NCBI RefSeq assembly: GCF_958304185.2
Contig: NZ_CAXXCI010000002.1
Location: 27,221-91,220, forward strand
Length of the DNA: 64,000 nucleotides
DNA from: an uncultured Erythrobacter sp.
GTDB lineage: Bacteria > Pseudomonadota > Alphaproteobacteria > Sphingomonadales > Sphingomonadaceae
Direction: 5' to 3'
Below are positions 1 to 64,000 of this stretch, piece by piece; position 1 is the stretch's first letter, and the number at the start of each line of letters is the position of its first letter. The notes under the pieces are model-generated. The model was not told the DNA's origin and ran no database searches. It worked only from the letters and a program-made list of their open reading frames with translations. The translations under genes and the position numbers were made by a program.

Positions 1-17
1 TTTTCGCTGGCCGCGAT

Positions 18-500
18 TTACCCGCGATCCCGCATCAACCGGGCCTTGTCACGCTTCCAGTCGCGGTCCTTGGTGCTCGCGCGCTTGTCGTGGGTCTGCT
101 TGCCCTTGGCGAGCGCGAGTTCGACCTTCGCCCGGCCGGTGCTGTTGAAGTAAACCATCAGCGGCACCAGCGTCATGCCCTTGCGCTCCACCGCGCCGAC
201 GAATTTCTCGATCTCGCGTTCGTGCAGCAGCAATTTGCGCGGGCGGCGCGGTTCGTGGTTCAGGCGATTGCCGTGACTGTATTCGGGGATGTTGGCGTTG
301 ATCAGCCAAACCTGCCCATCCTTCACCTCGGCATAGGATTCCGCGATGCTCGCCTCGCCCGCCCTGAGCGCCTTCACTTCAGTGCCCTGCAAGGCGAGCC
401 CGGCCTCGAACTTGTCCTCGATATAGTAATCGTACCGCGCACGGCGGTTTTCGGCGACGATCTTGAGCTTGTCGAAGGTTACGGGTTTGGGGCGTGCCAT
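18..500 (-). CDS. smpB: SsrA-binding protein SmpB
   Basis: Last 160 codons of ORF 18..893. The in-frame ATG at 498-500 gives [46 protein letters not shown] and KLLLHEREI, typical of SmpB. The upstream part of the ORF looks like a GC artefact. Confidence 0.95.
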
Positions 501-603
501 GGGACGCGCGATGTAGGAGCGCGAGACGCAAAAAGCGAGGGCCTTTGCGCTGAGCGCCCTTGCGGGGTATCGCTGGGTGCACGCAGCACGGGGGCCTGGC
601 CGC

Positions 604-1668
604 ATGAATAGTCCTGAACCCTTCATCATCGCCGGTGAAAGCATCGCGCCCGGCACCATGCGCGATGTCGCCTTCCCGATCACCACGATGGCGACCGGCA
701 CGGCATCATCGCTGGCGGTGCGGGTGCTGCATGGCGCAAAGTCCGGCCCGGCGGTGTTCGTGAGCGCGGCCATCCACGGGGACGAGATCATCGGCACAGC
801 GGTGATCCAGCGGCTGGCCAAGAAGCTCCATCCGGCGGTGCTGGCGGGCACCGTGATGCTGGTGCCGGTCGCCAATATCTTCGGCTTTATCACGCATTCG
901 CGTTACCTGCCTGACCGGCGCGACCTTAATCGCAGCTTTCCGGGGAGCGCGGGCGGATCGCTCGCGGGGCAGCTCGCCCATGTGTTCTATCGCGAAGTGG
1001 TGGCGCGCTGCCAGCTGGGGATCGACATCCATTCGGCCGCGATCCACCGCTACAACCTCCCGCAGATCCGCATCGCGGCGGGCAACCGCAAGCTGGTGGA
1101 ACTGGCGATGGCCTTCGGCGCGCCAGTGATTATCGAGAGCCCATTGCGCGACGGGTCCCTGCGCGATCTCGCCCAGAAGCACGGCGTTGATATGCTGCTG
1201 ATGGAAGCGGGCGAGGCGCTGCGGTTTGACCGGTTGTCGATCGAGACCGGCGTTGAGGGGGTCGAGCGGGTGCTGGCGCATCTCGCTATGATCGAAGCCG
1301 ATGACGGCCTTAGCGCCGTCGGCATCCCGGCCCGCGCCAACCGCTCGGTCTGGGTGCGAAGCCCGCGCGGCGGCGTGGTGCAGATCGTTCGGGAGTCGGG
1401 CGCGCCGGTGCGCAAGGGCGATGTGCTCGCCTGCGTCTCGGGCCTGTTCGGTGAGGACGCGCAGGAGATGATCAGTCCCTTGGACGGCATCATCATCGGC
1501 CATGCCACCCTGCCGGTGGTGCATCAGGGCGACGCCCTGTTCCACATCGCCGCGATTGCTCACCCCGAACGGGTCGGCGCGCAGATCGATTCGATCACCG
1601 ATGCGATCTTGGCGAGCGAACCCGAGGGGAACGCGGAGCGGCTGCTGGACGAGGACGAGGTGGTCTAG
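604..1668 (+). CDS. succinylglutamate desuccinylase/aspartoacylase family (M14-like) protein
   Basis: ORF 577..1668 with ATG at 604 ([11 protein letters not shown]). AIHGDEIIG and DIHSA motifs match the AstE/AspA zinc deacylase family by eye. Confidence 0.7.
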
Positions 1669-2552
1669 GCCTCCAGCACCCCGGCCAGCACCAGCGCCTC
1701 ATCCACCGCGCGCTTGGCTTCGTCGGAGGCCTCGACCAGCGGCAAGCGCACTTCCGGCTCAATCCAGCCGTGCACGCGGCTCAGTGCGTATTTCACCGGC
1801 GCGGGACTGGCGTCGGAGAACATCGCATAGTGGAGCGGGAACAGGCGGTCGTTCAACTGGCGCGCCTTCTTCAGCTCGTTTGCAGCGATGGCTTCGTGGA
1901 ACTCGGCGCACAGCTTCGGCGCGACGTTCGCCGTCACCGAAATGCACCCGCGCCCGCCCGCTGCGGCGTGGGGCAGCCACAGCTCGTCATTGCCCGAAAG
2001 CTGGCAGAATTCGCGGCCGATGCCCATGCGGTGGTCAGCAACCCGCGACAGGTCGCCGCTTGCGTCCTTGATGGCGATGATCCGGTCGGGATATTTGCGC
2101 ACCAGCTCCACCACCGTTTCATCAAGCAGGTCGGTCACCGTGCGCGCGGGCACGTTGTAGAGCACGATCGGCAGATCGCAGTTTTCCGCCAGATAGCTGA
2201 AATGCGCCACCAACCCGCGCTGGCTCGGTCGGTTGTAATAGGGGGCGACGCAGAGGCCCGCTGCCGCGCCTGCCTTCTTGGCGAAGTTCATGTGGAGCTG
2301 CGCGTTGCGGGTGTCGTTCGACCCGCAGCCCGCGATCACCGGCACGCGGCCTGCCGCCTGTTCGATACAGACTTCGATCACGCGGTGATGCTCGGCGTTG
2401 GAGAGGGTCGATGCCTCCCCCGTCGTACCGCAGGGCACCAGCGCGGCACTGCCGTTTTCAATTTGCCAGTCGACCAGCCGCCGGAATGCCGCCTCGTCAA
2501 ACGTTCCACCCCGGAAAGGAGTCACCAGAGCGGGTATCGAACCGCTGAACAT
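1665..2552 (-). CDS. dapA: 4-hydroxy-tetrahydrodipicolinate synthase
   Basis: ATG at 2552 (MFSGSIPALVTPF). GTTGEASTLS and LYNVPARTV motifs are present across the full DapA length. Confidence 0.95.
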   Translation of the reverse strand: MFSGSIPALVTPFRGGTFDEAAFRRLVDWQIENGSAALVPCGTTGEASTLSNAEHHRVIEVCIEQAAGRVPVIAGCGSNDTRNAQLHMNFAKKAGAAAGLCVAPYYNRPSQRGLVAHFSYLAENCDLPIVLYNVPARTVTDLLDETVVELVRKYPDRIIAIKDASGDLSRVADHRMGIGREFCQLSGNDELWLPHAAAGGRGCISVTANVAPKLCAEFHEAIAANELKKARQLNDRLFPLHYAMFSDASPAPVKYALSRVHGWIEPEVRLPLVEASDEAKRAVDEALVLAGVLEA

Positions 2553-2650
2553 TGCCTTTGTCTCGCCTTCATCGCTAGGTATCGAGCATAAGCGGGGCCT
2601 CTCCCCCGTTATCCCGTCGTTCACCGCCTGATAAGGAGCCGATTGGCACT

Positions 2651-4612
2651 ATGTCCAGCATGGTCCGCACTTCTTTGTTCTCGTCACGGATTTATGCTGC
2701 TCTGGGGCTGACGCTTGCGGGATTTGCGGCCCTTCCTGCTGCTGCGCAGAATCTTTCGGGGAGCGATAATCTCGTCGCCCGTCAGCCGGCCGCGATCGAC
2801 GCGGCGGTGGCGCGTTGGGAGGTGCTGCAAGCCAGCCGCACCCATACCTTCGCCGACTATGCGGGCTTCGTGCTCGCCTATCCCACCTTCCCGCGCGCCG
2901 ATATCCTCCGCCTGCGGGCAGAGGCCACGCTGGAGAACGAGGCTCCGCCGCAGGCAGAGCTGCTGCGCTATTTCGACGCGAACCCGCCGCTGACCAACCC
3001 CGGTCGCGCACGCTATGCGCTGGCGCTGGCTGCGATCCAGCACCCCAAGGCCTTCGAGGAAGCGCGCCGTGCCTGGCGCGGCGGCGCGATGAGCGATCCG
3101 GTCGAGCTGTACATTGCCGGGCTCTACGGCGCGCAGTTCACGCCTGAAGATCAGGCGGTGCGGATGGATGCACTGCTGTGGCAGGGCAAGGGCGATGCCG
3201 CCTCGCGCCAATTGGTCAATCTCTCCGAAACCGACCGGCAGCTCGCGATGACACGCCTGTCACTGGTGCGCGGTGCGCGGCCCGAAATGTCCGGCCTCGC
3301 CGTGCCAGCGGGGGCGGAAGCCGATCCGGGTTACACCTTCAATCTGGTCAAGTTCCTGCGCTCGACCGGCCAATCGGGTGAAGCCGCGCGGGCCTTCACC
3401 AACCGGCCGGGGTTCAACCGCCCCGCCCTCGACCCCGAGGCGTTCGTGGGCGAGTTGCTCTCCCTCGTCAAGGCCACCGGCGCGCGCGATGCGGCCATGA
3501 TTGCCGCCCGCACCGATGATCTGTTCGCGCCGGGCACCGATGTCTCGCTGATGAGCTTCACCTTGCGTGATCGCTACACCGATCTCATGTGGCTCGGCGG
3601 GACGCGGGCACTCTGGGACATGGGCGACGGCACCACCGCTGCGCCGCTGTTCCAGCGCTATGGCGATGCGGCCAAGACCCCGCTGACCAAGGCCAAGGGC
3701 TATTTCTGGGCCGGACGCGCCGCGCGCCAGGCGGGCAAGGGCGCGGATGCGGCGCGCTATTTCGAAATGGCCGCGCGCTGGCCGGATTATTACTACGGCC
3801 AGCTCGCCCTGTCAGAGCTCGGCCGGTCGATGCCGTCCTTTGCCGGTCTCCCCCAACCTGCAATGGACCCGAACGTCCGCGCCGAGTTCGAGAGCCGCCC
3901 GCTGGTCAAGGCGATCCGCGCGCTCGCCGTCAGCCGCCGCGACTGGCGCACCGAGCGCCGCTTCTTCGAAGCCTTGGGCGACGAGGCCGACACGCCGACC
4001 GAAATGCTGATGGCTGCGATGCTCGCCAATGAAGTCGGGTTGGATGAGATGGCGGTGGTGCTAGGCATGAAGGCGGGCGAAAACGGGCTTTCCAGCCTTG
4101 AGCGGATCGGCTTTCCGGTGGTTGCGACGCCGCCAACCGTCAACGACTGGGTCATGGTCCACGCTATCGCGCGGCAGGAAAGCGAATTTGACCGCACGCG
4201 TGAAAGCCATGCCGGTGCGCGCGGGATCATGCAGCTGATGCCGGGCACCGCGCGCGAGCAGGCGGGCAAGCTCGGGATGCAATATCTCTCCGCCGATCTG
4301 ACCGGCGCTCCGCAATACAACATCACGCTGGGCGATGCCTATTTCGCGCGGATGATGAACTATTACGGCGGGGCCTATCCGCTCGCGGTGGGCGCTTACA
4401 ATGCCGGGCCCGGACGCGTGAACGAATGGCTGCGCCTCAACGGCGACCCGCGCCGTGGCGAGATCGACTGGGTCACCTGGGTCGAGAAGATCCCCGCCAA
4501 TTTCGAAACGCGCTATTACATCATGCGCGTGATCGGCAATGCGGTGACCTATTCGCATATGTACCCCGATCGGGCCGGATTGCCGCGTCCGGTCGATACC
4601 TTCCTGCGCTGA
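2651..4612 (+). CDS. soluble lytic murein transglycosylase (Slt70-like), secreted
   Basis: 653-aa ORF with an N-terminal signal peptide (AALGLTLAGFAALPAAAQ). The C-terminal SLT domain carries ESEFD, GARGIMQLMPGTA and AYNAGPGRV. Confidence 0.85.
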   Translation: MSSMVRTSLFSSRIYAALGLTLAGFAALPAAAQNLSGSDNLVARQPAAIDAAVARWEVLQASRTHTFADYAGFVLAYPTFPRADILRLRAEATLENEAPPQAELLRYFDANPPLTNPGRARYALALAAIQHPKAFEEARRAWRGGAMSDPVELYIAGLYGAQFTPEDQAVRMDALLWQGKGDAASRQLVNLSETDRQLAMTRLSLVRGARPEMSGLAVPAGAEADPGYTFNLVKFLRSTGQSGEAARAFTNRPGFNRPALDPEAFVGELLSLVKATGARDAAMIAARTDDLFAPGTDVSLMSFTLRDRYTDLMWLGGTRALWDMGDGTTAAPLFQRYGDAAKTPLTKAKGYFWAGRAARQAGKGADAARYFEMAARWPDYYYGQLALSELGRSMPSFAGLPQPAMDPNVRAEFESRPLVKAIRALAVSRRDWRTERRFFEALGDEADTPTEMLMAAMLANEVGLDEMAVVLGMKAGENGLSSLERIGFPVVATPPTVNDWVMVHAIARQESEFDRTRESHAGARGIMQLMPGTAREQAGKLGMQYLSADLTGAPQYNITLGDAYFARMMNYYGGAYPLAVGAYNAGPGRVNEWLRLNGDPRRGEIDWVTWVEKIPANFETRYYIMRVIGNAVTYSHMYPDRAGLPRPVDTFLR

Positions 4613-4620
4613 ACCTGCCC

Positions 4621-5100
4621 GTGAAACCGCAGGGGCAACCCATCACCCCTGCGGGGATGGCGGCGTTGAAGGCGCGATACGACCAGCTGCTCGAAACCGA
4701 CCGCCCGGCGATTGTCGAGATCGTCAGCTGGGCGGCGGGCAATGGCGACCGATCCGAGAATGGCGACTACCTCTATGGCCGCAAGAAAATGCGCGAAATC
4801 GACCGCGAGCTCACCCATCTGATCGAGCGGATGAAGGCGCTGCGCGTGGTTGATCCTGCCGCGCAGGTGGACCGCAGCCGCGTGTTCTTCGGCGCGCAGG
4901 TCACTATCGCAGACGAGGACGACGAACAGCAAACAGTGCATCTGGTCGGCGATGACGAGCAGGACGCGAGCGCAGGGCGGATCGGCTGGAACTCCCCGCT
5001 CGCCCGGGCGCTGCGCGGCGCGGGCGTCGGGGATTTGCGGGTGGTCAGCCTTCCCTCGGGCACGAAAGAGTGGGAAGTGCTGGCGATCAGCTATGACTAG
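4621..5100 (+). CDS. greB: transcription elongation factor GreB
   Basis: GTG at 4621, just after the slt stop. The 159-aa product has WAAGNGDRSENGDYLYGRKKMREIDREL and a C-terminal Gre domain (ISWNSPLARAL-like). Confidence 0.85.
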   Translation: MKPQGQPITPAGMAALKARYDQLLETDRPAIVEIVSWAAGNGDRSENGDYLYGRKKMREIDRELTHLIERMKALRVVDPAAQVDRSRVFFGAQVTIADEDDEQQTVHLVGDDEQDASAGRIGWNSPLARALRGAGVGDLRVVSLPSGTKEWEVLAISYD

Positions 5101-5551
5101 GTTTGCACTTCTTGCCCTGCTGCTTCTCGCCGCGCCTCTGGCCGCGCGCGAGAGTCTTGGCGTCTATGACGGCTGGGCGGCGTTCAAGGATGCCAAGCCC
5201 TTGCGCTGCTACGCAATTGCCAAGGCCCAGGGCAAGCCCCCCGCGCCGGCCTATGCCACGGTCTCCAACTGGCCGGATCGCAAGGTGCGCGGGGCGGTGC
5301 ATCTTGTCCTGTCGCGTGATGTGGCGGACAAGCAGGCGGTGCGGCTCACCGTGGGCGACAAGCGCTTCGATCTGGTCGCCAAGGGCCGCAATGCCTGGGC
5401 CAAGGACGCGCGCGACGATGCCGCGATCATCGCCGCAATGCGCTCCGCCAGCCGGATGAGCGTGTCGGGCGGCGGCTTTACCGACCGCTACATCCTCGCC
5501 GGAGCGGCCACGGCGATTGATGCGGCGACTGTGGGGTGTGCCAAGCGATAA
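5093..5551 (+). CDS. hypothetical secreted protein
   Basis: ATG at 5093 overlaps the greB stop. Signal peptide MTRFALLALLLLAAPLAA. No family recognised. Confidence 0.5.
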   Translation: MTRFALLALLLLAAPLAARESLGVYDGWAAFKDAKPLRCYAIAKAQGKPPAPAYATVSNWPDRKVRGAVHLVLSRDVADKQAVRLTVGDKRFDLVAKGRNAWAKDARDDAAIIAAMRSASRMSVSGGGFTDRYILAGAATAIDAATVGCAKR

Positions 5552-5612
5552 CTCTCGGCACCGGGACGGGGGATAGTCAAATCTCTCCAACCGCACTATA
5601 TGCGCGGACCTC

Positions 5613-6866
5613 ATGGCCGATACTGCACTCATGTCCATTCCGGGCCTCGTTGACCCGGTTCCCGCCGCGCGCGACATCACGCCGCGCGAAGACGGCCGCA
5701 TTGACCTGATCGGTCTGCCCCGCCCGCGCATCCGCGAGCTGTTCGCCGAAGCCGGGCTCGACGACAAGGCCGCCAAGCTGCGCGCCAAGCAGGTGTTCCA
5801 CTGGCTCTACCATCGCGGCGTCACCGATTTCGAGGCGATGACCGACATCGCCAAGCCGATGCGCCCGTGGCTGGCGGAACGCTTCGTGATCGGCCGCCCC
5901 GATGTGGTCGAAGCCCAGCACTCGGTCGACGGCACCCGCAAATGGCTGCTGCGCACCGCCGACGGCCACGATTTCGAGATGGTCTTCATCCCTGACGAGA
6001 CGCGCGGCACCCTGTGCGTCTCCAGCCAAGTCGGCTGCACGCTCACCTGTTCGTTCTGCCACACGGGCACGATGCGGCTGGTGCGCAATCTCACCCCCGG
6101 CGAGATTGTCGGGCAGGTAATGCTCGCCCGCGACGCGCTGGGCGAGTGGCCGCGCGGCACCATGATCAGCGATGCCGACGTGATCGACGAGGATGACGAG
6201 GCGGGCCACTACACCGCCGATGGCCGGTTGCTCACCAACATCGTGATGATGGGCATGGGTGAGCCGCTCTACAATTTCGACCACGTGCGCGACGCGCTGA
6301 AGCTGGTGATGGACGGCGATGGCCTCGCCCTCTCCAAGCGCCGCATCACGCTTTCGACCAGCGGCGTGATCCCCATGATGGAGCGCTGCGGCGAGGAAAT
6401 CGGCGTGAATCTCGCGGTCTCGCTCCACGGCGTGCGCAAGGAAGTGCGTGATGAATTGGTGCCGCTCAACAAGAAATACGGCATCGAGGACCTGCTTCAG
6501 GCCTGCGCCGATTATCCGGGCGCAAGCAACGCACGGCGCATCACCTTCGAATATGTCATGATCAAGGACAAGAACGACAGCGACGAAGATGCGCGCGAAC
6601 TTGTCCGCCTGCTGCGCCAGTACAACCTGCCGGCCAAGGTCAACCTGATCCCGTTCAACCCCTGGCCGGGCGCCGGTTACGATACCTCCACGCCCGACCG
6701 CATCCGCAACTTCTCGCAGATCGTGTTCGAGGGCGGCATCTCCGCCCCCGTCCGCACACCACGCGGGCGCGATATTGATGCGGCTTGCGGACAGCTGAAG
6801 ACGGCCGCCGAGAAGAAATCCCGGGCCCAGCGTGACCGCGAGGCGGCGGCAGCGGCGGACGCGTGA
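5613..6866 (+). CDS. rlmN: 23S rRNA (adenine2503-C2)-methyltransferase, radical SAM
   Basis: 417 aa with the radical-SAM cluster motif [18 protein letters not shown] and the C-terminal DIDAACGQL typical of RlmN. Confidence 0.95.
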
Positions 6867-7459
6867 GCACCGATCCGGACACGATCGCTTTCTACCAGAC
6901 GCGCGCGCCGCATTATGTGCTGAAGTTCGGACAGTCACACAGTTACCAGCTCGATCCTTTCCTTGACCGCCTGCCTGCGGGCGGGCGAGTCCTAGAGCTA
7001 GGCTGCGGCGGCGGTCAGGATGCCGCGCGGATCGCTGCGCGCGGCTTCGCGGTCGATGCCACGGATGGCACCCCGGCGATGGTGGTGAAAGCCAACGAGC
7101 GCTGGAATGTGGGGGCGCGGGTGATGGCCTTCGATGAACTTGACGCCGAAGCGGCCTATGACGGCGTGTGGGCGCATGCGAGCCTGCTCCATTGCCCCCG
7201 CGCCGCCTTGCCCGAAGTGCTCGCCCGCATCAACCGCGCCTTGCGTCCCGGCGGGTGGCACTTTGCCAGCTACAAATTGGGCACAGCAGAAGGGCGCGAC
7301 GCGCTGGGTCGCTTTTACAACTTCCCCGATGCCCAGTGGCTTGCTGCGCAATACGACGCGCTGACCGGTTGGGAGATTGTCGAAACCCGTCATTACAAGT
7401 CCGGCGGGTTCGACAATGTCGAGCGTGACTGGATCGACCTCATCGTGAGAAAGCGATGA
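6863..7459 (+). CDS. class I SAM-dependent methyltransferase
   Basis: GTG start overlaps the rlmN stop. Motif I is [12 protein letters not shown]. 198 aa. Confidence 0.75.
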
Positions 7460-8094
7460 AGCATATCGTCGAAGCCGTCTGCACCGGCACCGCCCGCCCG
7501 TTCAACGGCGCGGAACTGAGCGCCATTGCCAAGCGTCCGCGTGAAGGCTTGGTGCAAGTGCTGGAAGAAGGCCTCGCCCCGGACGAACAGGCCGACCGCT
7601 CTGTCCACGGCGGGCCGGAGATGGCGCTGCACCTCTATCCGCTCGGTCACCACGCATGGTGGCGCGGGATTATCGGCGATCATCCGGCGCTGGACGAGCC
7701 CGGCGGGTTCGGATCGAACCTCGCTGTCACCGGTCTGCTGGAGGATCAGGTGCACATCGGCGACCGCTTCCGGCTCGGGACCGCACTGATCGAGGTCAGC
7801 CAACCGCGCCAGCCGTGCTGGAAGATCGAGCACCGTTTCGGTCACAAGGGCATGGTCGCGCAGATCGTCAAGACCGGACGCTGCGGCTGGTATTTCCGCG
7901 TGATCGAGACCGGAGAGGTCGCCGCGGGCGATTCGCTCGAACGCATCGCCATCGGCGCGGCGGACTGGAGCATTGCGCGGGTCTTTCGGGCTCTGGTCGC
8001 AGGCAAAGCGACCGCGGAAGAATTGGCGCAACTGGCCGATCTCGCCACGCTCACCCCGCGCCTTCGCGCCAATGCCGCAGCCCGGCGCGGTTGA
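7456..8094 (+). CDS. MOSC domain-containing protein (YiiM-like)
   Basis: 212 aa with HGGPEMALHLY, IEVSQPRQPCWKI and GWYFRV motifs of MOSC domains. Confidence 0.8.
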   Translation: MKHIVEAVCTGTARPFNGAELSAIAKRPREGLVQVLEEGLAPDEQADRSVHGGPEMALHLYPLGHHAWWRGIIGDHPALDEPGGFGSNLAVTGLLEDQVHIGDRFRLGTALIEVSQPRQPCWKIEHRFGHKGMVAQIVKTGRCGWYFRVIETGEVAAGDSLERIAIGAADWSIARVFRALVAGKATAEELAQLADLATLTPRLRANAAARRG

Positions 8095-8228
8095 GCCACG
8101 GTTCATCCCAAAGCGCCCTCAGCTGAACAAATCTGCCGATTTCCTGAAAGCCGCGTTCATCCTGCGTTCGAGTAAACTGAACGAAAAGGGGGTCGCTCCA
8201 TCGGGGAGCCGCCACAAGGAAGAATGAC

Positions 8229-8687
8229 ATGAAAAACCTTGCCCTGCTCGCCGCCGCCGCCGGTTCGATGGCTGTCTTTGCCGCTCCCGCGCAGGCAGCC
8301 GAACTGCCCGCCGCGCCCGCGCCGATCTTTGCCAACTTCAACGATAGCGCTGCGCCCTTCACCAGTGTTGCCGCCTATGGCGACCGTGACGACTGGCGTG
8401 ACCGCCGCGACCGTCGCAACTACCGTGATCGTGACCGTGGTCGCGACTGGGATGATCGTGGCCGCCGCCTCTCGCGCAATGACCGCGTATGGCGTGGGAA
8501 TGATGGCCGCTACTACTGCAAGCGCGACAACGGCACCACCGGGCTCGTGATTGGCGCAGTCGGCGGGGCTCTCCTCGGCCGCACCGTTGACACCCGCGGT
8601 GACCGTACGCTTGGCACCGTTCTCGGCGGTCTCGCCGGGGGTCTGCTGGGTCGCGAAATCGACCGCGGCGAAGCACGCTGCCGCTAA
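8229..8687 (+). CDS. secreted RD-repeat / glycine-zipper protein
   Basis: Signal peptide, then the low-complexity run DRDDWRDRRDRRNYRDRDRGRDWDDRGRR. The C-terminal glycine zipper is GLVIGAVGGALLGR..GTVLGGLAGGLLG. Confidence 0.6.
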   Translation: MKNLALLAAAAGSMAVFAAPAQAAELPAAPAPIFANFNDSAAPFTSVAAYGDRDDWRDRRDRRNYRDRDRGRDWDDRGRRLSRNDRVWRGNDGRYYCKRDNGTTGLVIGAVGGALLGRTVDTRGDRTLGTVLGGLAGGLLGREIDRGEARCR

Positions 8688-8711
8688 TTGACACTCCTTA
8701 ACGGGCTGAAC

Positions 8712-8741
8712 GCCGCTGGTCCCACCGCCAGCGGCGTTTTT
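8712..8741 (+). terminator. rho-independent terminator after the RD/glycine-zipper gene
   Basis: Stem gccgctgg (8712-8719) pairs with ccagcggc (8728-8735) and is followed by ttttt (8737-8741). Confidence 0.6.
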
Positions 8742-8846
8742 GCCTGTTCTGCTATCACCGGCAAGGGCCGCGCCGCGCTCCCCGATTGAAGCGCGGCCCC
8801 TGCCCTGTTAGCGCTGGGCCATGCCCCAAATCTCAGACCTTGCCTT

Positions 8847-9626
8847 ATGATCCGCCCCGCCGTTCTTGTGACTGGCGGGGCGACCCGTATTGGCGCTGCG
8901 ATCGTGCGCCGCTTTGCCGAGGCAGGATGGCACGTGGTGATCCATTACCGCGCCTCCGGCATCGCAGCGGAGGCGCTCGCCGCCACCTTGCCGTCCGCCG
9001 AGACGATCGCTTTCGATCTCGCCGATGACGACGCTGCCGTGGCCGCTGTCACGCAGCTTGCGGCGCGCCTGCCCGACTGGCGCTGCCTGGTGAACTCCGC
9101 CTCGGTGTTTGATTATGACGGTGTAACCGAACTCGATCCCGCCACGAACCGGGCTGCGATGCAGATCAACGCGCTTGCCCCGGCCCGCCTTGCCCAGGCC
9201 TTCATCGCCCACGCGGTGAGCACGGCTATGCGCTGTGTGATCCACGTCACGGATATGAAGATCGAAAACACGAACCCCGATTTCTTCAGTTACACAATGT
9301 CCAAACACGCGCTGGCTTCCACCATCGGAATGTTGGCCAAGGGGAACCAGGACAAGGGCGTCAGGGTCTATGGCCTTGCGCCCGGCGCCGTGCTGGCCAG
9401 CCATGACCAGCGCGAGGAGGAGACCGAGATTTCACACCGCCTCAACTTGCTTCAGCGCAAAACCGGCGCTGACGAGATCGCCAATGCGGCGCTGTTCCTG
9501 AGCAGCGGCGCGCTCGCAAGCGGGCAGAGCCTGTTCATCGACAGCGGCCAACATCTGCTGGATCAGCCGCGCGATGTCATCTGGCTCGCCCGCGAACAGG
9601 CGCAGGCGACAGGGGTAACCGCATGA
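8847..9626 (+). CDS. SDR family oxidoreductase
   Basis: N-terminal Rossmann motif VLVTGGATRIGAAI and the YxxxK region YTMSKHAL. 259 aa. Confidence 0.85.
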   Translation: MIRPAVLVTGGATRIGAAIVRRFAEAGWHVVIHYRASGIAAEALAATLPSAETIAFDLADDDAAVAAVTQLAARLPDWRCLVNSASVFDYDGVTELDPATNRAAMQINALAPARLAQAFIAHAVSTAMRCVIHVTDMKIENTNPDFFSYTMSKHALASTIGMLAKGNQDKGVRVYGLAPGAVLASHDQREEETEISHRLNLLQRKTGADEIANAALFLSSGALASGQSLFIDSGQHLLDQPRDVIWLAREQAQATGVTA

Positions 9627-10357
9627 AAAAGCACGCGCTCTCCACCCGGCTATGGCATTGGGTCAATGCCGCCGCGATCGTCGTGCTGTTCATGAGCGGG
9701 CTGAACATCTCGAACGCGCACCGCTATCTCTATTGGGGCGATTATGGCTTCGATCCCAAGGATGCCTGGCTAAGCGTCATCAAGTTCCCCGGCTGGGCGA
9801 CGATCCCGCAGCATTACAACCTCGCCCTCGCGCGCGACTGGCATACCACAGCGGCTTGGCCGTTCGGCGTGGGCCTGCTGTTCATCTGGGTCGCCATGCT
9901 GGTCAACGGCCATTTTCGCCGCGATCTGACCACCACCCCGCGCGACTGGTCGCCGGGCGCGGTGATTGCCTCGGTCAAGGCGCATTCGGGCGGCGGGGCA
10001 GCGCATGGTTACAACCCGGTGCAGCGCATTCTCTACGGCATGGTGTTCGGCGTGCTGTTGCCGCTGATGCTGTTCACTGGCCTTGCGATCAGTCCGGGCT
10101 TTCAGGCGGCGGCGCCGTGGCTGCTCGATGTGCTCGGCGGGCGGCAGAGTGCACGCTCGCTGCATTTCATTTCGGCTTGGGCGATCTTCGGCTTCTTCGT
10201 CATCCACATCGTGCTGGCGTTGATCGATTGGCGGCTGATCCTCGAGATGTTCACCGGCGGCAAGCGCGCGGATGCTGCAACCCCGCCCGCTCCGGCTCGG
10301 CCTGAGCCTGAGCCTGACACCATGCCGCCCGAAGATGGAGCACCCGCCCATGGTTGA
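9623..10357 (+). CDS. cytochrome b-type membrane subunit (Ni_hydr_CYTB-like)
   Basis: ATGA overlap with the SDR stop. Multiple TM helices and an RLWHWVNA start typical of b-type cytochrome partners of Mo oxidoreductases. Confidence 0.7.
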   Translation: MKKHALSTRLWHWVNAAAIVVLFMSGLNISNAHRYLYWGDYGFDPKDAWLSVIKFPGWATIPQHYNLALARDWHTTAAWPFGVGLLFIWVAMLVNGHFRRDLTTTPRDWSPGAVIASVKAHSGGGAAHGYNPVQRILYGMVFGVLLPLMLFTGLAISPGFQAAAPWLLDVLGGRQSARSLHFISAWAIFGFFVIHIVLALIDWRLILEMFTGGKRADAATPPAPARPEPEPDTMPPEDGAPAHG

Positions 10358-11099
10358 TCTGCCGCGTCGTTCACTGCTTGCCGGGATCGCCGCCATGGGC
10401 GCGGCCGCCTGTTCTAAGATCAACGAAAGCGAAACAGCCAAGAGCCTGTTCAAGGCCGCCGAGGACGGGCACCGCGTCACCCACCGCGCGCTCGCTGGCA
10501 AGCAGGGGCTAGCGCCCGAATATTCCCGCGCCGAACGCTCACCCACATTCCGGGGCAATGGCTCGGTCACGGTGGCCGATCCGTTCTATCAGGAGCAACT
10601 GGCCACGGGCTTTCCCGAATGGAAGCTCGAGGTGAAGGGCTTGGTCGAACAGCCGCTTGCCCTCACGCTTGCAGAGGTCAGGGCACTCCCGCAGCGCACC
10701 CAGATCACCCGGCACGACTGCGTCGAAGGCTGGAGCGCGATCGGCGAATGGCAAGGGCCGCAGCTCGCCGCGCTGCTCGATGCGGCAAAGGTCATGGAAG
10801 GGGCGAACTTCATCGTCTTCCGCTGCGCCGATGTGCTCTACGGACGCGACTATTACGAGAGCATCGACATGGTCGATGCCTATCACCCTCAGACGATCAT
10901 CGCCCACACCCTCAACGGCGAGCCGCTGCCGGAGAAGAACGGTGCGCCGCTAAGAATGCGGATCGAGCGGCAACTGGGCTACAAGCAGGCGAAATATGTG
11001 AAGGCGATCGAAGCAGTCGCCAGCTTCGACGATATCGGACAGGGCAAAGGCGGGTTCTGGGAGGATGTTGCCGGCTACCAGTGGTACGCCGGAGTTTAG
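10350..11099 (+). CDS. molybdopterin-dependent oxidoreductase (sulfite-oxidase fold), exported
   Basis: ATG at 10350 overlaps the upstream stop. RRSLLAG signal followed by a lipobox-like AACS. HDCVEGWS and GAPLRMRIERQLGYKQAKYV are typical of the family. Confidence 0.8.
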   Translation: MVDLPRRSLLAGIAAMGAAACSKINESETAKSLFKAAEDGHRVTHRALAGKQGLAPEYSRAERSPTFRGNGSVTVADPFYQEQLATGFPEWKLEVKGLVEQPLALTLAEVRALPQRTQITRHDCVEGWSAIGEWQGPQLAALLDAAKVMEGANFIVFRCADVLYGRDYYESIDMVDAYHPQTIIAHTLNGEPLPEKNGAPLRMRIERQLGYKQAKYVKAIEAVASFDDIGQGKGGFWEDVAGYQWYAGV

Positions 11100-11536
11100 C
11101 CTTCCGGGAATAGCCGCAGCATCGTTTGCCAATCCGCCGCGACGATGTCCTCCAGCACCGCCAGATCGATATCGGCGAGCTTGTTCACATAGAGGCAGCT
11201 CTTGCCGGTGGAGTACTTGCCCAACCGCGCCAGCTTTTCGTCCCGGCCCTGGGCGGTGATGTCGTCGCAATAGCCGCCCATCAGGTAGAGTGAGTGCTTG
11301 GCCTTTCGCGGACTGAAGCCGGTGCGCATCGTATGAACATCGCGCCCGCTTTCGTAGGTGGTGCGATACTCACCATAGCCAATGATGCTCGGCCCCCACA
11401 TTTTTGGCGCTTCGCCCGTCACGCGGCGAAACATTGCGTCGAGCACGCGCGCCTCATCGCGCTTGGTCGGCGGTTCGACCGTGTCGAAAAACCCTTCAAC
11501 TGATGCAGTGGTGATCTGTGTCTTTGCCTCGCTCAT
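11096..11536 (-). CDS. DUF1801 (YdhG-like) domain protein
   Basis: Last 146 codons of ORF 11096..12988, ATG at 11536 (MSEAKTQ). The upstream part of that ORF is antisense to the cfa-like gene and is discounted. Confidence 0.6.
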   Translation of the reverse strand: MSEAKTQITTASVEGFFDTVEPPTKRDEARVLDAMFRRVTGEAPKMWGPSIIGYGEYRTTYESGRDVHTMRTGFSPRKAKHSLYLMGGYCDDITAQGRDEKLARLGKYSTGKSCLYVNKLADIDLAVLEDIVAADWQTMLRLFPEG

Positions 11537-11632
11537 GTTCTCCCCCCTACCCGCCCGCTTTGCTGCAACCGCGATATTGCGAAAGCTGGCAGGTGCGGTA
11601 ACCAAGCATGATTGAACCACGAAAGGAACGCC

Positions 11633-12859
11633 ATGAGCAAGCCACTCCTCGACCGGTTTTTGTCCCGCGCTGTCAAGCAGGGCCGCCTCGGCATTGTGTT
11701 CGCCGATGGCAGCGCCAGCACCTATGGCACGAGCGCGCCCGGCTTTCCCGAGATCGTGTTGCGCTTCACCGATGCCCGCGTGCCGCGCGACATCGTGCTC
11801 GACCCCCGGCTCGGTGCGGCAGAGGCCTTTATCGACGGGCGGCTGCTGATCGAAAAAGGCGACGTGATGGGCCTCGTCAGCCTGCTGCGCGCCAACAATC
11901 CGTGGGACAGGGGCGGCGATCTCGGCAAGCCAAGCCGGCTGAAGCGCTGGATCAACCGCGCAAGTTTTGCCGCCGAACAGATCAACAACCGCGTCGGCTC
12001 CAAACAGAACGTCGCCCACCATTACGACATTGGTAATCCGCTCTACGCCTTGATGCTGGACGCAGAGCATTGGCAGTATTCCTGCGCCTATTGGTCCGAG
12101 GGCGTGACCACGCTGGCCGAAGCACAAGGCGCGAAGCTGGCGCATATCGCGAAGAAGCTGGCGCTGTCGGCCGGGCAGGAGGTGCTCGACATCGGCTGCG
12201 GCTGGGGCGGGATGGCGATCCATCTGGCCAAGCACCACGATGTGCGGGTGACCGGCATCACCCTGTCCGAGGAACAAGCCGCCCTCGCCCGCGAACGGGT
12301 GCGCGCGGCAGGCGTGGCCGACAAGGTGACGATCCTGCTGGAGGACTACCGCGACACCGCCGCCAGCGGGCGCAGGTTCGACCGGATCGTCTCGGTCGGG
12401 ATGTTCGAACACGTCGGCCGCGCGCAGTTCGACACCTTCTTTTCTGACTGCGCGCGAATGCTGGCGGATGACGGGGTGATGCTGCTCCACACCATCGGCC
12501 GGTTTGGCGGGCCGGGCACGACCGATGCCTTCACCCGCAAATACATCTTCCCCGGCGGCTATATCCCCGCTCTGTCCGAGACGCTGGCGGCCAGCGAGAA
12601 AGTCCGCCTGATCGCCGCCGATGTCGAGACGCTGCGGCTGCACTACGCCAAGACAATCCGCGCCTGGTACGCCAACTGCCTCGCCAATCGCGAGGCGATC
12701 ATCGCCCTGCATGACGAGCGGTTCTTCCGGATGTGGACCTTCTACCTCGCCGGGGCGGCCACGGTCTTCGAGAATGGCGGGATGTGCAATTACCAGATCC
12801 AATACGTCCGCAGCCGCCGCGCATTGCCGATCACCAGGGATTATCTGATCGGCAGTTGA
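11633..12859 (+). CDS. cyclopropane-fatty-acyl-phospholipid synthase family methyltransferase
   Basis: First ATG at 11633, with gaaagga upstream; the ORF opens at TTG 11612. HYDIGNPLY, VLDIGCGWGG and GMFEHVG motifs are present. Confidence 0.85.
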   Translation: MSKPLLDRFLSRAVKQGRLGIVFADGSASTYGTSAPGFPEIVLRFTDARVPRDIVLDPRLGAAEAFIDGRLLIEKGDVMGLVSLLRANNPWDRGGDLGKPSRLKRWINRASFAAEQINNRVGSKQNVAHHYDIGNPLYALMLDAEHWQYSCAYWSEGVTTLAEAQGAKLAHIAKKLALSAGQEVLDIGCGWGGMAIHLAKHHDVRVTGITLSEEQAALARERVRAAGVADKVTILLEDYRDTAASGRRFDRIVSVGMFEHVGRAQFDTFFSDCARMLADDGVMLLHTIGRFGGPGTTDAFTRKYIFPGGYIPALSETLAASEKVRLIAADVETLRLHYAKTIRAWYANCLANREAIIALHDERFFRMWTFYLAGAATVFENGGMCNYQIQYVRSRRALPITRDYLIGS

Positions 12860-12974
12860 CCGGCCCCTTCGCATTTTTTTGAGAGGGCCGGTCGAATCCG
12901 CGCCGCCACCTGCGTCTCCCTTCACGAAGCCCGCTGCACTTCTCGCGCCGGGCCACATGGAAGGACGCTGCCCG

Positions 12975-13424
12975 ATGACTGCCACCACCGCTCCCCTCCC
13001 CGTCCCCTACCCGCTGCCTGCGCGCATCTTCGCTGTCGCAGGATTGCTTTGGAGCCTGTTCGGCGCCTTCCAGTTCGCCGTGCAGACATTCAATGATGAG
13101 GCCGGCCTCGTCGCAAACGGCATGACGCCGGAGCAGGCGGCACTTTACGTCGGGCTGCCGGTATGGATGGCGGTGGTCTTCGCTATTGGCACGCTAGGCG
13201 GCACGCTGGGCTGCGCTCTACTGATCGCCCGCCGCAGGGCGAGCGTGACTGTGCTCGCAGTCTCGCTGGTCGCCTATGTCCTGCTGTGGACGGGCGATGC
13301 GCTGCTGGGCGTGTTCGCCGTGTTCGGCACCCCTCAGGTAGTAGTGCTATCCAGTGTTGTGCTGATCGCGGCGGGCTTGCTGTGGCTCGCCCGCCTGCTC
13401 GATCAGCGCGGCGTGCTGGGCTAG
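12975..13424 (+). CDS. hypothetical membrane protein
   Basis: ATG at 12975. About four hydrophobic helices. No family recognised. Confidence 0.45.
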   Translation: MTATTAPLPVPYPLPARIFAVAGLLWSLFGAFQFAVQTFNDEAGLVANGMTPEQAALYVGLPVWMAVVFAIGTLGGTLGCALLIARRRASVTVLAVSLVAYVLLWTGDALLGVFAVFGTPQVVVLSSVVLIAAGLLWLARLLDQRGVLG

Positions 13425-14785
13425 GCTGGCTCCCCGCTCGATCCCGGACGGTTGCGCGGCCGGTAAACCGGGCCGAAGCCCATCAACGCCGCGCCCACCA
13501 GTGGCAGCGCGATCACCCACCAGCGGACGCCGGATACGCCCTCGGGGCTGGCAATCGTCAGCCCCGCCGTCGCTCCGAGACCCGCGCAGATCGCGACCAC
13601 GCCCAGCACCGCGCGCAGGCGCGGCACGGTGCGACCGCCGCGGATCGGGCCGAAGCTGCGCTCATGCCGCGCGAACACAGCAATCATGGGCAGCAGCGCG
13701 AGGATGTAGAGCCCGATCCACAGCGGACGGCTCGCCCACCATGCGCCCGTGCCCGGAACAGGATCCAGACCCACCCCGCCCAACGCCAGCCAAGCGACGG
13801 TCATCACCAGCACAAAGGCGGTGAGGTGCCACAGGAACACGGTCATGATCATCCCGTTCATCAGCACCGTCGCCGTCCAGACGCCGACGTGATTGAGCAT
13901 CCGCCGCCCCGCCGGCTCCAACGCCAGCACGAGCCCGATCTGCACCGATCCCAACGCAAACAGCGCCAGTGTCGGCGGGAGCGAGTTGGAGAAACCGCCC
14001 GGCGCGGACACCATCGAGACGGGGTAAAAACCATAGACCGTGATCGATACGAGGATCGCGAGCGACACCGCGAACCACACCCACGCAAACCAGGTCGCGG
14101 CAAACTTACCCGCGCGCCAGGCAAAGCCTAGCTGGTGAATGCCGAGGAACACCCAGAGGAAATTGGTGAAGTTGACCCACGGCACCTTGGCGGTGAAGGT
14201 CAGCCAATCGGTCAGAATCGCGGCGGGGATGAAGACGGCAAAGCTCAGCCACCCGAACCTCTGCCACGCGCGGTAGGCAATCGGGGTGAAGGCGGTCACC
14301 AGCAGATAGACCGCGAGGAACCACACGGGGATCAGCGCCGCCTCGGTCGCCATGCGGATTTGTTCACGCGGCAGGCCGACCTGCGTCATCACCACCGCAA
14401 GCGCGGCCCACAGCAGCAGCACCGGGAACGTCGGCGTGATCAGGCGCTGCACCCGGCTCGCCAGCCAGTCGCGATAGACGCCGTCCTGTGTCAAAGGCGC
14501 TTTGGCGGTGGTCGCCGCCCAGCTCACCGAATTGGAATAGCCGCCGACAAGGAAAAACACCGGCATGACCTGAAAGCCCCAGGTCAGCCAGTGGGTCCAT
14601 TCGGCCACCGACAAAAGGTCACCGCGCCGCAATTCGCCAGAGGCGTCGACATAGAGCCCCGCCATCAGCCAGTGGCCGATCACCACCGCCATGATCGACA
14701 CGGCGCGCAGAAAATCGACCCAGCGATTGCGCTCGGGCGGGGTCATTTCCGCCAGCTCGCGCGCCTTGCTCCACATTGTCAGCAT
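13421..14785 (-). CDS. acyltransferase family 3 membrane protein
   Basis: 454 aa, polytopic. The N-terminal WVDFLRAVSIMAVVIGHW is typical of acyltransferase_3. Confidence 0.75.
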   Translation of the reverse strand: MLTMWSKARELAEMTPPERNRWVDFLRAVSIMAVVIGHWLMAGLYVDASGELRRGDLLSVAEWTHWLTWGFQVMPVFFLVGGYSNSVSWAATTAKAPLTQDGVYRDWLASRVQRLITPTFPVLLLWAALAVVMTQVGLPREQIRMATEAALIPVWFLAVYLLVTAFTPIAYRAWQRFGWLSFAVFIPAAILTDWLTFTAKVPWVNFTNFLWVFLGIHQLGFAWRAGKFAATWFAWVWFAVSLAILVSITVYGFYPVSMVSAPGGFSNSLPPTLALFALGSVQIGLVLALEPAGRRMLNHVGVWTATVLMNGMIMTVFLWHLTAFVLVMTVAWLALGGVGLDPVPGTGAWWASRPLWIGLYILALLPMIAVFARHERSFGPIRGGRTVPRLRAVLGVVAICAGLGATAGLTIASPEGVSGVRWWVIALPLVGAALMGFGPVYRPRNRPGSSGEPA

Positions 14786-14966
14786 GCAATCCCCTGTCTG
14801 ACCGCGTGCATCACGCCATCACACAGCGATTTAGCAGCAAATTCTGAAAGGACGATTGCTGATTGGCGTGCGATCCCCAGCGAACACGTCGCAAGACAAT
14901 GGCCGATTGCCCCCGCCCCCGCGCGCTGATAGGGGCGCGCCCACGTCATTTCCAAGGAAACCACCC

Positions 14967-16187
14967 ATGGCCCAGCCCCAGAAAGTCGTCCTCGCCTATT
15001 CAGGCGGTCTCGATACCAGCGTCATCGCCAAGTGGCTGAGCGTGGAGCGCGGGCTGGAGGTCGTGACCTTCACCGCCGATCTCGGCCAAGGCGAGGAAAT
15101 CGAGCCTGCGCGTGCCAAGGCCAAGGCGATGGGCATCCCTGACAATCACATCTTCATCGAAGACCTGCGCGAAGAATTTGTCCGCGATTTCGTCTTCCCA
15201 ATGATGCGCGCCAATGCCCGTTATGAAGGCGACTATCTGCTCGGCACCTCGATCGCGCGGCCCTTGATCTCCAAGCGGCTGGTCGAGATCGCGCACCAGA
15301 CTGGCGCCGATTTCATCGCCCACGGCGCGACTGGCAAGGGCAATGATCAGGTGCGGTTCGAGCTTTCGGCCTATGCGCTCGATCCCGACATCAAGGTGAT
15401 CGCCCCGTGGCGCGAATGGGATCTGACCAGCCGCACCGCGCTGATCGCATGGGCCGAGCAGCACCAGATTCAGGTGCCCAAGGACAAGCGCGGCGACAGC
15501 CCGTTCTCGACCGATGCGAACCTGCTGCACACCTCGTCCGAGGGCAAGGTGCTGGAAGACCCGTGGGAGGAAACCCCCGATTACGTCTATTCGCGCACGG
15601 TCAATCCCGAGGACGCGCCCGATACGCCCGAATACATCACGGTCGATTTCGAACGCGGTGACGGCGTGGCGCTCAATGGCGAGGCGATGTCGCCCGCCAC
15701 GCTGCTGACGGCGCTCAACGAGCTGGGCCGCAAGCACGGCATCGGCCGGCTCGATCTGGTCGAGAACCGCTTCGTCGGGATGAAGTCGCGCGGGATGTAC
15801 GAGACTCCCGGCGGCGAAATCTACGCCCGCGCGCATCGCGGGATCGAGCAGATCACGCTGGATCGCGGCGCAGCGCATCTCAAGGACGAGCTGATGCCGA
15901 AGTATGCAGAGCTGATCTACAACGGCTTCTGGTTCTCGCCCGAGCGCGAGATGCTGCAAGCCGCGATCGACCACAGCCAAGACAAGGTCACCGGCACGGT
16001 GCGGCTGAAGCTGTACAAGGGGATGGCGAGCGTGGTGGGTCGTAAGTCGCCCTATTCGCTCTATTCCGAAGCGCACGTGACGTTTGAGGACGACGCCGGG
16101 GCTTACGATCAGAAGGACGCCGAGGGCTTCATCAAGCTCAATGGCCTGCGCCTGCGCCTGCTCTCGCGCCGCAACCGCGACGCCTGA
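14967..16187 (+). CDS. argG: argininosuccinate synthase
   Basis: ATG at 14967 ([19 protein letters not shown]). [13 protein letters not shown] and [18 protein letters not shown] motifs are present. Confidence 0.95.
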
Positions 16188-17154
16188 TCGGCATTCAGAA
16201 CGGGGAAAACCGAGTCGGACCGCTGGGTGCAGCGGCCTGCGCCCCCTATTCTGACGCTTGGCGGCGGTGTCGTGTCCGCGCTTTGCTCCGCTTCGTGACC
16301 ATTGCGACGAAGCGTTGACTTATCCACTCGTGTCCACAGGACAAATCGCGCGGAGTGGAAAAGTCGCCGGTTGGAATGTTGTCAGATCGCCGATTCAGGC
16401 GCACCTTCAACTTGTCTTCGGGACACGAAGCAACCGGAACGGAAAGCCGCAAGGCCTTGAAGTTACCGGGGTTTTGATCCCAAGGATGGCGGTGACATCT
16501 GTCCACGCGCTCAGCTGGAGACGGCATGCAGGAGGCTTCGGCCAAAGGCAAGTCAGCTCATTAACGGGTGAGAGCGACGCGATGACACCGGACAGGCCAA
16601 GAACCTGGCCGGACAGAAGAGCAGCGGAACCGGCGAAAGCCCCCAAGCCGCCGCACTTCAGATCGGTAAAGGAACGCGGCCTCGGCTGAGCGAATGCGCA
16701 AGGCGGCGAATATCGACAGGCTTCGGTCGGACGATGGACGCAGCTGGCAGGAGCAAAGCCGGATGCCGGCGCGAGCGCCGGTGACGAAGCTCTGGCAAGG
16801 CCAGTCGCAAGACCGGGCAGCGAGAGGTTAGACATCGGGCGCCAAGTATGGCCCGGAGCGAAAAGATGCCGAAGGTCCGCCGGACGCATCATGAGCGAAG
16901 GTCATCCACACGCCGGTGAGAGTGGGGTCGGCAGCAATGCCGGCCCCATTTGCATTGTGCGGGCCGGTTCGCTCCCTTTCCGTCTTTACCCGAGTCGCTC
17001 TGCCCCAAAAGCGTACGCCGATCGCCGCTGGCCGACCTCGGTTCCAACGGTTCATCGCATTTCCGGGGCAACTCGCTCCCCACCGGAACCCTCCCAGCGA
17101 CGAAATGCTAACCTGGTTTGCTTTTGGGAAGGCCCCCGCCTTAACGGCCCCGCT
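16188..17154. other. ORF-poor, stem-loop-rich intergenic region (possible structured RNA or long leader)
   Basis: No ORF translation here looks protein-like. Several short stems are capped by UUCG, GNRA or similar loops: 16290-16313, 16534-16543, 16632-16641 and 16766-16781. Confidence 0.3.
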
Positions 17155-17709
17155 ATGCGGACGGGAAATCGCAAACATGGCCTCGATGCCCGCAGCGCCG
17201 CTACGCGGAGCCTGCAAGCCCTTGCAGTAGCCGGCTTGCTCGGGCTGGCGCCGCTTGCTGCGTCTTCGGCCGCCACGCCGGATGCTGGCACCTCAGGGAT
17301 TGAGCCTGCCACCAGCGCGGCCATCATTGAACTCGTGCCGCTCCAGCCCACCGCTGACGTAACCGCACCCGCATCCTTCATCGAAGAGCCCGCCGCCTCG
17401 GCCCCGCAGGAAACAGTCCTCGGCCGCGGCAGTGCGTCTTACTACGCGTCCAAGTTCAACGGCCGCCGTACCGCCAGTGGCGAGCGCTTCGACAATTCCG
17501 ACCTGACGGCCGCCCACCGCAGCCTGCCCTTCGGCAGCCGCGTGCGCGTCACCAATCCGGCGAATGGCCGCAGCGTCGTCGTCCGCGTGAATGACCGCGG
17601 CCCCTTCACGCGCGGGCGCCTGATCGATGTCAGCCGCGCCGCCGCCGAGGAACTCGGCATGGTCGCGCGCGGTCACGCCGATGTGGAGCTCGCGCTGATC
17701 GCCGACTGA
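17155..17709 (+). CDS. rlpA: septal ring lytic transglycosylase RlpA family protein
   Basis: ATG at 17155, with a signal-like LQALAVAGLLGLAPLAA. DPBB domain: GSASYYASKFNGRRTASGERF..LPFGSRVRVTN..VVVRVNDRGPF. Confidence 0.8.
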   Translation: MRTGNRKHGLDARSAATRSLQALAVAGLLGLAPLAASSAATPDAGTSGIEPATSAAIIELVPLQPTADVTAPASFIEEPAASAPQETVLGRGSASYYASKFNGRRTASGERFDNSDLTAAHRSLPFGSRVRVTNPANGRSVVVRVNDRGPFTRGRLIDVSRAAAEELGMVARGHADVELALIAD

Positions 17710-17714
17710 TCAGC

Positions 17715-18107
17715 CTAGGGATTGTCCGCGTAGCTCATCCCGAGGCTCGACGTATCGCCGGTAACCTTGAGCTTCAACGTGGCGGTCTTCTCATCCGACG
17801 TATTGCGCAGCAACGCCATCTCGCCCGGCGCAATCCGCGCATCGACCGCTCCGCCCGGCGCGACTGTCCCGCGCTCCACGGCTGCGGCGCCGTCGGCCTT
17901 GCTCAGCACCACCACAGCAACCGGCCCGGTGTTTGTGCCGGTCACGACAAAGCCGCCCTCCTGCCCGCCGCCCAGCTCGAAGGTCTGGCCCGGATCGATC
18001 TGAAGGTTGGAGTTGATCGTCCCCGCCTGCACCGCTGCGCCCAGCGCAGCTAGAGACAGAGCGGCGGCCAAGACCGAGGCGGGACGGACAATCTTGAACG
18101 GCATCAT
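17715..18107 (-). CDS. hypothetical secreted protein
   Basis: AAGGAG Shine-Dalgarno upstream of ATG 18107. Signal peptide, then a beta-rich 130-aa product. Confidence 0.5.
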   Translation of the reverse strand: MMPFKIVRPASVLAAALSLAALGAAVQAGTINSNLQIDPGQTFELGGGQEGGFVVTGTNTGPVAVVVLSKADGAAAVERGTVAPGGAVDARIAPGEMALLRNTSDEKTATLKLKVTGDTSSLGMSYADNP

Positions 18108-18167
18108 GCGGCACTCCTTTGCGCTGGTCCTTATCCACCCCCAGTAACGCGCCCTCCCCCACGCTGG

Positions 18168-19655
18168 ATGCAGGCAACCGACGATTGCGACCCTTCGCCT
18201 CTTGCGGTCAGTTATTTGCTCGCTAAAGACTTTGCTTGTTTTTCAAGGGGGAACACCGCCATCACGCTCACGCTGATCGTGCTCTATGTCGTGGCCCAGA
18301 TCGCGCTTGCGGTGTGGGCCGGGCGCGGGGCGAAGTCCGATGCCGACTACCTCGTGGCCGGCCGCAGCCTCGGCCCCTTCGCGGTCGGCATGAGCCTGTT
18401 CGCCACCTGGTTCGCCTCCGAAAGCCTGATCGCCACCTCGGGCGAGGTCGCGCGGGACGGGATCGCGGGCGCCCGGGCCGAGCCGTTCGCCTATGCCATC
18501 GGCATCCTCGCGATCGCGCTGTTCTTCGCCTACCGGCTGCGCGCGGGCGGCTTCATCACCATCGCCGACTTCCTCAAGACCCGCTTTGGCCCCGCGACCG
18601 AGAGCTTGGCCGCGGTTGTCATCGCGCTCTCCGCCACCACGTGGTCAGCGGCGCAGCTGTTCGCCTTCGCCACCATCATCGCGAGCGCATCGGGGCTCGA
18701 CTTCACCACCGGCCTGATCGGCGCGACGCTGCTGGTGATGACCTACACCCTGTTCGGCGGGCTTGCCGGGGACGTCGTCACCGACATCGTGCAGGGCATC
18801 GTCATCGTCATGGCGATCCTCATCCTCTTCGCGCTGATGGCGAGCGCGTTCGGAGGCCCCGCCGCCATGTGGGCCGCCGCGCCGCCCACCATCTGGAGCT
18901 TCACCGCGCCGGGCGAGAGCTGGATCGACCGGGTCGAGCTCTGGCTCATCCCGATCGCCGGCACCATGGTCAGCCAGGAGGCGCTGTCCCGCACGCTCGC
19001 CGCCAAGTCGCCCGAGGTCGCGCGGCGCGGCGCGCTGTGGGGGGCCGCGATCTACCTCACCGTCGGCCTGATCCCGGTCAGCTTCGGCCTGTTCGGCCCG
19101 CAGCTCGCCCCCGTTCTCGGCGTCACCTTCGGCGCGGACGAGGCGTACCTCCCCAGCCTTGCCACCGCGCTGTTCCCGCCGTGGCTGCTCATCGTCTTCA
19201 CCGGAGCGCTGGTGTCCGCGATCCTCTCCTCGGTCGACTCCGCCCTGCTCGCGGTCTCGGCCGTGGTGACCGAGAGCGGGTATCGCCGCCTCCGCCCGGA
19301 CGCCTCCCCGCTCGCCATGCTGCGCGCCGCACGGTTGGCGACGGTGGCTGCGGCGGCGGTCGCGGCGCTCCTTGCGATGCAGGGGGAGAGCCTGCGCAAC
19401 CTCGTGCTCGATGCCGGAGCCATCGCCGCCGTGCTGGCCGTGCCGATCATCGCCGGGCTCGCGGGCTCCACCGCCCGCCACGCAGCGCTAGCGGCGATCG
19501 TGGTGCAGATGGCGGTGCTGGGCGTGCTCGACTGGGGCCTGGGCGTGCCCGGCGCCTTCCTGTGGATGCTCGCGAGCGGGACTGCGACCTTCGCCGCCGT
19601 CGCCGCCCTGTCAGCCCGCCGCAGCGCCGCGCCGCGCGCTGTTGGAGACACATGA
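18168..19655 (+). CDS. sodium:solute symporter family transporter
   Basis: 495 aa with about 13 TM segments. The N-terminal ADYLVAGRSLGPF..ATWFASESL is typical of the SSS family. The start codon is uncertain. Confidence 0.75.
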   Translation: MQATDDCDPSPLAVSYLLAKDFACFSRGNTAITLTLIVLYVVAQIALAVWAGRGAKSDADYLVAGRSLGPFAVGMSLFATWFASESLIATSGEVARDGIAGARAEPFAYAIGILAIALFFAYRLRAGGFITIADFLKTRFGPATESLAAVVIALSATTWSAAQLFAFATIIASASGLDFTTGLIGATLLVMTYTLFGGLAGDVVTDIVQGIVIVMAILILFALMASAFGGPAAMWAAAPPTIWSFTAPGESWIDRVELWLIPIAGTMVSQEALSRTLAAKSPEVARRGALWGAAIYLTVGLIPVSFGLFGPQLAPVLGVTFGADEAYLPSLATALFPPWLLIVFTGALVSAILSSVDSALLAVSAVVTESGYRRLRPDASPLAMLRAARLATVAAAAVAALLAMQGESLRNLVLDAGAIAAVLAVPIIAGLAGSTARHAALAAIVVQMAVLGVLDWGLGVPGAFLWMLASGTATFAAVAALSARRSAAPRAVGDT

Positions 19656-19699
19656 GACACTGTCCAGGAACCAAAAACCGGCCCCCCGCACGGCCCCGC

Positions 19700-20296
19700 T
19701 TAGGGAGTGTTCCCGCGCAGCCTTGCGATAAAGGCGTCCATATCCTCCTCCGCGCCGTCATCCCCCTCCGCAGCCTCGCCCTCACCCTCGACCGCCCAAT
19801 CGTCCTCGTCGTATTCCTCGTAGTCCTCGTCATCCCACGCCATCACCACCGGCGGATCGAGCAGCAGCGCCACCCGCTCCTCAAACTCCGCCGCGACCTT
19901 GTGGACCTGATGCGAGGCTTCGATCCGATCGAGCCGCGCGAGGTGCGCCAGCAGCAACCGTCCATCATAACGGGTGCGGGTCGCCACCTCCTCACCGTGA
20001 TAGAACACGGTCTCCTGCACCCCGTTGAGCGCCCGGTCGGCCAGCACCTCCTCGACCTGCGGCCGCGCCAGCACCAGCGCCGCATCCCACAATTGCCGGA
20101 ACTCGGTCGAGGCGCGCCGCATCCGGTACAGATGCGCGCGGCTCACCCCCGCCTGCTGCGCCGCCGCCCGCACATTGCCCCACTGCGCCAGCGTCTGCAC
20201 AAAGGCCGCCTGCACCTCGCGCGACAGATCGGGGGCGAGGCCCGCCGGATCGACAATCTGCGTTGACGGCGCGGACGGGGGAGAATGATCGGACAT
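19700..20296 (-). CDS. phage-like HTH protein (terminase-small-subunit-like N-terminus) with a highly acidic C-terminal tail
   Basis: ATG at 20296. The HTH segment TLAQWGNVRAAAQQAGVSRAHLYRMRR resembles phage small terminase or regulator HTHs. The tail is WDDEDYEEYDEDDWAVEGEGEAAEGDDGAEED. Confidence 0.55.
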   Translation of the reverse strand: MSDHSPPSAPSTQIVDPAGLAPDLSREVQAAFVQTLAQWGNVRAAAQQAGVSRAHLYRMRRASTEFRQLWDAALVLARPQVEEVLADRALNGVQETVFYHGEEVATRTRYDGRLLLAHLARLDRIEASHQVHKVAAEFEERVALLLDPPVVMAWDDEDYEEYDEDDWAVEGEGEAAEGDDGAEEDMDAFIARLRGNTP

Positions 20297-20449
20297 ACAG
20301 CAGCTCCTCGACAAAACCACGCCGCAGCGGGCGCAAAGCGCGGGAGCGTATCAGCGGCAAGTCGCTGTAGGAAAATGGAAAATCTGCGCGTTTTTGTGTT
20401 CCGCATCGCCTCCGCGATGCGAAATCCTCGCTCACACGGTGTCTTTGTT

Positions 20450-20473
20450 GGCCTATCGCTTCGCTACTTGAGG
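20450..20473. repeat. distal copy of the 25-bp repeat core
   Basis: ggcctatcgcttcgctacttgagg, preceded by gtctttgtt. Both match the core and spacer of the 20709-20838 array. Confidence 0.8.
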
Positions 20474-20474
20474 C

Positions 20475-20700
20475 CTGAAGGTCGGGTGTCCCGCCTGCGG
20501 CGGTTCAGCTACGCTTCCGCTGCGGGCGGCCGGTCGGCCTTGCCGGCCTGCGGCCCGATTATCCTCCCCGGCACGGGGAGGGGGACCACCGCAGGTGGTG
20601 GAGGGGCAGGCGCGGCTGCTCCGGTTTCCCCCCTCCCCCCGCGGGAGGGGAGCGAGACTTGGGTCTGCGCAGCAGGCCCTAGTCGCAGCAGGGAGGGGGG
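20475..20700. repeat. GC-rich REP-like hairpin cluster
   Basis: Hairpins include ctccccg-gca-cggggag (20564-20580), ccacc-gca-ggtgg (20586-98) and the G/C tract cccccctccccccgcgggagggg. Confidence 0.6.
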
Positions 20701-20708
20701 ATTTTTGC

Positions 20709-20838
20709 GCCCTACCGCTGCGCTACTTGAGGGAGTCTTTGCTGCCCTATCGCTGCGCTACATGAGGGAGTCTTTGCTGCCCTACCGCTGCGCTACTTGA
20801 GGGCGTATTTTCTGGCCTACCGCTCCGCTACTTGAGGG
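20709..20838. repeat. tandem direct repeat array, 4 copies, 35-bp period
   Basis: The core gccctaccgctgcgctacttgaggg starts at 20709, 20744, 20779 and 20814 with 1-3 mismatches. The 10-nt spacers are agtctttgct (twice) and cgtattttct. Confidence 0.9.
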
Positions 20839-20850
20839 CGGGCACCAAAA

Positions 20851-21090
20851 TCACCAAATCGGAAAGCGCCCATCCCCGCAAATCAACAGCTCATTGGCGA
20901 GCGTGATCGCCCGGATCTCGTCAGGCGTTTCAACCTTCACCCCAATCCGCCCGGCCTCCACATGGGCGAGCCAACTGGCAATGAACGCCTCCCCGCCCGG
21001 ATCGCGCAGATCGGTCGGCCCGACAGGCAGCTTGCGCGACGGATCATAGGGCGAGGGGTTGGTGAGATAGAGCTCGTGACACGTAATCAT
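20851..21090 (-). CDS. hypothetical protein (79 aa)
   Basis: ATG-initiated ORF with host-like GC content. No family recognised. Its stop lies 13 nt from the tandem array. Confidence 0.35.
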   Translation of the reverse strand: MITCHELYLTNPSPYDPSRKLPVGPTDLRDPGGEAFIASWLAHVEAGRIGVKVETPDEIRAITLANELLICGDGRFPIW

Positions 21091-21368
21091 CCGCGCGGGT
21101 CTCCTGCGAGAGAGGACAAGACGCGCCGGACGACCCGAGCCGCCGCAAGAACGCCCCCGCCACGTCAGGGCTTCGCGGAGCCGACGGGCGCAGGAGAGCG
21201 GATGCGGCGCGAGCGGGCTGATCGGCGCGGGCGGGACGGTAGTGGGGTGTGGGGGGTGTAGGAAAGGGAACGAATTTTTCTGTCACATTATAGTGAACCT
21301 ACTGCCTCAAGAATCCACAAAAGCGTTTCATCAAGCACTTGGCTTTTTGTTTGAAGCAAGGGACAACC

Positions 21369-23045
21369 ATGGCGAAAGGAAAAAACGCAATGGCTGTCGT
21401 ATTAAGACGGGGCATGTCAATCGGTGCTATGGCTGCTGAGGACGACCTCAAATTCTTGTCCGACTGCTTCATTGAGACGGGTCAAGCTGCACAGTTAGTG
21501 GATATAAACTCACCGCGCTGCATCGCACTTGGTCGAACAGGTTCAGGTAAGAGCGCCCTACTGATCCATATTGAGCAATCTGAAAGAAATTATGCGAATG
21601 TCGACCCAGAAGACCTTTCACTCCGTTACATAAGCAACTCTGACATTCTCCGGTTTTTTGAAGAAATTGATGTAAATTTGGATGTATTCTACCAGCTACT
21701 TTGGCGTCATATTCTTGTAGTCGAGCTGCTGAAACTTAAGAAGGAATTCCATGATAAAGATTCCGCCACTCGTTGGTTCGCTGGAATCTACAACAGCTTC
21801 GACAAGAACCCAAAGAGGCAGGCCGCCCTGGCTTACCTTACTGAGTTTAATGGCAGCTTTTGGCTCGACACTGAAAAGCGAATTCGGCAGGTCGTCGATC
21901 GGATCGAAGAATCTCTTCAACAATCGCTTGGCATGGATGCACAAACCCTAAGGAGTAGAGTTGCCGCGATGGCAACGTCAGGAAAGAAAAAGGAAAAAGA
22001 AGAGACATCAGAAATCATTAATCGAGCGCAAAAGGTAGTAAGTGAAGTACAAATTCAAGAACTAAATGAACTCATGAAATTTCTGTCAGAGGATATTTTT
22101 AAAGATAGAATGAATAAGTACTATCTCCTTATTGATGATCTTGATCGCGGTTGGGTCCATGATGCGCTAAGGTTTAAGTTGATCAGGGCTCTTATTGAAA
22201 CGATTAGAAAGTTTCGCAGGGTTTCTAACGTAAAAATTATAATTAGTCTTCGCGCCGACCTTTTTCATATGGTAATGAATAAAACTGAGGGCAAGGGGTT
22301 TCAATCGGAGAAATTTGATGACCTCATGCTTAGGATTAAATGGTCAAAATCAGATTTAAAGAATCTGCTCGAAGCTCGAATAAATGAAGTCTTCAAAGAC
22401 CAATACACAGGCCGTAGTTTAAAATTTGAAGATATATTCACCTCTAACATTGGCGACACCGATCCTTTGAGTTATATGCTTGACAGGTCACTTTATCGAC
22501 CAAGAGACATATTGTCGTTTGTCAATCAGTGCTTCGAAGATGCCGAAGTCGGTGCCTCATCGATTAGCGCCAGAGTTCTCCGTAAGGCAGAAACGGAATA
22601 TTCCAACAAACGCTTACTCGCAATTGCAGATGAATGGCGTGAAGCTTATGGTGACCTTGAATATGTTATAGAAAGTCTTGGCAACTTGGAGCCAAGATTT
22701 TCGTATCACGATCTAAGTGACCAATTCTTTGAGGATTTCTGCCTTCAGGTCCTTGCGGGTGATCATACATTTTCCGGTCGATTTGCCATGGTGTGCAATG
22801 GGATTACACAGAATTCTACACCTCACTATCATCAGATAAGAAAGATGTATGTTGAGACGCTATATATTATAGGTGCAATCGGAGTGAAGCGATCTTCCGG
22901 ATCAAAGTTCGAATGGAGCTTTAAGAACGAACCTGTTCTTAATCCCTCGATACTCGACCAAGATACACGATTTTGTGTTCACCCTATGCTTCATCGACGT
23001 CTGAATATGAAAGCGGATGGCTCAACCTTTAATGTTTCCAATTAA
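21369..23045 (+). CDS. orphan P-loop NTPase, KAP/STAND-like, on an AT-rich block
   Basis: First ATG at 21369, with an aaggga Shine-Dalgarno 5 nt upstream; the ORF opens at TTG 21339. Walker A GRTGSGKS is at 21531-21554 and Walker B YYLLIDDLDR at 22119-22148. IIISLRADLF and YRPRDILSF follow. Codon usage is A/T-rich, unlike the neighbouring genes. Confidence 0.85.
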   Translation: MAKGKNAMAVVLRRGMSIGAMAAEDDLKFLSDCFIETGQAAQLVDINSPRCIALGRTGSGKSALLIHIEQSERNYANVDPEDLSLRYISNSDILRFFEEIDVNLDVFYQLLWRHILVVELLKLKKEFHDKDSATRWFAGIYNSFDKNPKRQAALAYLTEFNGSFWLDTEKRIRQVVDRIEESLQQSLGMDAQTLRSRVAAMATSGKKKEKEETSEIINRAQKVVSEVQIQELNELMKFLSEDIFKDRMNKYYLLIDDLDRGWVHDALRFKLIRALIETIRKFRRVSNVKIIISLRADLFHMVMNKTEGKGFQSEKFDDLMLRIKWSKSDLKNLLEARINEVFKDQYTGRSLKFEDIFTSNIGDTDPLSYMLDRSLYRPRDILSFVNQCFEDAEVGASSISARVLRKAETEYSNKRLLAIADEWREAYGDLEYVIESLGNLEPRFSYHDLSDQFFEDFCLQVLAGDHTFSGRFAMVCNGITQNSTPHYHQIRKMYVETLYIIGAIGVKRSSGSKFEWSFKNEPVLNPSILDQDTRFCVHPMLHRRLNMKADGSTFNVSN

Positions 23046-23074
23046 GATTACAGCCCATCCACCAAGTACGACCT

Positions 23075-23720
23075 TTGCGCTCCCCGCCGCGCACGCCGCA
23101 AGCGCGCGCAGCGCGCGCCTCAGCATGGATGCTGAAACAAGTTCAGCATGACGGATAGGCAGGGACGTTGCGGTTGCGAACCCTAACGCGAGACGCTCAC
23201 AAACGTCCGTAGGTTGGCAGGGCCCCTCTGCGCCTCTCCTTCCCTCTGCGGTCTCTGCGTGAAACACACTGTCTTTGCCGGGGAGCGACGGTGCGCAGGG
23301 CTTCGAGCGTCGTACACCCACCCCCGGCCCCGATACCTGCCCCGGCGGAGCCGAAGGCGTGGCGAAGCCACAACGCCGGGGTCAAGGGCGGGGGGAAGGC
23401 GCGGTTCGGGACGCTGATGCCTCACCGCTCGTCACCCTGAACTTGGTTCAGGGTCCATCCTGCCTCTCGCTCGGGCAGTGCAATCTGCGGAATGGATGCT
23501 GAAACAAGTTCAGCATGACGGGGTTTGGCGACGGCGCGCAGAAACTCAAGCTTGCCCCTCCACCATCCTGCGGATGGTCCCTCCTTCGACAGGCTCAGGA
23601 CAGGCTCTCCCCTTGAAGGAGAGGATTGCACTCTTGGCTTCTTGGCGGCTTGGCGCGAACCCTCATGAGCCCACCGCCCTTCGACAGGCTCATGAGGCCC
23701 CCGCCTGCGCGGGGGCTCAC
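23075..23720. repeat. pile-up of several REP/MITE-like hairpin elements
   Basis: A 30-bp perfect direct repeat, atggatgctgaaacaagttcagcatgacgg, occurs at 23125-23154 and 23492-23521; each copy is palindromic. Also present are the ctgaacttggttcag hairpin (~23445-23460), the ctctgcg..ctctgcgtgaaac element (~23230-23265) and gcccccgc-ctgc-gcgggggc (23697-23716). Confidence 0.8.
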
Positions 23721-23721
23721 A

Positions 23722-26691
23722 TCAGGTCTTGAGGAGCGGCGCCAGATACTGCCCCGTAAAGCTCCGCGGCTCCTTCACCACCTGCTCGGGCGTGCCTTCC
23801 GCGACGATCTCGCCGCCGCGCACGCCGCCTTCGGGGCCGAGGTCGATGATCCAGTCGGCGGTCTTGATCACGTCGAGGTTGTGTTCGATCACCACGACCG
23901 AGTTGCCGCCCTCCACCAGCCGGTGCAGCACTTCGAGCAGTTTGCGCACGTCCTCGAAATGCAGGCCGGTGGTCGGCTCGTCGAGGATGTAGAGCGTCTG
24001 GCCGGTGCTGCGGCGCGCGAGTTCCTTGGCGAGTTTCACCCGCTGCGCCTCGCCGCCGGACAGGGTGGTCGCCTGCTGGCCGACCTTGACGTAGCCGAGA
24101 CCGACCTCGTTCAGCATCCGCATCTTCTCGCGGATCGGGGGGACGGCCTTGAAGAACTCCTCGGCATCCTCGATCGTCATGTCGAGCACGTCGGCGATGG
24201 AGTGGCCCTTGAACTTCACCTCGAGCGTCTCGCGGTTGTAGCGTTTGCCGCCGCATTCCTCGCAGGTGACGTAGACGTCGGGGAGGAAGTGCATCTCGAT
24301 CTTGATGAGGCCGTCGCCCTGGCACTTCTCGCAGCGGCCGCCCTTGACGTTGAAGGAGAAGCGGCCGGGCTTGTACCCGCGGGCGAGGCTTTCGGGGAGG
24401 CCGGCGAACCAGTCGCGGATCTGGGTGAAGGCGCCGGTGTAGGTGGCGGGGTTGGAGCGCGGGGTGCGGCCGATGGGGGACTGGTCGATCTCGATGACCT
24501 TGTCGCAGTATTCGAGCCCGGTGATGGCGTCATGCGCCCCCGCGATCACCCGCGCGCCGTTAAGCGCCCGCGCCGCGCCGGCTTGCAGCGTGTCGATGGT
24601 GAGGCTGGATTTGCCCGAGCCGGAGACCCCGGTGATGCAAGTGAAGGTGCCGAGCGGGATCTTGGCCGTCACGCCCTTGAGGTTGTTGGCGCGCGCGTTC
24701 TTGACCACGATCTTGTGGCCGTTGCCCTTGCGGCGCTTGGCCGGGACTTCGATCTTGCGCTTGCCGGTGAGGTAGTCGGCGGTGAGGCTGCCCTTGGCCT
24801 TGAGGATCTGCTTCAGGGTGCCCTGCGCGACGATCTCGCCCCCGTGCACCCCCGCGCCCGGGCCAAGGTCGACGATGTAGTCGGCGGTGCGGATGGCGTC
24901 CTCGTCATGCTCGACGACGATGACGGTGTTGCCGAGATCGCGCAGGCGTTTGAGGGTTTCGAGCAGCCGGTCATTGTCGCGCTGGTGGAGGCCGATGCTG
25001 GGCTCATCGAGGACGTAGAGCACGCCGGAGAGGCCGGAGCCGATCTGCGAGGCGAGGCGGATGCGCTGGCTCTCCCCACCCGATAGCGTGCCGGAGGTGC
25101 GGTCGAGGTTGAGGTAGTCAAGGCCCACGTTGTCGAGGAAGCCAAGCCGCTCGTTGATCTCCTTCAGGATCGCCTTGGCAATCTGGCTTTGCTGCGAGGT
25201 CAGCTGCGCGTCCAATGCGAGGAACCACGCCTTGGCATCCGCCACGCTCATCGCGACGGGAGTGGCGATGTCGGTCTGGGCGATGCGGACGCTCAGCGCC
25301 TTTTCATTGAGGCGCTTGCCGCCGCAGGTCTCGCACGCCTGCGCTGTCTGGTACTTGGACAGCTCCTCCTGCATCCACGCGCTTTCGGTCTGCATCATGC
25401 GGCGGTTGAGGTTGCCGATGACGCCCTCGAACGCCTTGTTGACGGTGTATTCGCGGCGGCCATCCTTGAAGGTCAGCGGCACCGGCATCCCGCCCGTGCC
25501 GTGGAGGATGATGAGTTTCTGTTCGGGCGCGAGGTCTTTCCACGGCGTCGTCAGGTCGAAGCCATACGCCTTCGCGAGGCTGGCGAGCACCTGCATATAG
25601 TAAGGCGACGGCGGGTTGGACTTGGCCCACGGCACCACCGCGCCCTGCTTCAAAGTCAATGCCTCGTTCGGGACGACCAGCTGCGGGTCGAACAGCATCT
25701 TCTCGCCGATCCCGTCGCACGCGGGGCAGGCGCCTTGCGGGGCGTTGAACGAGAACAGGCGCGGTTCGATCTCCTCGATGGTGAAGCCGCTCACCGGGCA
25801 GGCGAACTTCTCGGAGAAGACGATGCGGTTGGGCGGCAGGCCCGCGCCCTTCATCTTGCCACCATCCTGAGCGTGAGTCCCCGCGGCGGCGGGGACCTCA
25901 GTCGGTAGTGCGCCATTGCCTGAGGCCCCCGCCTGCGCGGGGGCGCGCGATACGAGATCAGCCACGGTCGTGTCGGCCAAATCGACAAACGCCAGCCCCT
26001 CGGCCAGCTTCAACGCCTGTTCGAAGCTTTCGGCGAGGCGGGTTTCGATGCCCTCCTTCACCGCGATCCGGTCAACCACCACTTCGATGTCATGCTTGAA
26101 CTTCTTGTCGAGCGCGGGGGCTTCCTCAATCGGGTAAATCTCCCCGTCGATCCGTACGCGGGTGAAGCCGCTGCGCTGCCATTCGGCCAGCTCCTTGCGG
26201 TATTCCCCCTTGCGCCCGCGCACCACCGGAGCGAGCAGGAACAAGCGTGTGCCTTCTGGCAGAGCCATCACCCGGTCGACCATCTGGCTGACGGTCTGGG
26301 CGCTGATCGGCAGGCCGGTCGTGGGCGAATAGGGCGTGCCGACCCGTGCCCACAGCAGTCGCATATAGTCGTAGATCTCGGTGACGGTCGCCACGGTCGA
26401 GCGCGGATTGCGGCTCGTCGTCTTCTGCTCGATCGAGATCGCGGGGCTCAGTCCGTCGATATGCTCGACATCGGGCTTCTGCATCATTTCGAGGAACTGG
26501 CGCGCATAGGCGCTGAGGCTCTCGACATAGCGCCGCTGCCCCTCGGCATAGATGGTGTCGAAGGCGAGGCTGGATTTGCCGCTGCCCGACAGGCCCGTCA
26601 CCACGATCAGCGCATCACGCGGCAGATCAATGTCGATACCCTTGAGGTTATGTTCGCGCGCGCCGCGCACGGAGATGGTGGTGAGGCTCAT
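23722..26691 (-). CDS. uvrA: excinuclease ABC subunit UvrA
   Basis: 989 aa beginning [26 protein letters not shown]. Two ABC modules ([20 protein letters not shown]), zinc fingers, and [12 protein letters not shown]. Confidence 0.97.
25875..25944. repeat. double-hairpin REP-like element embedded in frame in uvrA
   Basis: Hairpins gtccccgc-ggcg-gcggggac (25877-25896) and gcccccgc-ctgc-gcgggggc (25925-25944). The same modules and linker blocks occur at 54570-54642. Translated as [26 protein letters not shown]. Confidence 0.75.
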
Positions 26692-26702
26692 GGGTGCAAT
26701 CT

Positions 26703-26717
26703 GTTCCGGAAATGTTC
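26703..26717 (-). promoter_or_regulatory. alphaproteobacterial LexA (SOS) box GAAC-N7-GAAC upstream of uvrA
   Basis: The plus strand reads gttccggaaatgttc, so the minus strand reads GAACATTTCCGGAAC. It ends 12 nt upstream of the uvrA ATG (26691). Confidence 0.65.
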
Positions 26718-26953
26718 GCGTGGGTCAAGGGCGGCGCGGCGGGGTTATCCGCAAGGCACCACAGATGGGGACGGGCTTCAGGGGGTGCAACGGGCGAAGC
26801 GCCGTGCGGTTTCCCGGTTCCTGCCACGATGGCCCAGAGCGCCGGACCGTAAAAAGCAAATCGAATGATATTATGGCGACCCGGAATAGCATCCACCTCG
26901 CGCGGCACCCCGTGCAAAACGCGCGGTGCAAAAGCCAGCCCCATACTTCCCCA

Positions 26954-26978
26954 CCTACTTATCAATATGTTAAGTAGG
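26954..26978. repeat. AT-rich perfect 8-bp-arm palindrome
   Basis: cctactta-tcaatatgt-taagtagg, within a locally AT-rich intergenic patch upstream of uvrA. Confidence 0.5.
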
Positions 26979-27121
26979 CCTATAGAAAAACTGAAGTCGC
27001 CCAAGCAACGCAGATCCATCAGACCGACACTCGCTTTGCGGTTCCTCGGCCGGGTCCTTTCAGGGTCGCAACCTGGCTCTTCGCAAAGGCGTGGCCGGGG
27101 GCCGGAACATGGCTGGGAGGG

Positions 27122-27892
27122 CTACCCCCTGCTCCTCTCAGTCTGTTCCGGTTCCTCTGCCGCGATCAGGGCTTGCGCTCCCGGATCGCCGAGCCACCGC
27201 GCCCGAACCCCCCATCCTTGCGCGATCACTTGAGGCGCCAATGCGGTGTGCGGCGGGCCGTCTGCGATCAGGTGGCCGTCCTTCATCACCAGCACCCGGT
27301 CGGCATGATTCATCGCCAGCCCAAGATCGTGGAGCACCACGACCACGCCCTGCCCGGCCTGCGCGCACGCCTTGAGGTGGGCAGTCAGGCTGAACTGGTG
27401 CGCCAGATCGAGCGCGGCGAGCGGCTCGTCAGCGAGGATCCAGCGCGGTTCGCCTGCCAGCACGCGCGCGAGCAGCACCCGTGCGCGCTCTCCGCCTGAA
27501 AGCTGGCTGACGGGGCGATGGCGCAGGGGTTCGAGGTCGAGCGCGGACAGCGCCGCCTGGATCGCATCCCTCCCCCGGTCGCGCCACGGCAGGCGGCCCA
27601 GCGCCACCAGCGCCTCGACCGCGACGTCCCACGCGACATCGGGCGCTTGCGGCAAATAGCCGATGTTTTGCGCCCGGACGCGAGGGTGCAGGCGGGCGAG
27701 GCTCTCGCCATCCAGCGTGACGCTGCCCGAGGCTGGCACCAGCAATCCGGCCAGCCCCAGCAGCAGCGATGATTTGCCCGCGCCATTAGGGCCGACAATC
27801 GCGGTGATGGTGCCGGGCTGGAGCGCGGCGGACAGGCCGGTCACGACTTCGCGCCCGCCGCGCATTAGGGCTAGGTTGTCCGCCGCCAGCAT
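27122..27892 (-). CDS. ABC transporter ATP-binding protein (FecE/BtuD-like)
   Basis: Walker A GPNGAGKSSL, signature LSGGERARV and Walker B ILADEP. 256 aa. Confidence 0.9.
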   Translation of the reverse strand: MLAADNLALMRGGREVVTGLSAALQPGTITAIVGPNGAGKSSLLLGLAGLLVPASGSVTLDGESLARLHPRVRAQNIGYLPQAPDVAWDVAVEALVALGRLPWRDRGRDAIQAALSALDLEPLRHRPVSQLSGGERARVLLARVLAGEPRWILADEPLAALDLAHQFSLTAHLKACAQAGQGVVVVLHDLGLAMNHADRVLVMKDGHLIADGPPHTALAPQVIAQGWGVRARWLGDPGAQALIAAEEPEQTERSRG

Positions 27893-28891
27893 CTAGAGCC
27901 GCCCTTGCCGCATACGCAGCAGCAGCCAGCCGAAAAACGGCGCGCCAATCAGCGAGAGCGCGATGCCGAGCCGCAGCTCGGTGACCAGCGGCAGCACCCG
28001 CACTACACTGTCGGCGGCCAGCACCAGACAGGCCCCCGCCAGCGCGCTCGGGAGGATCAGGCTTGATGGCAGGCGGTTCGTGAAAGGGCGCACCAGATGC
28101 GGCACGACCAGGCCGACAAAGCCGATGATGCCGGCCACCGCGACGCCCGCGCCCACGGTCAGCCCGATGCCGACCACCAGCAGCGCGAGCAGTCGGCGCG
28201 GCTCCATGCCCATCGAACGCGCCGCCTCCTCACCCAGGGTTAGCGCGTCGAGGCTGCGCGCAGCGAGCGCCAGCACGGCGATCCCGGCGATGGTGAGCGG
28301 GGTTGCGATCCAAACCTCACGCCACGACCGGTCGGTTAGCGCGCCGTTGAGCCACATGACGATCTCGCTGAGGGCAAAGGGATTGGGCGCGAGTGTGATC
28401 GCCAGCGCGGTCAAAGCGCCCGCAAGGCTCGCCAGCATCAGGCCCGCCAGCGTGAACAGCGCGATGCCGCCGCCCGCCCCGCCCGCCGCATCGGACGATG
28501 TGCGCCCGGCGATCAGCGCGAGGAGCGCCATGCCGAGGCCTGCTCCGGCAAGCGCCATCAGCGGCAGGCTCCACGCAGCCCACGCGGGCGGGATCGCAGT
28601 GCCAAGCCAGAAACTCGCCACTGCGCCCAGCGCCGCCATCGGCGCGATCCCGAACAGGCCGGGATCGGCGAGCGGGTTGCGCAGGTATCCCTGCATCGCC
28701 GCCCCCGCCGCGCCAAGGCCAGCGCCGATGGTAATCGCCAGCACCGCGCGGGGCAGGCGCAGTTCGGCAAGGATCAGCAGCGTGTTACCGGGGCCGAAAT
28801 CGGCGGGCGCAATCCACACGCGCCCGGCCAGCAGCGACAGGGGCACCAGCACTGCGAGCATCACCGCGAAGATCAGGCTGGCGCGGTTCAA
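27893..28891 (-). CDS. FecCD-family iron-chelate/cobalamin ABC permease
   Basis: Polytopic, with a family-typical GAGLGAAGAAMQGYLRNPLADPGLFG. There is no ATG. I chose the TTG at 28891 because it forms a TTGA overlap with the upstream stop. The alternative is TTG at 28963. Confidence 0.8.
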   Translation of the reverse strand: MNRASLIFAVMLAVLVPLSLLAGRVWIAPADFGPGNTLLILAELRLPRAVLAITIGAGLGAAGAAMQGYLRNPLADPGLFGIAPMAALGAVASFWLGTAIPPAWAAWSLPLMALAGAGLGMALLALIAGRTSSDAAGGAGGGIALFTLAGLMLASLAGALTALAITLAPNPFALSEIVMWLNGALTDRSWREVWIATPLTIAGIAVLALAARSLDALTLGEEAARSMGMEPRRLLALLVVGIGLTVGAGVAVAGIIGFVGLVVPHLVRPFTNRLPSSLILPSALAGACLVLAADSVVRVLPLVTELRLGIALSLIGAPFFGWLLLRMRQGRL

Positions 28892-29730
28892 GGGCGTTGC
28901 TCCGCCTCTGCCCGGATCGCGCGGAGGCGTTCGCGCGCCTTGGGGATGGTCGGCCCGCCGCAATAGATCAGCGAGGGGTTGAAGTCGGCGATCAGCATCC
29001 GTTTGTATCGCGCTTCCAGCAACGGATGGCGCTGACCCGGCGCATCGCCTGCGATCAGCAGCACGCTGGGCGGATCGCTCAGCACACGCTCAAGGCTCAC
29101 CCGGTCCGCCTGCCGCAATCCGCGCGCGGCGGCGTGGCTGGTGAAGCCCTCTTGCCGGAGCAATTCGGCGATGAGCGTCTGTTCACCTGCGACAATCTCG
29201 CCCTCTTGCCACAGCAGCGCATCAATCAGTGCGCCGGTTTGCGGCGTTGGAGCAGCGATGCGGGCGGCCAGCGCCTCGCCCCGTCCGGCACGGCCAGCGA
29301 GCGCGGCAACTTCGCGCACCTGCGCCACGCTTTCGGCGACGGTGACGGGGCTGCCGAAGGTCGCGACTGTGAGGCCAGCACGCTCCAGCGCCGAGCGGGT
29401 CGGCTGCGGCAGGAAGATCGAGGCGAGCACCAGATCGGGCTGGAGCGCGATCACCTCCTCCGCCGTCCCGCCCGTGACGCCGTAGCGCTGCGCAACGCCC
29501 GCCGGGATCGAACTCCCACCCGGATCGCGGCTGTAATGCGATAGGGCTAGAACCTGCTCCGGCCCCGCAATCTCGACCAAAATCGCATCGAGGCAGGGGT
29601 TGAGGCTGACGATTGTGGGCGCGTCCGATTGCGGCTGCGCCACGGGAGCATTGGGCGCGCAGGACGACAGCAGCAGCGCCGCCGCCAGCACCGCCACTCC
29701 CCCCCTCAAGCTGATGCGATCCCGCGCCAT
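28888..29730 (-). CDS. ABC transporter periplasmic substrate-binding lipoprotein (BtuF/FhuD-like)
   Basis: Lipobox LLLSSCAP. 280 aa. Operonic with the permease and ATPase genes. Confidence 0.8.
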   Translation of the reverse strand: MARDRISLRGGVAVLAAALLLSSCAPNAPVAQPQSDAPTIVSLNPCLDAILVEIAGPEQVLALSHYSRDPGGSSIPAGVAQRYGVTGGTAEEVIALQPDLVLASIFLPQPTRSALERAGLTVATFGSPVTVAESVAQVREVAALAGRAGRGEALAARIAAPTPQTGALIDALLWQEGEIVAGEQTLIAELLRQEGFTSHAAARGLRQADRVSLERVLSDPPSVLLIAGDAPGQRHPLLEARYKRMLIADFNPSLIYCGGPTIPKARERLRAIRAEAEQRP

Positions 29731-29867
29731 ATCCGGCCCCGGCGATAGGGCGGCGCGCTCGCTGGTGCAACGAGTTAAGGTGCTGTGCTCAGCTGTCCGG
29801 AAACGGGACGCAGGGGCCCGCCGCCCTCGCCGTTGCCGAGCCGCGCGCGTAAGGCCTCGGACAGATC

Positions 29868-31022
29868 ATGGCTTCCGTGCGCACCTCCTTCCCCTTCAAG
29901 GCCTCAGCCAGCCGCAGATGGACGCTGCCCGTCGCCGCCCTCCCCAGCAAAACTTGGCGCAAGCGCCTTGCGGTGCTGTTTGCCGCGATTGCCGTGCCCG
30001 CGATGGCCGCATCCGGCGGCGTCGGCACCCTGCCGGGCAATGCGATCGAAAGCACCGCCGCGCTCGCCACCCGTCAGGCAGCCGAGGCTGCCCTGCCGTT
30101 CGAGCGGCCGGGGATGAGCTTTCCGGGCTCGGCCTTCTTCTACATGGCCGACCCGGCGGGAACCGCGCTGGTCGCGCTGCCCACCGCCGACCCGCTCGCC
30201 TCGGGCGCGGAAAGCGGGCGCGCGCTGGGCGCGCTGATCGATGTCGGCGCGGCGGCGCGGCCGTTCTATTCGCCCGGCACCGGCATCACCCACGCCCGCG
30301 CAGCCGAATGCCTCGCGCAGGCGATCTGGTACGAAGCCGCCAGCGAGAGCGAGGCGGGCCAGCGCGCAGTGGCACAGGTGGTCCTCAACCGCGTCGCTCA
30401 CCCCTCGTGGCCCTCCAGCGTGTGCGGCGTGGTCTATCAGGGTTCCGAACGCTCGACCGGGTGCCAGTTCACCTTCACCTGCGACGGCAGCTTGGCGCGG
30501 CGGCCCTCGGGCGCCAGCTGGGCGAAAGCACAGCGGATCGCGTCCGAAGCGCTGGGCGGCAGCGTCTATGCGCCGGTTGGGCTGGCGACGCATTATCACA
30601 CGCTCTGGGTCAATCCCTACTGGGCGAGCACGCTCGACCATATCGGCAGCATCGGCGCGCACCGGTTTTACCGCAATCGCGGTGCTGGCGGTCAGGCTGC
30701 GGCATTCAGCACTGCCTATGCCGGTCTCGAGCCGATGGTGAGCGGGCGCACGAGCGCCGTCCCGATCTCTGCATCCGCGTCGGTCGCATCCGCCCAAAGC
30801 CGTCCGGTAATAGCCTATGAACTCGACCCCGTGCCTGTTCGCCAGCAGGCCGCACGCGGCGGCGCTGCCAAGGCTGATGCCGCACCCCTCCCCCCCTCTG
30901 CGCCGAGTGAAGCCTATTCCGGCACCGGCACCGTGAAGGCCGAATATGCCCGCGCAGGCCAGTGGAAAGCCCAGCCGGGCGCGGCGCCCTCTGCGGCCCC
31001 GGCACCGGCCGCCAAGGACTAA
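29868..31022 (+). CDS. cell wall hydrolase SleB-domain protein
   Basis: SleB core: CLAQAIWYEAASESEAGQRAVAQVVLNRV..VCGVVYQG..CQFTFTCDG. The C-terminus is Pro/Ala-rich. Confidence 0.75.
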   Translation: MASVRTSFPFKASASRRWTLPVAALPSKTWRKRLAVLFAAIAVPAMAASGGVGTLPGNAIESTAALATRQAAEAALPFERPGMSFPGSAFFYMADPAGTALVALPTADPLASGAESGRALGALIDVGAAARPFYSPGTGITHARAAECLAQAIWYEAASESEAGQRAVAQVVLNRVAHPSWPSSVCGVVYQGSERSTGCQFTFTCDGSLARRPSGASWAKAQRIASEALGGSVYAPVGLATHYHTLWVNPYWASTLDHIGSIGAHRFYRNRGAGGQAAAFSTAYAGLEPMVSGRTSAVPISASASVASAQSRPVIAYELDPVPVRQQAARGGAAKADAAPLPPSAPSEAYSGTGTVKAEYARAGQWKAQPGAAPSAAPAPAAKD

Positions 31023-31167
31023 GCGCAAGCCTTCGCGGTGGCCTGCAACAGGGTTAAGCTCTTCTAAACCCTGTTATCACACCAAGCCTTAGCGGCGGAT
31101 CGCTAGAGCGTCATTGCACGCCGCGCACTTGACGACGCGGCGACAATAACGGGAATTGTCGCGCCTC

Positions 31168-31509
31168 ATGTCTGTCCGCTTTGCTTCTACCAATCACCCG
31201 GTCCGCCGTCTCGGCTGGCGCGCTGCGGGGCGCGGGCTGCTGGCTCCGGCGCTGGCGCGGGCGGCCAATGACAACCGTCGGCTCGGTGCCGATGGTGTGG
31301 CAGAGTCCGCCCCGCTTGACCCGCTCCTAACCGAGGCGCTGCGGCATTTTGCCGTCCACGGCCTTGCCTCGGCTGAGGCTGCCGTGGATGCCGCTGCCGA
31401 TGCAGCCCAGCGCGGGGACGCCGATGCACAGGATCACTGGCTGGCGATCACCCGGATGTTCGACCGCCGCCTCGCCGCGCGCGCAGGTAGCGAGCTTATT
31501 GCCACCTGA
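31168..31509 (+). CDS. hypothetical protein
   Basis: ATG at 31168; the ORF opens at TTG 31156. Ala-rich. No family recognised. Confidence 0.3.
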   Translation: MSVRFASTNHPVRRLGWRAAGRGLLAPALARAANDNRRLGADGVAESAPLDPLLTEALRHFAVHGLASAEAAVDAAADAAQRGDADAQDHWLAITRMFDRRLAARAGSELIAT

Positions 31510-31751
31510 ACAGCGGACTGACCTTACGGCAACTGCGCTAAGGGGTTCTTCCGACAGGCTGACCTGCCCCATTAATGCAATTGCGAACTGTTTGCAAAGA
31601 TAGTTGCCGCATCTGACCGTTTGACGGTTGCAATCCCATTTTGAGCGGCCTACCGCCCGGTTTGTAACGGGTGCCATGCCGCTTGGGACGGGGGTTGGCG
31701 CCAGCATGGGCTTCGGCATTTTGTGCGCGTTTTTGTCGTCCCGATGATTAA

Positions 31752-32732
<981 letters not shown>

Positions 32733-32744
32733 TTTTTAACTCCG

Positions 32745-32803
32745 TCACCCCAGCGAAAGCTGGGGCCTAGGGACTCTAGGTGCCAGCTTTCGCTGGCATG
32801 ACG
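32745..32803. repeat. REP-like double hairpin in the mdh-sucD spacer
   Basis: ccccagc-gaaa-gctgggg (32748-32765), then cctaggg, then gccagc-tttc-gctggc (32782-32797). Shares agctggggcctaggg with the element at 37885. Confidence 0.75.
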
Positions 32804-32819
32804 AACAAGGAAGAATTCT

Positions 32820-33710
32820 ATGTCCATCCTCGTAAACAAAGACACCAAGGTCATCACCCAGGGCATGACCGGCAACACCGGCACCTTCCACACCCAGGCG
32901 GGCCTCGATTACGGCACGCAGATGGTTGGCGGCGTGACCCCCGGCAAGGGCGGCACCACCCATATCGGCCTGCCGCAGTTCAACACCGTACGGGAAGCCA
33001 AGGCTGCGACCGGCGCGACTGCCTCGTGCATCTACGTCCCGCCACCGTTCGCCGCTGACGCGATCTGCGAGGCGATCGATGCCGAGATCGAGCTCATCAT
33101 CTGCATCACCGAAGGCATTCCGGTGCTCGACATGGTCCGCGCCAAGCGCGCGCTGTCGGGCTCCAAGTCGAGGCTGATCGGCCCCAACTGCCCCGGCGTG
33201 CTGACCCCGAATGAATGCAAGATCGGCATCATGCCGGCCAACATCTTCAAGAAGGGCTCGGTCGGCATCGTCTCGCGTTCGGGCACGCTAACCTATGAAG
33301 CCGTGCACCAGACCACGATGGCGGGCCTCGGCCAGACCACCGCGGTCGGCATCGGCGGAGACCCGGTCAATGGCACCAACTTCATCGATATGCTCGACCT
33401 GTTCCTTGATGATCCGGAAACCGAGAGCATCATCATGATCGGCGAAATCGGCGGCTCGGCCGAAGAAGAAGCCGCCGCCTTCATCAAGGCCGAGCGCGCC
33501 AAGGGCCGCGCCAAGCCGATGGTCGGCTTCATCGCCGGTCTCACCGCTCCTCCGGGCCGCCGCATGGGCCATGCTGGCGCGATCGTTTCTGGCGGTCAGG
33601 GCGGCGCGGAAGACAAGATCGCGGCGATGGAAGACGCGGGCATCCGCGTCTCGCCCTCGCCTTCGCTGCTGGGGGAAACCCTCGCCGCGATGCTGAAAGA
33701 GCTGGCGTAA
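32820..33710 (+). CDS. sucD: succinate--CoA ligase subunit alpha
   Basis: [30 protein letters not shown] and the catalytic His region GHAGAI. Confidence 0.95.
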
Positions 33711-33776
33711 GCTTCGAATACCGGCCCCTCGCACCCGCGCGGGGGGCCATCCTTCCTCCTCCCCGGGAGTCCCATC

Positions 33777-36572
33777 ATGGGCAACGAACCGCAGAACTTC
33801 ATTCCCGCTTTCACCGATCAGGAAGGCCCGCAGCCCGGCCCTTCGTGGGCGAAGCGCGGCTGGCTCGACACGCTGGCCGATAGCGCGTCCGATCTGACCG
33901 CTGCGATGGACCCGACCGAGATGACACTCGCGGTCAAGGCTGCGGCGAAGGATGCGGGCAAGGCGATGGACCCCAAGGCGGTCGAGAAGGCCGCCGCCCT
34001 GTCCATTGCGGCAATGACGCTGGTGCGGCTTTATCGTGTGCGCGGGCACATGGCAGCGCAGCTCGATCCGCTCGGCCTGTCGGCGCGCGAAGGCCCGGCG
34101 GATCTGACGCTCGAATGGCACGGGTTGGCGGGCAAGGAGAATGAGGACGTCTATGTCGGCGGCGTGCTCGGCATGGAGTGGACTACGGTCGGCAAGCTCC
34201 ACCAGCGGCTGCGCGAGGTGTATTGCGGCAAGGTCGGCCTCGAATATATGCACATCGCCGACACCGAGGAACGCCGCTTCCTTCAGGAAAAGTTCGAAAA
34301 GCCGGGCGAGACGATCCAGTTCACCCCTGAAGGCAAGAAGGCGATCCTCGCCGCCACCTTGCGGGGCGAGCAGTTCGAGGAATTCCTCGCGCGCAAATAT
34401 GTCGGCACCAAGCGCTTCGGCCTTGATGGCGGCGAGTCCATGATCCCGGCGCTGGAAGCCGTGATCAAGCACGGCGGCAGCGCGGGCGTGCGCGAGATCA
34501 TCTACGGCATGGCTCACCGCGGACGCCTTAACGTCCTCGCCAACGTGATGGCCAAGCCTTACCGCGTGATCTTCCACGAATTCTCCGGCGGCTCGGCCAA
34601 CCCCGATGATGTCGGCGGATCAGGCGATGTGAAGTACCACCTCGGCACTTCGACCGACCGCGAGTTTGACGGGATCTCGGTGCACATGAGCCTTGTGCCC
34701 AACCCTTCGCACCTTGAAGCGGTGAACCCCGTGGTGCTCGGCAAGGTCCGCGCGCAGCAGGCGATCCGCGACGATCTGGCGAAGAAGGAGCAGGTTCTCC
34801 CCGTGCTGATCCACGGCGATGCGGCCTTTGCGGGTCAGGGCGTGGTGTGGGAGAGCCTCTCGCTGTCCGGCGTCCCAGGATACGATACGGGCGGCTGCAT
34901 CCACTTCATCATCAACAACCAGATCGGCTTCACGACCTCGCCCAAGTTTGCGCGCTCCTCGCCCTATCCGAGTGACGTGGCCAAGGGCGTCATGGCGCCG
35001 ATCCTGCACGTCAACGGCGATGATCCCGAAGCGGTGACCTTCGCCTGCAAGCTGGCGGTCGAATATCGCCAGACCTTCCACCGCGATGTCGTGATCGACA
35101 TGTGGTGCTATCGCCGCTTCGGCCACAATGAAGGCGACGAGCCCAAGTTCACCCAGCCGCTGATGTACGACAAGATCCGCGCGCACCCCAAGGTCAGCGT
35201 GGCCTATGAAACGCGGCTGGTCCGTGAAGGCGTGGTCGAACCGGGCACGCGTGACCGGATGGCGGGCGAATTCGTCGCGCTGCTCGAGGAAGAGTTTGAG
35301 GCCGGCAAGAACTACAAGGCCAACGAAGCCGATTGGTTCGGCGGGCGCTGGGCGGGCCTCAACAAGCCCGCAGATCCCGAAACCGCGCGCCGCTCGGTCG
35401 AAACGGCAATCGAGCCCAAGATGCTCGACTCGCTCGGCCGGGTGCTGACCGAAGTCCCGGCCGATCTGGATGTGCACAAGACGCTCGACCGGGTGCTCGC
35501 TGCCAAGCGTGAAATGTTCGCCGCCGGCGAAGGCTTCGACTGGGCGACGGCTGAGGCGCTCGCCTTCGGCAGCCTTGTCATGGAAGGCTACGGCGTGCGG
35601 CTGTCGGGGCAGGATTCCGGCCGCGGCACCTTCTCGCAACGTCACGCGGTGTGGGTCGATCAGAAGTCGGAACGCAAATACGTGCCGCTCAGCACCTTGC
35701 CGCACGGCAAGTTCGAAGTGCACGATTCCACCCTGTCGGAATATGGCGTGCTGGGGTTCGAATACGGCTTTGCGATGGCTGATCCGCGCTCCCTCGTGCT
35801 GTGGGAAGGCCAGTTCGGCGACTTCGCCAACGGCGCGCAGATCATGATCGACCAGTTCGTCGCCAGTGGTGAGAGCAAGTGGCTGCGCGCCAACGGCCTC
35901 GTGATGCTGTTGCCGCACGGCTATGAAGGGCAAGGGCCAGAACACTCCTCGGCCCGCCTCGAACGCTTCCTCCAGCTGTGTGCCGACGACAATATGTGCG
36001 TCTGCAACGTCACCAGCCCGGCGAACTACTTCCACCTGCTGCGCCGCCAGATGCTGCGGAGCTTCCGCAAACCACTGATCATCATGAGCCCCAAGTCGCT
36101 GCTGCGCCACCCGCTGGCCAAGAGCAGCCGCGCAGAGTTTCTGGGTGATCGCCAGTTCCGGCGGATCCTGTCGGACTCGGCCACGATTGCCGACGAGAAG
36201 GTGCGTCGTCTGGTGCTGTGTTCGGGCAAGGTCGCCTATGACCTGATGGAAGCCCGCGATGCAGCCGGGATCGACGATGTCTCGATCGTCCGCATCGAAC
36301 AGCTGTTCCCCTTCCCGGGCGATCCATTGGCGGTGCGGTTGCAGCGCATGACGAACCTTCAGGACGTGGTGTGGTGTCAGGAAGAACCGCGCAACAACGG
36401 CGCGTGGTTCTTCGTGAACGAGCGGATCGAGGATTCGCTCACCGCTGCCGGTCACACCGGCAAGCGCCCGATCTATGCCGGCCGCGACGCTGCCGCTTCG
36501 CCCGCGACGGGTCTCGCCAGCCGCCACAAGGCTCAGCAGGAAGCGCTGATCGCTGCCGCGCTGGGGCTGTAA
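33777..36572 (+). CDS. sucA: 2-oxoglutarate dehydrogenase E1 component
   Basis: 931 aa with [22 protein letters not shown] and [14 protein letters not shown]. Confidence 0.95.
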
Positions 36573-36624
36573 CGGCTCGCACCAGTTCACACGAAATCGA
36601 ATCAAGGTTCAGGAACCCACCCCA

Positions 36625-37866
36625 ATGGCCACCGAAATCAAAGTCCCCGCGCTCGGCGAATCCGTCACCGAAGGCACCATCGCCGAATGGCTCAAGCAGC
36701 CCGGCGAAGCGGTCGCCGCGGACGAGCCGATTTGCAGCCTCGAAACCGATAAGGTCGCGGTCGACGTGCCCTCGCCGGTCGCGGGCATCATGTCCGAACA
36801 CCGCGTGGCGGTGGGCGACACGGTGGAAGTCGGCGCGGTGATCGCGGTTATCGAAGCGGGCGCGACCGCCACCACCGCTGCGGCGGTGACGGCTGCCGCC
36901 GCGACGGCGCCCAAGGCTGACACTCCCGCTCCGGCGGTCAGCGAGGAAGTGCTAGGCGCGGCGCAGACCATGTCGCCCGCCGTGCGCCGCGCGGTGCTGG
37001 AACACGGCGTCGATCCCTCGACCATCAAGGGCAGCGGCAAGGATGGCCGCCTGACCAAGGAAGACGTGCTGGCCGCCGCTGAGGCCAAGGCCAAGGGCAC
37101 CCCGGCCCCCGCACCTGCGCCCACCTCGGCTCCGGCCGCTGCGGCGCCTGTGTCGACTGGCAGTGCCCGCGGCGAGGAGCGGGTCAAGATGACCCGGATG
37201 CGCCAGACCATCGCCAAGCGGTTGAAGAGCGCGCAGGACAATGCCGCGCTGCTCACCACCTTCAACGATGTCGACATGAGCGCCGTCATGGAAGCGCGCG
37301 ACAAGTACAAGGACCTGTTCGCCAAGAAACACGACATCCGCCTCGGCTTCATGGGCTTCTTCGCCAAGGCCGCCTGCCTTGCGCTGAAGGACGTGCCCGC
37401 CGCCAACGCCTATATCGATGGCGACGAAATCATCTACCACGATTACGTCGATATCTCGGTGGCGGTGTCGGCCCCCAATGGCCTCGTCGTCCCCGTGATC
37501 CGCGATGCCGACAAGAAGGGCTTTGCCCGGATCGAGCAGGACATCGCCGATTTCGGCGCACGCGCGAAGGCGGGTACGCTGACGATGGAAGACATGAGCG
37601 GCGGGACCTTCACCATCTCGAACGGGGGCGTGTTCGGCTCGCTGATGTCGACCCCGATCATCAACCCGCCGCAGAGCGCCGTGCTGGGGCTCCACCGCAT
37701 CGAGGACCGTCCGGTGGTCCGCAATGGCCAGATCGTGATCCGCCCGATGATGTATCTTGCGCTTTCGTATGACCACCGCCTGATCGACGGGCGCGAGGCT
37801 GTGACCGCGCTCAAGATCATCAAGGACGCGATTGAAGATCCCACGCGGATGCTGATTGATTTGTGA
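36625..37866 (+). CDS. sucB: dihydrolipoyllysine-residue succinyltransferase (E2o)
   Basis: Lipoyl domain (ETDKV), Ala/Pro linkers, PSBD, and the catalytic DHRLIDG. Confidence 0.95.
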
Positions 37867-37884
37867 TTTCCTCCGCCCTGCATC

Positions 37885-37958
37885 ATCCCAGCGCAAGCTG
37901 GGGCCTAGGGCGGCACGCTTGACCCTTGCGGCCTGAGACCCCAGCTTTCGCTGGGGCG
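37885..37958. repeat. REP-like double hairpin in the sucB-lpdA spacer
   Basis: cccagc-gcaa-gctggg (37887-37902), then cctaggg, then ccccagc-tttc-gctgggg (37939-37956). Confidence 0.75.
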
Positions 37959-37970
37959 ACGGAGAAAATA

Positions 37971-39377
37971 ATGGCTGACCATTCCTACAATTACGACGTC
38001 CTCATCATCGGCTCTGGCCCCGGCGGCTATGTCACGGCGATCCGCGCCGCGCAGCTGGGACTGAAGACCGCCTGCGTCGAAAGCCGTGCCACGCTCGGCG
38101 GCACCTGTCTCAATGTCGGGTGCATCCCTTCCAAGGCATTGCTCCACGGATCGGAGCTGTTCGATGAGGCCGCGAACGGCCACTTCGCCACCTGGGGCAT
38201 CACCGCCACCCCGACGCTCGATCTCGGCAAGATGATGGCCGAGAAGACCAAGGCCGTAGGTGAGCTGACCGGTGGGATCGAGTTCCTGTTCAAGAAGAAC
38301 AAGGTCACCTGGCTCAAGGGCCACGCGGCATTTGAAGACGCGCACACCGTCAATGTCGCGGGAGAGAAGATCACCGCCAAGGACATCGTGATCGCCACCG
38401 GTTCGTCAGTCACTCCCCTCCCCGGCGTCACTGTCGACAATGCTGGCAAGCGCATCGTCGACAGCACCGGAGCGCTTGATCTGGATGAAGTGCCCGAACA
38501 CCTCGTGGTGATCGGCGGCGGCGTCATCGGCCTCGAGCTTGGCTCGGTCTGGCGTCGTCTTGGTGCCAAGGTCACTGTGGTCGAATTCCTCGACCAGTTG
38601 CTCCCCGGCATGGACGGCGACGTGCGCAAGGAAGCGCAGAAGGTGTTCAAGAAGCAGGGCATGGCCATGATGCTCAGCCACAAGGTCACAGGCGCGAGCG
38701 TGGATGGCAAGACTGTCACTCTCACCATAGAAAAGTCCGCTGGTGGTGACGCGCAGACGCTTGAAGCGAGCCACGTGCTGGTCGCGATCGGCCGCCGTCC
38801 GAACACCGATGGTCTGGCGCTCGACAAGGCGGGCCTTGCCACCAACGCCCGCGGCCAAATCGAGATCGACCATGATTTCCGCACCAGCGTGCCCAACATC
38901 TGGGGTATCGGCGACGTCGTCCCCGGCCCGATGCTCGCGCACAAGGCCGAGGATGAGGGCATCGCGGTCGCTGAGAATATCGCGGGCCTCACCGGCATCG
39001 TGAACCACGATGTGATCCCCAGCGTCGTTTACACCGCGCCCGAAATCGCAGGCGTGGGCATTACTGAGGAACAGGCCAAGGAGCGCGGGCTCAACGTCAA
39101 GGTCGGCAAGTTCCCGATGATGGCCAACAGCCGCGCCAAGGCCAACCGCGACACCGAAGGCTTCGTGAAGGTCATTGCGGACGCGGAAACCGACCGCGTG
39201 CTGGGCGTGTGGATCGTCGCCAGCCTCGCCGGATCGATGATCGCCGAGGCCTGCGTTGCGATGGAATTCGGGGCGACGTCCGAGGATATCGCCTACACCT
39301 GCCACGCCCACCCGACCCACGCCGAAGCGCTCAAGGAAGCGGCAATGGCGGTGACGGGCAAGCCGATCCATATGTGA
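37971..39377 (+). CDS. lpdA: dihydrolipoyl dehydrogenase (E3)
   Basis: ATG at 37971 (MADHSYNYDVLIIGSGPGGY). Redox-active GGTCLNVGCIPSK. C-terminal HAHPT. Confidence 0.95.
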   Translation: MADHSYNYDVLIIGSGPGGYVTAIRAAQLGLKTACVESRATLGGTCLNVGCIPSKALLHGSELFDEAANGHFATWGITATPTLDLGKMMAEKTKAVGELTGGIEFLFKKNKVTWLKGHAAFEDAHTVNVAGEKITAKDIVIATGSSVTPLPGVTVDNAGKRIVDSTGALDLDEVPEHLVVIGGGVIGLELGSVWRRLGAKVTVVEFLDQLLPGMDGDVRKEAQKVFKKQGMAMMLSHKVTGASVDGKTVTLTIEKSAGGDAQTLEASHVLVAIGRRPNTDGLALDKAGLATNARGQIEIDHDFRTSVPNIWGIGDVVPGPMLAHKAEDEGIAVAENIAGLTGIVNHDVIPSVVYTAPEIAGVGITEEQAKERGLNVKVGKFPMMANSRAKANRDTEGFVKVIADAETDRVLGVWIVASLAGSMIAEACVAMEFGATSEDIAYTCHAHPTHAEALKEAAMAVTGKPIHM

Positions 39378-39387
39378 TCCGGCAGAG

Positions 39388-40221
39388 GTGAGCGCCCGCG
39401 CCTTTGATCGCTGGCGGCTCACCCTGCCCTTGTTGCTCCCGTCATTGGGCGGGTTGGCATACCTCTACGCCTTTGAAGCACCCACTCGGCTGATCGCTGT
39501 CAATGTGGGCGCTTTGGCGTTGGCGGTGGTCTGGGTGCTGTTCGGGCGGCTGCCTGGGGGCATCACCAAGCACCTTGTCCTAGCGGGCCTTGCGGCACTC
39601 GCTCTGACGCTTCCTGTCCTGATTGGCCCCGAAGTCGGCGGTGTGTCGCGCTGGCTTCCGGCCGGGCCGGTGCAAATCCATTCAGGCGCGCTGCTGTTAC
39701 CGCTGATCACGGTTCAGGCCGCGCGCGAGCCGAAGGTTGGCACAATCCTGCTTGCGCTGGCGGGTGCGGCGCTATTGTTGCAACCTGACGCCGCATCGCT
39801 GCTCGCGCTCGGGCTGGCGAGCATCGCTCTCGCTGCCGTGTCGCGCAGTATTATCTATGCGGTTGTCGGCCTCGCCGCGCTTGGCTTTGCTGCCGCAACC
39901 TTCGGTGCGGGCACGCTCGAACCGCAGATGTTCACGGAAGGCGTGCTGGCGCAGGTCTGGCAAAGCGCACCGCTGCTGGCGCTCGCGCTGGGCGGGCTGC
40001 TGTTCATCGTTCCAGCGTGGCTGCTGATGCGCAACCCGGACATCCCCCGCGCCGAAGGCGCTGCGCTCGCCGCCTTGCTGTGCGGCCTCGGCATTGCCGC
40101 CGTGCTCGCCCCCTTCCCCTACCCGCTGATCGGCTACGGCGCGGCGCCCATCCTCGGCTTTGGGCTCGCCCTCGGCCTGCGCAAGGCTGGCCATAGCGCT
40201 CGCAATCTGCCAACATTCTGA
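39388..40221 (+). CDS. hypothetical polytopic membrane protein
   Basis: GTG start. 277 aa, Ala/Leu-rich, with about 8 TM helices. No family recognised. Confidence 0.5.
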   Translation: MSARAFDRWRLTLPLLLPSLGGLAYLYAFEAPTRLIAVNVGALALAVVWVLFGRLPGGITKHLVLAGLAALALTLPVLIGPEVGGVSRWLPAGPVQIHSGALLLPLITVQAAREPKVGTILLALAGAALLLQPDAASLLALGLASIALAAVSRSIIYAVVGLAALGFAAATFGAGTLEPQMFTEGVLAQVWQSAPLLALALGGLLFIVPAWLLMRNPDIPRAEGAALAALLCGLGIAAVLAPFPYPLIGYGAAPILGFGLALGLRKAGHSARNLPTF

Positions 40222-40263
40222 TCTGTTGAGACAACGCCCAAAAGCAGGCGAGAAGGGGCGTCA

Positions 40264-41754
40264 GTGAACGCGGTTCGCAGAGCCATGACCGCATTGGCAG
40301 CCGCCAGCTTGATCTTGCTGGTGGGCTGCGGCGCGTCCGACGATACCGCTTCCGTTGCGCCGCCGCGCGGAGACGATCCGATCGTCTTCCCACAGCAGGC
40401 ATCGCAGATCGCCGTCGACCTGAAGCTCGATCTGGCTGAGCTTGAGCGCACGCTCGAACGCGAATTGCCGCGCGAATTGTGGCGGATCGACCGTCCGGGG
40501 AGCGAATGTGTCGCCTCTCAGAAGGTCGATCTGGCGCTGTTCAAGGTCAAATCGCCCAAGATCGAATGCCACATCACCGGCAAGGTCACACGCGGCAGGC
40601 TGCGGCTGAGCGGCAAGGGTCAGGCGCTGATCGTCACCCTGCCGGTCTCCGGCACGCTCGCGGCGCGCGATGTCGCCGGGATGTTCAAGGGCGAGACCGG
40701 CACAGGCGCGGCCGAAGTGGCGCTGTCGCTGCGGCTTGATCTGACGCCGGACTGGAAGCTCGCCAGCACCGCAAAGCTCGATTACCGCTGGACGCGCCAG
40801 CCGGGGATCGACTTCCTCGGGCGGCGGATCACCTTCACCAGCGAGGCCGACCGCGAGCTGCGCCCGGTCAAGCGCGAGGTCGAACGCATTGTCGCGCGCG
40901 AACTGGCGCGCCTGCCAGTCAAGGCTACCGCGCAGGATGGCTGGACCAAGGCGCATGGGGTGTTCGTGCTCAACCGCGAGAACCCACCGGTGTGGGGGCG
41001 GATGACCCCGCAGCGGTTCCGGTTCGGCGGCTATACGGTGCAGGGGCGCGAGCTGGTCCTGCATCTGGGGCTTGATGGGATGTTCGAAAGCTTCGTCGGC
41101 ATCAAGCCCGATGCAGCCGCGCCAGCCCCGCTTCCCCCGCTGGCGCGGCGTGACAAGGCGCAGGCCAAGTCCATCTTACACGTACCGGTGGTAGCCGATT
41201 ACGCAGTGCTTGAACCGGTGATCGCCAAGGCGCTGGCCAAGCGCGCTCAGCGGGCTTTCGTGGTCGCCGATTACGGTTCGGTCACCGCGCAGTTCGACAA
41301 GATCACCGTCTATGGCACCGGCAACGGGCGCATCGCCGTGGGGGGCGAGTTCACGGCGAACTCGGACCTGCCGGTGATCGAGCAGGCCAAGGGGAGGATC
41401 TGGCTAACCGCGCGCCCCGTCAACACGCCCGGATCGCGCGCGGTGAAGTTCACCGAGGTGAGGATCACGGGAGATACCGATATCGTGGGCGAAGAATTCC
41501 TGTTCGCGCTCGCCAATTCGCCCGATTTCCAGGGCGCGATCACCGATACGCTGGCGCAGAATTTCGAAGGTGACTTTAACAAGCTGCGCGGCAAGATCGA
41601 CCGCGCGCTGGCCAAACGCAAAGGCCGCCTCGCCGATTACAGCATCACCATTGAAAGGGTCGAGACGGGGATCATCACGGCGCACGGCCAAGGCCTCTAC
41701 CTCCCGGTCGATATCACCGCGCAGATCGATGCAAAGCTGCGGCGGCTGAATTGA
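40264..41754 (+). CDS. lipoprotein, possibly DUF4403 family
   Basis: GTG start and lipobox LLVGCG. 496 aa. The DUF4403 assignment is from memory of the family's size and taxonomic distribution, not from a search. Confidence 0.55.
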   Translation: MNAVRRAMTALAAASLILLVGCGASDDTASVAPPRGDDPIVFPQQASQIAVDLKLDLAELERTLERELPRELWRIDRPGSECVASQKVDLALFKVKSPKIECHITGKVTRGRLRLSGKGQALIVTLPVSGTLAARDVAGMFKGETGTGAAEVALSLRLDLTPDWKLASTAKLDYRWTRQPGIDFLGRRITFTSEADRELRPVKREVERIVARELARLPVKATAQDGWTKAHGVFVLNRENPPVWGRMTPQRFRFGGYTVQGRELVLHLGLDGMFESFVGIKPDAAAPAPLPPLARRDKAQAKSILHVPVVADYAVLEPVIAKALAKRAQRAFVVADYGSVTAQFDKITVYGTGNGRIAVGGEFTANSDLPVIEQAKGRIWLTARPVNTPGSRAVKFTEVRITGDTDIVGEEFLFALANSPDFQGAITDTLAQNFEGDFNKLRGKIDRALAKRKGRLADYSITIERVETGIITAHGQGLYLPVDITAQIDAKLRRLN

Positions 41755-41831
41755 ACAGCTAACTATTCAGGCAGGCTTTTGCGCGGGCCTCTGTCTGCGT
41801 AGACCCCTGCCCGAGAAAGAGGAACGCACGC

Positions 41832-43190
41832 ATGGCCTATCCGCAATTGACCGACAAAGCCGGAGTGCTGGCGACCGCGCTGGCGATCCGCACGCGCAAG
41901 ATCAGCGTGGCCGAAGCGGTCGATGCGGCGATCACTCGGGCCGGGCGGGATGATGCCGCGATTGACGCGCTCGCCGTCCCCGATTTTGAACGCGCGTGTG
42001 AGACCGCGCGGACGATGGACAGTGCGCCGCGGCAGCTGAACCAGCCCCTGTTTGGCGTACCGATGACGATCAAGGAGAGCTTCGACGTCGCCGGGCTGCC
42101 GACCACCTTCGGCCACCCGGAGTTCCGCGATCAACTCGCTACCCGCGATGCGGCGTTGGTGCGCCGGTTGAAGGCGGCCGGCGCGATCATCATCGGCAAG
42201 ACCAATGTGCCGGTGGATCTCACCGACTGGCAGAGCTTTAACCCGGTCTATGGCCGCACCTCCAACCCGCATGATCCTGACCGCTCCCCCGGCGGATCGT
42301 CAGGCGGCAGCGCGGCAGCAGTGGCGAGCGGGATCGTGCCGGGCGACTTCGGCACCGACATCGGCGGATCGGTGCGGGTGCCGGCGCATTTCTGCGGGGT
42401 ATGGGGGCACAAGACGACCTGGGGCCTCATCCCCAAGCACGGCCACGATTTCCCCGGCATGTCGCGCCGCGAAGGTTTCGTCGCCGCGCATGACAGCCCG
42501 CTGAGTATCGCCGGGCCGCTGGCGCGTAATGCGCCCGATCTTGCCGTGCTGACCGAAGTGGGGGCCGAGGTGCCGCTGCGCCGCCGTCCCAAGCCGCTGA
42601 AGGAATGCCGTCTCCTCGCGGTTACTGCGCTGCCCAATGCGCCGGTCGATGCCAGCGTGATGGAGCCGACCGAAGCCGCGCTCGAACAGCTGGCCCGCGC
42701 GGGTGTGCGGATCGACCGGTCGAACGACCTTCTGCCCGATCAGGCGCAGCAATATCGCCACTATCTTAAGATGATGAACGTGGTGATGGCGCGCGGTGCT
42801 CCGGCGCCGGACGGCAGACGCGCGACGGCGACTGACTGGTTCGACCTGCTCGACGCTCAGGCCGCCTGCATCGCGCAGTGGGAGGCTTTGTTTGCGGAGT
42901 ATGACTTCGTCCTCGCCCCGCCCGCCCCGGTGCTGGCGGTGCCGCACCGCGATACGGCCGTGTTCCGCGGCACCTTGATGATCAATGGCAAGGAGGAGCC
43001 GGGCGGCAATGCGCTGGCCTGGGCCGGGCTGGCGACCTTCCCCAACCTGCCCGCCACGGTACTCCCGATTGGTAGCGGCACCTATCTCGGTAGCACGCTG
43101 CCTTGCGGCATGCAGGTAATCGGGCCGCGCTGGAGCGATCTCGATTGCATCGCGGCGGCAGAGGCGATCGGACAGGTGTTGCACTCGTAA
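41832..43190 (+). CDS. amidase (amidase-signature family)
   Basis: GGSSGGSAAAVASG amidase signature and KTNVP. 452 aa. Confidence 0.85.
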   Translation: MAYPQLTDKAGVLATALAIRTRKISVAEAVDAAITRAGRDDAAIDALAVPDFERACETARTMDSAPRQLNQPLFGVPMTIKESFDVAGLPTTFGHPEFRDQLATRDAALVRRLKAAGAIIIGKTNVPVDLTDWQSFNPVYGRTSNPHDPDRSPGGSSGGSAAAVASGIVPGDFGTDIGGSVRVPAHFCGVWGHKTTWGLIPKHGHDFPGMSRREGFVAAHDSPLSIAGPLARNAPDLAVLTEVGAEVPLRRRPKPLKECRLLAVTALPNAPVDASVMEPTEAALEQLARAGVRIDRSNDLLPDQAQQYRHYLKMMNVVMARGAPAPDGRRATATDWFDLLDAQAACIAQWEALFAEYDFVLAPPAPVLAVPHRDTAVFRGTLMINGKEEPGGNALAWAGLATFPNLPATVLPIGSGTYLGSTLPCGMQVIGPRWSDLDCIAAAEAIGQVLHS

Positions 43191-43197
43191 TTCCAAT

Positions 43198-43292
43198 TCG
43201 TCATTGCGAGCAGCGAAGCGGCGCGGCAATCCAGAGTGGCACGCGGGCCGCCCTGGATTGCCGCGTCGCCTGCGGCTCCTCGCAATGACGAG
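43198..43292. repeat. ~95-bp palindromic MITE/REP-like element
   Basis: Outer arms tcgtcattgcgag (43198-43210) and ctcgcaatgacga (43280-43292). Inner arms are gcggcaatccag and ctggattgccgc. Confidence 0.8.
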
Positions 43293-43300
43293 TAATTTCT

Positions 43301-43996
43301 ATGTCAGGCCTCTCCATGCGCTCTCTTGCTAAGTGGCACATCTGGCTCGGCTGGCTGGTCGGTGTGCCGATCGTAATGTGGCTCGCAACCGGCCTGCTGA
43401 TGGTCGCGCGCCCGATTGATGAGGTGCGCGGCGAGCATCTGCGGCGCGAAAGCCCACCCGCTGCACTGGTGCTGCCCGGCAGCAATCTCGCCGCGCCCGG
43501 AGCGAAGCTGGCCGAGATGCGGGTGCAGATGCAGGACGACCGACCCGTTGCGATCCTGACCAGGCTCGATGGTAGTGTCCGCCGGGTCGACTTCGCCAGC
43601 GGCGCGGCCCTCCCGCCCCTCGATGCGGCTGCTGCGCAAGCGCTGGTGGCGCGCGAGATTACCGGCGGCGATGCGGTGGAGCGCGTCACGCTGTTCCCCG
43701 CAGACCGCACGCCGTTCGATTTCCGCCGCCCGCTTGCGGTGTGGCAAGTCGCGCTCGCGGATGGCACCAATGTCTATGTGGGGCGCGATACCGGCGCCAT
43801 CGAGGCGGTGCGCACGCGCTGGTGGCGGGCGTTTGACCTCGCATGGGGCCTCCACATTATGGACCTGTCCGAGCGGGAGGACACCAGCCACCCGGTGCTG
43901 ATCATCTTCGCTGCGCTCTCGCTGACTGGGGCACTCATCGGCCTCGTGTTGATGTTCCGGCGCCGCAAATCGCGCCCGGCCGCCAAGCCCTTATGA
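43301..43996 (+). CDS. PepSY-associated TM helix / PepSY domain membrane protein
   Basis: The N-terminal SLAKWHIWLGWLVGVPIVMW is typical of PepSY_TM proteins. There is also a C-terminal TM segment. Confidence 0.55.
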   Translation: MSGLSMRSLAKWHIWLGWLVGVPIVMWLATGLLMVARPIDEVRGEHLRRESPPAALVLPGSNLAAPGAKLAEMRVQMQDDRPVAILTRLDGSVRRVDFASGAALPPLDAAAAQALVAREITGGDAVERVTLFPADRTPFDFRRPLAVWQVALADGTNVYVGRDTGAIEAVRTRWWRAFDLAWGLHIMDLSEREDTSHPVLIIFAALSLTGALIGLVLMFRRRKSRPAAKPL

Positions 43997-44634
43997 CCCC
44001 GACCGTCCTCACTCCGATCCTCGACTGGCTTGACCTTGCCGGGATTGCGCTGTTCGCGCTGTCGGGTGCGGTGCTGGCGGCCCGGCTCAAGCAGACCTTC
44101 GTCACCATGGCCTTCTTCGCACTGGTGACGGGCGTGGGCGGAGGAACGGTGCGCGATCTGCTGATCCGCGCGCCGGTGTTCTGGATCGACGACCCGTGGG
44201 TGGCGGCGGTGTGCCTCGGCACGGCGCTGATCGCGTGGTTTACGCCGGTCCGGTGGTGGGAGGGCAAAGGCTTCGCCTATGCCGACGGTGCGGGCCTCGC
44301 CGCCTATGCCGCGATCGGCAGCGCGAAGGCGCTGGCCTATGGCATCCCGCCGATCCCGGCGGCGCTGATGGGCGTGATCACCGGCTGCGTCGGCGGGATC
44401 ATCCGCGATGTCGTCGCCGGGCGCCCGTCGATCATCATGAGCCCCGAACTCTACGTCACCCCCGCCGCGCTGACCGCCGCATTGACGGTAGCAGGAATGC
44501 TGGCCGCGCCCCTGCTGGGTGTGAGCGACCAATGGGCCTGGGCGCTGGGCTTCGTTTGCGGATTTGCCCTGCGCGCGGCGGCGATCCGCTGGGAATGGGG
44601 CCTGCCGAGCTATGGCGAGAGGGAGGGCGCCTAG
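43993..44634 (+). CDS. trimeric intracellular cation channel (UPF0126/YadS) family protein
   Basis: ATGA overlap with the upstream stop. Two repeats of GGGTVRDLL and GGIIRDVV. Confidence 0.8.
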   Translation: MTPTVLTPILDWLDLAGIALFALSGAVLAARLKQTFVTMAFFALVTGVGGGTVRDLLIRAPVFWIDDPWVAAVCLGTALIAWFTPVRWWEGKGFAYADGAGLAAYAAIGSAKALAYGIPPIPAALMGVITGCVGGIIRDVVAGRPSIIMSPELYVTPAALTAALTVAGMLAAPLLGVSDQWAWALGFVCGFALRAAAIRWEWGLPSYGEREGA

Positions 44635-44655
44635 GCCCCCTCCCCCGCTGTCGCC

Positions 44656-45537
44656 TTAGAGATCGCTGTCGACGGTCTCAGGAATGACTTCACCCGGAAC
44701 CGGCCCGCCGGGATAGGCCGGCATCGCCGTCGTCGTGGTTCGCGCGGCCGGGGCCTGCGCCATCGTTATCGAGGCTTCCTGCACCGCAATGTCCGGGCGA
44801 ACCGTGCCGCCGACCGACGCGCGGGCGTTGGCGTAGCCCTGATCGTCCCACTGTCCATCGCCGCGCGGGTCAGCGTTGCCAGAGGGTTCCGATGAATATC
44901 CGATATCCCGGAACCCGTCGCCGTAGTCGATTGCGTCGATTTGGCCATTATTGCCGATCCGGCACTGGAACGACGCGCCGTTGAACAGCGTACCGCTGAC
45001 CAGCCAGCCAGCCCCGGTGCGATCGACATTCTCGACGGTATCGACCCGCACATCGCGCTCGATCCGATCTAGACACTGGTTCACGGCGTTATCGAGGCCC
45101 GACGCTCCGGTGCCGCGCGGTGCGCTAGCCCGGCGATCATCGCGGCGGTCTTCGTAACGGCGGTCATCATTGCGCCAGTCGGGATTGCGCACATCGCGGT
45201 CGACGATCACGACATCGCGTTCACGTTCGCGGCGGTTGTTCGAGCTGACGATTGCAGCGATCCCGCCGATGATCGCAGCGCCGATGATCACATCGCCCGC
45301 ATCAACCCGGTTGCGCCGCCACCCGCGCCGGTGCCCGCCCCAGCCACAGCCCCAGCGGCAGCCCCGCCATTCGGTCGTGGCGCTAACGGGATCATAGCGG
45401 CTGAAATCGAAGGGGCCCGACGCCGCGGCGGCCAACGCGGCGCCCGAAAGCATCGGCGCGGCAGCCGCCGGGGCAGCGATCATGGTGGTACCGGCAAGCG
45501 CACCCGCCAAGGCAAGCGCGCGGAATGTCAGAGCCAT
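44656..45537 (-). CDS. RD-rich membrane-anchored hypothetical protein (paralogue A)
   Basis: ATG at 45537. Signal peptide, TM-like GDVIIGAAIIGGIAAIV, an RD/RR low-complexity run, then a Cys-containing domain AVNQCLDRIE..FQCRIG. Confidence 0.55.
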   Translation of the reverse strand: MALTFRALALAGALAGTTMIAAPAAAAPMLSGAALAAAASGPFDFSRYDPVSATTEWRGCRWGCGWGGHRRGWRRNRVDAGDVIIGAAIIGGIAAIVSSNNRRERERDVVIVDRDVRNPDWRNDDRRYEDRRDDRRASAPRGTGASGLDNAVNQCLDRIERDVRVDTVENVDRTGAGWLVSGTLFNGASFQCRIGNNGQIDAIDYGDGFRDIGYSSEPSGNADPRGDGQWDDQGYANARASVGGTVRPDIAVQEASITMAQAPAARTTTTAMPAYPGGPVPGEVIPETVDSDL

Positions 45538-45730
45538 TGCTGCTCTCTCCTGTTGCAATACGAGCGGCCACCAATCGCCCTGATAGCGGCAGGATTAACC
45601 GTGCGAGGCTTGCGCCAGGCTGAACCAAACGGGCCAAAACAAAGCCGCCCCGCCGTCCCTGATGCGGGAGGCGGGGCGGCAGGTTCACGCGCAGTCGTGA
45701 AGGAGACAGGCTGCGCGTAGCTCGAACGGG

Positions 45731-46264
45731 TCAGCGCAGACCGCGGATGCCGCTGAAGTCAACGAACGGCGCACCGCGGCCGTCGAAGCGGCAGGTGAAG
45801 TTGCCGCGATCATTGCCGCGGTTGTTCCAGCCTCCGCCCACATCGATCCGGCCCTTGACCCGGAAACCATCGCGGGTGCGGTCAATATCGCGGACGTCGA
45901 CCACATCGGCATAGCGATAGCCGCCATTGCGACGCGCCTGATTCTCGGCAGCGCGGACGCAGCGATCCACTGCCGTGCGCGGGTTGCCGAAGCCGCCGCG
46001 ATCCCAGCCACCGCGGACGTCGCGGTCGCGGTAGTCATAGCGGCGGTCGTCGCGGTCATTGTCGAAAGCGCCCGCAAGTGCCGCAAGGCCGCCGATCACG
46101 ACCGCGCCGGCGATGATCTCGCCCGCGCCGATCCCGCCGCGGTCGCGGCGGTCATCAGCCATAGCAGGGGTGGCAGAGGCCGCCGTCAGCGCAGTCGCAG
46201 CGACCGCACCGAAGACAAGCCGGGCTGCTTTGCCGGAGGCCAGCAGGTTGGTCTTGGTCGTCAT
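45731..46264 (-). CDS. RD-rich membrane-anchored hypothetical protein (paralogue B)
   Basis: Same layout as the gene at 44656-45537: GEIIAGAVVIGGLAALA, DRDDRRYDYRDRD, AVDRCVRAAE..FTCRFDG. Confidence 0.55.
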   Translation of the reverse strand: MTTKTNLLASGKAARLVFGAVAATALTAASATPAMADDRRDRGGIGAGEIIAGAVVIGGLAALAGAFDNDRDDRRYDYRDRDVRGGWDRGGFGNPRTAVDRCVRAAENQARRNGGYRYADVVDVRDIDRTRDGFRVKGRIDVGGGWNNRGNDRGNFTCRFDGRGAPFVDFSGIRGLR

Positions 46265-46405
46265 CGAAGCATTCCTCGTCAGGCACCGCGGGCGGGATTG
46301 CTTGCGGTGTCGAGAATGCTTTTGCGCGATTCGGGGTGTGGCGAAGCTGAATTGAGATGACAGGTTTTGTTAATCTAAAGACGGTCCAGTATGAACGATT
46401 ACCGC

Positions 46406-47833
46406 CTATTTGGTCGGAAGAGCCGCCAGCACGTCCCGCGTGAAAGCGGCGATTTCGAAACCAGCACCTGCCGGATCTTCGCCGCGCCGAACGATGACAA
46501 CACCCCGCGAAGGAACGATCACCACATATTGTCCACGATTGCCGAAGGCGGCGAAGGTGTCGGTGGGCACATCGTCAGAGCGGTTCATCAGCCAGAACCC
46601 GGCCCCATAGCCGAATGCGCCGTCAGGCTGCGGGCCGCTCGGGGTAGACACGTACTTCGTCCAGTCTTCAGGCAGAACGCGTTCGCCGGAAGGGAGCACG
46701 CCGTCGTTGAGGTAAAGCTGGCCGAAATCCGCAAGGTCGCTCGCCGTGCTCCACACCTGCGATGACATCACGTGATCGCCGCGAATATCGGTCTCGGCCA
46801 CCGTCTCCGCCATCCCCAGCTTGGCGAAGAAAAGGTGCGGCGGATAAAACGACAGCCATTGACCGATCCCCTTGAGCGCCAACAGCGTGTCATTATTGGC
46901 ATAGCGGAACACTGTTCCCGGCGCATGGAGCACGGGCCAATTCACCGCCGTCTCATCAATGGTCGAGCCACCGAAATAGAGCGCATCGGTGCGGTTGCCC
47001 GGGGTGTCGGAATAGCGGCCGCTCGCCATGCGCAAGGCGTGATCGATGGTGATGGCATTGCGCGGATCGGTCCCCCCGCCGGCGGCCCAGTAATTGAGTG
47101 CAATGGGGTCAGCAACGTTGGCCTCACCTGAATGCACTGCCGCACCGATCAGCGTTGCCGCAATGCTCTTGGCAACGGACCAGGTCCGCTGGGGGGTCTT
47201 CTCGCCAAAGCCGGGGGCGTAGGAGGACTGTTCGACTAGCCCGCCTCCGCTGCGGTTGAAGCGCACCAGCGTGGCGGTTGTGCGGGTGCCATCGCCATAT
47301 TGCCCGGCGAGCGCGCTGGCGAAGACCCGGTCGAGCGGGTTAGGTGCCTTGGCTTTGCTGCGAGGCGCTGCCGAGAGGGTGCCTGTGCCGGGCACTTTTG
47401 CCTCGGGCTTTGCCGCTACGGGCAGCGGTTGGTCAGCATTGCTCGAATCCTCCGGCGCACCGATCGGCAGCACCGAACAGCCCGTCTCTGGCCCGAAATT
47501 GGCTGCGATCCGTGGTGGCATGTCGTCTGCCCAGCGGACCGCGACATGGGCGATCTGGCCGCTCGGTCGGCGGACAATTTCGTGAGGCAGGGTGCCGATG
47601 ATCGCATCCAGCGGTGCCTGAATGCCCGTCAGCTCCCATTGCTCGACGCTCTCGGGCGTCCGGATTGCCCCATTGCGTTCGGCATTGGCAATCGCCCCGC
47701 ACAGCATGAGCGCCTTGTACCCGGCCGCGAGCGCGCGGTCGTAGCGCGCATCGAGCGCTTCCTGCTGGGATTGTGCAGAAACCGGGACGGCGGCGAGGAG
47801 CAACGTGGAGGCTGCAAAAGCGGTGCGGATCAT
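46406..47833 (-). CDS. serine hydrolase (beta-lactamase/PBP4*-like family)
   Basis: Signal peptide, SxxK motif (WSVAKS) and about 475 aa. Confidence 0.8.
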   Translation of the reverse strand: MIRTAFAASTLLLAAVPVSAQSQQEALDARYDRALAAGYKALMLCGAIANAERNGAIRTPESVEQWELTGIQAPLDAIIGTLPHEIVRRPSGQIAHVAVRWADDMPPRIAANFGPETGCSVLPIGAPEDSSNADQPLPVAAKPEAKVPGTGTLSAAPRSKAKAPNPLDRVFASALAGQYGDGTRTTATLVRFNRSGGGLVEQSSYAPGFGEKTPQRTWSVAKSIAATLIGAAVHSGEANVADPIALNYWAAGGGTDPRNAITIDHALRMASGRYSDTPGNRTDALYFGGSTIDETAVNWPVLHAPGTVFRYANNDTLLALKGIGQWLSFYPPHLFFAKLGMAETVAETDIRGDHVMSSQVWSTASDLADFGQLYLNDGVLPSGERVLPEDWTKYVSTPSGPQPDGAFGYGAGFWLMNRSDDVPTDTFAAFGNRGQYVVIVPSRGVVIVRRGEDPAGAGFEIAAFTRDVLAALPTK

Positions 47834-47857
47834 GGCTGCGACACTAGGCTGCGCGGC

Positions 47858-47899
47858 TCAAAAGGAAAGGGCCGGAAGCGTTTCCGCCCCGGCCCTTTC
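47858..47899 (-). terminator. rho-independent terminator after rplQ
   Basis: Minus-strand stem gaaagggccgg/ccggccctttc (47865-47899) is followed by TTTT (plus-strand aaaa at 47860-47863). Confidence 0.7.
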
Positions 47900-47922
47900 G
47901 CTAATTGTTCGCGTGACGCGGC

Positions 47923-48342
47923 TTATGCGTCTTCGTAGTCTTCAGCGGTCTGCACCGGGCCAGAATCCTGACCCTTGGCAGCTTCATCGCGGTCGACGAG
48001 TTCGATGATCGCCATCTGGACGGCATCGCCAGCGCGCACACCGGCGCGCAGCACGCGGGTGTAGCCGCCTTCGCGGTCCGAGTAACGCTCGGCCAGAACT
48101 TCGAACAGCTTCTTCAGCTGCGCTTCGTCACCCAGACGGCTCATGGCGAGACGACGGTTCGAAAGGCCGCCGCGCTTCGCCAGCGTGATCAGCTTCTCGA
48201 GATAGGGACGCAGTTCCTTCGCCTTGGGCAGCGTGGTCTTGATCTGCTCGTGCTTGATCAGCGCGGCGGCCATGTTGCGGAACAGGGCGTTGCGGTGACC
48301 CGTCTTGCGGCCCAGCTTACGGCCCGAAATACCATGACGCAT
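47923..48342 (-). CDS. rplQ: 50S ribosomal protein L17
   Basis: [24 protein letters not shown]. Confidence 0.97.
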
Positions 48343-48452
48343 TGTGTTTCATCCTTTGTTCGTAAGGAGCCCGTGCAAGGTAGCTCCATCCTGGTCGGAA
48401 AGGGTCCGACCTGCCCATGATCCTCCCCGAGCGAGCTCGGGGAGGATGCCGA

Positions 48453-49508
48453 TCAGCCCAAAAGCTCTTGCTCGAGCTTCTTGGCCATTTCTTCGATGTT
48501 CTCAGGCGGCCAGCCCGGGATGTCCATGCCGAGACGCAGGCCCATGCTGGAAAGCACTTCCTTGATCTCGTTGAGCGACTTGCGGCCGAAGTTCGGCGTG
48601 CGCAGCATCTCGGCTTCGGTCTTCTGGACCAGATCGCCGATGTAGATGATGTTGTCGTTCTTGAGGCAATTGGCCGAACGCACCGACAGTTCCAGCTCGT
48701 CCACCTTCTTGAGGAGGTAACGGTTGAGCTGGTTGGCGTCGCTTTCTTCCGGCTGCACGGCATGACCGATCATCTGACCGACCGGCTGCGGGATGCCGTC
48801 TTCGAAGTGGACGAACAGGGTCAGCTGATCCTGAAGAATGCGCGCGGCATAGGCCACGGCGTCTTCCGGGGTGACAGTGCCATCGGTTTCGACGGTCAGC
48901 GAGAGCTTGTCATAGTCAAGCTCCTGCCCGACGCGAGCGTTCTCGACCTTGTAGCTCACCTGACGAACCGGCGAGTACAGCGAGTCAACCGGGATCAGAC
49001 CAATCGGCGCATCAGCCGGACGGTTCTGCACGGCGGGCGAGTAGCCCTTCCCGGTGTCAGCGGTCAGCTCCATGTTGAGCGTCGCGCCTTCATCGAGCTG
49101 GCAGATCACCAGATCCTTGTTCATCACTTCGATGTCGCCGGTGACAGCAATATCGCCAGCCTTGACCGCACCCGGGCCAGTGGCCGAAAGCTGCAAACGC
49201 TTGGGGCCTTCGCCTTCCATGCGCAGCGCGATCTGCTTCACGTTCAGCACGATGTCGGTGACGTCTTCACGCACGCCAGCGAGGCTGGAGAACTCGTGCA
49301 GCACGTTCTCGATCTTGATCGAGGTGATCGCCGCGCCCTGAAGGCTCGACAGCAGCACCCGGCGCAGCGCATTGCCGAGCGTCAAGCCAAAGCCGCGCTC
49401 GAGCGGTTCGGCCACGAAAGTCACCTTGCGCTGACGATCGCCGCTGTCCTTGATTTCGAGGGTGTTGGGTTTCTTGAGTTCCTGCCAGTTCTTGGTGTTG
49501 ACGGACAT
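48453..49508 (-). CDS. rpoA: DNA-directed RNA polymerase subunit alpha
   Basis: 351 aa with an alpha NTD and a CTD ([11 protein letters not shown]). Confidence 0.97.
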
Positions 49509-49632
49509 GGATTTCCCCTAATTCGCCCGGAGGGGGCGGTTCAAACTTGGGCGGGCCAGATGCGGACGCGAAACGCGGCACCTGACCCGATCGGGCGGCG
49601 AGAGCGCACAGCGCCCCCGCCATCCCGGCGGA

Positions 49633-50022
49633 TCAGACGCGGCGACGCTTGGAGGGACGGACCCCGTTGTGCGGGATCGGAGTGACGTCGCGGATCGAAG
49701 TAATGTTGAAACCCACAGCCGCAAGACCCCGAAGCGCGCTTTCGCGGCCCGAGCCCGGACCCTTCACTTCGACTTCGAGCGTACGGACGCCGTGTTCGGC
49801 AGCCTTCTTGCCCGCATCGTCAGCGGCAACCTGAGCAGCATAGGGAGTCGACTTGCGGCTGCCCTTGAAGCCCATCGCGCCAGCGCTGGACCAGCTGATC
49901 GCATTGCCCTGCGCATCGGTGATGGTGATCATGGTGTTGTTGAAGCTGGCGTTGATATGCGCAACGCCGCTGGTGATGTTCTTCTTGTCACGGCGCCGAA
50001 TACGGCCTGGTTCGCGTGCCAT
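49633..50022 (-). CDS. rpsK: 30S ribosomal protein S11
   Basis: [32 protein letters not shown]. Confidence 0.97.
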
Positions 50023-50084
50023 CGTTATCTGTCCTCTAGATCGTCAGAAGGAAAAAGCGTGCAAAGGGGGTGAGCCCCGCTCGC

Positions 50085-50453
50085 TTACTTCTTCTTGCCC
50101 GCGATGGGCTTGGCCTTGCCCTTGCGGGTGCGGGCGTTGGTGTGGGTGCGCTGGCCACGGACGGGGAGACCCGAACGGTGACGCAGGCCGCGATAGGCGC
50201 GCAGATCCATCAGGCGCTTGATGTTCATCGCGGTGTTGCGACGCAGGTCGCCTTCCACGGTGAAATCGGCGTCGATGGTTTCGCGGATCCGCAGCACTTC
50301 CTCATCAGTGAGGTCCTGCACACGCGCAGAATGCGCGATACCCAGCTTGTCAGCGATCTGGACGGCGGTGGTACGACCAATACCGTGAATATAGGTCAGC
50401 GCGATGATCACGCGCTTGTTGGTGGGGATATTGACCCCGGCAATACGAGCCAC
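50085..50453 (-). CDS. rpsM: 30S ribosomal protein S13
   Basis: [26 protein letters not shown]. Confidence 0.97.
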
Positions 50454-50760
50454 TTATTTCTCCATGCTCCACAGGGACTTAGGTCAGTTAAAGACCGCCC
50501 CTATCTCAACGCTCAATTCATTCTCGTGTTCGCTTGCCGCGTGATTTGCCAAGTGGCAGGATCATAAACGGCAAAAAGCCCGGTTGGCACGCGCAAGGGC
50601 GATGCCTGCCGAACTTGCTTCGAACATGTCGAATGAGCCGCGCGCATAGGCTGATTCGCCCGAGCCGTCAACCGCAAGCCGAAGGGCTGCGGACCGGTCG
50701 CAAAGCGGAACGCGGTCCAAGCCTTGGCGCCCAGCCCCGCCCCCTGCTCGACAATTAGCG

Positions 50761-51615
50761 CTAACGCGGCGGTTCGTCCGCCAGATCGCCGAACACATCC
50801 GCCACCGTCGGGGACTTGGGTGCGGGCTTCGGCGCTGGCTTTGGCTCCGGCTTCGGCGCGGCCGGCTTGGCAGCGGGGGCCGAAACCGGCTTCGGAGCCG
50901 TAGCCGGTGCGGGCGTCGCGGCGGCAGCGGGCTTGGGCGCGGGCAATGTGACAGCCTTCGCCGCAGGTGCTGGGGCTGGCTTGGCGGCAGCAGGCGCTGG
51001 CATAGCAGCGGGCGGGCCTGCGGCGGGTCTTGCAGCAGGCGATGATGGCATTGCCACGACCCCCAACGGCTTCGTCAAAGCGGCGACCTGAACACCCATG
51101 ACCCCATCGACCGCCTTGGAAATCACCGGCACTTCATAACGCATCGGGCCGCCGACATTGTATTCCCATACGATCCGGGTGCCCTTGTCGACCTTGCTGA
51201 TTGCAACTGTCAGCACCCCGGTCACCGGCTCGCTCTGAAGCGGGCCGAGGTTGCCGACCATCCGCAGCGCGGATTCCGGATAGGCCTGCACCACCCGCAT
51301 ATGCTCAACACTGCCTTCAAGGGTAAAGCGGCCCGGCTCATCGACCTCAGGGATGGTCTCGCAGAAGCAACCCCCGGCCTGGGGGACGAGGGTCAGGTTC
51401 TTCGAATTACCTGACCAAGTGTGTTCCGATGTCCACCACGTTGCTGGCGAGATCAGCGCGAGCCACACTTCCTTCGGGCTGGCCTTCACCACAACTTCGT
51501 GGCGCGAGACGAAGCTATCGTCCGTCGCGCGCGTAACCTCGGCCGAGGCGGATACGCCCCAGGCCAGCGAGGCGAGGCCGAGCAGCGCCGTGCGCGCGCC
51601 CAAGTGAAGTTTCAT
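50761..51615 (-). CDS. SRPBCC (AHSA1/polyketide-cyclase-like) domain protein with a Pro/Ala/Lys-rich C-terminal tail, secreted
   Basis: ATG at 51615 with a signal peptide. SRPBCC-like core (SPKEVWLALISPATWW). The roughly 90-aa tail runs PAAKPAAPKPEPKPAPKPAPK. Confidence 0.6.
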   Translation of the reverse strand: MKLHLGARTALLGLASLAWGVSASAEVTRATDDSFVSRHEVVVKASPKEVWLALISPATWWTSEHTWSGNSKNLTLVPQAGGCFCETIPEVDEPGRFTLEGSVEHMRVVQAYPESALRMVGNLGPLQSEPVTGVLTVAISKVDKGTRIVWEYNVGGPMRYEVPVISKAVDGVMGVQVAALTKPLGVVAMPSSPAARPAAGPPAAMPAPAAAKPAPAPAAKAVTLPAPKPAAAATPAPATAPKPVSAPAAKPAAPKPEPKPAPKPAPKSPTVADVFGDLADEPPR

Positions 51616-51686
51616 GGCAAGACCCTCCCGTACGATCCGCGCCGGACGCTGGGCCAAAAGCGTGGGGGACACAAGTCCCGCTCGGC

Positions 51687-52334
51687 TCAGCTATCGAGGA
51701 TTGCGTCGATCTGACCCGCGACGGTGTCGATCGCAGCCATGCCATCGATGCGCGAGACAATGCCGCGCGCTTCGTAACCCGGCAGGATCGGCGCGGTCTT
51801 GGCCCGATACTCCTGCATGCGCGTGCGCACGGTTTCCTCGTTATCGTCGGGCCGACGCTTGAACTCGGTGCTACCGCAGGTGTCGCACACGCCCGGCGTC
51901 TTGGGCGGATTGGCGGTGTCGTGGTACAGCGCGCCGCAATTGCCGCAGGAGAAGCGGCCGGTGATGCGTTCTACCAACGCATCCTCGTTCACTTCGAGCT
52001 CAATCACATGGTCGAGCAGTCGGCCATTGCGCGCCAGGATCGCGTCAAGCGCGTCAGCTTGGGCAGCCGTGCGGGGATAGCCATCGAAGATCGCGCCCGT
52101 TTCAGGCGCCATCGCGGCGAGTTCAGCGTCGATCAGGTCGGAGACGATTTCATCCGAGACCAGCTCGCCGCGCTCCATCACTTCCTTGGCGCGGAGCCCG
52201 ACCGGCGTGCCGGCTTTCACCGCGGCACGCAGCATATCGCCGGTCGAAAGCTGGCGCATGCCATGCCGCTCGACCAAGGCTGCACTTTGTGTTCCCTTAC
52301 CCGCGCCGGGAGGGCCAAGAAGAATGATGTTCAC
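51687..52334 (-). CDS. adk: adenylate kinase
   Basis: MNIILLGPPGAGKGTQ and a Zn-lid CGNC..CDTCGS. Confidence 0.97.
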   Translation of the reverse strand: MNIILLGPPGAGKGTQSAALVERHGMRQLSTGDMLRAAVKAGTPVGLRAKEVMERGELVSDEIVSDLIDAELAAMAPETGAIFDGYPRTAAQADALDAILARNGRLLDHVIELEVNEDALVERITGRFSCGNCGALYHDTANPPKTPGVCDTCGSTEFKRRPDDNEETVRTRMQEYRAKTAPILPGYEARGIVSRIDGMAAIDTVAGQIDAILDS

Positions 52335-52437
52335 GAACCGTCCCCCAATATCGCCTCAGGTCTTCGCCCGGCGCGTTCATTCAGACTAGTGGGTTCAACC
52401 AAGCAAGGACCTGCGTCAAGCCGACTAATGTCGGATA

Positions 52438-53802
52438 TCAGCGCATCCGCCCCTTGAGCTTCGCCTTCTTGATGAGATCGCCATATTGCAGGGCCAGCAA
52501 GTGCGACTGGATCTGGCTGATCGTATCGACCGTCACGTTCACGACGATCAGCAGGCTGGTCCCGCCGAGGAACAGCGGAATACCGGTCTGCGCGATCATG
52601 TATTCGGGCACCACGCAGACAACCGTGAGGTATGCCGCGCCGAGCACGGTGATCCGCGTCAGCACATATTCGAGATAATCCGAGGTACGCTTACCGGGGC
52701 GAATGCCGGGGATCGAGCCGCCATTCTTCTTCAGGTTATCCGCCGTTTCCTCGGGGTTGAACACCACCGCGGTGTAGAAGAAGCAGAAGAAGATGATCCC
52801 GATCGCATAGAGCGTCATGTAGAGCGGCTGACCATGCGCGAGGTACTGGTTGAGCGCCTGAAGCACCGAATAGAAGCTGCTATTGGTGTCAACCGAGCTG
52901 CCCGCAAACTGCGTGATCGTCAGCGGCAGCAGCAGCAGCGAGCTGGCGAAGATCGGCGGGATCACACCGGCCGTGTTGATCTTCAGCGGCAGGTAGGACC
53001 GCTCCGCCTGCATCATGCCGCGCTGGGTTGCACGCTTGGGATACTGGATCGTCAGGCGGCGCTGGGCGCGCTCCATGAAAGCGATCAGCAGGATCAGCGC
53101 GACGACCATCACGAGGAAAGCGATGATGATCCACGGCGCGATCGAGCCGGTGCGGCCGCCTTCGAACAGGTTGGTGGCAAAGCTCGGGAACTGCGCCACG
53201 ATGCCGGCCATGATGATCAGCGAGATGCCGTTACCGATGCCGCGGCTAGTGATCTGCTCACCCAGCCACAGCAGGAACATGGTGCCACCGACGAGATTGA
53301 TGACCGCAACGACGCGGAACATGTAACCGGGGTTGACCACCGCCGCGAGGCCGTTCTGCGCGGCAAAGCTTTCAAGCCCCACCGCAATCGCATAGCCTTG
53401 GATGACACACAGCAGCACCGCGCCGTAGCGGGTGTACTGGTTGAGCTTCTGACGCCCGCTCGCGCCTTCTTTCTTCAGCGCAGACAGCGCTGGATGCAGG
53501 GCCGAGGCCATCTGCACCACGATCGAGGCGGTAATATAGGGCATCACGCCGAGCGCGATGAGGCTCATGCGCTCAAGGCTGCCGCCCGAAAAGGCGTTGA
53601 ACAGGTCGAGGATGCCGCCGCGGGTCTGTTGGTACAGCTCGCTCAGGATCAGCGGATTGACGCCAGGCAGCGGCACAAAGCTGAGGAAGCGGAAGACAAT
53701 CAACGCCCCGATCGTGAACCAGATGCGCTGCTTGAGCTCGGTCGCCTTGGCAAAGTTGCCGAGGTTCAGGTTGCTCGCGATATTGTCGGCGCGTGATGCC
53801 AT
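52438..53802 (-). CDS. secY: preprotein translocase subunit SecY
   Basis: 454 aa with 10 TM segments. Position in the spc operon is conserved. Confidence 0.97.
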   Translation of the reverse strand: MASRADNIASNLNLGNFAKATELKQRIWFTIGALIVFRFLSFVPLPGVNPLILSELYQQTRGGILDLFNAFSGGSLERMSLIALGVMPYITASIVVQMASALHPALSALKKEGASGRQKLNQYTRYGAVLLCVIQGYAIAVGLESFAAQNGLAAVVNPGYMFRVVAVINLVGGTMFLLWLGEQITSRGIGNGISLIIMAGIVAQFPSFATNLFEGGRTGSIAPWIIIAFLVMVVALILLIAFMERAQRRLTIQYPKRATQRGMMQAERSYLPLKINTAGVIPPIFASSLLLLPLTITQFAGSSVDTNSSFYSVLQALNQYLAHGQPLYMTLYAIGIIFFCFFYTAVVFNPEETADNLKKNGGSIPGIRPGKRTSDYLEYVLTRITVLGAAYLTVVCVVPEYMIAQTGIPLFLGGTSLLIVVNVTVDTISQIQSHLLALQYGDLIKKAKLKGRMR

Positions 53803-53943
53803 GTCGTTCTGTCAGTCCTAGCTCTTGATCCGGTGGTGATGGCTGATCTGCAACCATCCCGAACCATCCAATGCGCGCCTATGCTGCAAGAGCTGGCCCA
53901 GCATCAGAAGGGCCCATCCAGCGCGCGAGAGCGTAAATAGGGA

Positions 53944-53972
53944 GCGCGGGGGCACTTGTCGAACCCCCGCGC
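53944..53972 (-). other. 9-bp GC hairpin in the rplO-secY spacer
   Basis: gcgcggggg (53944-53952) pairs with cccccgcgc (53964-53972), about 15 nt downstream of the rplO stop. Confidence 0.5.
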
Positions 53973-53987
53973 ATCACCTTTTGTCGA

Positions 53988-54524
53988 TTACTTCGCGCGT
54001 GCAGCCGTAGCGGCAGCCTTGTTGGCGTCGCGGCGAGCAAGCTTCTTCTCATGCTCGGGCGTCGGTACAGCCGCCACTTCGACGCTGCCACCGGCCTTTT
54101 CGACCGCAGCAATAGCGCCCTTGGTCGCGCCAGTTACGGCGAAGGTCACCTTGGCGGTGATCTCACCCTTGCCCAGCAGACGCACGCCGTCCTTGCCATC
54201 ACGCACCAGACCGACAGCACGCAATGCATCTTCGGTGATGGTGGCCTTGGCGTCGAGTTTGCCCGCGTCGATGAACTTCTGGATCATGCCGATGTTCACT
54301 TCGGCGTAGTCCTTGGCGAAGGGGTTGTTGAAGCCGCGCTTCGGCAGGCGCATGTGAAGCGGCATCTGCCCGCCTTCAAAGCCCTTGATCGCCACACCGG
54401 AACGAGCCTTCTGGCCCTTCTGACCGCGCGCCGAGGTCTTGCCCTTGCCCGAGCCGATACCACGGCCCACACGCATCCGGCCCTTACGGGCACCGGCATT
54501 GTCGCGGATGTCATTCAGTTTCAT
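53988..54524 (-). CDS. rplO: 50S ribosomal protein L15
   Basis: [30 protein letters not shown]. Confidence 0.97.
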
Positions 54525-54569
54525 AGTCGTGCACTCGCTTTCGCTTTTGTCGCGCTTCTTGAAATGCGA

Positions 54570-54642
54570 ATCCCCGCGAAGGCGGGGATCTCATGCCGGT
54601 AGCGCATTGCCAGCGGCACGAGGCCCCCGCCTGCGCGGGGGC
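54570..54642. repeat. double-hairpin REP-like element in the rpmD-rplO spacer
   Basis: atccccgc-gaag-gcggggat (54570-54589) and gcccccgc-ctgc-gcgggggc (54623-54642). Sister copy of the uvrA-internal element. Confidence 0.8.
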
Positions 54643-54654
54643 TCACGGCTTTGC

Positions 54655-54831
54655 TTAGTCGATCACCTGTACCAGATGCGGGACCTTGGCGATTGCGCCG
54701 CGCACCTCGGCGGTGTCCTGACGCTCGACGATCTTGTGCATCTTGTTCAGCCCCAGACCGATAAGGATCTGGCGCTGACTGGCGGGGCGACGGATCGGCG
54801 AACCGATCTGCTTGATCTTGATGGTAGCCAT
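54655..54831 (-). CDS. rpmD: 50S ribosomal protein L30
   Basis: Translated by hand because it is not in the ORF track: [58 protein letters not shown], 58 aa. Confidence 0.9.
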
Positions 54832-54837
54832 CTCGAA

Positions 54838-55554
54838 TTACTCCACAATCGCCGCAGCGTCGGCTTCAGCCTCAACTGCGCTGGCCCCGCCACGACCCAG
54901 AAGGTCGACGACCTTCTTGCCACGACGCTGAGCAACCGACTTCGGCGAAGTCTGGTCGGAAAGCGCGTCAAAGGTGGCGCGGATCATGTTGTAGGGGTTC
55001 GACGTACCGACCGACTTGGTCACCACGTCAGCGACGCCAAGGCTCTCGAACACAGCGCGCATCGGACCACCGGCGATGATGCCAGTCCCCGGAGGCGCCG
55101 TACGCAGAGTGACCTTGCCCGCGCCAAAGCGGCCATTGCCGTCATGGTGCAGAGTGCGGCCTTCCTTGAGCGGAACGCGGATCATCTTCTTGCGAGCCGC
55201 GGCAGTGGCCTTGGTGATCGCTTCGGGCACTTCGCGAGCCTTGCCGTGGCCGAAGCCAACGCGGCCCTGACCGTCGCCGACCACGACCAGCGCCGCAAAG
55301 CCGAAGCGCTTGCCGCCCTTTACGGTCTTGGAGACGCGGTTGATGTGCACCAGCTTTTCGATGATGCCGTCATCTTCTTCCTGCTTGCCACCGCGACGGT
55401 CATCACGACCGCCACGACCACGTCCGCGATCGCCGCCACCGCCTTCACGGTTGCCGCCACGGCCACGGCCACGACGGCCCTGCGCTTCACCGGCATCGCC
55501 AGCAACTTCGCTGCTGACCACTTCGGGGGTTTCGATGGTGTTCTCGTCAGCCAT
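54838..55554 (-). CDS. rpsE: 30S ribosomal protein S5 (with an RGG-rich N-terminal extension)
   Basis: [27 protein letters not shown] core. Confidence 0.97.
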
Positions 55555-55556
55555 AA

Positions 55557-55901
55557 TCAGAACTCCAGCCCGCCTTCACGGGCGGCATCGGCCAGCGCTT
55601 TGACGCGACCATGGAACAGGAACCCGCCGCGATCGAACACGACAGTGGTCACGCCCGCCTTCTTGGCAGCTTCGGCAATTGCCTTGCCGACTTCGACAGC
55701 GGCATCGACATTCGCGCCGCTCGCCTTGGCACCGAGCGTCGAGGCGGCAGCGACAGTCTTGCCGGCTGCATCATCGATGATCTGGGCGTAGATGTGACGG
55801 CCGGTGCGGTGCACCGACAGACGGGGCTTGCCACCGGCGCGAGCACGCAGAGCGGTGCGAACGCGGCGACGGCGCCGTTCGAAAAGGGAAAGCTTTGCCA
55901 T
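55557..55901 (-). CDS. rplR: 50S ribosomal protein L18
   Basis: ATG at 55901: [33 protein letters not shown]. 114 aa. Confidence 0.95.
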
Positions 55902-55902
55902 C

Positions 55903-56436
55903 TTATCTCTTCTTCCCTTCCTTGCGGAAGATAAACTCGCCCTTGTAAGCAATCCCCTTGCCCTTGTAGGGCTCGGGCTTGCGCCAGCGGCGGATTTCGG
56001 CAGCAAACTGGCCAACGGCCTGCTTGTCGGTTCCGGAAATCTCGATCGTGGTCTGATCCGGCGTCTTGACTTCAAGACCCTCGGGCACAGGCAGGTCGAC
56101 ATCATGGCTGTAGCCAAGCTGCAGCTTCAGATTGCGGCCCTGCGCGTTGGCACGGTAGCCGACACCCTTGATGACGAGGACCTTGGTGAAGCCGTCAGTG
56201 ACGCCTTCGACCAGGTTCGACACCAGCGTGCGCTGCATGCCCCAGAAGGCCCGCGCCTGACGGCTGTCATTGGCCGGCTTGACCGAAATCTCGCCCTCTT
56301 CGACCTTGTAGTCGATGAGGTCGGACAGACCCAGGGTCAGGGTGCCCTTGGGCCCCTTCACCGTCAGAGTGCCGTTGTCGATCGTGGCGGTAACACCGCC
56401 AGGGATCGCCACCGGCTTTTTACCGATGCGGCTCAT
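55903..56436 (-). CDS. rplF: 50S ribosomal protein L6
   Basis: [31 protein letters not shown]. Confidence 0.97.
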
Positions 56437-56831
56437 CAGAACACCTCCGCCAGGACTTCGCCGCCGACGTTGTGGCTGCGTGCTTCGGCATCCGAGAGCA
56501 CGCCGCGCGGCGTCGAGACGATCGTGATGCCAAGGCCGTTACGGATCGTCGGCAGTTCCTTGGAACCCGAATAGACCCGGCGACCCGGCTTGGAGACGCG
56601 GGCCACGTGCTTGATCGCGGGCTCGCCTTCGAAATACTTCAGTTCGATCCGCAGCGCCGGATGCTTGCCCGAATTGTCTTCGCTGTAGCCACGGATGTAG
56701 CCTTCACGCTGAAGCACTTCGAGCACGCTTGCGCGAAGGTTGCTCGCGGGCGTGAGCACGGAGTCCTTCTTCGCACGCTGGCCGTTGCGGATGCGGGTGA
56801 GCATATCACCCAGAGGATCGGTCATAGCCAT
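56436..56831 (-). CDS. rpsH: 30S ribosomal protein S8
   Basis: [15 protein letters not shown]. Confidence 0.97.
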
Positions 56832-56841
56832 TGTTCAGTCC

Positions 56842-57147
56842 TCACCAGCTCGACTTGGTCAGACCGGGAATCATCCCGCTGTTGCCGAGTTGACGCAGTT
56901 CGATGCGGTTGATGCCGAACTTGCGGTAATAGCCGCGCGGGCGGCCGGTGGTGGCGCAACGGTTGCGGACCCGGGTCGGGTTCGCATTGCGCGGAAGCTC
57001 TGCCATCTTGAGCCGAGCAACCAGGCGCTCAGTCTCTTCGAGGGACTCGTCATTCGCGATCGCCTTCAGCTTCTCGTACTTCGCAGCGTACTGCTTGACG
57101 AGCTTCTTGCGACGCTCATTCTTGTTGATGGAACTCAGTTTCGCCAT
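56842..57147 (-). CDS. rpsN: 30S ribosomal protein S14
   Basis: [34 protein letters not shown]. Confidence 0.97.
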
Positions 57148-57189
57148 GGACTTAAGCTCTCTTGCCTAGTGTCGTTTGGGGGAAGCGGC

Positions 57190-57783
57190 TCACGCCGCCT
57201 CCTTCTGTTCGGTTGCCTTTGCGCCCGGTGCTTCGCCCTGGAAGGGGAAGCCGAACAGACGCAGCAATTCGCGCGCCTCTTCATCGGTCTTGGCGGTGGT
57301 GGTGACGATGATGTCCATCCCGCGCACCTTCTCGATCTTGTCGTAGCTGATTTCGGGGAACACGATCTGTTCCTTCAGCCCCATCGCGTAGTTCCCGCGG
57401 CCATCGAACGACTTGGCGTTCAGCCCGCGGAAATCCCGGATGCGCGGCATGGCCACGGTGACGAGACGATCAAGAAATTCGTACATACGTTCACGGCGCA
57501 AGGTGACCTTGCAACCAATCGGCATGCCTTCACGCAGCTTGAACTGCGCGATCGACTTCTTGGCGATGGTGATGACCGGCTTCTGGCCGGCGATCAGCGC
57601 CATTTCTTCAGCGGCGGTCTGGACCTTCTTCTTGTCCTGGCTCGCTTCGCCGACGCCCATGTTGAGCGTGATCTTCAGAAGCTTGGGGACTTCGAGACGG
57701 TTCTTGTAGCCAAACTTCTCGGTCATCGCTTTCACGATTTCCGCGTCGTACTTGGCCTTCATCCGGGCGGTATAATCAGCCAT
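57190..57783 (-). CDS. rplE: 50S ribosomal protein L5
   Basis: ATG at 57783 ([17 protein letters not shown]). [10 protein letters not shown]. Confidence 0.95.
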
Positions 57784-58096
57784 CGATGGTCTCCCCACTC
57801 TTCACGGCGACGCGGACCTTTTTGCCGTCCTTCATTTCGAAGCGGACGCGCGTGGCCTTGCCGGTCTTGGGATCAGCAAGCGCAACCTTCGAGATGTGCA
57901 TCGGGGCCGGGAACCGGTCGATGCCACCCTGGGGGTTGGTCTGGCTGGGCTTGCGGTGACGGGCAGCGATGTTCACGCCCTCGACAACAACCTTGCCGTC
58001 CTTCGGCATGACCTGAGCGACCGTACCGGTACGACCCTTGTCCTTGCCCGACAGCACGACGACGCTGTCACCCTTCTTAATCTTAGCGGAAGCCAT
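57776..58096 (-). CDS. rplX: 50S ribosomal protein L24
   Basis: ATG at 58096 shares one base (58096) with the rplN TGA stop. [21 protein letters not shown]. Confidence 0.95.
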
Positions 58097-58464
58097 CACA
58101 GCACCTCCGGAGCGAGCGAAATGATCTTCATGAAGCCGCGCGAACGCAGTTCACGCACCACCGGGCCAAAGATACGGGTGCCAATCGGCTCCTCGTTCTT
58201 GTTGACCAGCACGGCAGCATTGCTGTCGAAACGGATCACGGTGCCGTCGGGACGACGCACTTCCTTGCGGGTGCGGACGATCACGGCGCGATGGACATCG
58301 CCCTTCTTGACCTTCGCGCGCGGCTGCGCCTCCTTGATGGAGACGACGATCACATCGCCGACGCCCGCGGTACGACGCTTCGACCCGCCCAGCACCTTGA
58401 TGCACTGGACGCGCTTAGCGCCGCTGTTGTCCGCGACGTCGAGATTGGATTGCATCTGGATCAT
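58096..58464 (-). CDS. rplN: 50S ribosomal protein L14
   Basis: [28 protein letters not shown]. Confidence 0.97.
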
Positions 58465-58540
58465 TGATCCGTCTTCCTTCTCACTGGCTTACCAGGACAC
58501 CCGATCCGACCGGGGCCTGACAGTTCCGATTACGCCTAAT

Positions 58541-58831
58541 TCAGTTACCCGCAGCTGCGACGTCGAGGTCGGCTTCCACCGCCTGCACGCCACCTGCCAC
58601 AACCCGGTCCTTGACGATCCAGGTCTTGGTCTTGGACATCGGGCGGGTCTCTTCGATCCGCACCACGTCACCCACGGTGTATTCATTGGTTTCGTCGTGC
58701 GCGTGATACTTCTTCGAACGACGGATGATCTTCCCGTAAAGCGGGTGCTTCACCTTGCGTTCGACCAGCACGGTCACGGTCTTGTTGGTCTTGTCGGAGG
58801 TCACAGTCCCGACGAGGATGCGCTTGGGCAT
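58541..58831 (-). CDS. rpsQ: 30S ribosomal protein S17
   Basis: [34 protein letters not shown]. Confidence 0.97.
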
Positions 58832-58842
58832 TGTGCTACTCC

Positions 58843-59055
58843 TTACGCCTTGGCGGCGGCGGTTTTGGCCGCACGCTCGTTTTGCAGCGTCTTGATCTGC
58901 GCGATGGTCCGGCGCACCTGACGGATGCGCGCGGGAGCCTCGAGCTGGTTGGTCGCAGCCTGGAACCGCAGATTGTACTGCTCGCGCTTCAGCTCGGTGA
59001 GCTCGGCGGTCAGCTGATCATCAGTCTTGGTGCGAAGGTCCGCAAAGTCGGCCAT
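58843..59055 (-). CDS. rpmC: 50S ribosomal protein L29
   Basis: ATG at 59055: [32 protein letters not shown]. 70 aa. Confidence 0.93.
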
Positions 59056-59489
59056 TATTCGCCTCCCAGGTGGCTGGTGTCGCCGAGACGGGCAACAACC
59101 TTGGTCTTGATCGGCAGCTTCATGGCTGCACGCTCGAACGCTTCGGCCGCGAGCGGGCCGGCAACGCCATCGAGTTCGAACAGGATGCGGCCCGGCTTCA
59201 CCTTGGCTGCCCAATATTCGACCGAACCCTTGCCCTTACCCTGACGGACTTCAGCAGGCTTCTTCGTCACGGGCACATCTGGGAAGACGCGGATCCAGAG
59301 ACGGCCCTGACGCTTGATGTGACGCGTGATCGCGCGGCGAGCCGCTTCGATCTGACGTGCGGTAATCCGCTCGGGTTCCAGAGCCTTCAGACCATAGGAG
59401 CCAAAGTTAAGGGTGGTGCCACCCTTGGCTTCGCCCTTGATCCGTCCCTTGAACTGCTTGCGGAACTTGTGCTTTTTCGGTTGCAACAT
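59055..59489 (-). CDS. rplP: 50S ribosomal protein L16
   Basis: [19 protein letters not shown]. Confidence 0.97.
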
Positions 59490-59500
59490 GGTCTGTTACC

Positions 59501-60196
59501 TCAACGAGCCGGACGGACGCCGGAAGTCTGCGCTTCCATCATCAGGCGGTCCTGGGCGGTCGGATCATGAGCGAGAATCTCGCCCTTGAAGATCCACACC
59601 TTGATACCGATGATCCCGTAGGCGGTGAGCGCTTCACACTCGGCATAATCGATGTTGGCACGCAGCGTGTGCGCCGGAACGCGGCCTTCACGATACGATT
59701 CAACCCGGGCGATTTCCGCGCCGCCAAGACGGCCACCGCAGGTGATCTTGATCCCCTCGGCACCGAGCCGGATGGCCGACTGCATCGCGCGCTTCATCGC
59801 CCGGCGGAACGCCACGCGGCGAACCAGCTGATCAGCGATGCCCTGCGCAACGAGCTTTGAGTCGATTTCCGGCTTGCGGATTTCAACGATGTTCAGCTTC
59901 ACGTCGCTCGGCGTCATGGTCGCCAGCTTCGAGCGCAGCTTTTCGATGTCTGCACCCTTCTTGCCGATGATCACGCCGGGACGTGCCGCATAGATCGACA
60001 CGCGGCACAGCTTGGCCGGACGCTCGATCACCACCTTGGAAACTGCCGCCTGCGGCAGGTTCTTCATGATGTACTTGCGGATCGCGACATCTTCCTTGAG
60101 CAGCTGCGCATAGTCACGCCCTTCGGCGTACCAGCGGCTGTCCCAGGTGCGGTTGATCTGCAGGCGCAGACCGATCGGATTGCTCTTCTGGCCCAT
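59501..60196 (-). CDS. rpsC: 30S ribosomal protein S3
   Basis: [24 protein letters not shown]. Confidence 0.97.
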
Positions 60197-60197
60197 C

Positions 60198-60575
60198 TTA
60201 CGCCTCTTCTGCTTCGCGAACGACGATCCGCAGCCGTGAGAACGGCTTGAGGATACGGGTCGACTTGCCGCGGCCGCGGGTGTGGAACCGCTTCATCGTC
60301 ACCGACTTGCCGACCGAAGCTTCCGCCACGATCAACGCATCAACGTCGAGGTTGTGGTTGTTTTCGGCATTGGCGATTGCGGAGGCGAGCACCTTGCTCG
60401 CATCGCGCGCCATTGCCCGCTTCGAAAAGGCGAGAATGTTCAACGCCTCTTCAGCCTTCTTGCCACGGATCAGGGCAGCAACGAGGTTGAGCTTCTGCGC
60501 CGAACCACGGATCGTGGTGCCGACGGCCAGCGCCTCGTTATCGCCCACGCGGCGGGGTGCCTTTGCCTTGCTCAT
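60198..60575 (-). CDS. rplV: 50S ribosomal protein L22
   Basis: [17 protein letters not shown]. Confidence 0.97.
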
Positions 60576-60850
60576 CAGCGCTTGCCCTTCTTGTCGGCAG
60601 CGTGACCGGGGAAGGTGCGCGTGGGCGCAAATTCACCAAGCTTGTGGCCGACCATTTCTTCCGAAACCGAAACGGGAATGAACTTGTGCCCGTTATAGAC
60701 ATTGAAGGTGAGCCCGACGAACTGCGGCAGAATCGTCGAACGCCGCGACCAGGTCTTGATCGGCTTGACGTTGCTCGCTTCCTGCGCGCTTTCAGCCTTC
60801 TTCAACAGGCTCAGCTCGACAAACGGACCTTTCCAGACGGAACGTGCCAT
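60575..60850 (-). CDS. rpsS: 30S ribosomal protein S19
   Basis: [21 protein letters not shown]. Confidence 0.97.
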
Positions 60851-60856
60851 CGTCTC

Positions 60857-61693
60857 TTACCTCTTCTTCTTCGCGTGACGCGAACGGATGATCATCTTGT
60901 CCGTCTGCTTGTTATGGCGCGTACGGGCACCCTTGGTCGGCTTGCCCCACGGGGTCACCGGATGGCGACCGCCTGAGGTCCGGCCTTCACCACCACCGTG
61001 CGGGTGGTCGACCGGGTTCTTCGCAACACCGCGAGTCAGCGGGCGGACGCCCATCCAACGCTTGCGGCCTGCCTTGGCAAAGTTCTGGTTGCCGTTGTCG
61101 GGGTTCGACACGGCGCCCACAGTGCCCATGCAATCGGCGCGCAGGTAACGCTGCTCACCCGAGTTCAGGCGAACGATGACCATCGCGCGGTCACGACCGA
61201 CGACCTGCACATAAGTGCCGGCCGAACGGGCGATCTGACCACCCTTGCCCGGCTTCATTTCCACGTTGTGGCAAATGGTGCCGACCGGCATCTGACCCAG
61301 CAACATGGCGTTGCCCGGCTTGGTGTCGGTCTTCTCACCAGCTACAACAGTGTCACCAACGGCGAGACGCTGCGGAGCGATGATGTAGGCCTGCTCACCA
61401 TCTTCGTACTTCACCAGTGCGATGAAGGCGGTGCGGTTCGGGTCATATTCCAGACGCTCGACGGTGGCAGGCATATCCCACTTACGACGCTTGAAGTCGA
61501 TGAAACGGTACTTCTGCTTGTGACCACCGGCGATGCCACGCGAGGTGACATGGCCCTTGTTGTTACGGCCACCGGTCTTGTGCTTACCTTCGGTAAGCGC
61601 CTTGACCGGCTTGCCCTTCCACAGGGCCGACTTGTCGACCAGAATCAGACCGCGGCGAGCGGGACTGGTCGGTTTATAGTTCTTGAGTGCCAT
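60857..61693 (-). CDS. rplB: 50S ribosomal protein L2
   Basis: [27 protein letters not shown]. Confidence 0.97.
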
Positions 61694-61716
61694 TGTTCGT
61701 GTCCTGTCCCTTGGCC

Positions 61717-62025
61717 TCAGATACCGCTGGTGATGTCGATCATTTCACCCTCGGCGAGGGTGACAATGGCCTTCTTCACATCGGAACGCGTGTAGGGCTT
61801 GCCCTTCCAACGCTTGGTCTTGCCCTTCATGATCAGGGTGTTCACCGAAACGACCTTCTTGTCGTAGATCGCTTCGATGGCTTCCTTGATCTGCGGCTTG
61901 GTCGCGCTTCCAGCAACCTTGAAGACCACAGCATTGTGTTCCGAAGCCAGTGTCGACTTTTCGGTGATGTGGGGCGCGAGGATCACGTCGTAATGACGCG
62001 CATCGACGGTTTGCTTCTTAGCCAT
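61717..62025 (-). CDS. rplW: 50S ribosomal protein L23
   Basis: [15 protein letters not shown]. 102 aa. Confidence 0.95.
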
Positions 62026-62647
62026 TGAACCGTGCCTCCAGCTTTTCGACAGCGGCCTTGGTCAGCACCAGAGTGTCGTGGTTGAGGATGTCATAGACGT
62101 TGGCGCCCATGGCCGGCATCACGTTGATGCCCGGCAGGTTACCGGCAGCCTTCTTGAAGCCTGCGTCAACCTGTTCGCCGTCGATCACCAGCACCTTGCC
62201 CGCAAAGCCGGCCTTGGCGAGGTGGCCCTTGAGGACCTTGGTCTTGGCTTCGGCGAGTGCCAGCGTGTCGACCACGATGAGACCGTCCTTGGCCTTGCTC
62301 GAAAGCGCCATCTTGAGGCCGAGCGCACGGATCTTCTTGTTGAGCGACTGCTCGAAGTCACGCTTGCGCGCGCCGTGGGCCTTACCGCCGCCGATGAAGA
62401 TCGGCGCTGCGCGGTCGCCGTGACGAGCGGTGCCGCCGCCCTTCTGCTTGCCGAACTTCTTGCCGGTGCGGGCCACGTCCGAACGCTCACGCGTCGGGCG
62501 GGCAGTGCCGCGGCGGTTCTCAAGCTGCCAGGTCACGACCCGGTGAAGGATGTCAGCGCGCGGCTCGATGCCGAACACGTCGTCCGAAAGCTCGATGTCG
62601 GCGCCCTTGACCGCAGTACCGTCGATGTTCTGAACCTTGATCTTCAT
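62018..62647 (-). CDS. rplD: 50S ribosomal protein L4
   Basis: [16 protein letters not shown]. Confidence 0.97.
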
Positions 62648-62650
62648 GGC

Positions 62651-63445
62651 TCAGCCTTCCTTGTTTTCTTCGGTGGCCGGAGCGTCGGTTTCGACGGCTT
62701 CGGTCACGACCACGTCTTCGGCGGCAGCTTCGACAACCGAGGGGGTCTCGTCAGCCAGCGGAGCGTGCTTCGAGAGCACAGCGCCGGGGAACGGAACGCC
62801 TTCGGGAAGCGGAAGCTTCACCGAGTCACGAACGAGCAGCCAGCCGTTCTTCGCGCCCGGGACCGAGCCCTTGACGAAGAGGAGACCGCGCTCGGCATCC
62901 GTGCGGACGATTTCGAGGTTCTGCTGGGTGCGCTGACGGTCGCCCATGTGGCCGGCCATCTTCTTGCCCTTGAACACGCGGCCCGGATCCTGACGGTTAC
63001 CCGTCGAACCGTGGGCACGGTGCGAGATCGACACACCGTGGGTGGCGCGCATACCGCCGAAGCCCCAACGCTTCATGGCGCCGGCAAAGCCCTTGCCCTG
63101 CGTGTGGCCGGTGATGTCGACCATCTGACCAGCGATGAAATGCTCGGCACTGATGGTCGAACCGACCGGCACGAGGCCATCGGCGTTTTCGACGCGGAAT
63201 TCAGCGACGCGCTTCTTCAGGCCGACATCGGCCTTGGCGAAATGTTCACGCTGCGGCTTGGCAACGTTCTTCTGCTTGGCTTCGCCTGCGCCGAGCTGGA
63301 CGGCAAAGTAGCCATCACGGTCTTCGGTGCGGTGCGAAACCACCTGGCAATCTTCCAGCGCGAGAACGGTCACAGGCACGTGCCGTCCGTCCTCCTGGAA
63401 GAGGCGGGTCATCCCGACTTTCTTTGCGATAACGCCGGTGCGCAT
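62651..63445 (-). CDS. rplC: 50S ribosomal protein L3 (acidic C-terminal extension)
   Basis: [29 protein letters not shown]. Confidence 0.97.
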
Positions 63446-63615
63446 CGTCAGTTACTCCTCAACAGAGGCACCCTACGGACCATCCGCAAGGTGCATGGCA
63501 GGCCACAGCGTCAGACGCCGCAGCCCAGTTCAGCCCAAATTGTCATGCATCGCCCCGTCCGGGCTGAGTGCTCCTGCTGGCCGGGTGGCCGCTGGAGCGA
63601 GACGGGGGACGCAGC

Positions 63616-63704
63616 CCGGATGATTTTCATCCGGCGGTATCCACCCTATCGTCAGGTGAGGCGCATATGGCCTCAACGATAGAGGCCCCTGCCGAAACAG
63701 GGGC
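63616..63704 (-). other. three stable hairpins in the long rpsJ-rplC spacer
   Basis: ccggatga-ttt-tcatccgg (63616-63634). ctatcgt..acgatag, enclosing gaggc/gcctc (63646-63682). gcccctg-ccgaaa-caggggc (63685-63704). Confidence 0.5.
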
Positions 63705-63716
63705 ATTTCGGCTGGC

Positions 63717-64000
63717 TTAGGCCAGCTTGATCTCGACGTTTACGCCAGCTGCCAGATCGAGCTTCATCAGCGCGTCGACGGTCTGGGCGTTGGGCTGCAC
63801 GATATCGAGCAACCGCTTGTAGGTGCGAACTTCGAACTGCTCGCGCGACTTTTTGTCGACGTGCGGACCGCGGTTCACGGTAAACTTCTCGATACGCGTC
63901 GGCAGGGGAATGGGGCCACGAATAAGAGCGCCAGTGCGGCGGGCCGTATCGGCGATCTCACCAGTTGCCTGGTCGAGAACGCGGTGATCAAACGCCTTGA
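63717..64000 (-). CDS. rpsJ: 30S ribosomal protein S10 (5' end beyond the window)
   Basis: Hand translation of the minus strand gives ..[96 protein letters not shown], with stop at 63717-63719. Confidence 0.93.

Follow-up and report, generated by a model that had tools for sequence, protein, structure and literature searches.

What is a single AT-rich gene doing in an otherwise GC-rich stretch of sphingomonad DNA, and does it protect its host? The first-pass annotation of the window, by which we mean the whole 64-kb stretch that was analysed, had reported an abrupt drop in base composition at 21262-23075 enclosing one orphan NTPase, and had proposed it as a single-gene defence module. The drop itself is real. 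The sliding-window GC profile that had been called for falls from 0.61-0.69 to 0.36-0.51 across ~21200-23200 (400-bp windows), and 21201-23200 is the sole part of the window with a GC below 0.54. The GC of the block is 0.423 where the window as a whole has 0.643, and its mean lies 5.8 sd below that of the 300-bp windows outside it (mean 0.649, sd 0.039, minimum 0.550). At the codon level, GC3 is 0.415 in the ATPase gene vs 0.893 in neighbouring uvrA. As had been claimed, the block holds exactly one long ORF and no partner gene, the remaining ORFs being short and overlapping (63-82 aa). The long ORF, on the plus strand, ends at 23045 and starts at 21339 (TTG) or at 21369 (ATG); the ATG has an AAGGGA Shine-Dalgarno 5 nt upstream and gives 558 aa, a run of stop-free codons whose chance at the base composition of the block is ~2e-16. 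Nucleotide homology to the closest allele, on contig L187, extends from ~21244 through the stop codon of the ATPase. Because no promoter emerged upstream of the gene from a sigma-70 consensus scan, the one that we place in the AT-rich leader is putative. The features of the locus are collected in Table 1.

Table 1. Coordinates of the ATPase gene, its protein segments and its surroundings in the window.
Feature	Position	Strand	Evidence or remark
terS-like HTH ORF, GC-rich, native composition	19700..20320	-	phrog_4044 at 4.7e-16
35-bp tandem repeat, 3.9 copies	20704..20838	.	TRF score 214
79-aa ORF between terS-like gene and AT-rich block	20851..21090	-	ORF; common only to the L187 contig (closest allele)
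AT-rich leader incl. putative promoter and 5'UTR	21244..21368	+	composition drop starts here
ATPase CDS, 558 aa, Sll1717-family P-loop ATPase	21369..23045 (incl. stop codon)	+	ORF, NF047389, phrog_13260, AF2 model
Walker A GRTGSGKS, G55-S62	21531..21554	+	GRTGxGK invariant in 45/45 aligned members; K61 invariant
Predicted all-helical insert, ~140 residues (105-245), incl. K/E-rich stretch	21681..22103	+	DSSP on AF2 model
Walker B YYLLIDDLDR	22119..22148	+	D256 and D259 invariant (alignment)
Predicted strand 288-295 ending in invariant R295, then D297 (IIISLRAD)	22230..22259	+	alignment and model
Predicted helical lid, residues 326-395, with invariant RPRD...N	22344..22553	+	alignment and model
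Predicted C-terminal domain, residues 396-558	22554..23042	+	separate AF2 model, pLDDT 90.1
Two REP-like 60-nt copies, 23095-23154 and 23462-23521	23095..23521	.	direct-repeat family D3, 78% identity
uvrA, conserved hotspot flank, convergent with ATPase gene	23722..26691	-	ORF; UvrA Pfam domains in neighbours

The idea that this gene is an orphan, or founds a new NTPase family, has to be abandoned. Judged by its sequence, the ATPase is a full-length member of the catalogued Sll1717 family, a family without assigned function. It scores 243 bits with NCBIfam NF047389 ("P-loop ATPase, Sll1717 family"), for which the cutoff is 75 (E 7.1e-72), and matches it end to end, residues 19-545 covering profile positions 2-454 of 454; it also matches phrog_13260 at 5e-37, a PHROG of the category 'unknown function', and both entries were catalogued earlier. 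We found 669 homologues of the ATPase, and the family amounts to ~900 clusters at 50% identity (E<=1e-30). Among its top 150 representatives nearly all lengths fall between 531 and 593 aa, with no domain fusions, and the ATPase, whose length and motifs recur in hundreds of members, shows no structural difference from them. RefSeq already labels the E. coli plasmid copies with the Sll1717-family name, and literature searches for Sll1717 and for the E. coli homologue WP_000026497.1 retrieved no mention of either.

Is it then a KAP or STAND NTPase, as had been suggested? KAP NTPases are diagnosed by a DDLDR-type Walker B that a long insert separates from Walker A, and the ATPase has both features, 188 residues separating S62 from Y251. 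Weak Pfam matches in 45 relatives point the same way (nSTAND1 in 23/45, AAA_16 in 22/45, nSTAND3 in 14/45, KAP_NTPase PF07693 in 10/45 and NACHT in 2/45, the best PF07693 E-value being 2.6e-6). However, the query itself has no Pfam match at E<=1, thus neither to KAP (PF07693) nor to any STAND model, and it has no transmembrane segment (maximum 19-residue Kyte-Doolittle hydropathy 1.15). For these two reasons we use 'KAP' for a resemblance and not for membership. Typical KAP members have four transmembrane helices, with the exception of PifA, an F-plasmid member without them that excludes phage T7 (PMC13001434). The ATPase is like PifA in this respect, and its insert is predicted to be a soluble helical bundle. 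In Enterococcus faecalis, single-gene KAP NTPases whose C-terminal regions are uncharacterised protect against phages in a Walker B-dependent manner (PMC13552941); whereas these regions are diverse and 300 aa long, the Sll1717 C-terminal domain is short and its fold appears conserved family-wide. Like KAP defence proteins, the Sll1717 family is sporadic and mobile in distribution. Against the PADLOC-DB v2.0 (2023) models the ATPase gave no meaningful match, the sole hits being to mad8 (9e-6) and PDC-M28C (3e-4); the former reflects a generic P-loop, since UvrA too is hit by mad3 and mad8 (1e-100 and 1e-37, respectively).

The motifs that had been read from the 558-aa ORF are all present at the positions given for them, including KIIISLRADLF, the C-terminal FCVHPMLHRRL, YRPRDILSFVNQC and SGKKKEKEETSE. 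Five family motifs, GRTGxGK, hhhhDxLD, LRxD, GFQxxK and RPRD...N (the last being R377-D380 and N386 of the lid, DNA 22497-22526), are found in the query and are invariant in 45/45 aligned members, as are R295 and D297. Walker B distinguishes the sphingomonad clade (hhhhDDLD[T/R]GW) from the other NF047389 members (hhhhDxLDExW). The whole-protein AF2 model has a pLDDT of 83.9 and a pTM of 0.82, and within it the insert is resolved by DSSP into helices 105-125, 130-143, 148-159, 168-187, 191-204 and 207-243, at a pLDDT of 65-77. We liken the position of R295 to that of the sensor-1 arginine of the STAND hhhTTR(D) motif, and the near-invariant H538-P-M540 of the C-terminal domain (DNA 22980-22988) may correspond to the MHD-type, nucleotide-contacting histidine of the winged-helix domain of STAND NTPases.

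As anticipated, neither Pfam nor structure searches recognised an effector domain in the ATPase. The last ~170 residues had been left as the place where one might hide, but the last ~160 are predicted to form a compact helical domain with a beta-hairpin, not an obvious effector. The structure prediction proposed for this region thus yielded a confident model, but fold matches that were all sub-threshold: with the domain alone, the best Foldseek hit against the PDB had an E of 0.65, and the hits were mostly winged-helix proteins. A nucleic-acid-binding role of the domain is doubtful, because these matches are sub-threshold and its net charge is negative.

The predicted order of secondary structure is compatible with a nucleotide-binding domain (NBD), a helical lid and a winged-helix (WH) domain, the matches of the C-terminal domain to the latter being sub-threshold, and would then be the order of STAND proteins (Avs/AVAST, NLR-like), with which the family also shares an invariant arginine at the end of the sensor-1 strand. 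The best fold matches include the STAND protein MalT. Unlike STAND proteins, the ATPase is just 558 aa long, with neither TPR, WD40 or LRR sensor repeats nor an effector domain at either end, and its fold matches reach a TM-score of at most 0.37 when normalised to the query. The fold search returned no close solved structure. Normalised to the target, the TM-scores of whole-chain matches lie between 0.32 and 0.54 for ORC/Cdc6-like proteins, archaeal ATPases and MalT, and the best are ORC/Cdc6-type AAA+ and archaeal 'Walker-type' ATPases (2qen 0.50, 2fna 0.54, 1w5t 0.44; E 3e-4 to 1e-3, identity 10-12%). The model shares an AAA+ base and a lid with these and apparently also a winged-helix arrangement at the C-terminus; the 140-residue helical insert is missing from them, however, and they have replication or unknown archaeal roles rather than being mobile cargo. 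Foldseek also matched BrxC (BREX) and RdrA (RADAR), both of them defence ATPases of the AAA+ type that carry helical insertions (E 6e-4 to 1e-2, TM-score ~0.2-0.33). No relation to either was found at the sequence level and, unlike the solo ATPase, both act in multi-gene systems with their own partners (PglZ/BrxB and RdrB).

Why should such a protein be suspected of defence? One argument is its location. We compared 23 close metagenomic uvrA loci, defined as those whose UvrA C-terminus shares at least 80% identity with that of the window, and scored as cargo any AT-rich block of at least 600 bp directly after uvrA. Such a block was present in 15 of the 23, vs 4 of 43 more distant loci, and its ORFs mostly converge on uvrA, like the ATPase gene. 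Defence genes were found in 8 annotated loci among those 15. The cargo after uvrA includes retron reverse transcriptases of types II-A (8e-102) and III-A (2e-122), two OLD/GajA-like ATPase-TOPRIM proteins, an AriAB-like PARIS fusion (1e-60), PDC-S06/AAA_13 (2e-147), E1-E2 plus JAB and a CAP12/Pycsar-type TIR protein. In the closest uvrA relative (L107, UvrA C-terminus 96% identical) the slot holds ~1 kb of GC-rich DNA vs ~4 kb in the window. The uvrA 3' flank is a Sphingomonadales-specific defence hotspot, and the ATPase occupies it as cargo would, in a slot between conserved flanks where relatives carry different known defence genes. The first-pass annotation had reasoned that homologues in conserved housekeeping contexts would speak against defence. 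Sphingomonad orthologues do always lie beside housekeeping uvrA, across syntenic loci with a UvrA identity of 78-86%, but this does not weigh against the proposal because the flank is itself a variable island. Taken with type I R-M, TIR and PLD neighbours elsewhere in the family, the genomic context strongly favours a defence role, and since known anti-phage genes lie in the same slot of related bacteria we regard the ATPase as a credible and well-supported, though unproven, candidate for a single-gene immune system. The mobility of the family, its low GC relative to the flanks and the tie of a single clade to this one site, all detailed below, count in the same direction.

The evolution of the protein is consistent with this. 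Compared with the closest allele, pN is 0.057 and synonymous sites are saturated, which supports a working gene, apparently under strong purifying selection also in solo contexts. The fastest-evolving segment is residues 441-500 (DNA 22689-22868), with the highest column entropy of the protein (2.68), and identity to gamma-proteobacterial members is 17-18% in the C-terminal region vs 56-59% in the ATPase core. We count this combination of a conserved core and a most variable 441-500 segment in favour of defence, as it resembles the evolution of a sensor.

On this basis, the Sll1717 ATPase is best viewed as a one-gene cargo cassette in a defence hotspot, and defence against phages or other mobile DNA is probably its function. 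Both this function and each mechanistic step below are what we infer. The cassette would comprise ~125 bp of upstream DNA and the CDS, set between the uvrA 3' end and the terS-like gene, and its product would be a soluble NTPase made of an NBD, a helical lid and a winged-helix-like C-terminal domain, in effect a minimal STAND/ORC-like switch module plus the 140-residue helical insert. At rest, the ATPase would be nucleotide-bound in an 'off' state. Segment 441-500, the helical insert or both might then sense an invader protein or nucleic acid, and exchange or hydrolysis of nucleotide at the intact Walker A/B site would lead to oligomerisation or remodelling. Solo copies may stop the invader themselves, by sequestering or remodelling a target or by burning ATP, and copies paired with TIR or PLD genes or embedded in type I R-M operons could act as sensor or regulator of that effector. 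A more ambitious reading, possible but clearly short of probable, joins these points: Sll1717 ATPases would be a widespread, self-sufficient, effector-less STAND/KAP-like switch and a new immune type, in which an NTPase module, a helical insert and a fast-evolving winged-helix-like domain both sense and neutralise; AT-richness would be selected, being kept even in a one-site clade in 65% GC genomes, perhaps so that a silencer or limited translation keeps the expression of a dangerous protein in check; and the uvrA 3' flank would be a previously unreported Sphingomonadales hotspot.

Could the ATPase instead be just one half of a multi-part system, its sensor or regulator, with an effector that lies elsewhere or has been lost, so that the solo copy is inactive alone or needs help from the host, for instance from a restriction enzyme or an NADase? 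We think this unlikely. The missing effector domain and the bare NBD-lid-WH layout would fit, and so would some neighbours. Matches among 77 upstream neighbours of family loci, which span several phyla and count for the defence reading itself, include ResIII (8), HSDR_N (5), one REase_I model (6), CAP12-type TIR or PbeA (3-4), mREase_IV (3), PDC-S35 (3) and AriA (2), with further matches in family loci to OloB/OloA, DolB, PDC-S14, PDC-S04, MTase_II and TIR-TM. A TIR gene lies 3-58 bp upstream of the ATPase in four Pseudomonas loci, another locus has a TIR_2 gene downstream and yet another a PLD gene, so that linkage is tight in some clades. An NTPase embedded in a type I R-M operon is the layout of PrrC-type guardians, and in ~8/77 loci the family gene lies within or beside hsdR, hsdS and hsdM; unlike PrrC, however, the ATPase has no anticodon-nuclease domain and no PrrC model match, and the window copy is away from R-M genes. 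The majority of family neighbours, on the other hand, are ordinary housekeeping genes, which speaks against defence in general. Against a missing half, no partner is common to the whole family. The low-GC block is the ATPase gene alone in 54/68 family loci, the nine uvrA-linked copies have no common partner (the terS-like gene and the ATPase each occur without the other), and length is uniform and purifying selection apparently strong in solo contexts.

A second alternative is that the gene serves competition or maintenance of mobile elements, through plasmid or ICE exclusion or an addiction-like effect, and not anti-phage immunity. Relatives are indeed mobile: 93 plasmid records carry one, 59 of them conjugative, often next to toxin-antitoxin modules and IS elements; among 5426 complete E. 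coli genomes, 30 have the plasmid allele (at least 99% nucleotide identity), which is plasmid-borne in every case; and a Serratia copy lies inside an ICE transfer module. Further relatives are found on 16 IMG/VR contigs, including prophage-type contigs, and in 221 stretches of a collection of 185,579 species genomes. None was found in 50,697 GenBank phage genomes, a point against the defence reading. The gene has a lower GC than its flanks in 77/78 family loci, by a median of 16 points. The sphingomonad copies, however, lie on the chromosome, have neither an integrase nor a tRNA nor direct repeats around them, and share their slot with classical anti-phage genes; anti-plasmid activity, moreover, is defence too in the broad sense. 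We therefore consider this alternative quite unlikely.

It is very improbable that the ATPase is a DNA-repair accessory partnering UvrA. Nine sphingomonad copies adjoin uvrA and some homologues carry the annotation 'DNA repair ATPase' or 'DNA repair protein', but these nine fall within one clade of 10 among 78 family members, outside which none of the 78 family loci examined shows uvrA linkage, and the ATPase is absent from 80/80 of the closest uvrA loci sampled. In relatives, retrons and OLD-like or PARIS-like genes occupy the slot, the gene is foreign in composition, and it converges with uvrA and is therefore not co-transcribed with it. A decaying or functionless remnant of horizontal acquisition, which the foreign composition and the negative sigma-70 promoter scan would allow, is hardly credible with an ORF of 558 intact codons, every catalytic motif preserved and so few non-synonymous changes against saturated synonymous sites.

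Confirmation of protection would give a function to the whole Sll1717 family, whose reach extends to conjugative plasmids of Klebsiella, E. coli and Raoultella, to ICEs and to many environmental Proteobacteria. If our reading is true, a minimal, NTPase-only architecture would join the STAND/KAP immune repertoire, and the direct question would be by which means an effector-less ATPase halts an invader. Both the strict AT-richness seen across the family and the saturation of synonymous sites relative to the flank offer testable clues about cassette exchange and regulation. Apart from the ATPase, the uvrA 3' flank can be mined for further cargo in the under-studied Sphingomonadales.

The phage-like remnant and the repeat pile-up noticed beside the gene are also there. 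The terS-like ORF, which has no Pfam match, is a recurrent far flank, lying beside the ATPase in L001/L003, L008 and L189; in L110, L113, L117 and L128 it is next to uvrA and the ATPase is missing. Between it and the AT-rich block, the 79-aa ORF has neither Pfam nor PHROG matches. The 35-bp array has a further copy at 20438-20494, and the REP-like copies sit between the stop codons of the ATPase gene and uvrA.

An abrupt drop in base composition, which the first-pass annotation had placed at about 21262 to 23075, is evident with 400-bp windows, in which GC falls from 0.61–0.69 to 0.36–0.51 between ~21200 and 23200, and with 300-bp windows, which outside the block have a mean GC of 0.649 (sd 0.039, minimum 0.550), the block mean lying 5.8 sd below. 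With a GC of 0.423, compared with 0.643 for the whole window, the block is the sole stretch with GC below 0.54 in the 64 kb. It contains, as had been described, one long ORF on the plus strand (ATG 21369 to 23045, alternative TTG start at 21339), which encodes a P-loop ATPase of 558 aa; the chance of an open frame this long at the base composition of the block is ~2e-16, and GC3 is 0.415 in this gene versus 0.893 in the adjoining uvrA. The Walker A, Walker B, KIIISLRADLF, YRPRDILSFVNQC and K/E-rich motifs were likewise found where they had been read. A scan for sigma-70 promoters and terminators gave nothing informative upstream of the gene.

Judged by its sequence, the ATPase is not new, because the family to which it belongs is already catalogued. 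It matches the NCBIfam model NF047389, 'P-loop ATPase, Sll1717 family', from end to end (243 bits, cutoff 75, E 7e-72), as well as phrog_13260, of category 'unknown function' (5e-37). Its homologues in the protein database number 669 at E≤1e-3, the nearest being 92% identical, with identities of ~48–70% for sphingomonad relatives and 35–41% for gamma- and beta-proteobacterial ones; a profile searched against 1.84 billion cluster representatives retrieved 904 clusters at E≤1e-30, a number that rises to 2654 at 1e-10 and to 4742 at 1e-3. The proposal of an orphan or new NTPase family does not survive these matches. Nearly all of the top 150 representatives are 531–593 aa long, and this near-constant length indicates a uniform family architecture with no fusions. 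The Sll1717 family name is already in RefSeq use on E. coli plasmids; a literature search for Sll1717 and for the E. coli accession WP_000026497 found no mention, and an exact-protein look-up found neither the window ATPase nor P0037 on record.

How does this family relate to the KAP and STAND NTPases, to which the protein had been likened? No Pfam model matched the window ATPase itself at E≤1, while 45 members scanned singly gave weak matches to nSTAND1 (23), AAA_16 (22), nSTAND3 (14), KAP_NTPase (10), NPHP3_N (6) and NACHT (2), so that the label 'KAP/STAND-like' is right at the superfamily level only. The window ATPase differs from KAP proteins in lacking both the defining Pfam model and membrane helices, and from STAND proteins in lacking the defining Pfam model, the repeat sensor and the effector; it resembles both only in its likely mode of action. 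Its only PADLOC v2 matches were mad8 (9e-6) and PDC-M28C (3e-4), and it is a member of none of the defence systems in that collection. We rejected mad8 as an identity, considering the match a P-loop artefact of little meaning, because the mad3 and mad8 models also match UvrA. Indeed, ordinary UvrA proteins (locus L002, 11714–14734, and other uvrA loci) score 1e-100 and 1e-37, respectively, with these two models of the MADS system in PADLOC v2, a result that puts automated MADS calls, and weak mad8 matches to any P-loop protein, at risk of being false positives. Sequence searches of the PDB, whether started from the protein alone or from the profile of its family, gave generic P-loop matches only, and a match to EcoRII (E 0.68) was dismissed as noise.

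An AlphaFold2 model for which 44 homologues were used has good confidence (pLDDT 83.9, pTM 0.82), and the elements that it comprises are listed in the table. The helical insert is without a hydrophobic segment (maximum KD19 1.15), and the end of the strand carrying R295 and D297 resembles the STAND sensor-1 'TTR(D)' motif. Whole-chain Foldseek against the PDB matched, by target-normalised TM, the archaeal Walker-type ATPases 2qen (0.50) and 2fna (0.54) and ORC2 1w5t (0.44), and also MalT, BrxC, HslU and RdrA, every match having an E of at least 3e-4 and a query-normalised TM of at most 0.37; the viral structure library BFVD yielded nothing useful for the whole model. A specific fold identity for the whole chain was rejected on these two libraries, which gave generic AAA+, ORC and STAND folds only. 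Modelled alone, the last 163 residues form a compact domain of helices followed by a terminal beta-hairpin (pLDDT 90.1), for which Foldseek found nothing significant (best E 0.65), the sub-threshold matches being mostly winged-helix (SprMcrA sulfur-binding domain, SarX, PadR, ORC/Cdc6 WH domains, MukE/F and MarR). With no Pfam match and only sub-threshold structural ones at the C-terminus, the earlier remark that no effector domain can be recognised holds. Our reading of the model is that the protein may be a bare NBD-lid-WH-like switch module of ORC/STAND type to which a helical insert is added, with neither repeat sensor nor effector. Conservation peaks in the ATPase core and is lowest at residues 441–500 of the C-terminal domain, where identity to gamma-proteobacterial members is 17–18% versus 56–59% in the core, the pattern that a surface determining specificity should show. 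Variation in the Walker B region follows clade (A1 alignment of family members, residues 256–261, window 22134–22151), with DDLD[T/R]GW in sphingomonads and DxLDExW in all others, as if the second acidic residue had shifted from 260 to 257 in the sphingomonads.

Features of the window, of its ATPase and of the related Pseudomonas loci
Feature	Location	Coordinates	Strand	Description
terS-like HTH ORF	window	19700–20320	−	GC-rich; phrog_4044 match 4.7e-16, no Pfam hit
35-bp tandem repeat	window	20704–20838		3.9 copies, 90% match; between the terS-like gene and a 79-aa ORF
REP-like 60-nt copies	window	23095–23154 and 23462–23521		in the ATPase-uvrA spacer; contain hairpin GATGCTGAAACAAGTTCAGCATGACGG
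Walker A	ATPase residues	G55–S62		after strand 52–55; K61 invariant
Helical insert	ATPase residues	105–245		all-helical, ~140 residues, between Walker A and Walker B
Walker B	ATPase residues	strand 251–255		D256 and D259 invariant
Strand	ATPase residues	288–295		terminal R295 and D297 invariant
GFQxxK loop	ATPase residues	310–315		invariant
Helical lid	ATPase residues	326–395		RPRD...N motif 377–386 invariant
TIR gene	Pseudomonas locus L015	9069–9998		
TIR gene	Pseudomonas locus L027	9058–9945		
TIR gene	Pseudomonas locus L035	9057–9944		
TIR gene	Pseudomonas locus L038	9056–9943		

What might such a protein do? We consider defence a fairly probable function of the window ATPase, and any specific mechanistic step much less probable than that; its location and neighbourhood support it as a candidate for NTPase-based single-gene immunity. 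There are published precedents: Enterococcus faecalis is protected by single-gene KAP P-loop NTPases whose C-terminal regions are uncharacterised, in a manner that needs Walker B and is not abortive (PMC13552941), PifA, a KAP member without membrane helices, excludes phage T7 (PMC13001434), and Tmn illustrates that the role of effector can fall to an NTPase itself (PMC13001434). The window ATPase would act as a nucleotide-dependent switch, an invader cue being read by the helical insert or the variable C-terminal segment or by the two together, and upon recognition it might oligomerise or remodel. Solo copies would themselves neutralise the target through sequestration, remodelling or ATP consumption, and copies paired with TIR, PLD or type I R-M genes would control these partners.

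The neighbours of the gene were collected from a scan of 185,579 species, each represented by one genome, which gave 221 stretches with a relative; Proteobacteria account for most of the 80 loci that were kept, the other labels being Chlorobium, Saccharimonadales, Kiritimatiellota, Chloroflexia/Aggregatilineales, Gemmatimonadales and cyanobacteria. Neighbour clustering over ~80 loci revealed no universal partner gene, and the upstream ORFs in Pseudomonas and Aeromonas are mutually unrelated. By Pfam and PADLOC, the 77 upstream neighbours include ResIII (8), HSDR_N (5), one REase_I model (6), CAP12-type TIR or PbeA (3–4), type IV restriction (3), PDC-S35 (3), AriA (2) and OloB (1), to which the 78 downstream neighbours add OloA, DolB, PDC-S14, PDC-S04 and PDC-M37B, along with type II methyltransferases, HNH, TIR-TM proteins and transposases. 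Four Pseudomonas loci have, 3–58 bp upstream on the same strand, a low-GC gene whose product is a TIR protein of CAP12/Pycsar type (PF10137, 2.8e-34; PADLOC PbeA-like) and which probably forms a two-gene cassette with the ATPase; a TIR_2 gene is found 35 bp downstream at one locus and a PLD-like neighbour at another. The remaining neighbours are mostly ordinary housekeeping genes, among which the ATPase is often a lone insertion, as with apt and mtnA in three Nitrosomonadales/Gallionellales genomes, adjoining glnS in three Burkholderiales genomes and in the ilv region of Shewanella. It is unlikely that the ATPase is only the sensor half of a split system, a possibility against which the structure of the solo cassettes, the uniform architecture and the selection seen in solo contexts all argue.

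Relatives are also carried by 93 plasmid records, 59 of them conjugative, in which the ATPase stands alone beside IS26, toxin-antitoxin pairs and another P-loop gene; among complete E. coli genomes it occurs in 30 of 5426, always on plasmids. In Serratia ureilytica (L192/L193, 8001–9641) a family member lies inside the conjugation module of an ICE, between TraC_F_IV and DUF1525/TraU. Such carriage would be compatible with a gene for competition between mobile elements or for their maintenance, though it is not distinctive, and we regard this reading as rather improbable. Two loci from E. coli and Enterobacter (L087 and L088) hold lone members on IncF-type plasmids near IS26, VapBC, ParDE and another P-loop NTPase. 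Sixteen IMG/VR contigs carry a relative, and tblastn against 50,697 GenBank phage genomes gave no match.

Nine genomes or contigs have the homologue immediately next to uvrA, in convergent orientation: the window, Tsuneonella (L001/L003), Sphingosinithalassobacter (L002), Sphingomonas sp. PP-CE-1G-424 (L006), Sphingobium agri (L008) and the metagenomic contigs or MAGs L007, L089, L187/L188 and L189. When 78 family members were placed in a neighbour-joining tree, these copies and one short Sphingomonas contig formed a single clade. Scanning metagenomes with the C-terminal 350 residues of the window UvrA gave 80 uvrA loci (67–96% identical). The closest of them, L107 (UvrA 96%), keeps the order argG, rlpA-like, symporter, uvrA, and has ~1 kb of GC-rich DNA at the site where the window has ~4 kb comprising the terS-like gene, the 79-aa ORF, repeats, the ATPase and REP elements. 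Immediately after uvrA, 15 of the 23 close loci (UvrA C-terminus at least 80% identical, with at least 1.5 kb of downstream sequence), versus 4 of 43 more distant ones, have an AT-rich block of at least 600 bp that differs from that of the window, its ORFs being mostly convergent on uvrA. The annotated cargo comprises retron reverse transcriptases (type II-A, 8e-102; type III-A, 2e-122), two OLD/GajA-like ATPase-TOPRIM proteins, an AriAB-like PARIS fusion (1e-60) with DUF4435, a PDC-S06/AAA_13 protein (2e-147), an E1-E2 and JAB pair and a CAP12/Pycsar-type TIR protein. In view of this AT-rich, defence-gene cargo, the uvrA 3′ flank is a Sphingomonadales-specific defence hotspot, and the window ATPase is one of its alternative cargoes. 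A conserved housekeeping context, which the first-pass annotation had held to speak against a defence module, is apparent only in that nine copies adjoin uvrA; the cargo of the flank varies, and none of the 80 uvrA loci sampled carries a relative of the ATPase. That absence, the convergent orientation and the nature of the alternative cargo in the same slot make a UvrA-linked repair factor very improbable, and a functional link between the two genes was rejected. Signs of an integrative element were looked for and not found: there was no tRNA and no Rfam family, the hotspot interval is without an integrase, and no direct repeats bracket the AT-rich block. The literature search found no pairing of 'defense hotspot' with uvrA. 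The hotspot loci are L107–L134, with window equivalents at 23046–23721 and 19700–23045, and unannotated cargo ORFs occur at the uvrA flank in L114, L117, L123, L125, L127, L140, L145 and L152.

Low GC is a property of the family as a whole: the homologue is below its flanks in 77 of 78 loci (median −16 points), and in 54 of 68 the low-GC block is limited to the ATPase gene alone (within 300 bp on each side). The GC of the gene rises only half as steeply as that of the host (0.48 × flank GC + 0.15, r 0.69), and the uvrA-linked clade keeps a gene GC of 0.40–0.50 in genomes of 0.63–0.68. Persistence of low GC in a clade at one site suggests that either AT-richness is selected or the gene is continually exchanged. 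Between the window ATPase and its closest allele (L187, 371–2047) the proteins are 92% identical with a pN of 0.057, while 133 of 195 four-fold sites differ, which amounts to saturation, versus 6 of 32 in the adjoining uvrA fragment (L187, 2367–2540). The comparison shows strong purifying selection on the protein, and the synonymous saturation suggests either that old alleles have been exchanged at the hotspot or that the synonymous rate is unusual. With an intact frame and so low a pN, a functionless remnant is the least credible reading of the gene. Both the hotspot at the uvrA flank, newly documented here, and the low GC seen throughout the family add to the finding of a candidate defence ATPase.

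The phage-like remnant that had been noted beside the block corresponds to the terS-like ORF, which is not obviously part of a prophage. As an obligate partner of the ATPase it was rejected, because each gene is also found without the other; in several sphingomonads the terS-like ORF bounds the uvrA hotspot on its far side, whether or not the ATPase is present. The repeat pile-up, also noted there, resolves into the 35-bp tandem array and the two REP-like copies. One further dispersed copy of the 35-bp repeat lies at 20438–20494, and short matches related to the REP-like copies occur in the same ATPase-uvrA spacer of L187 and L188.
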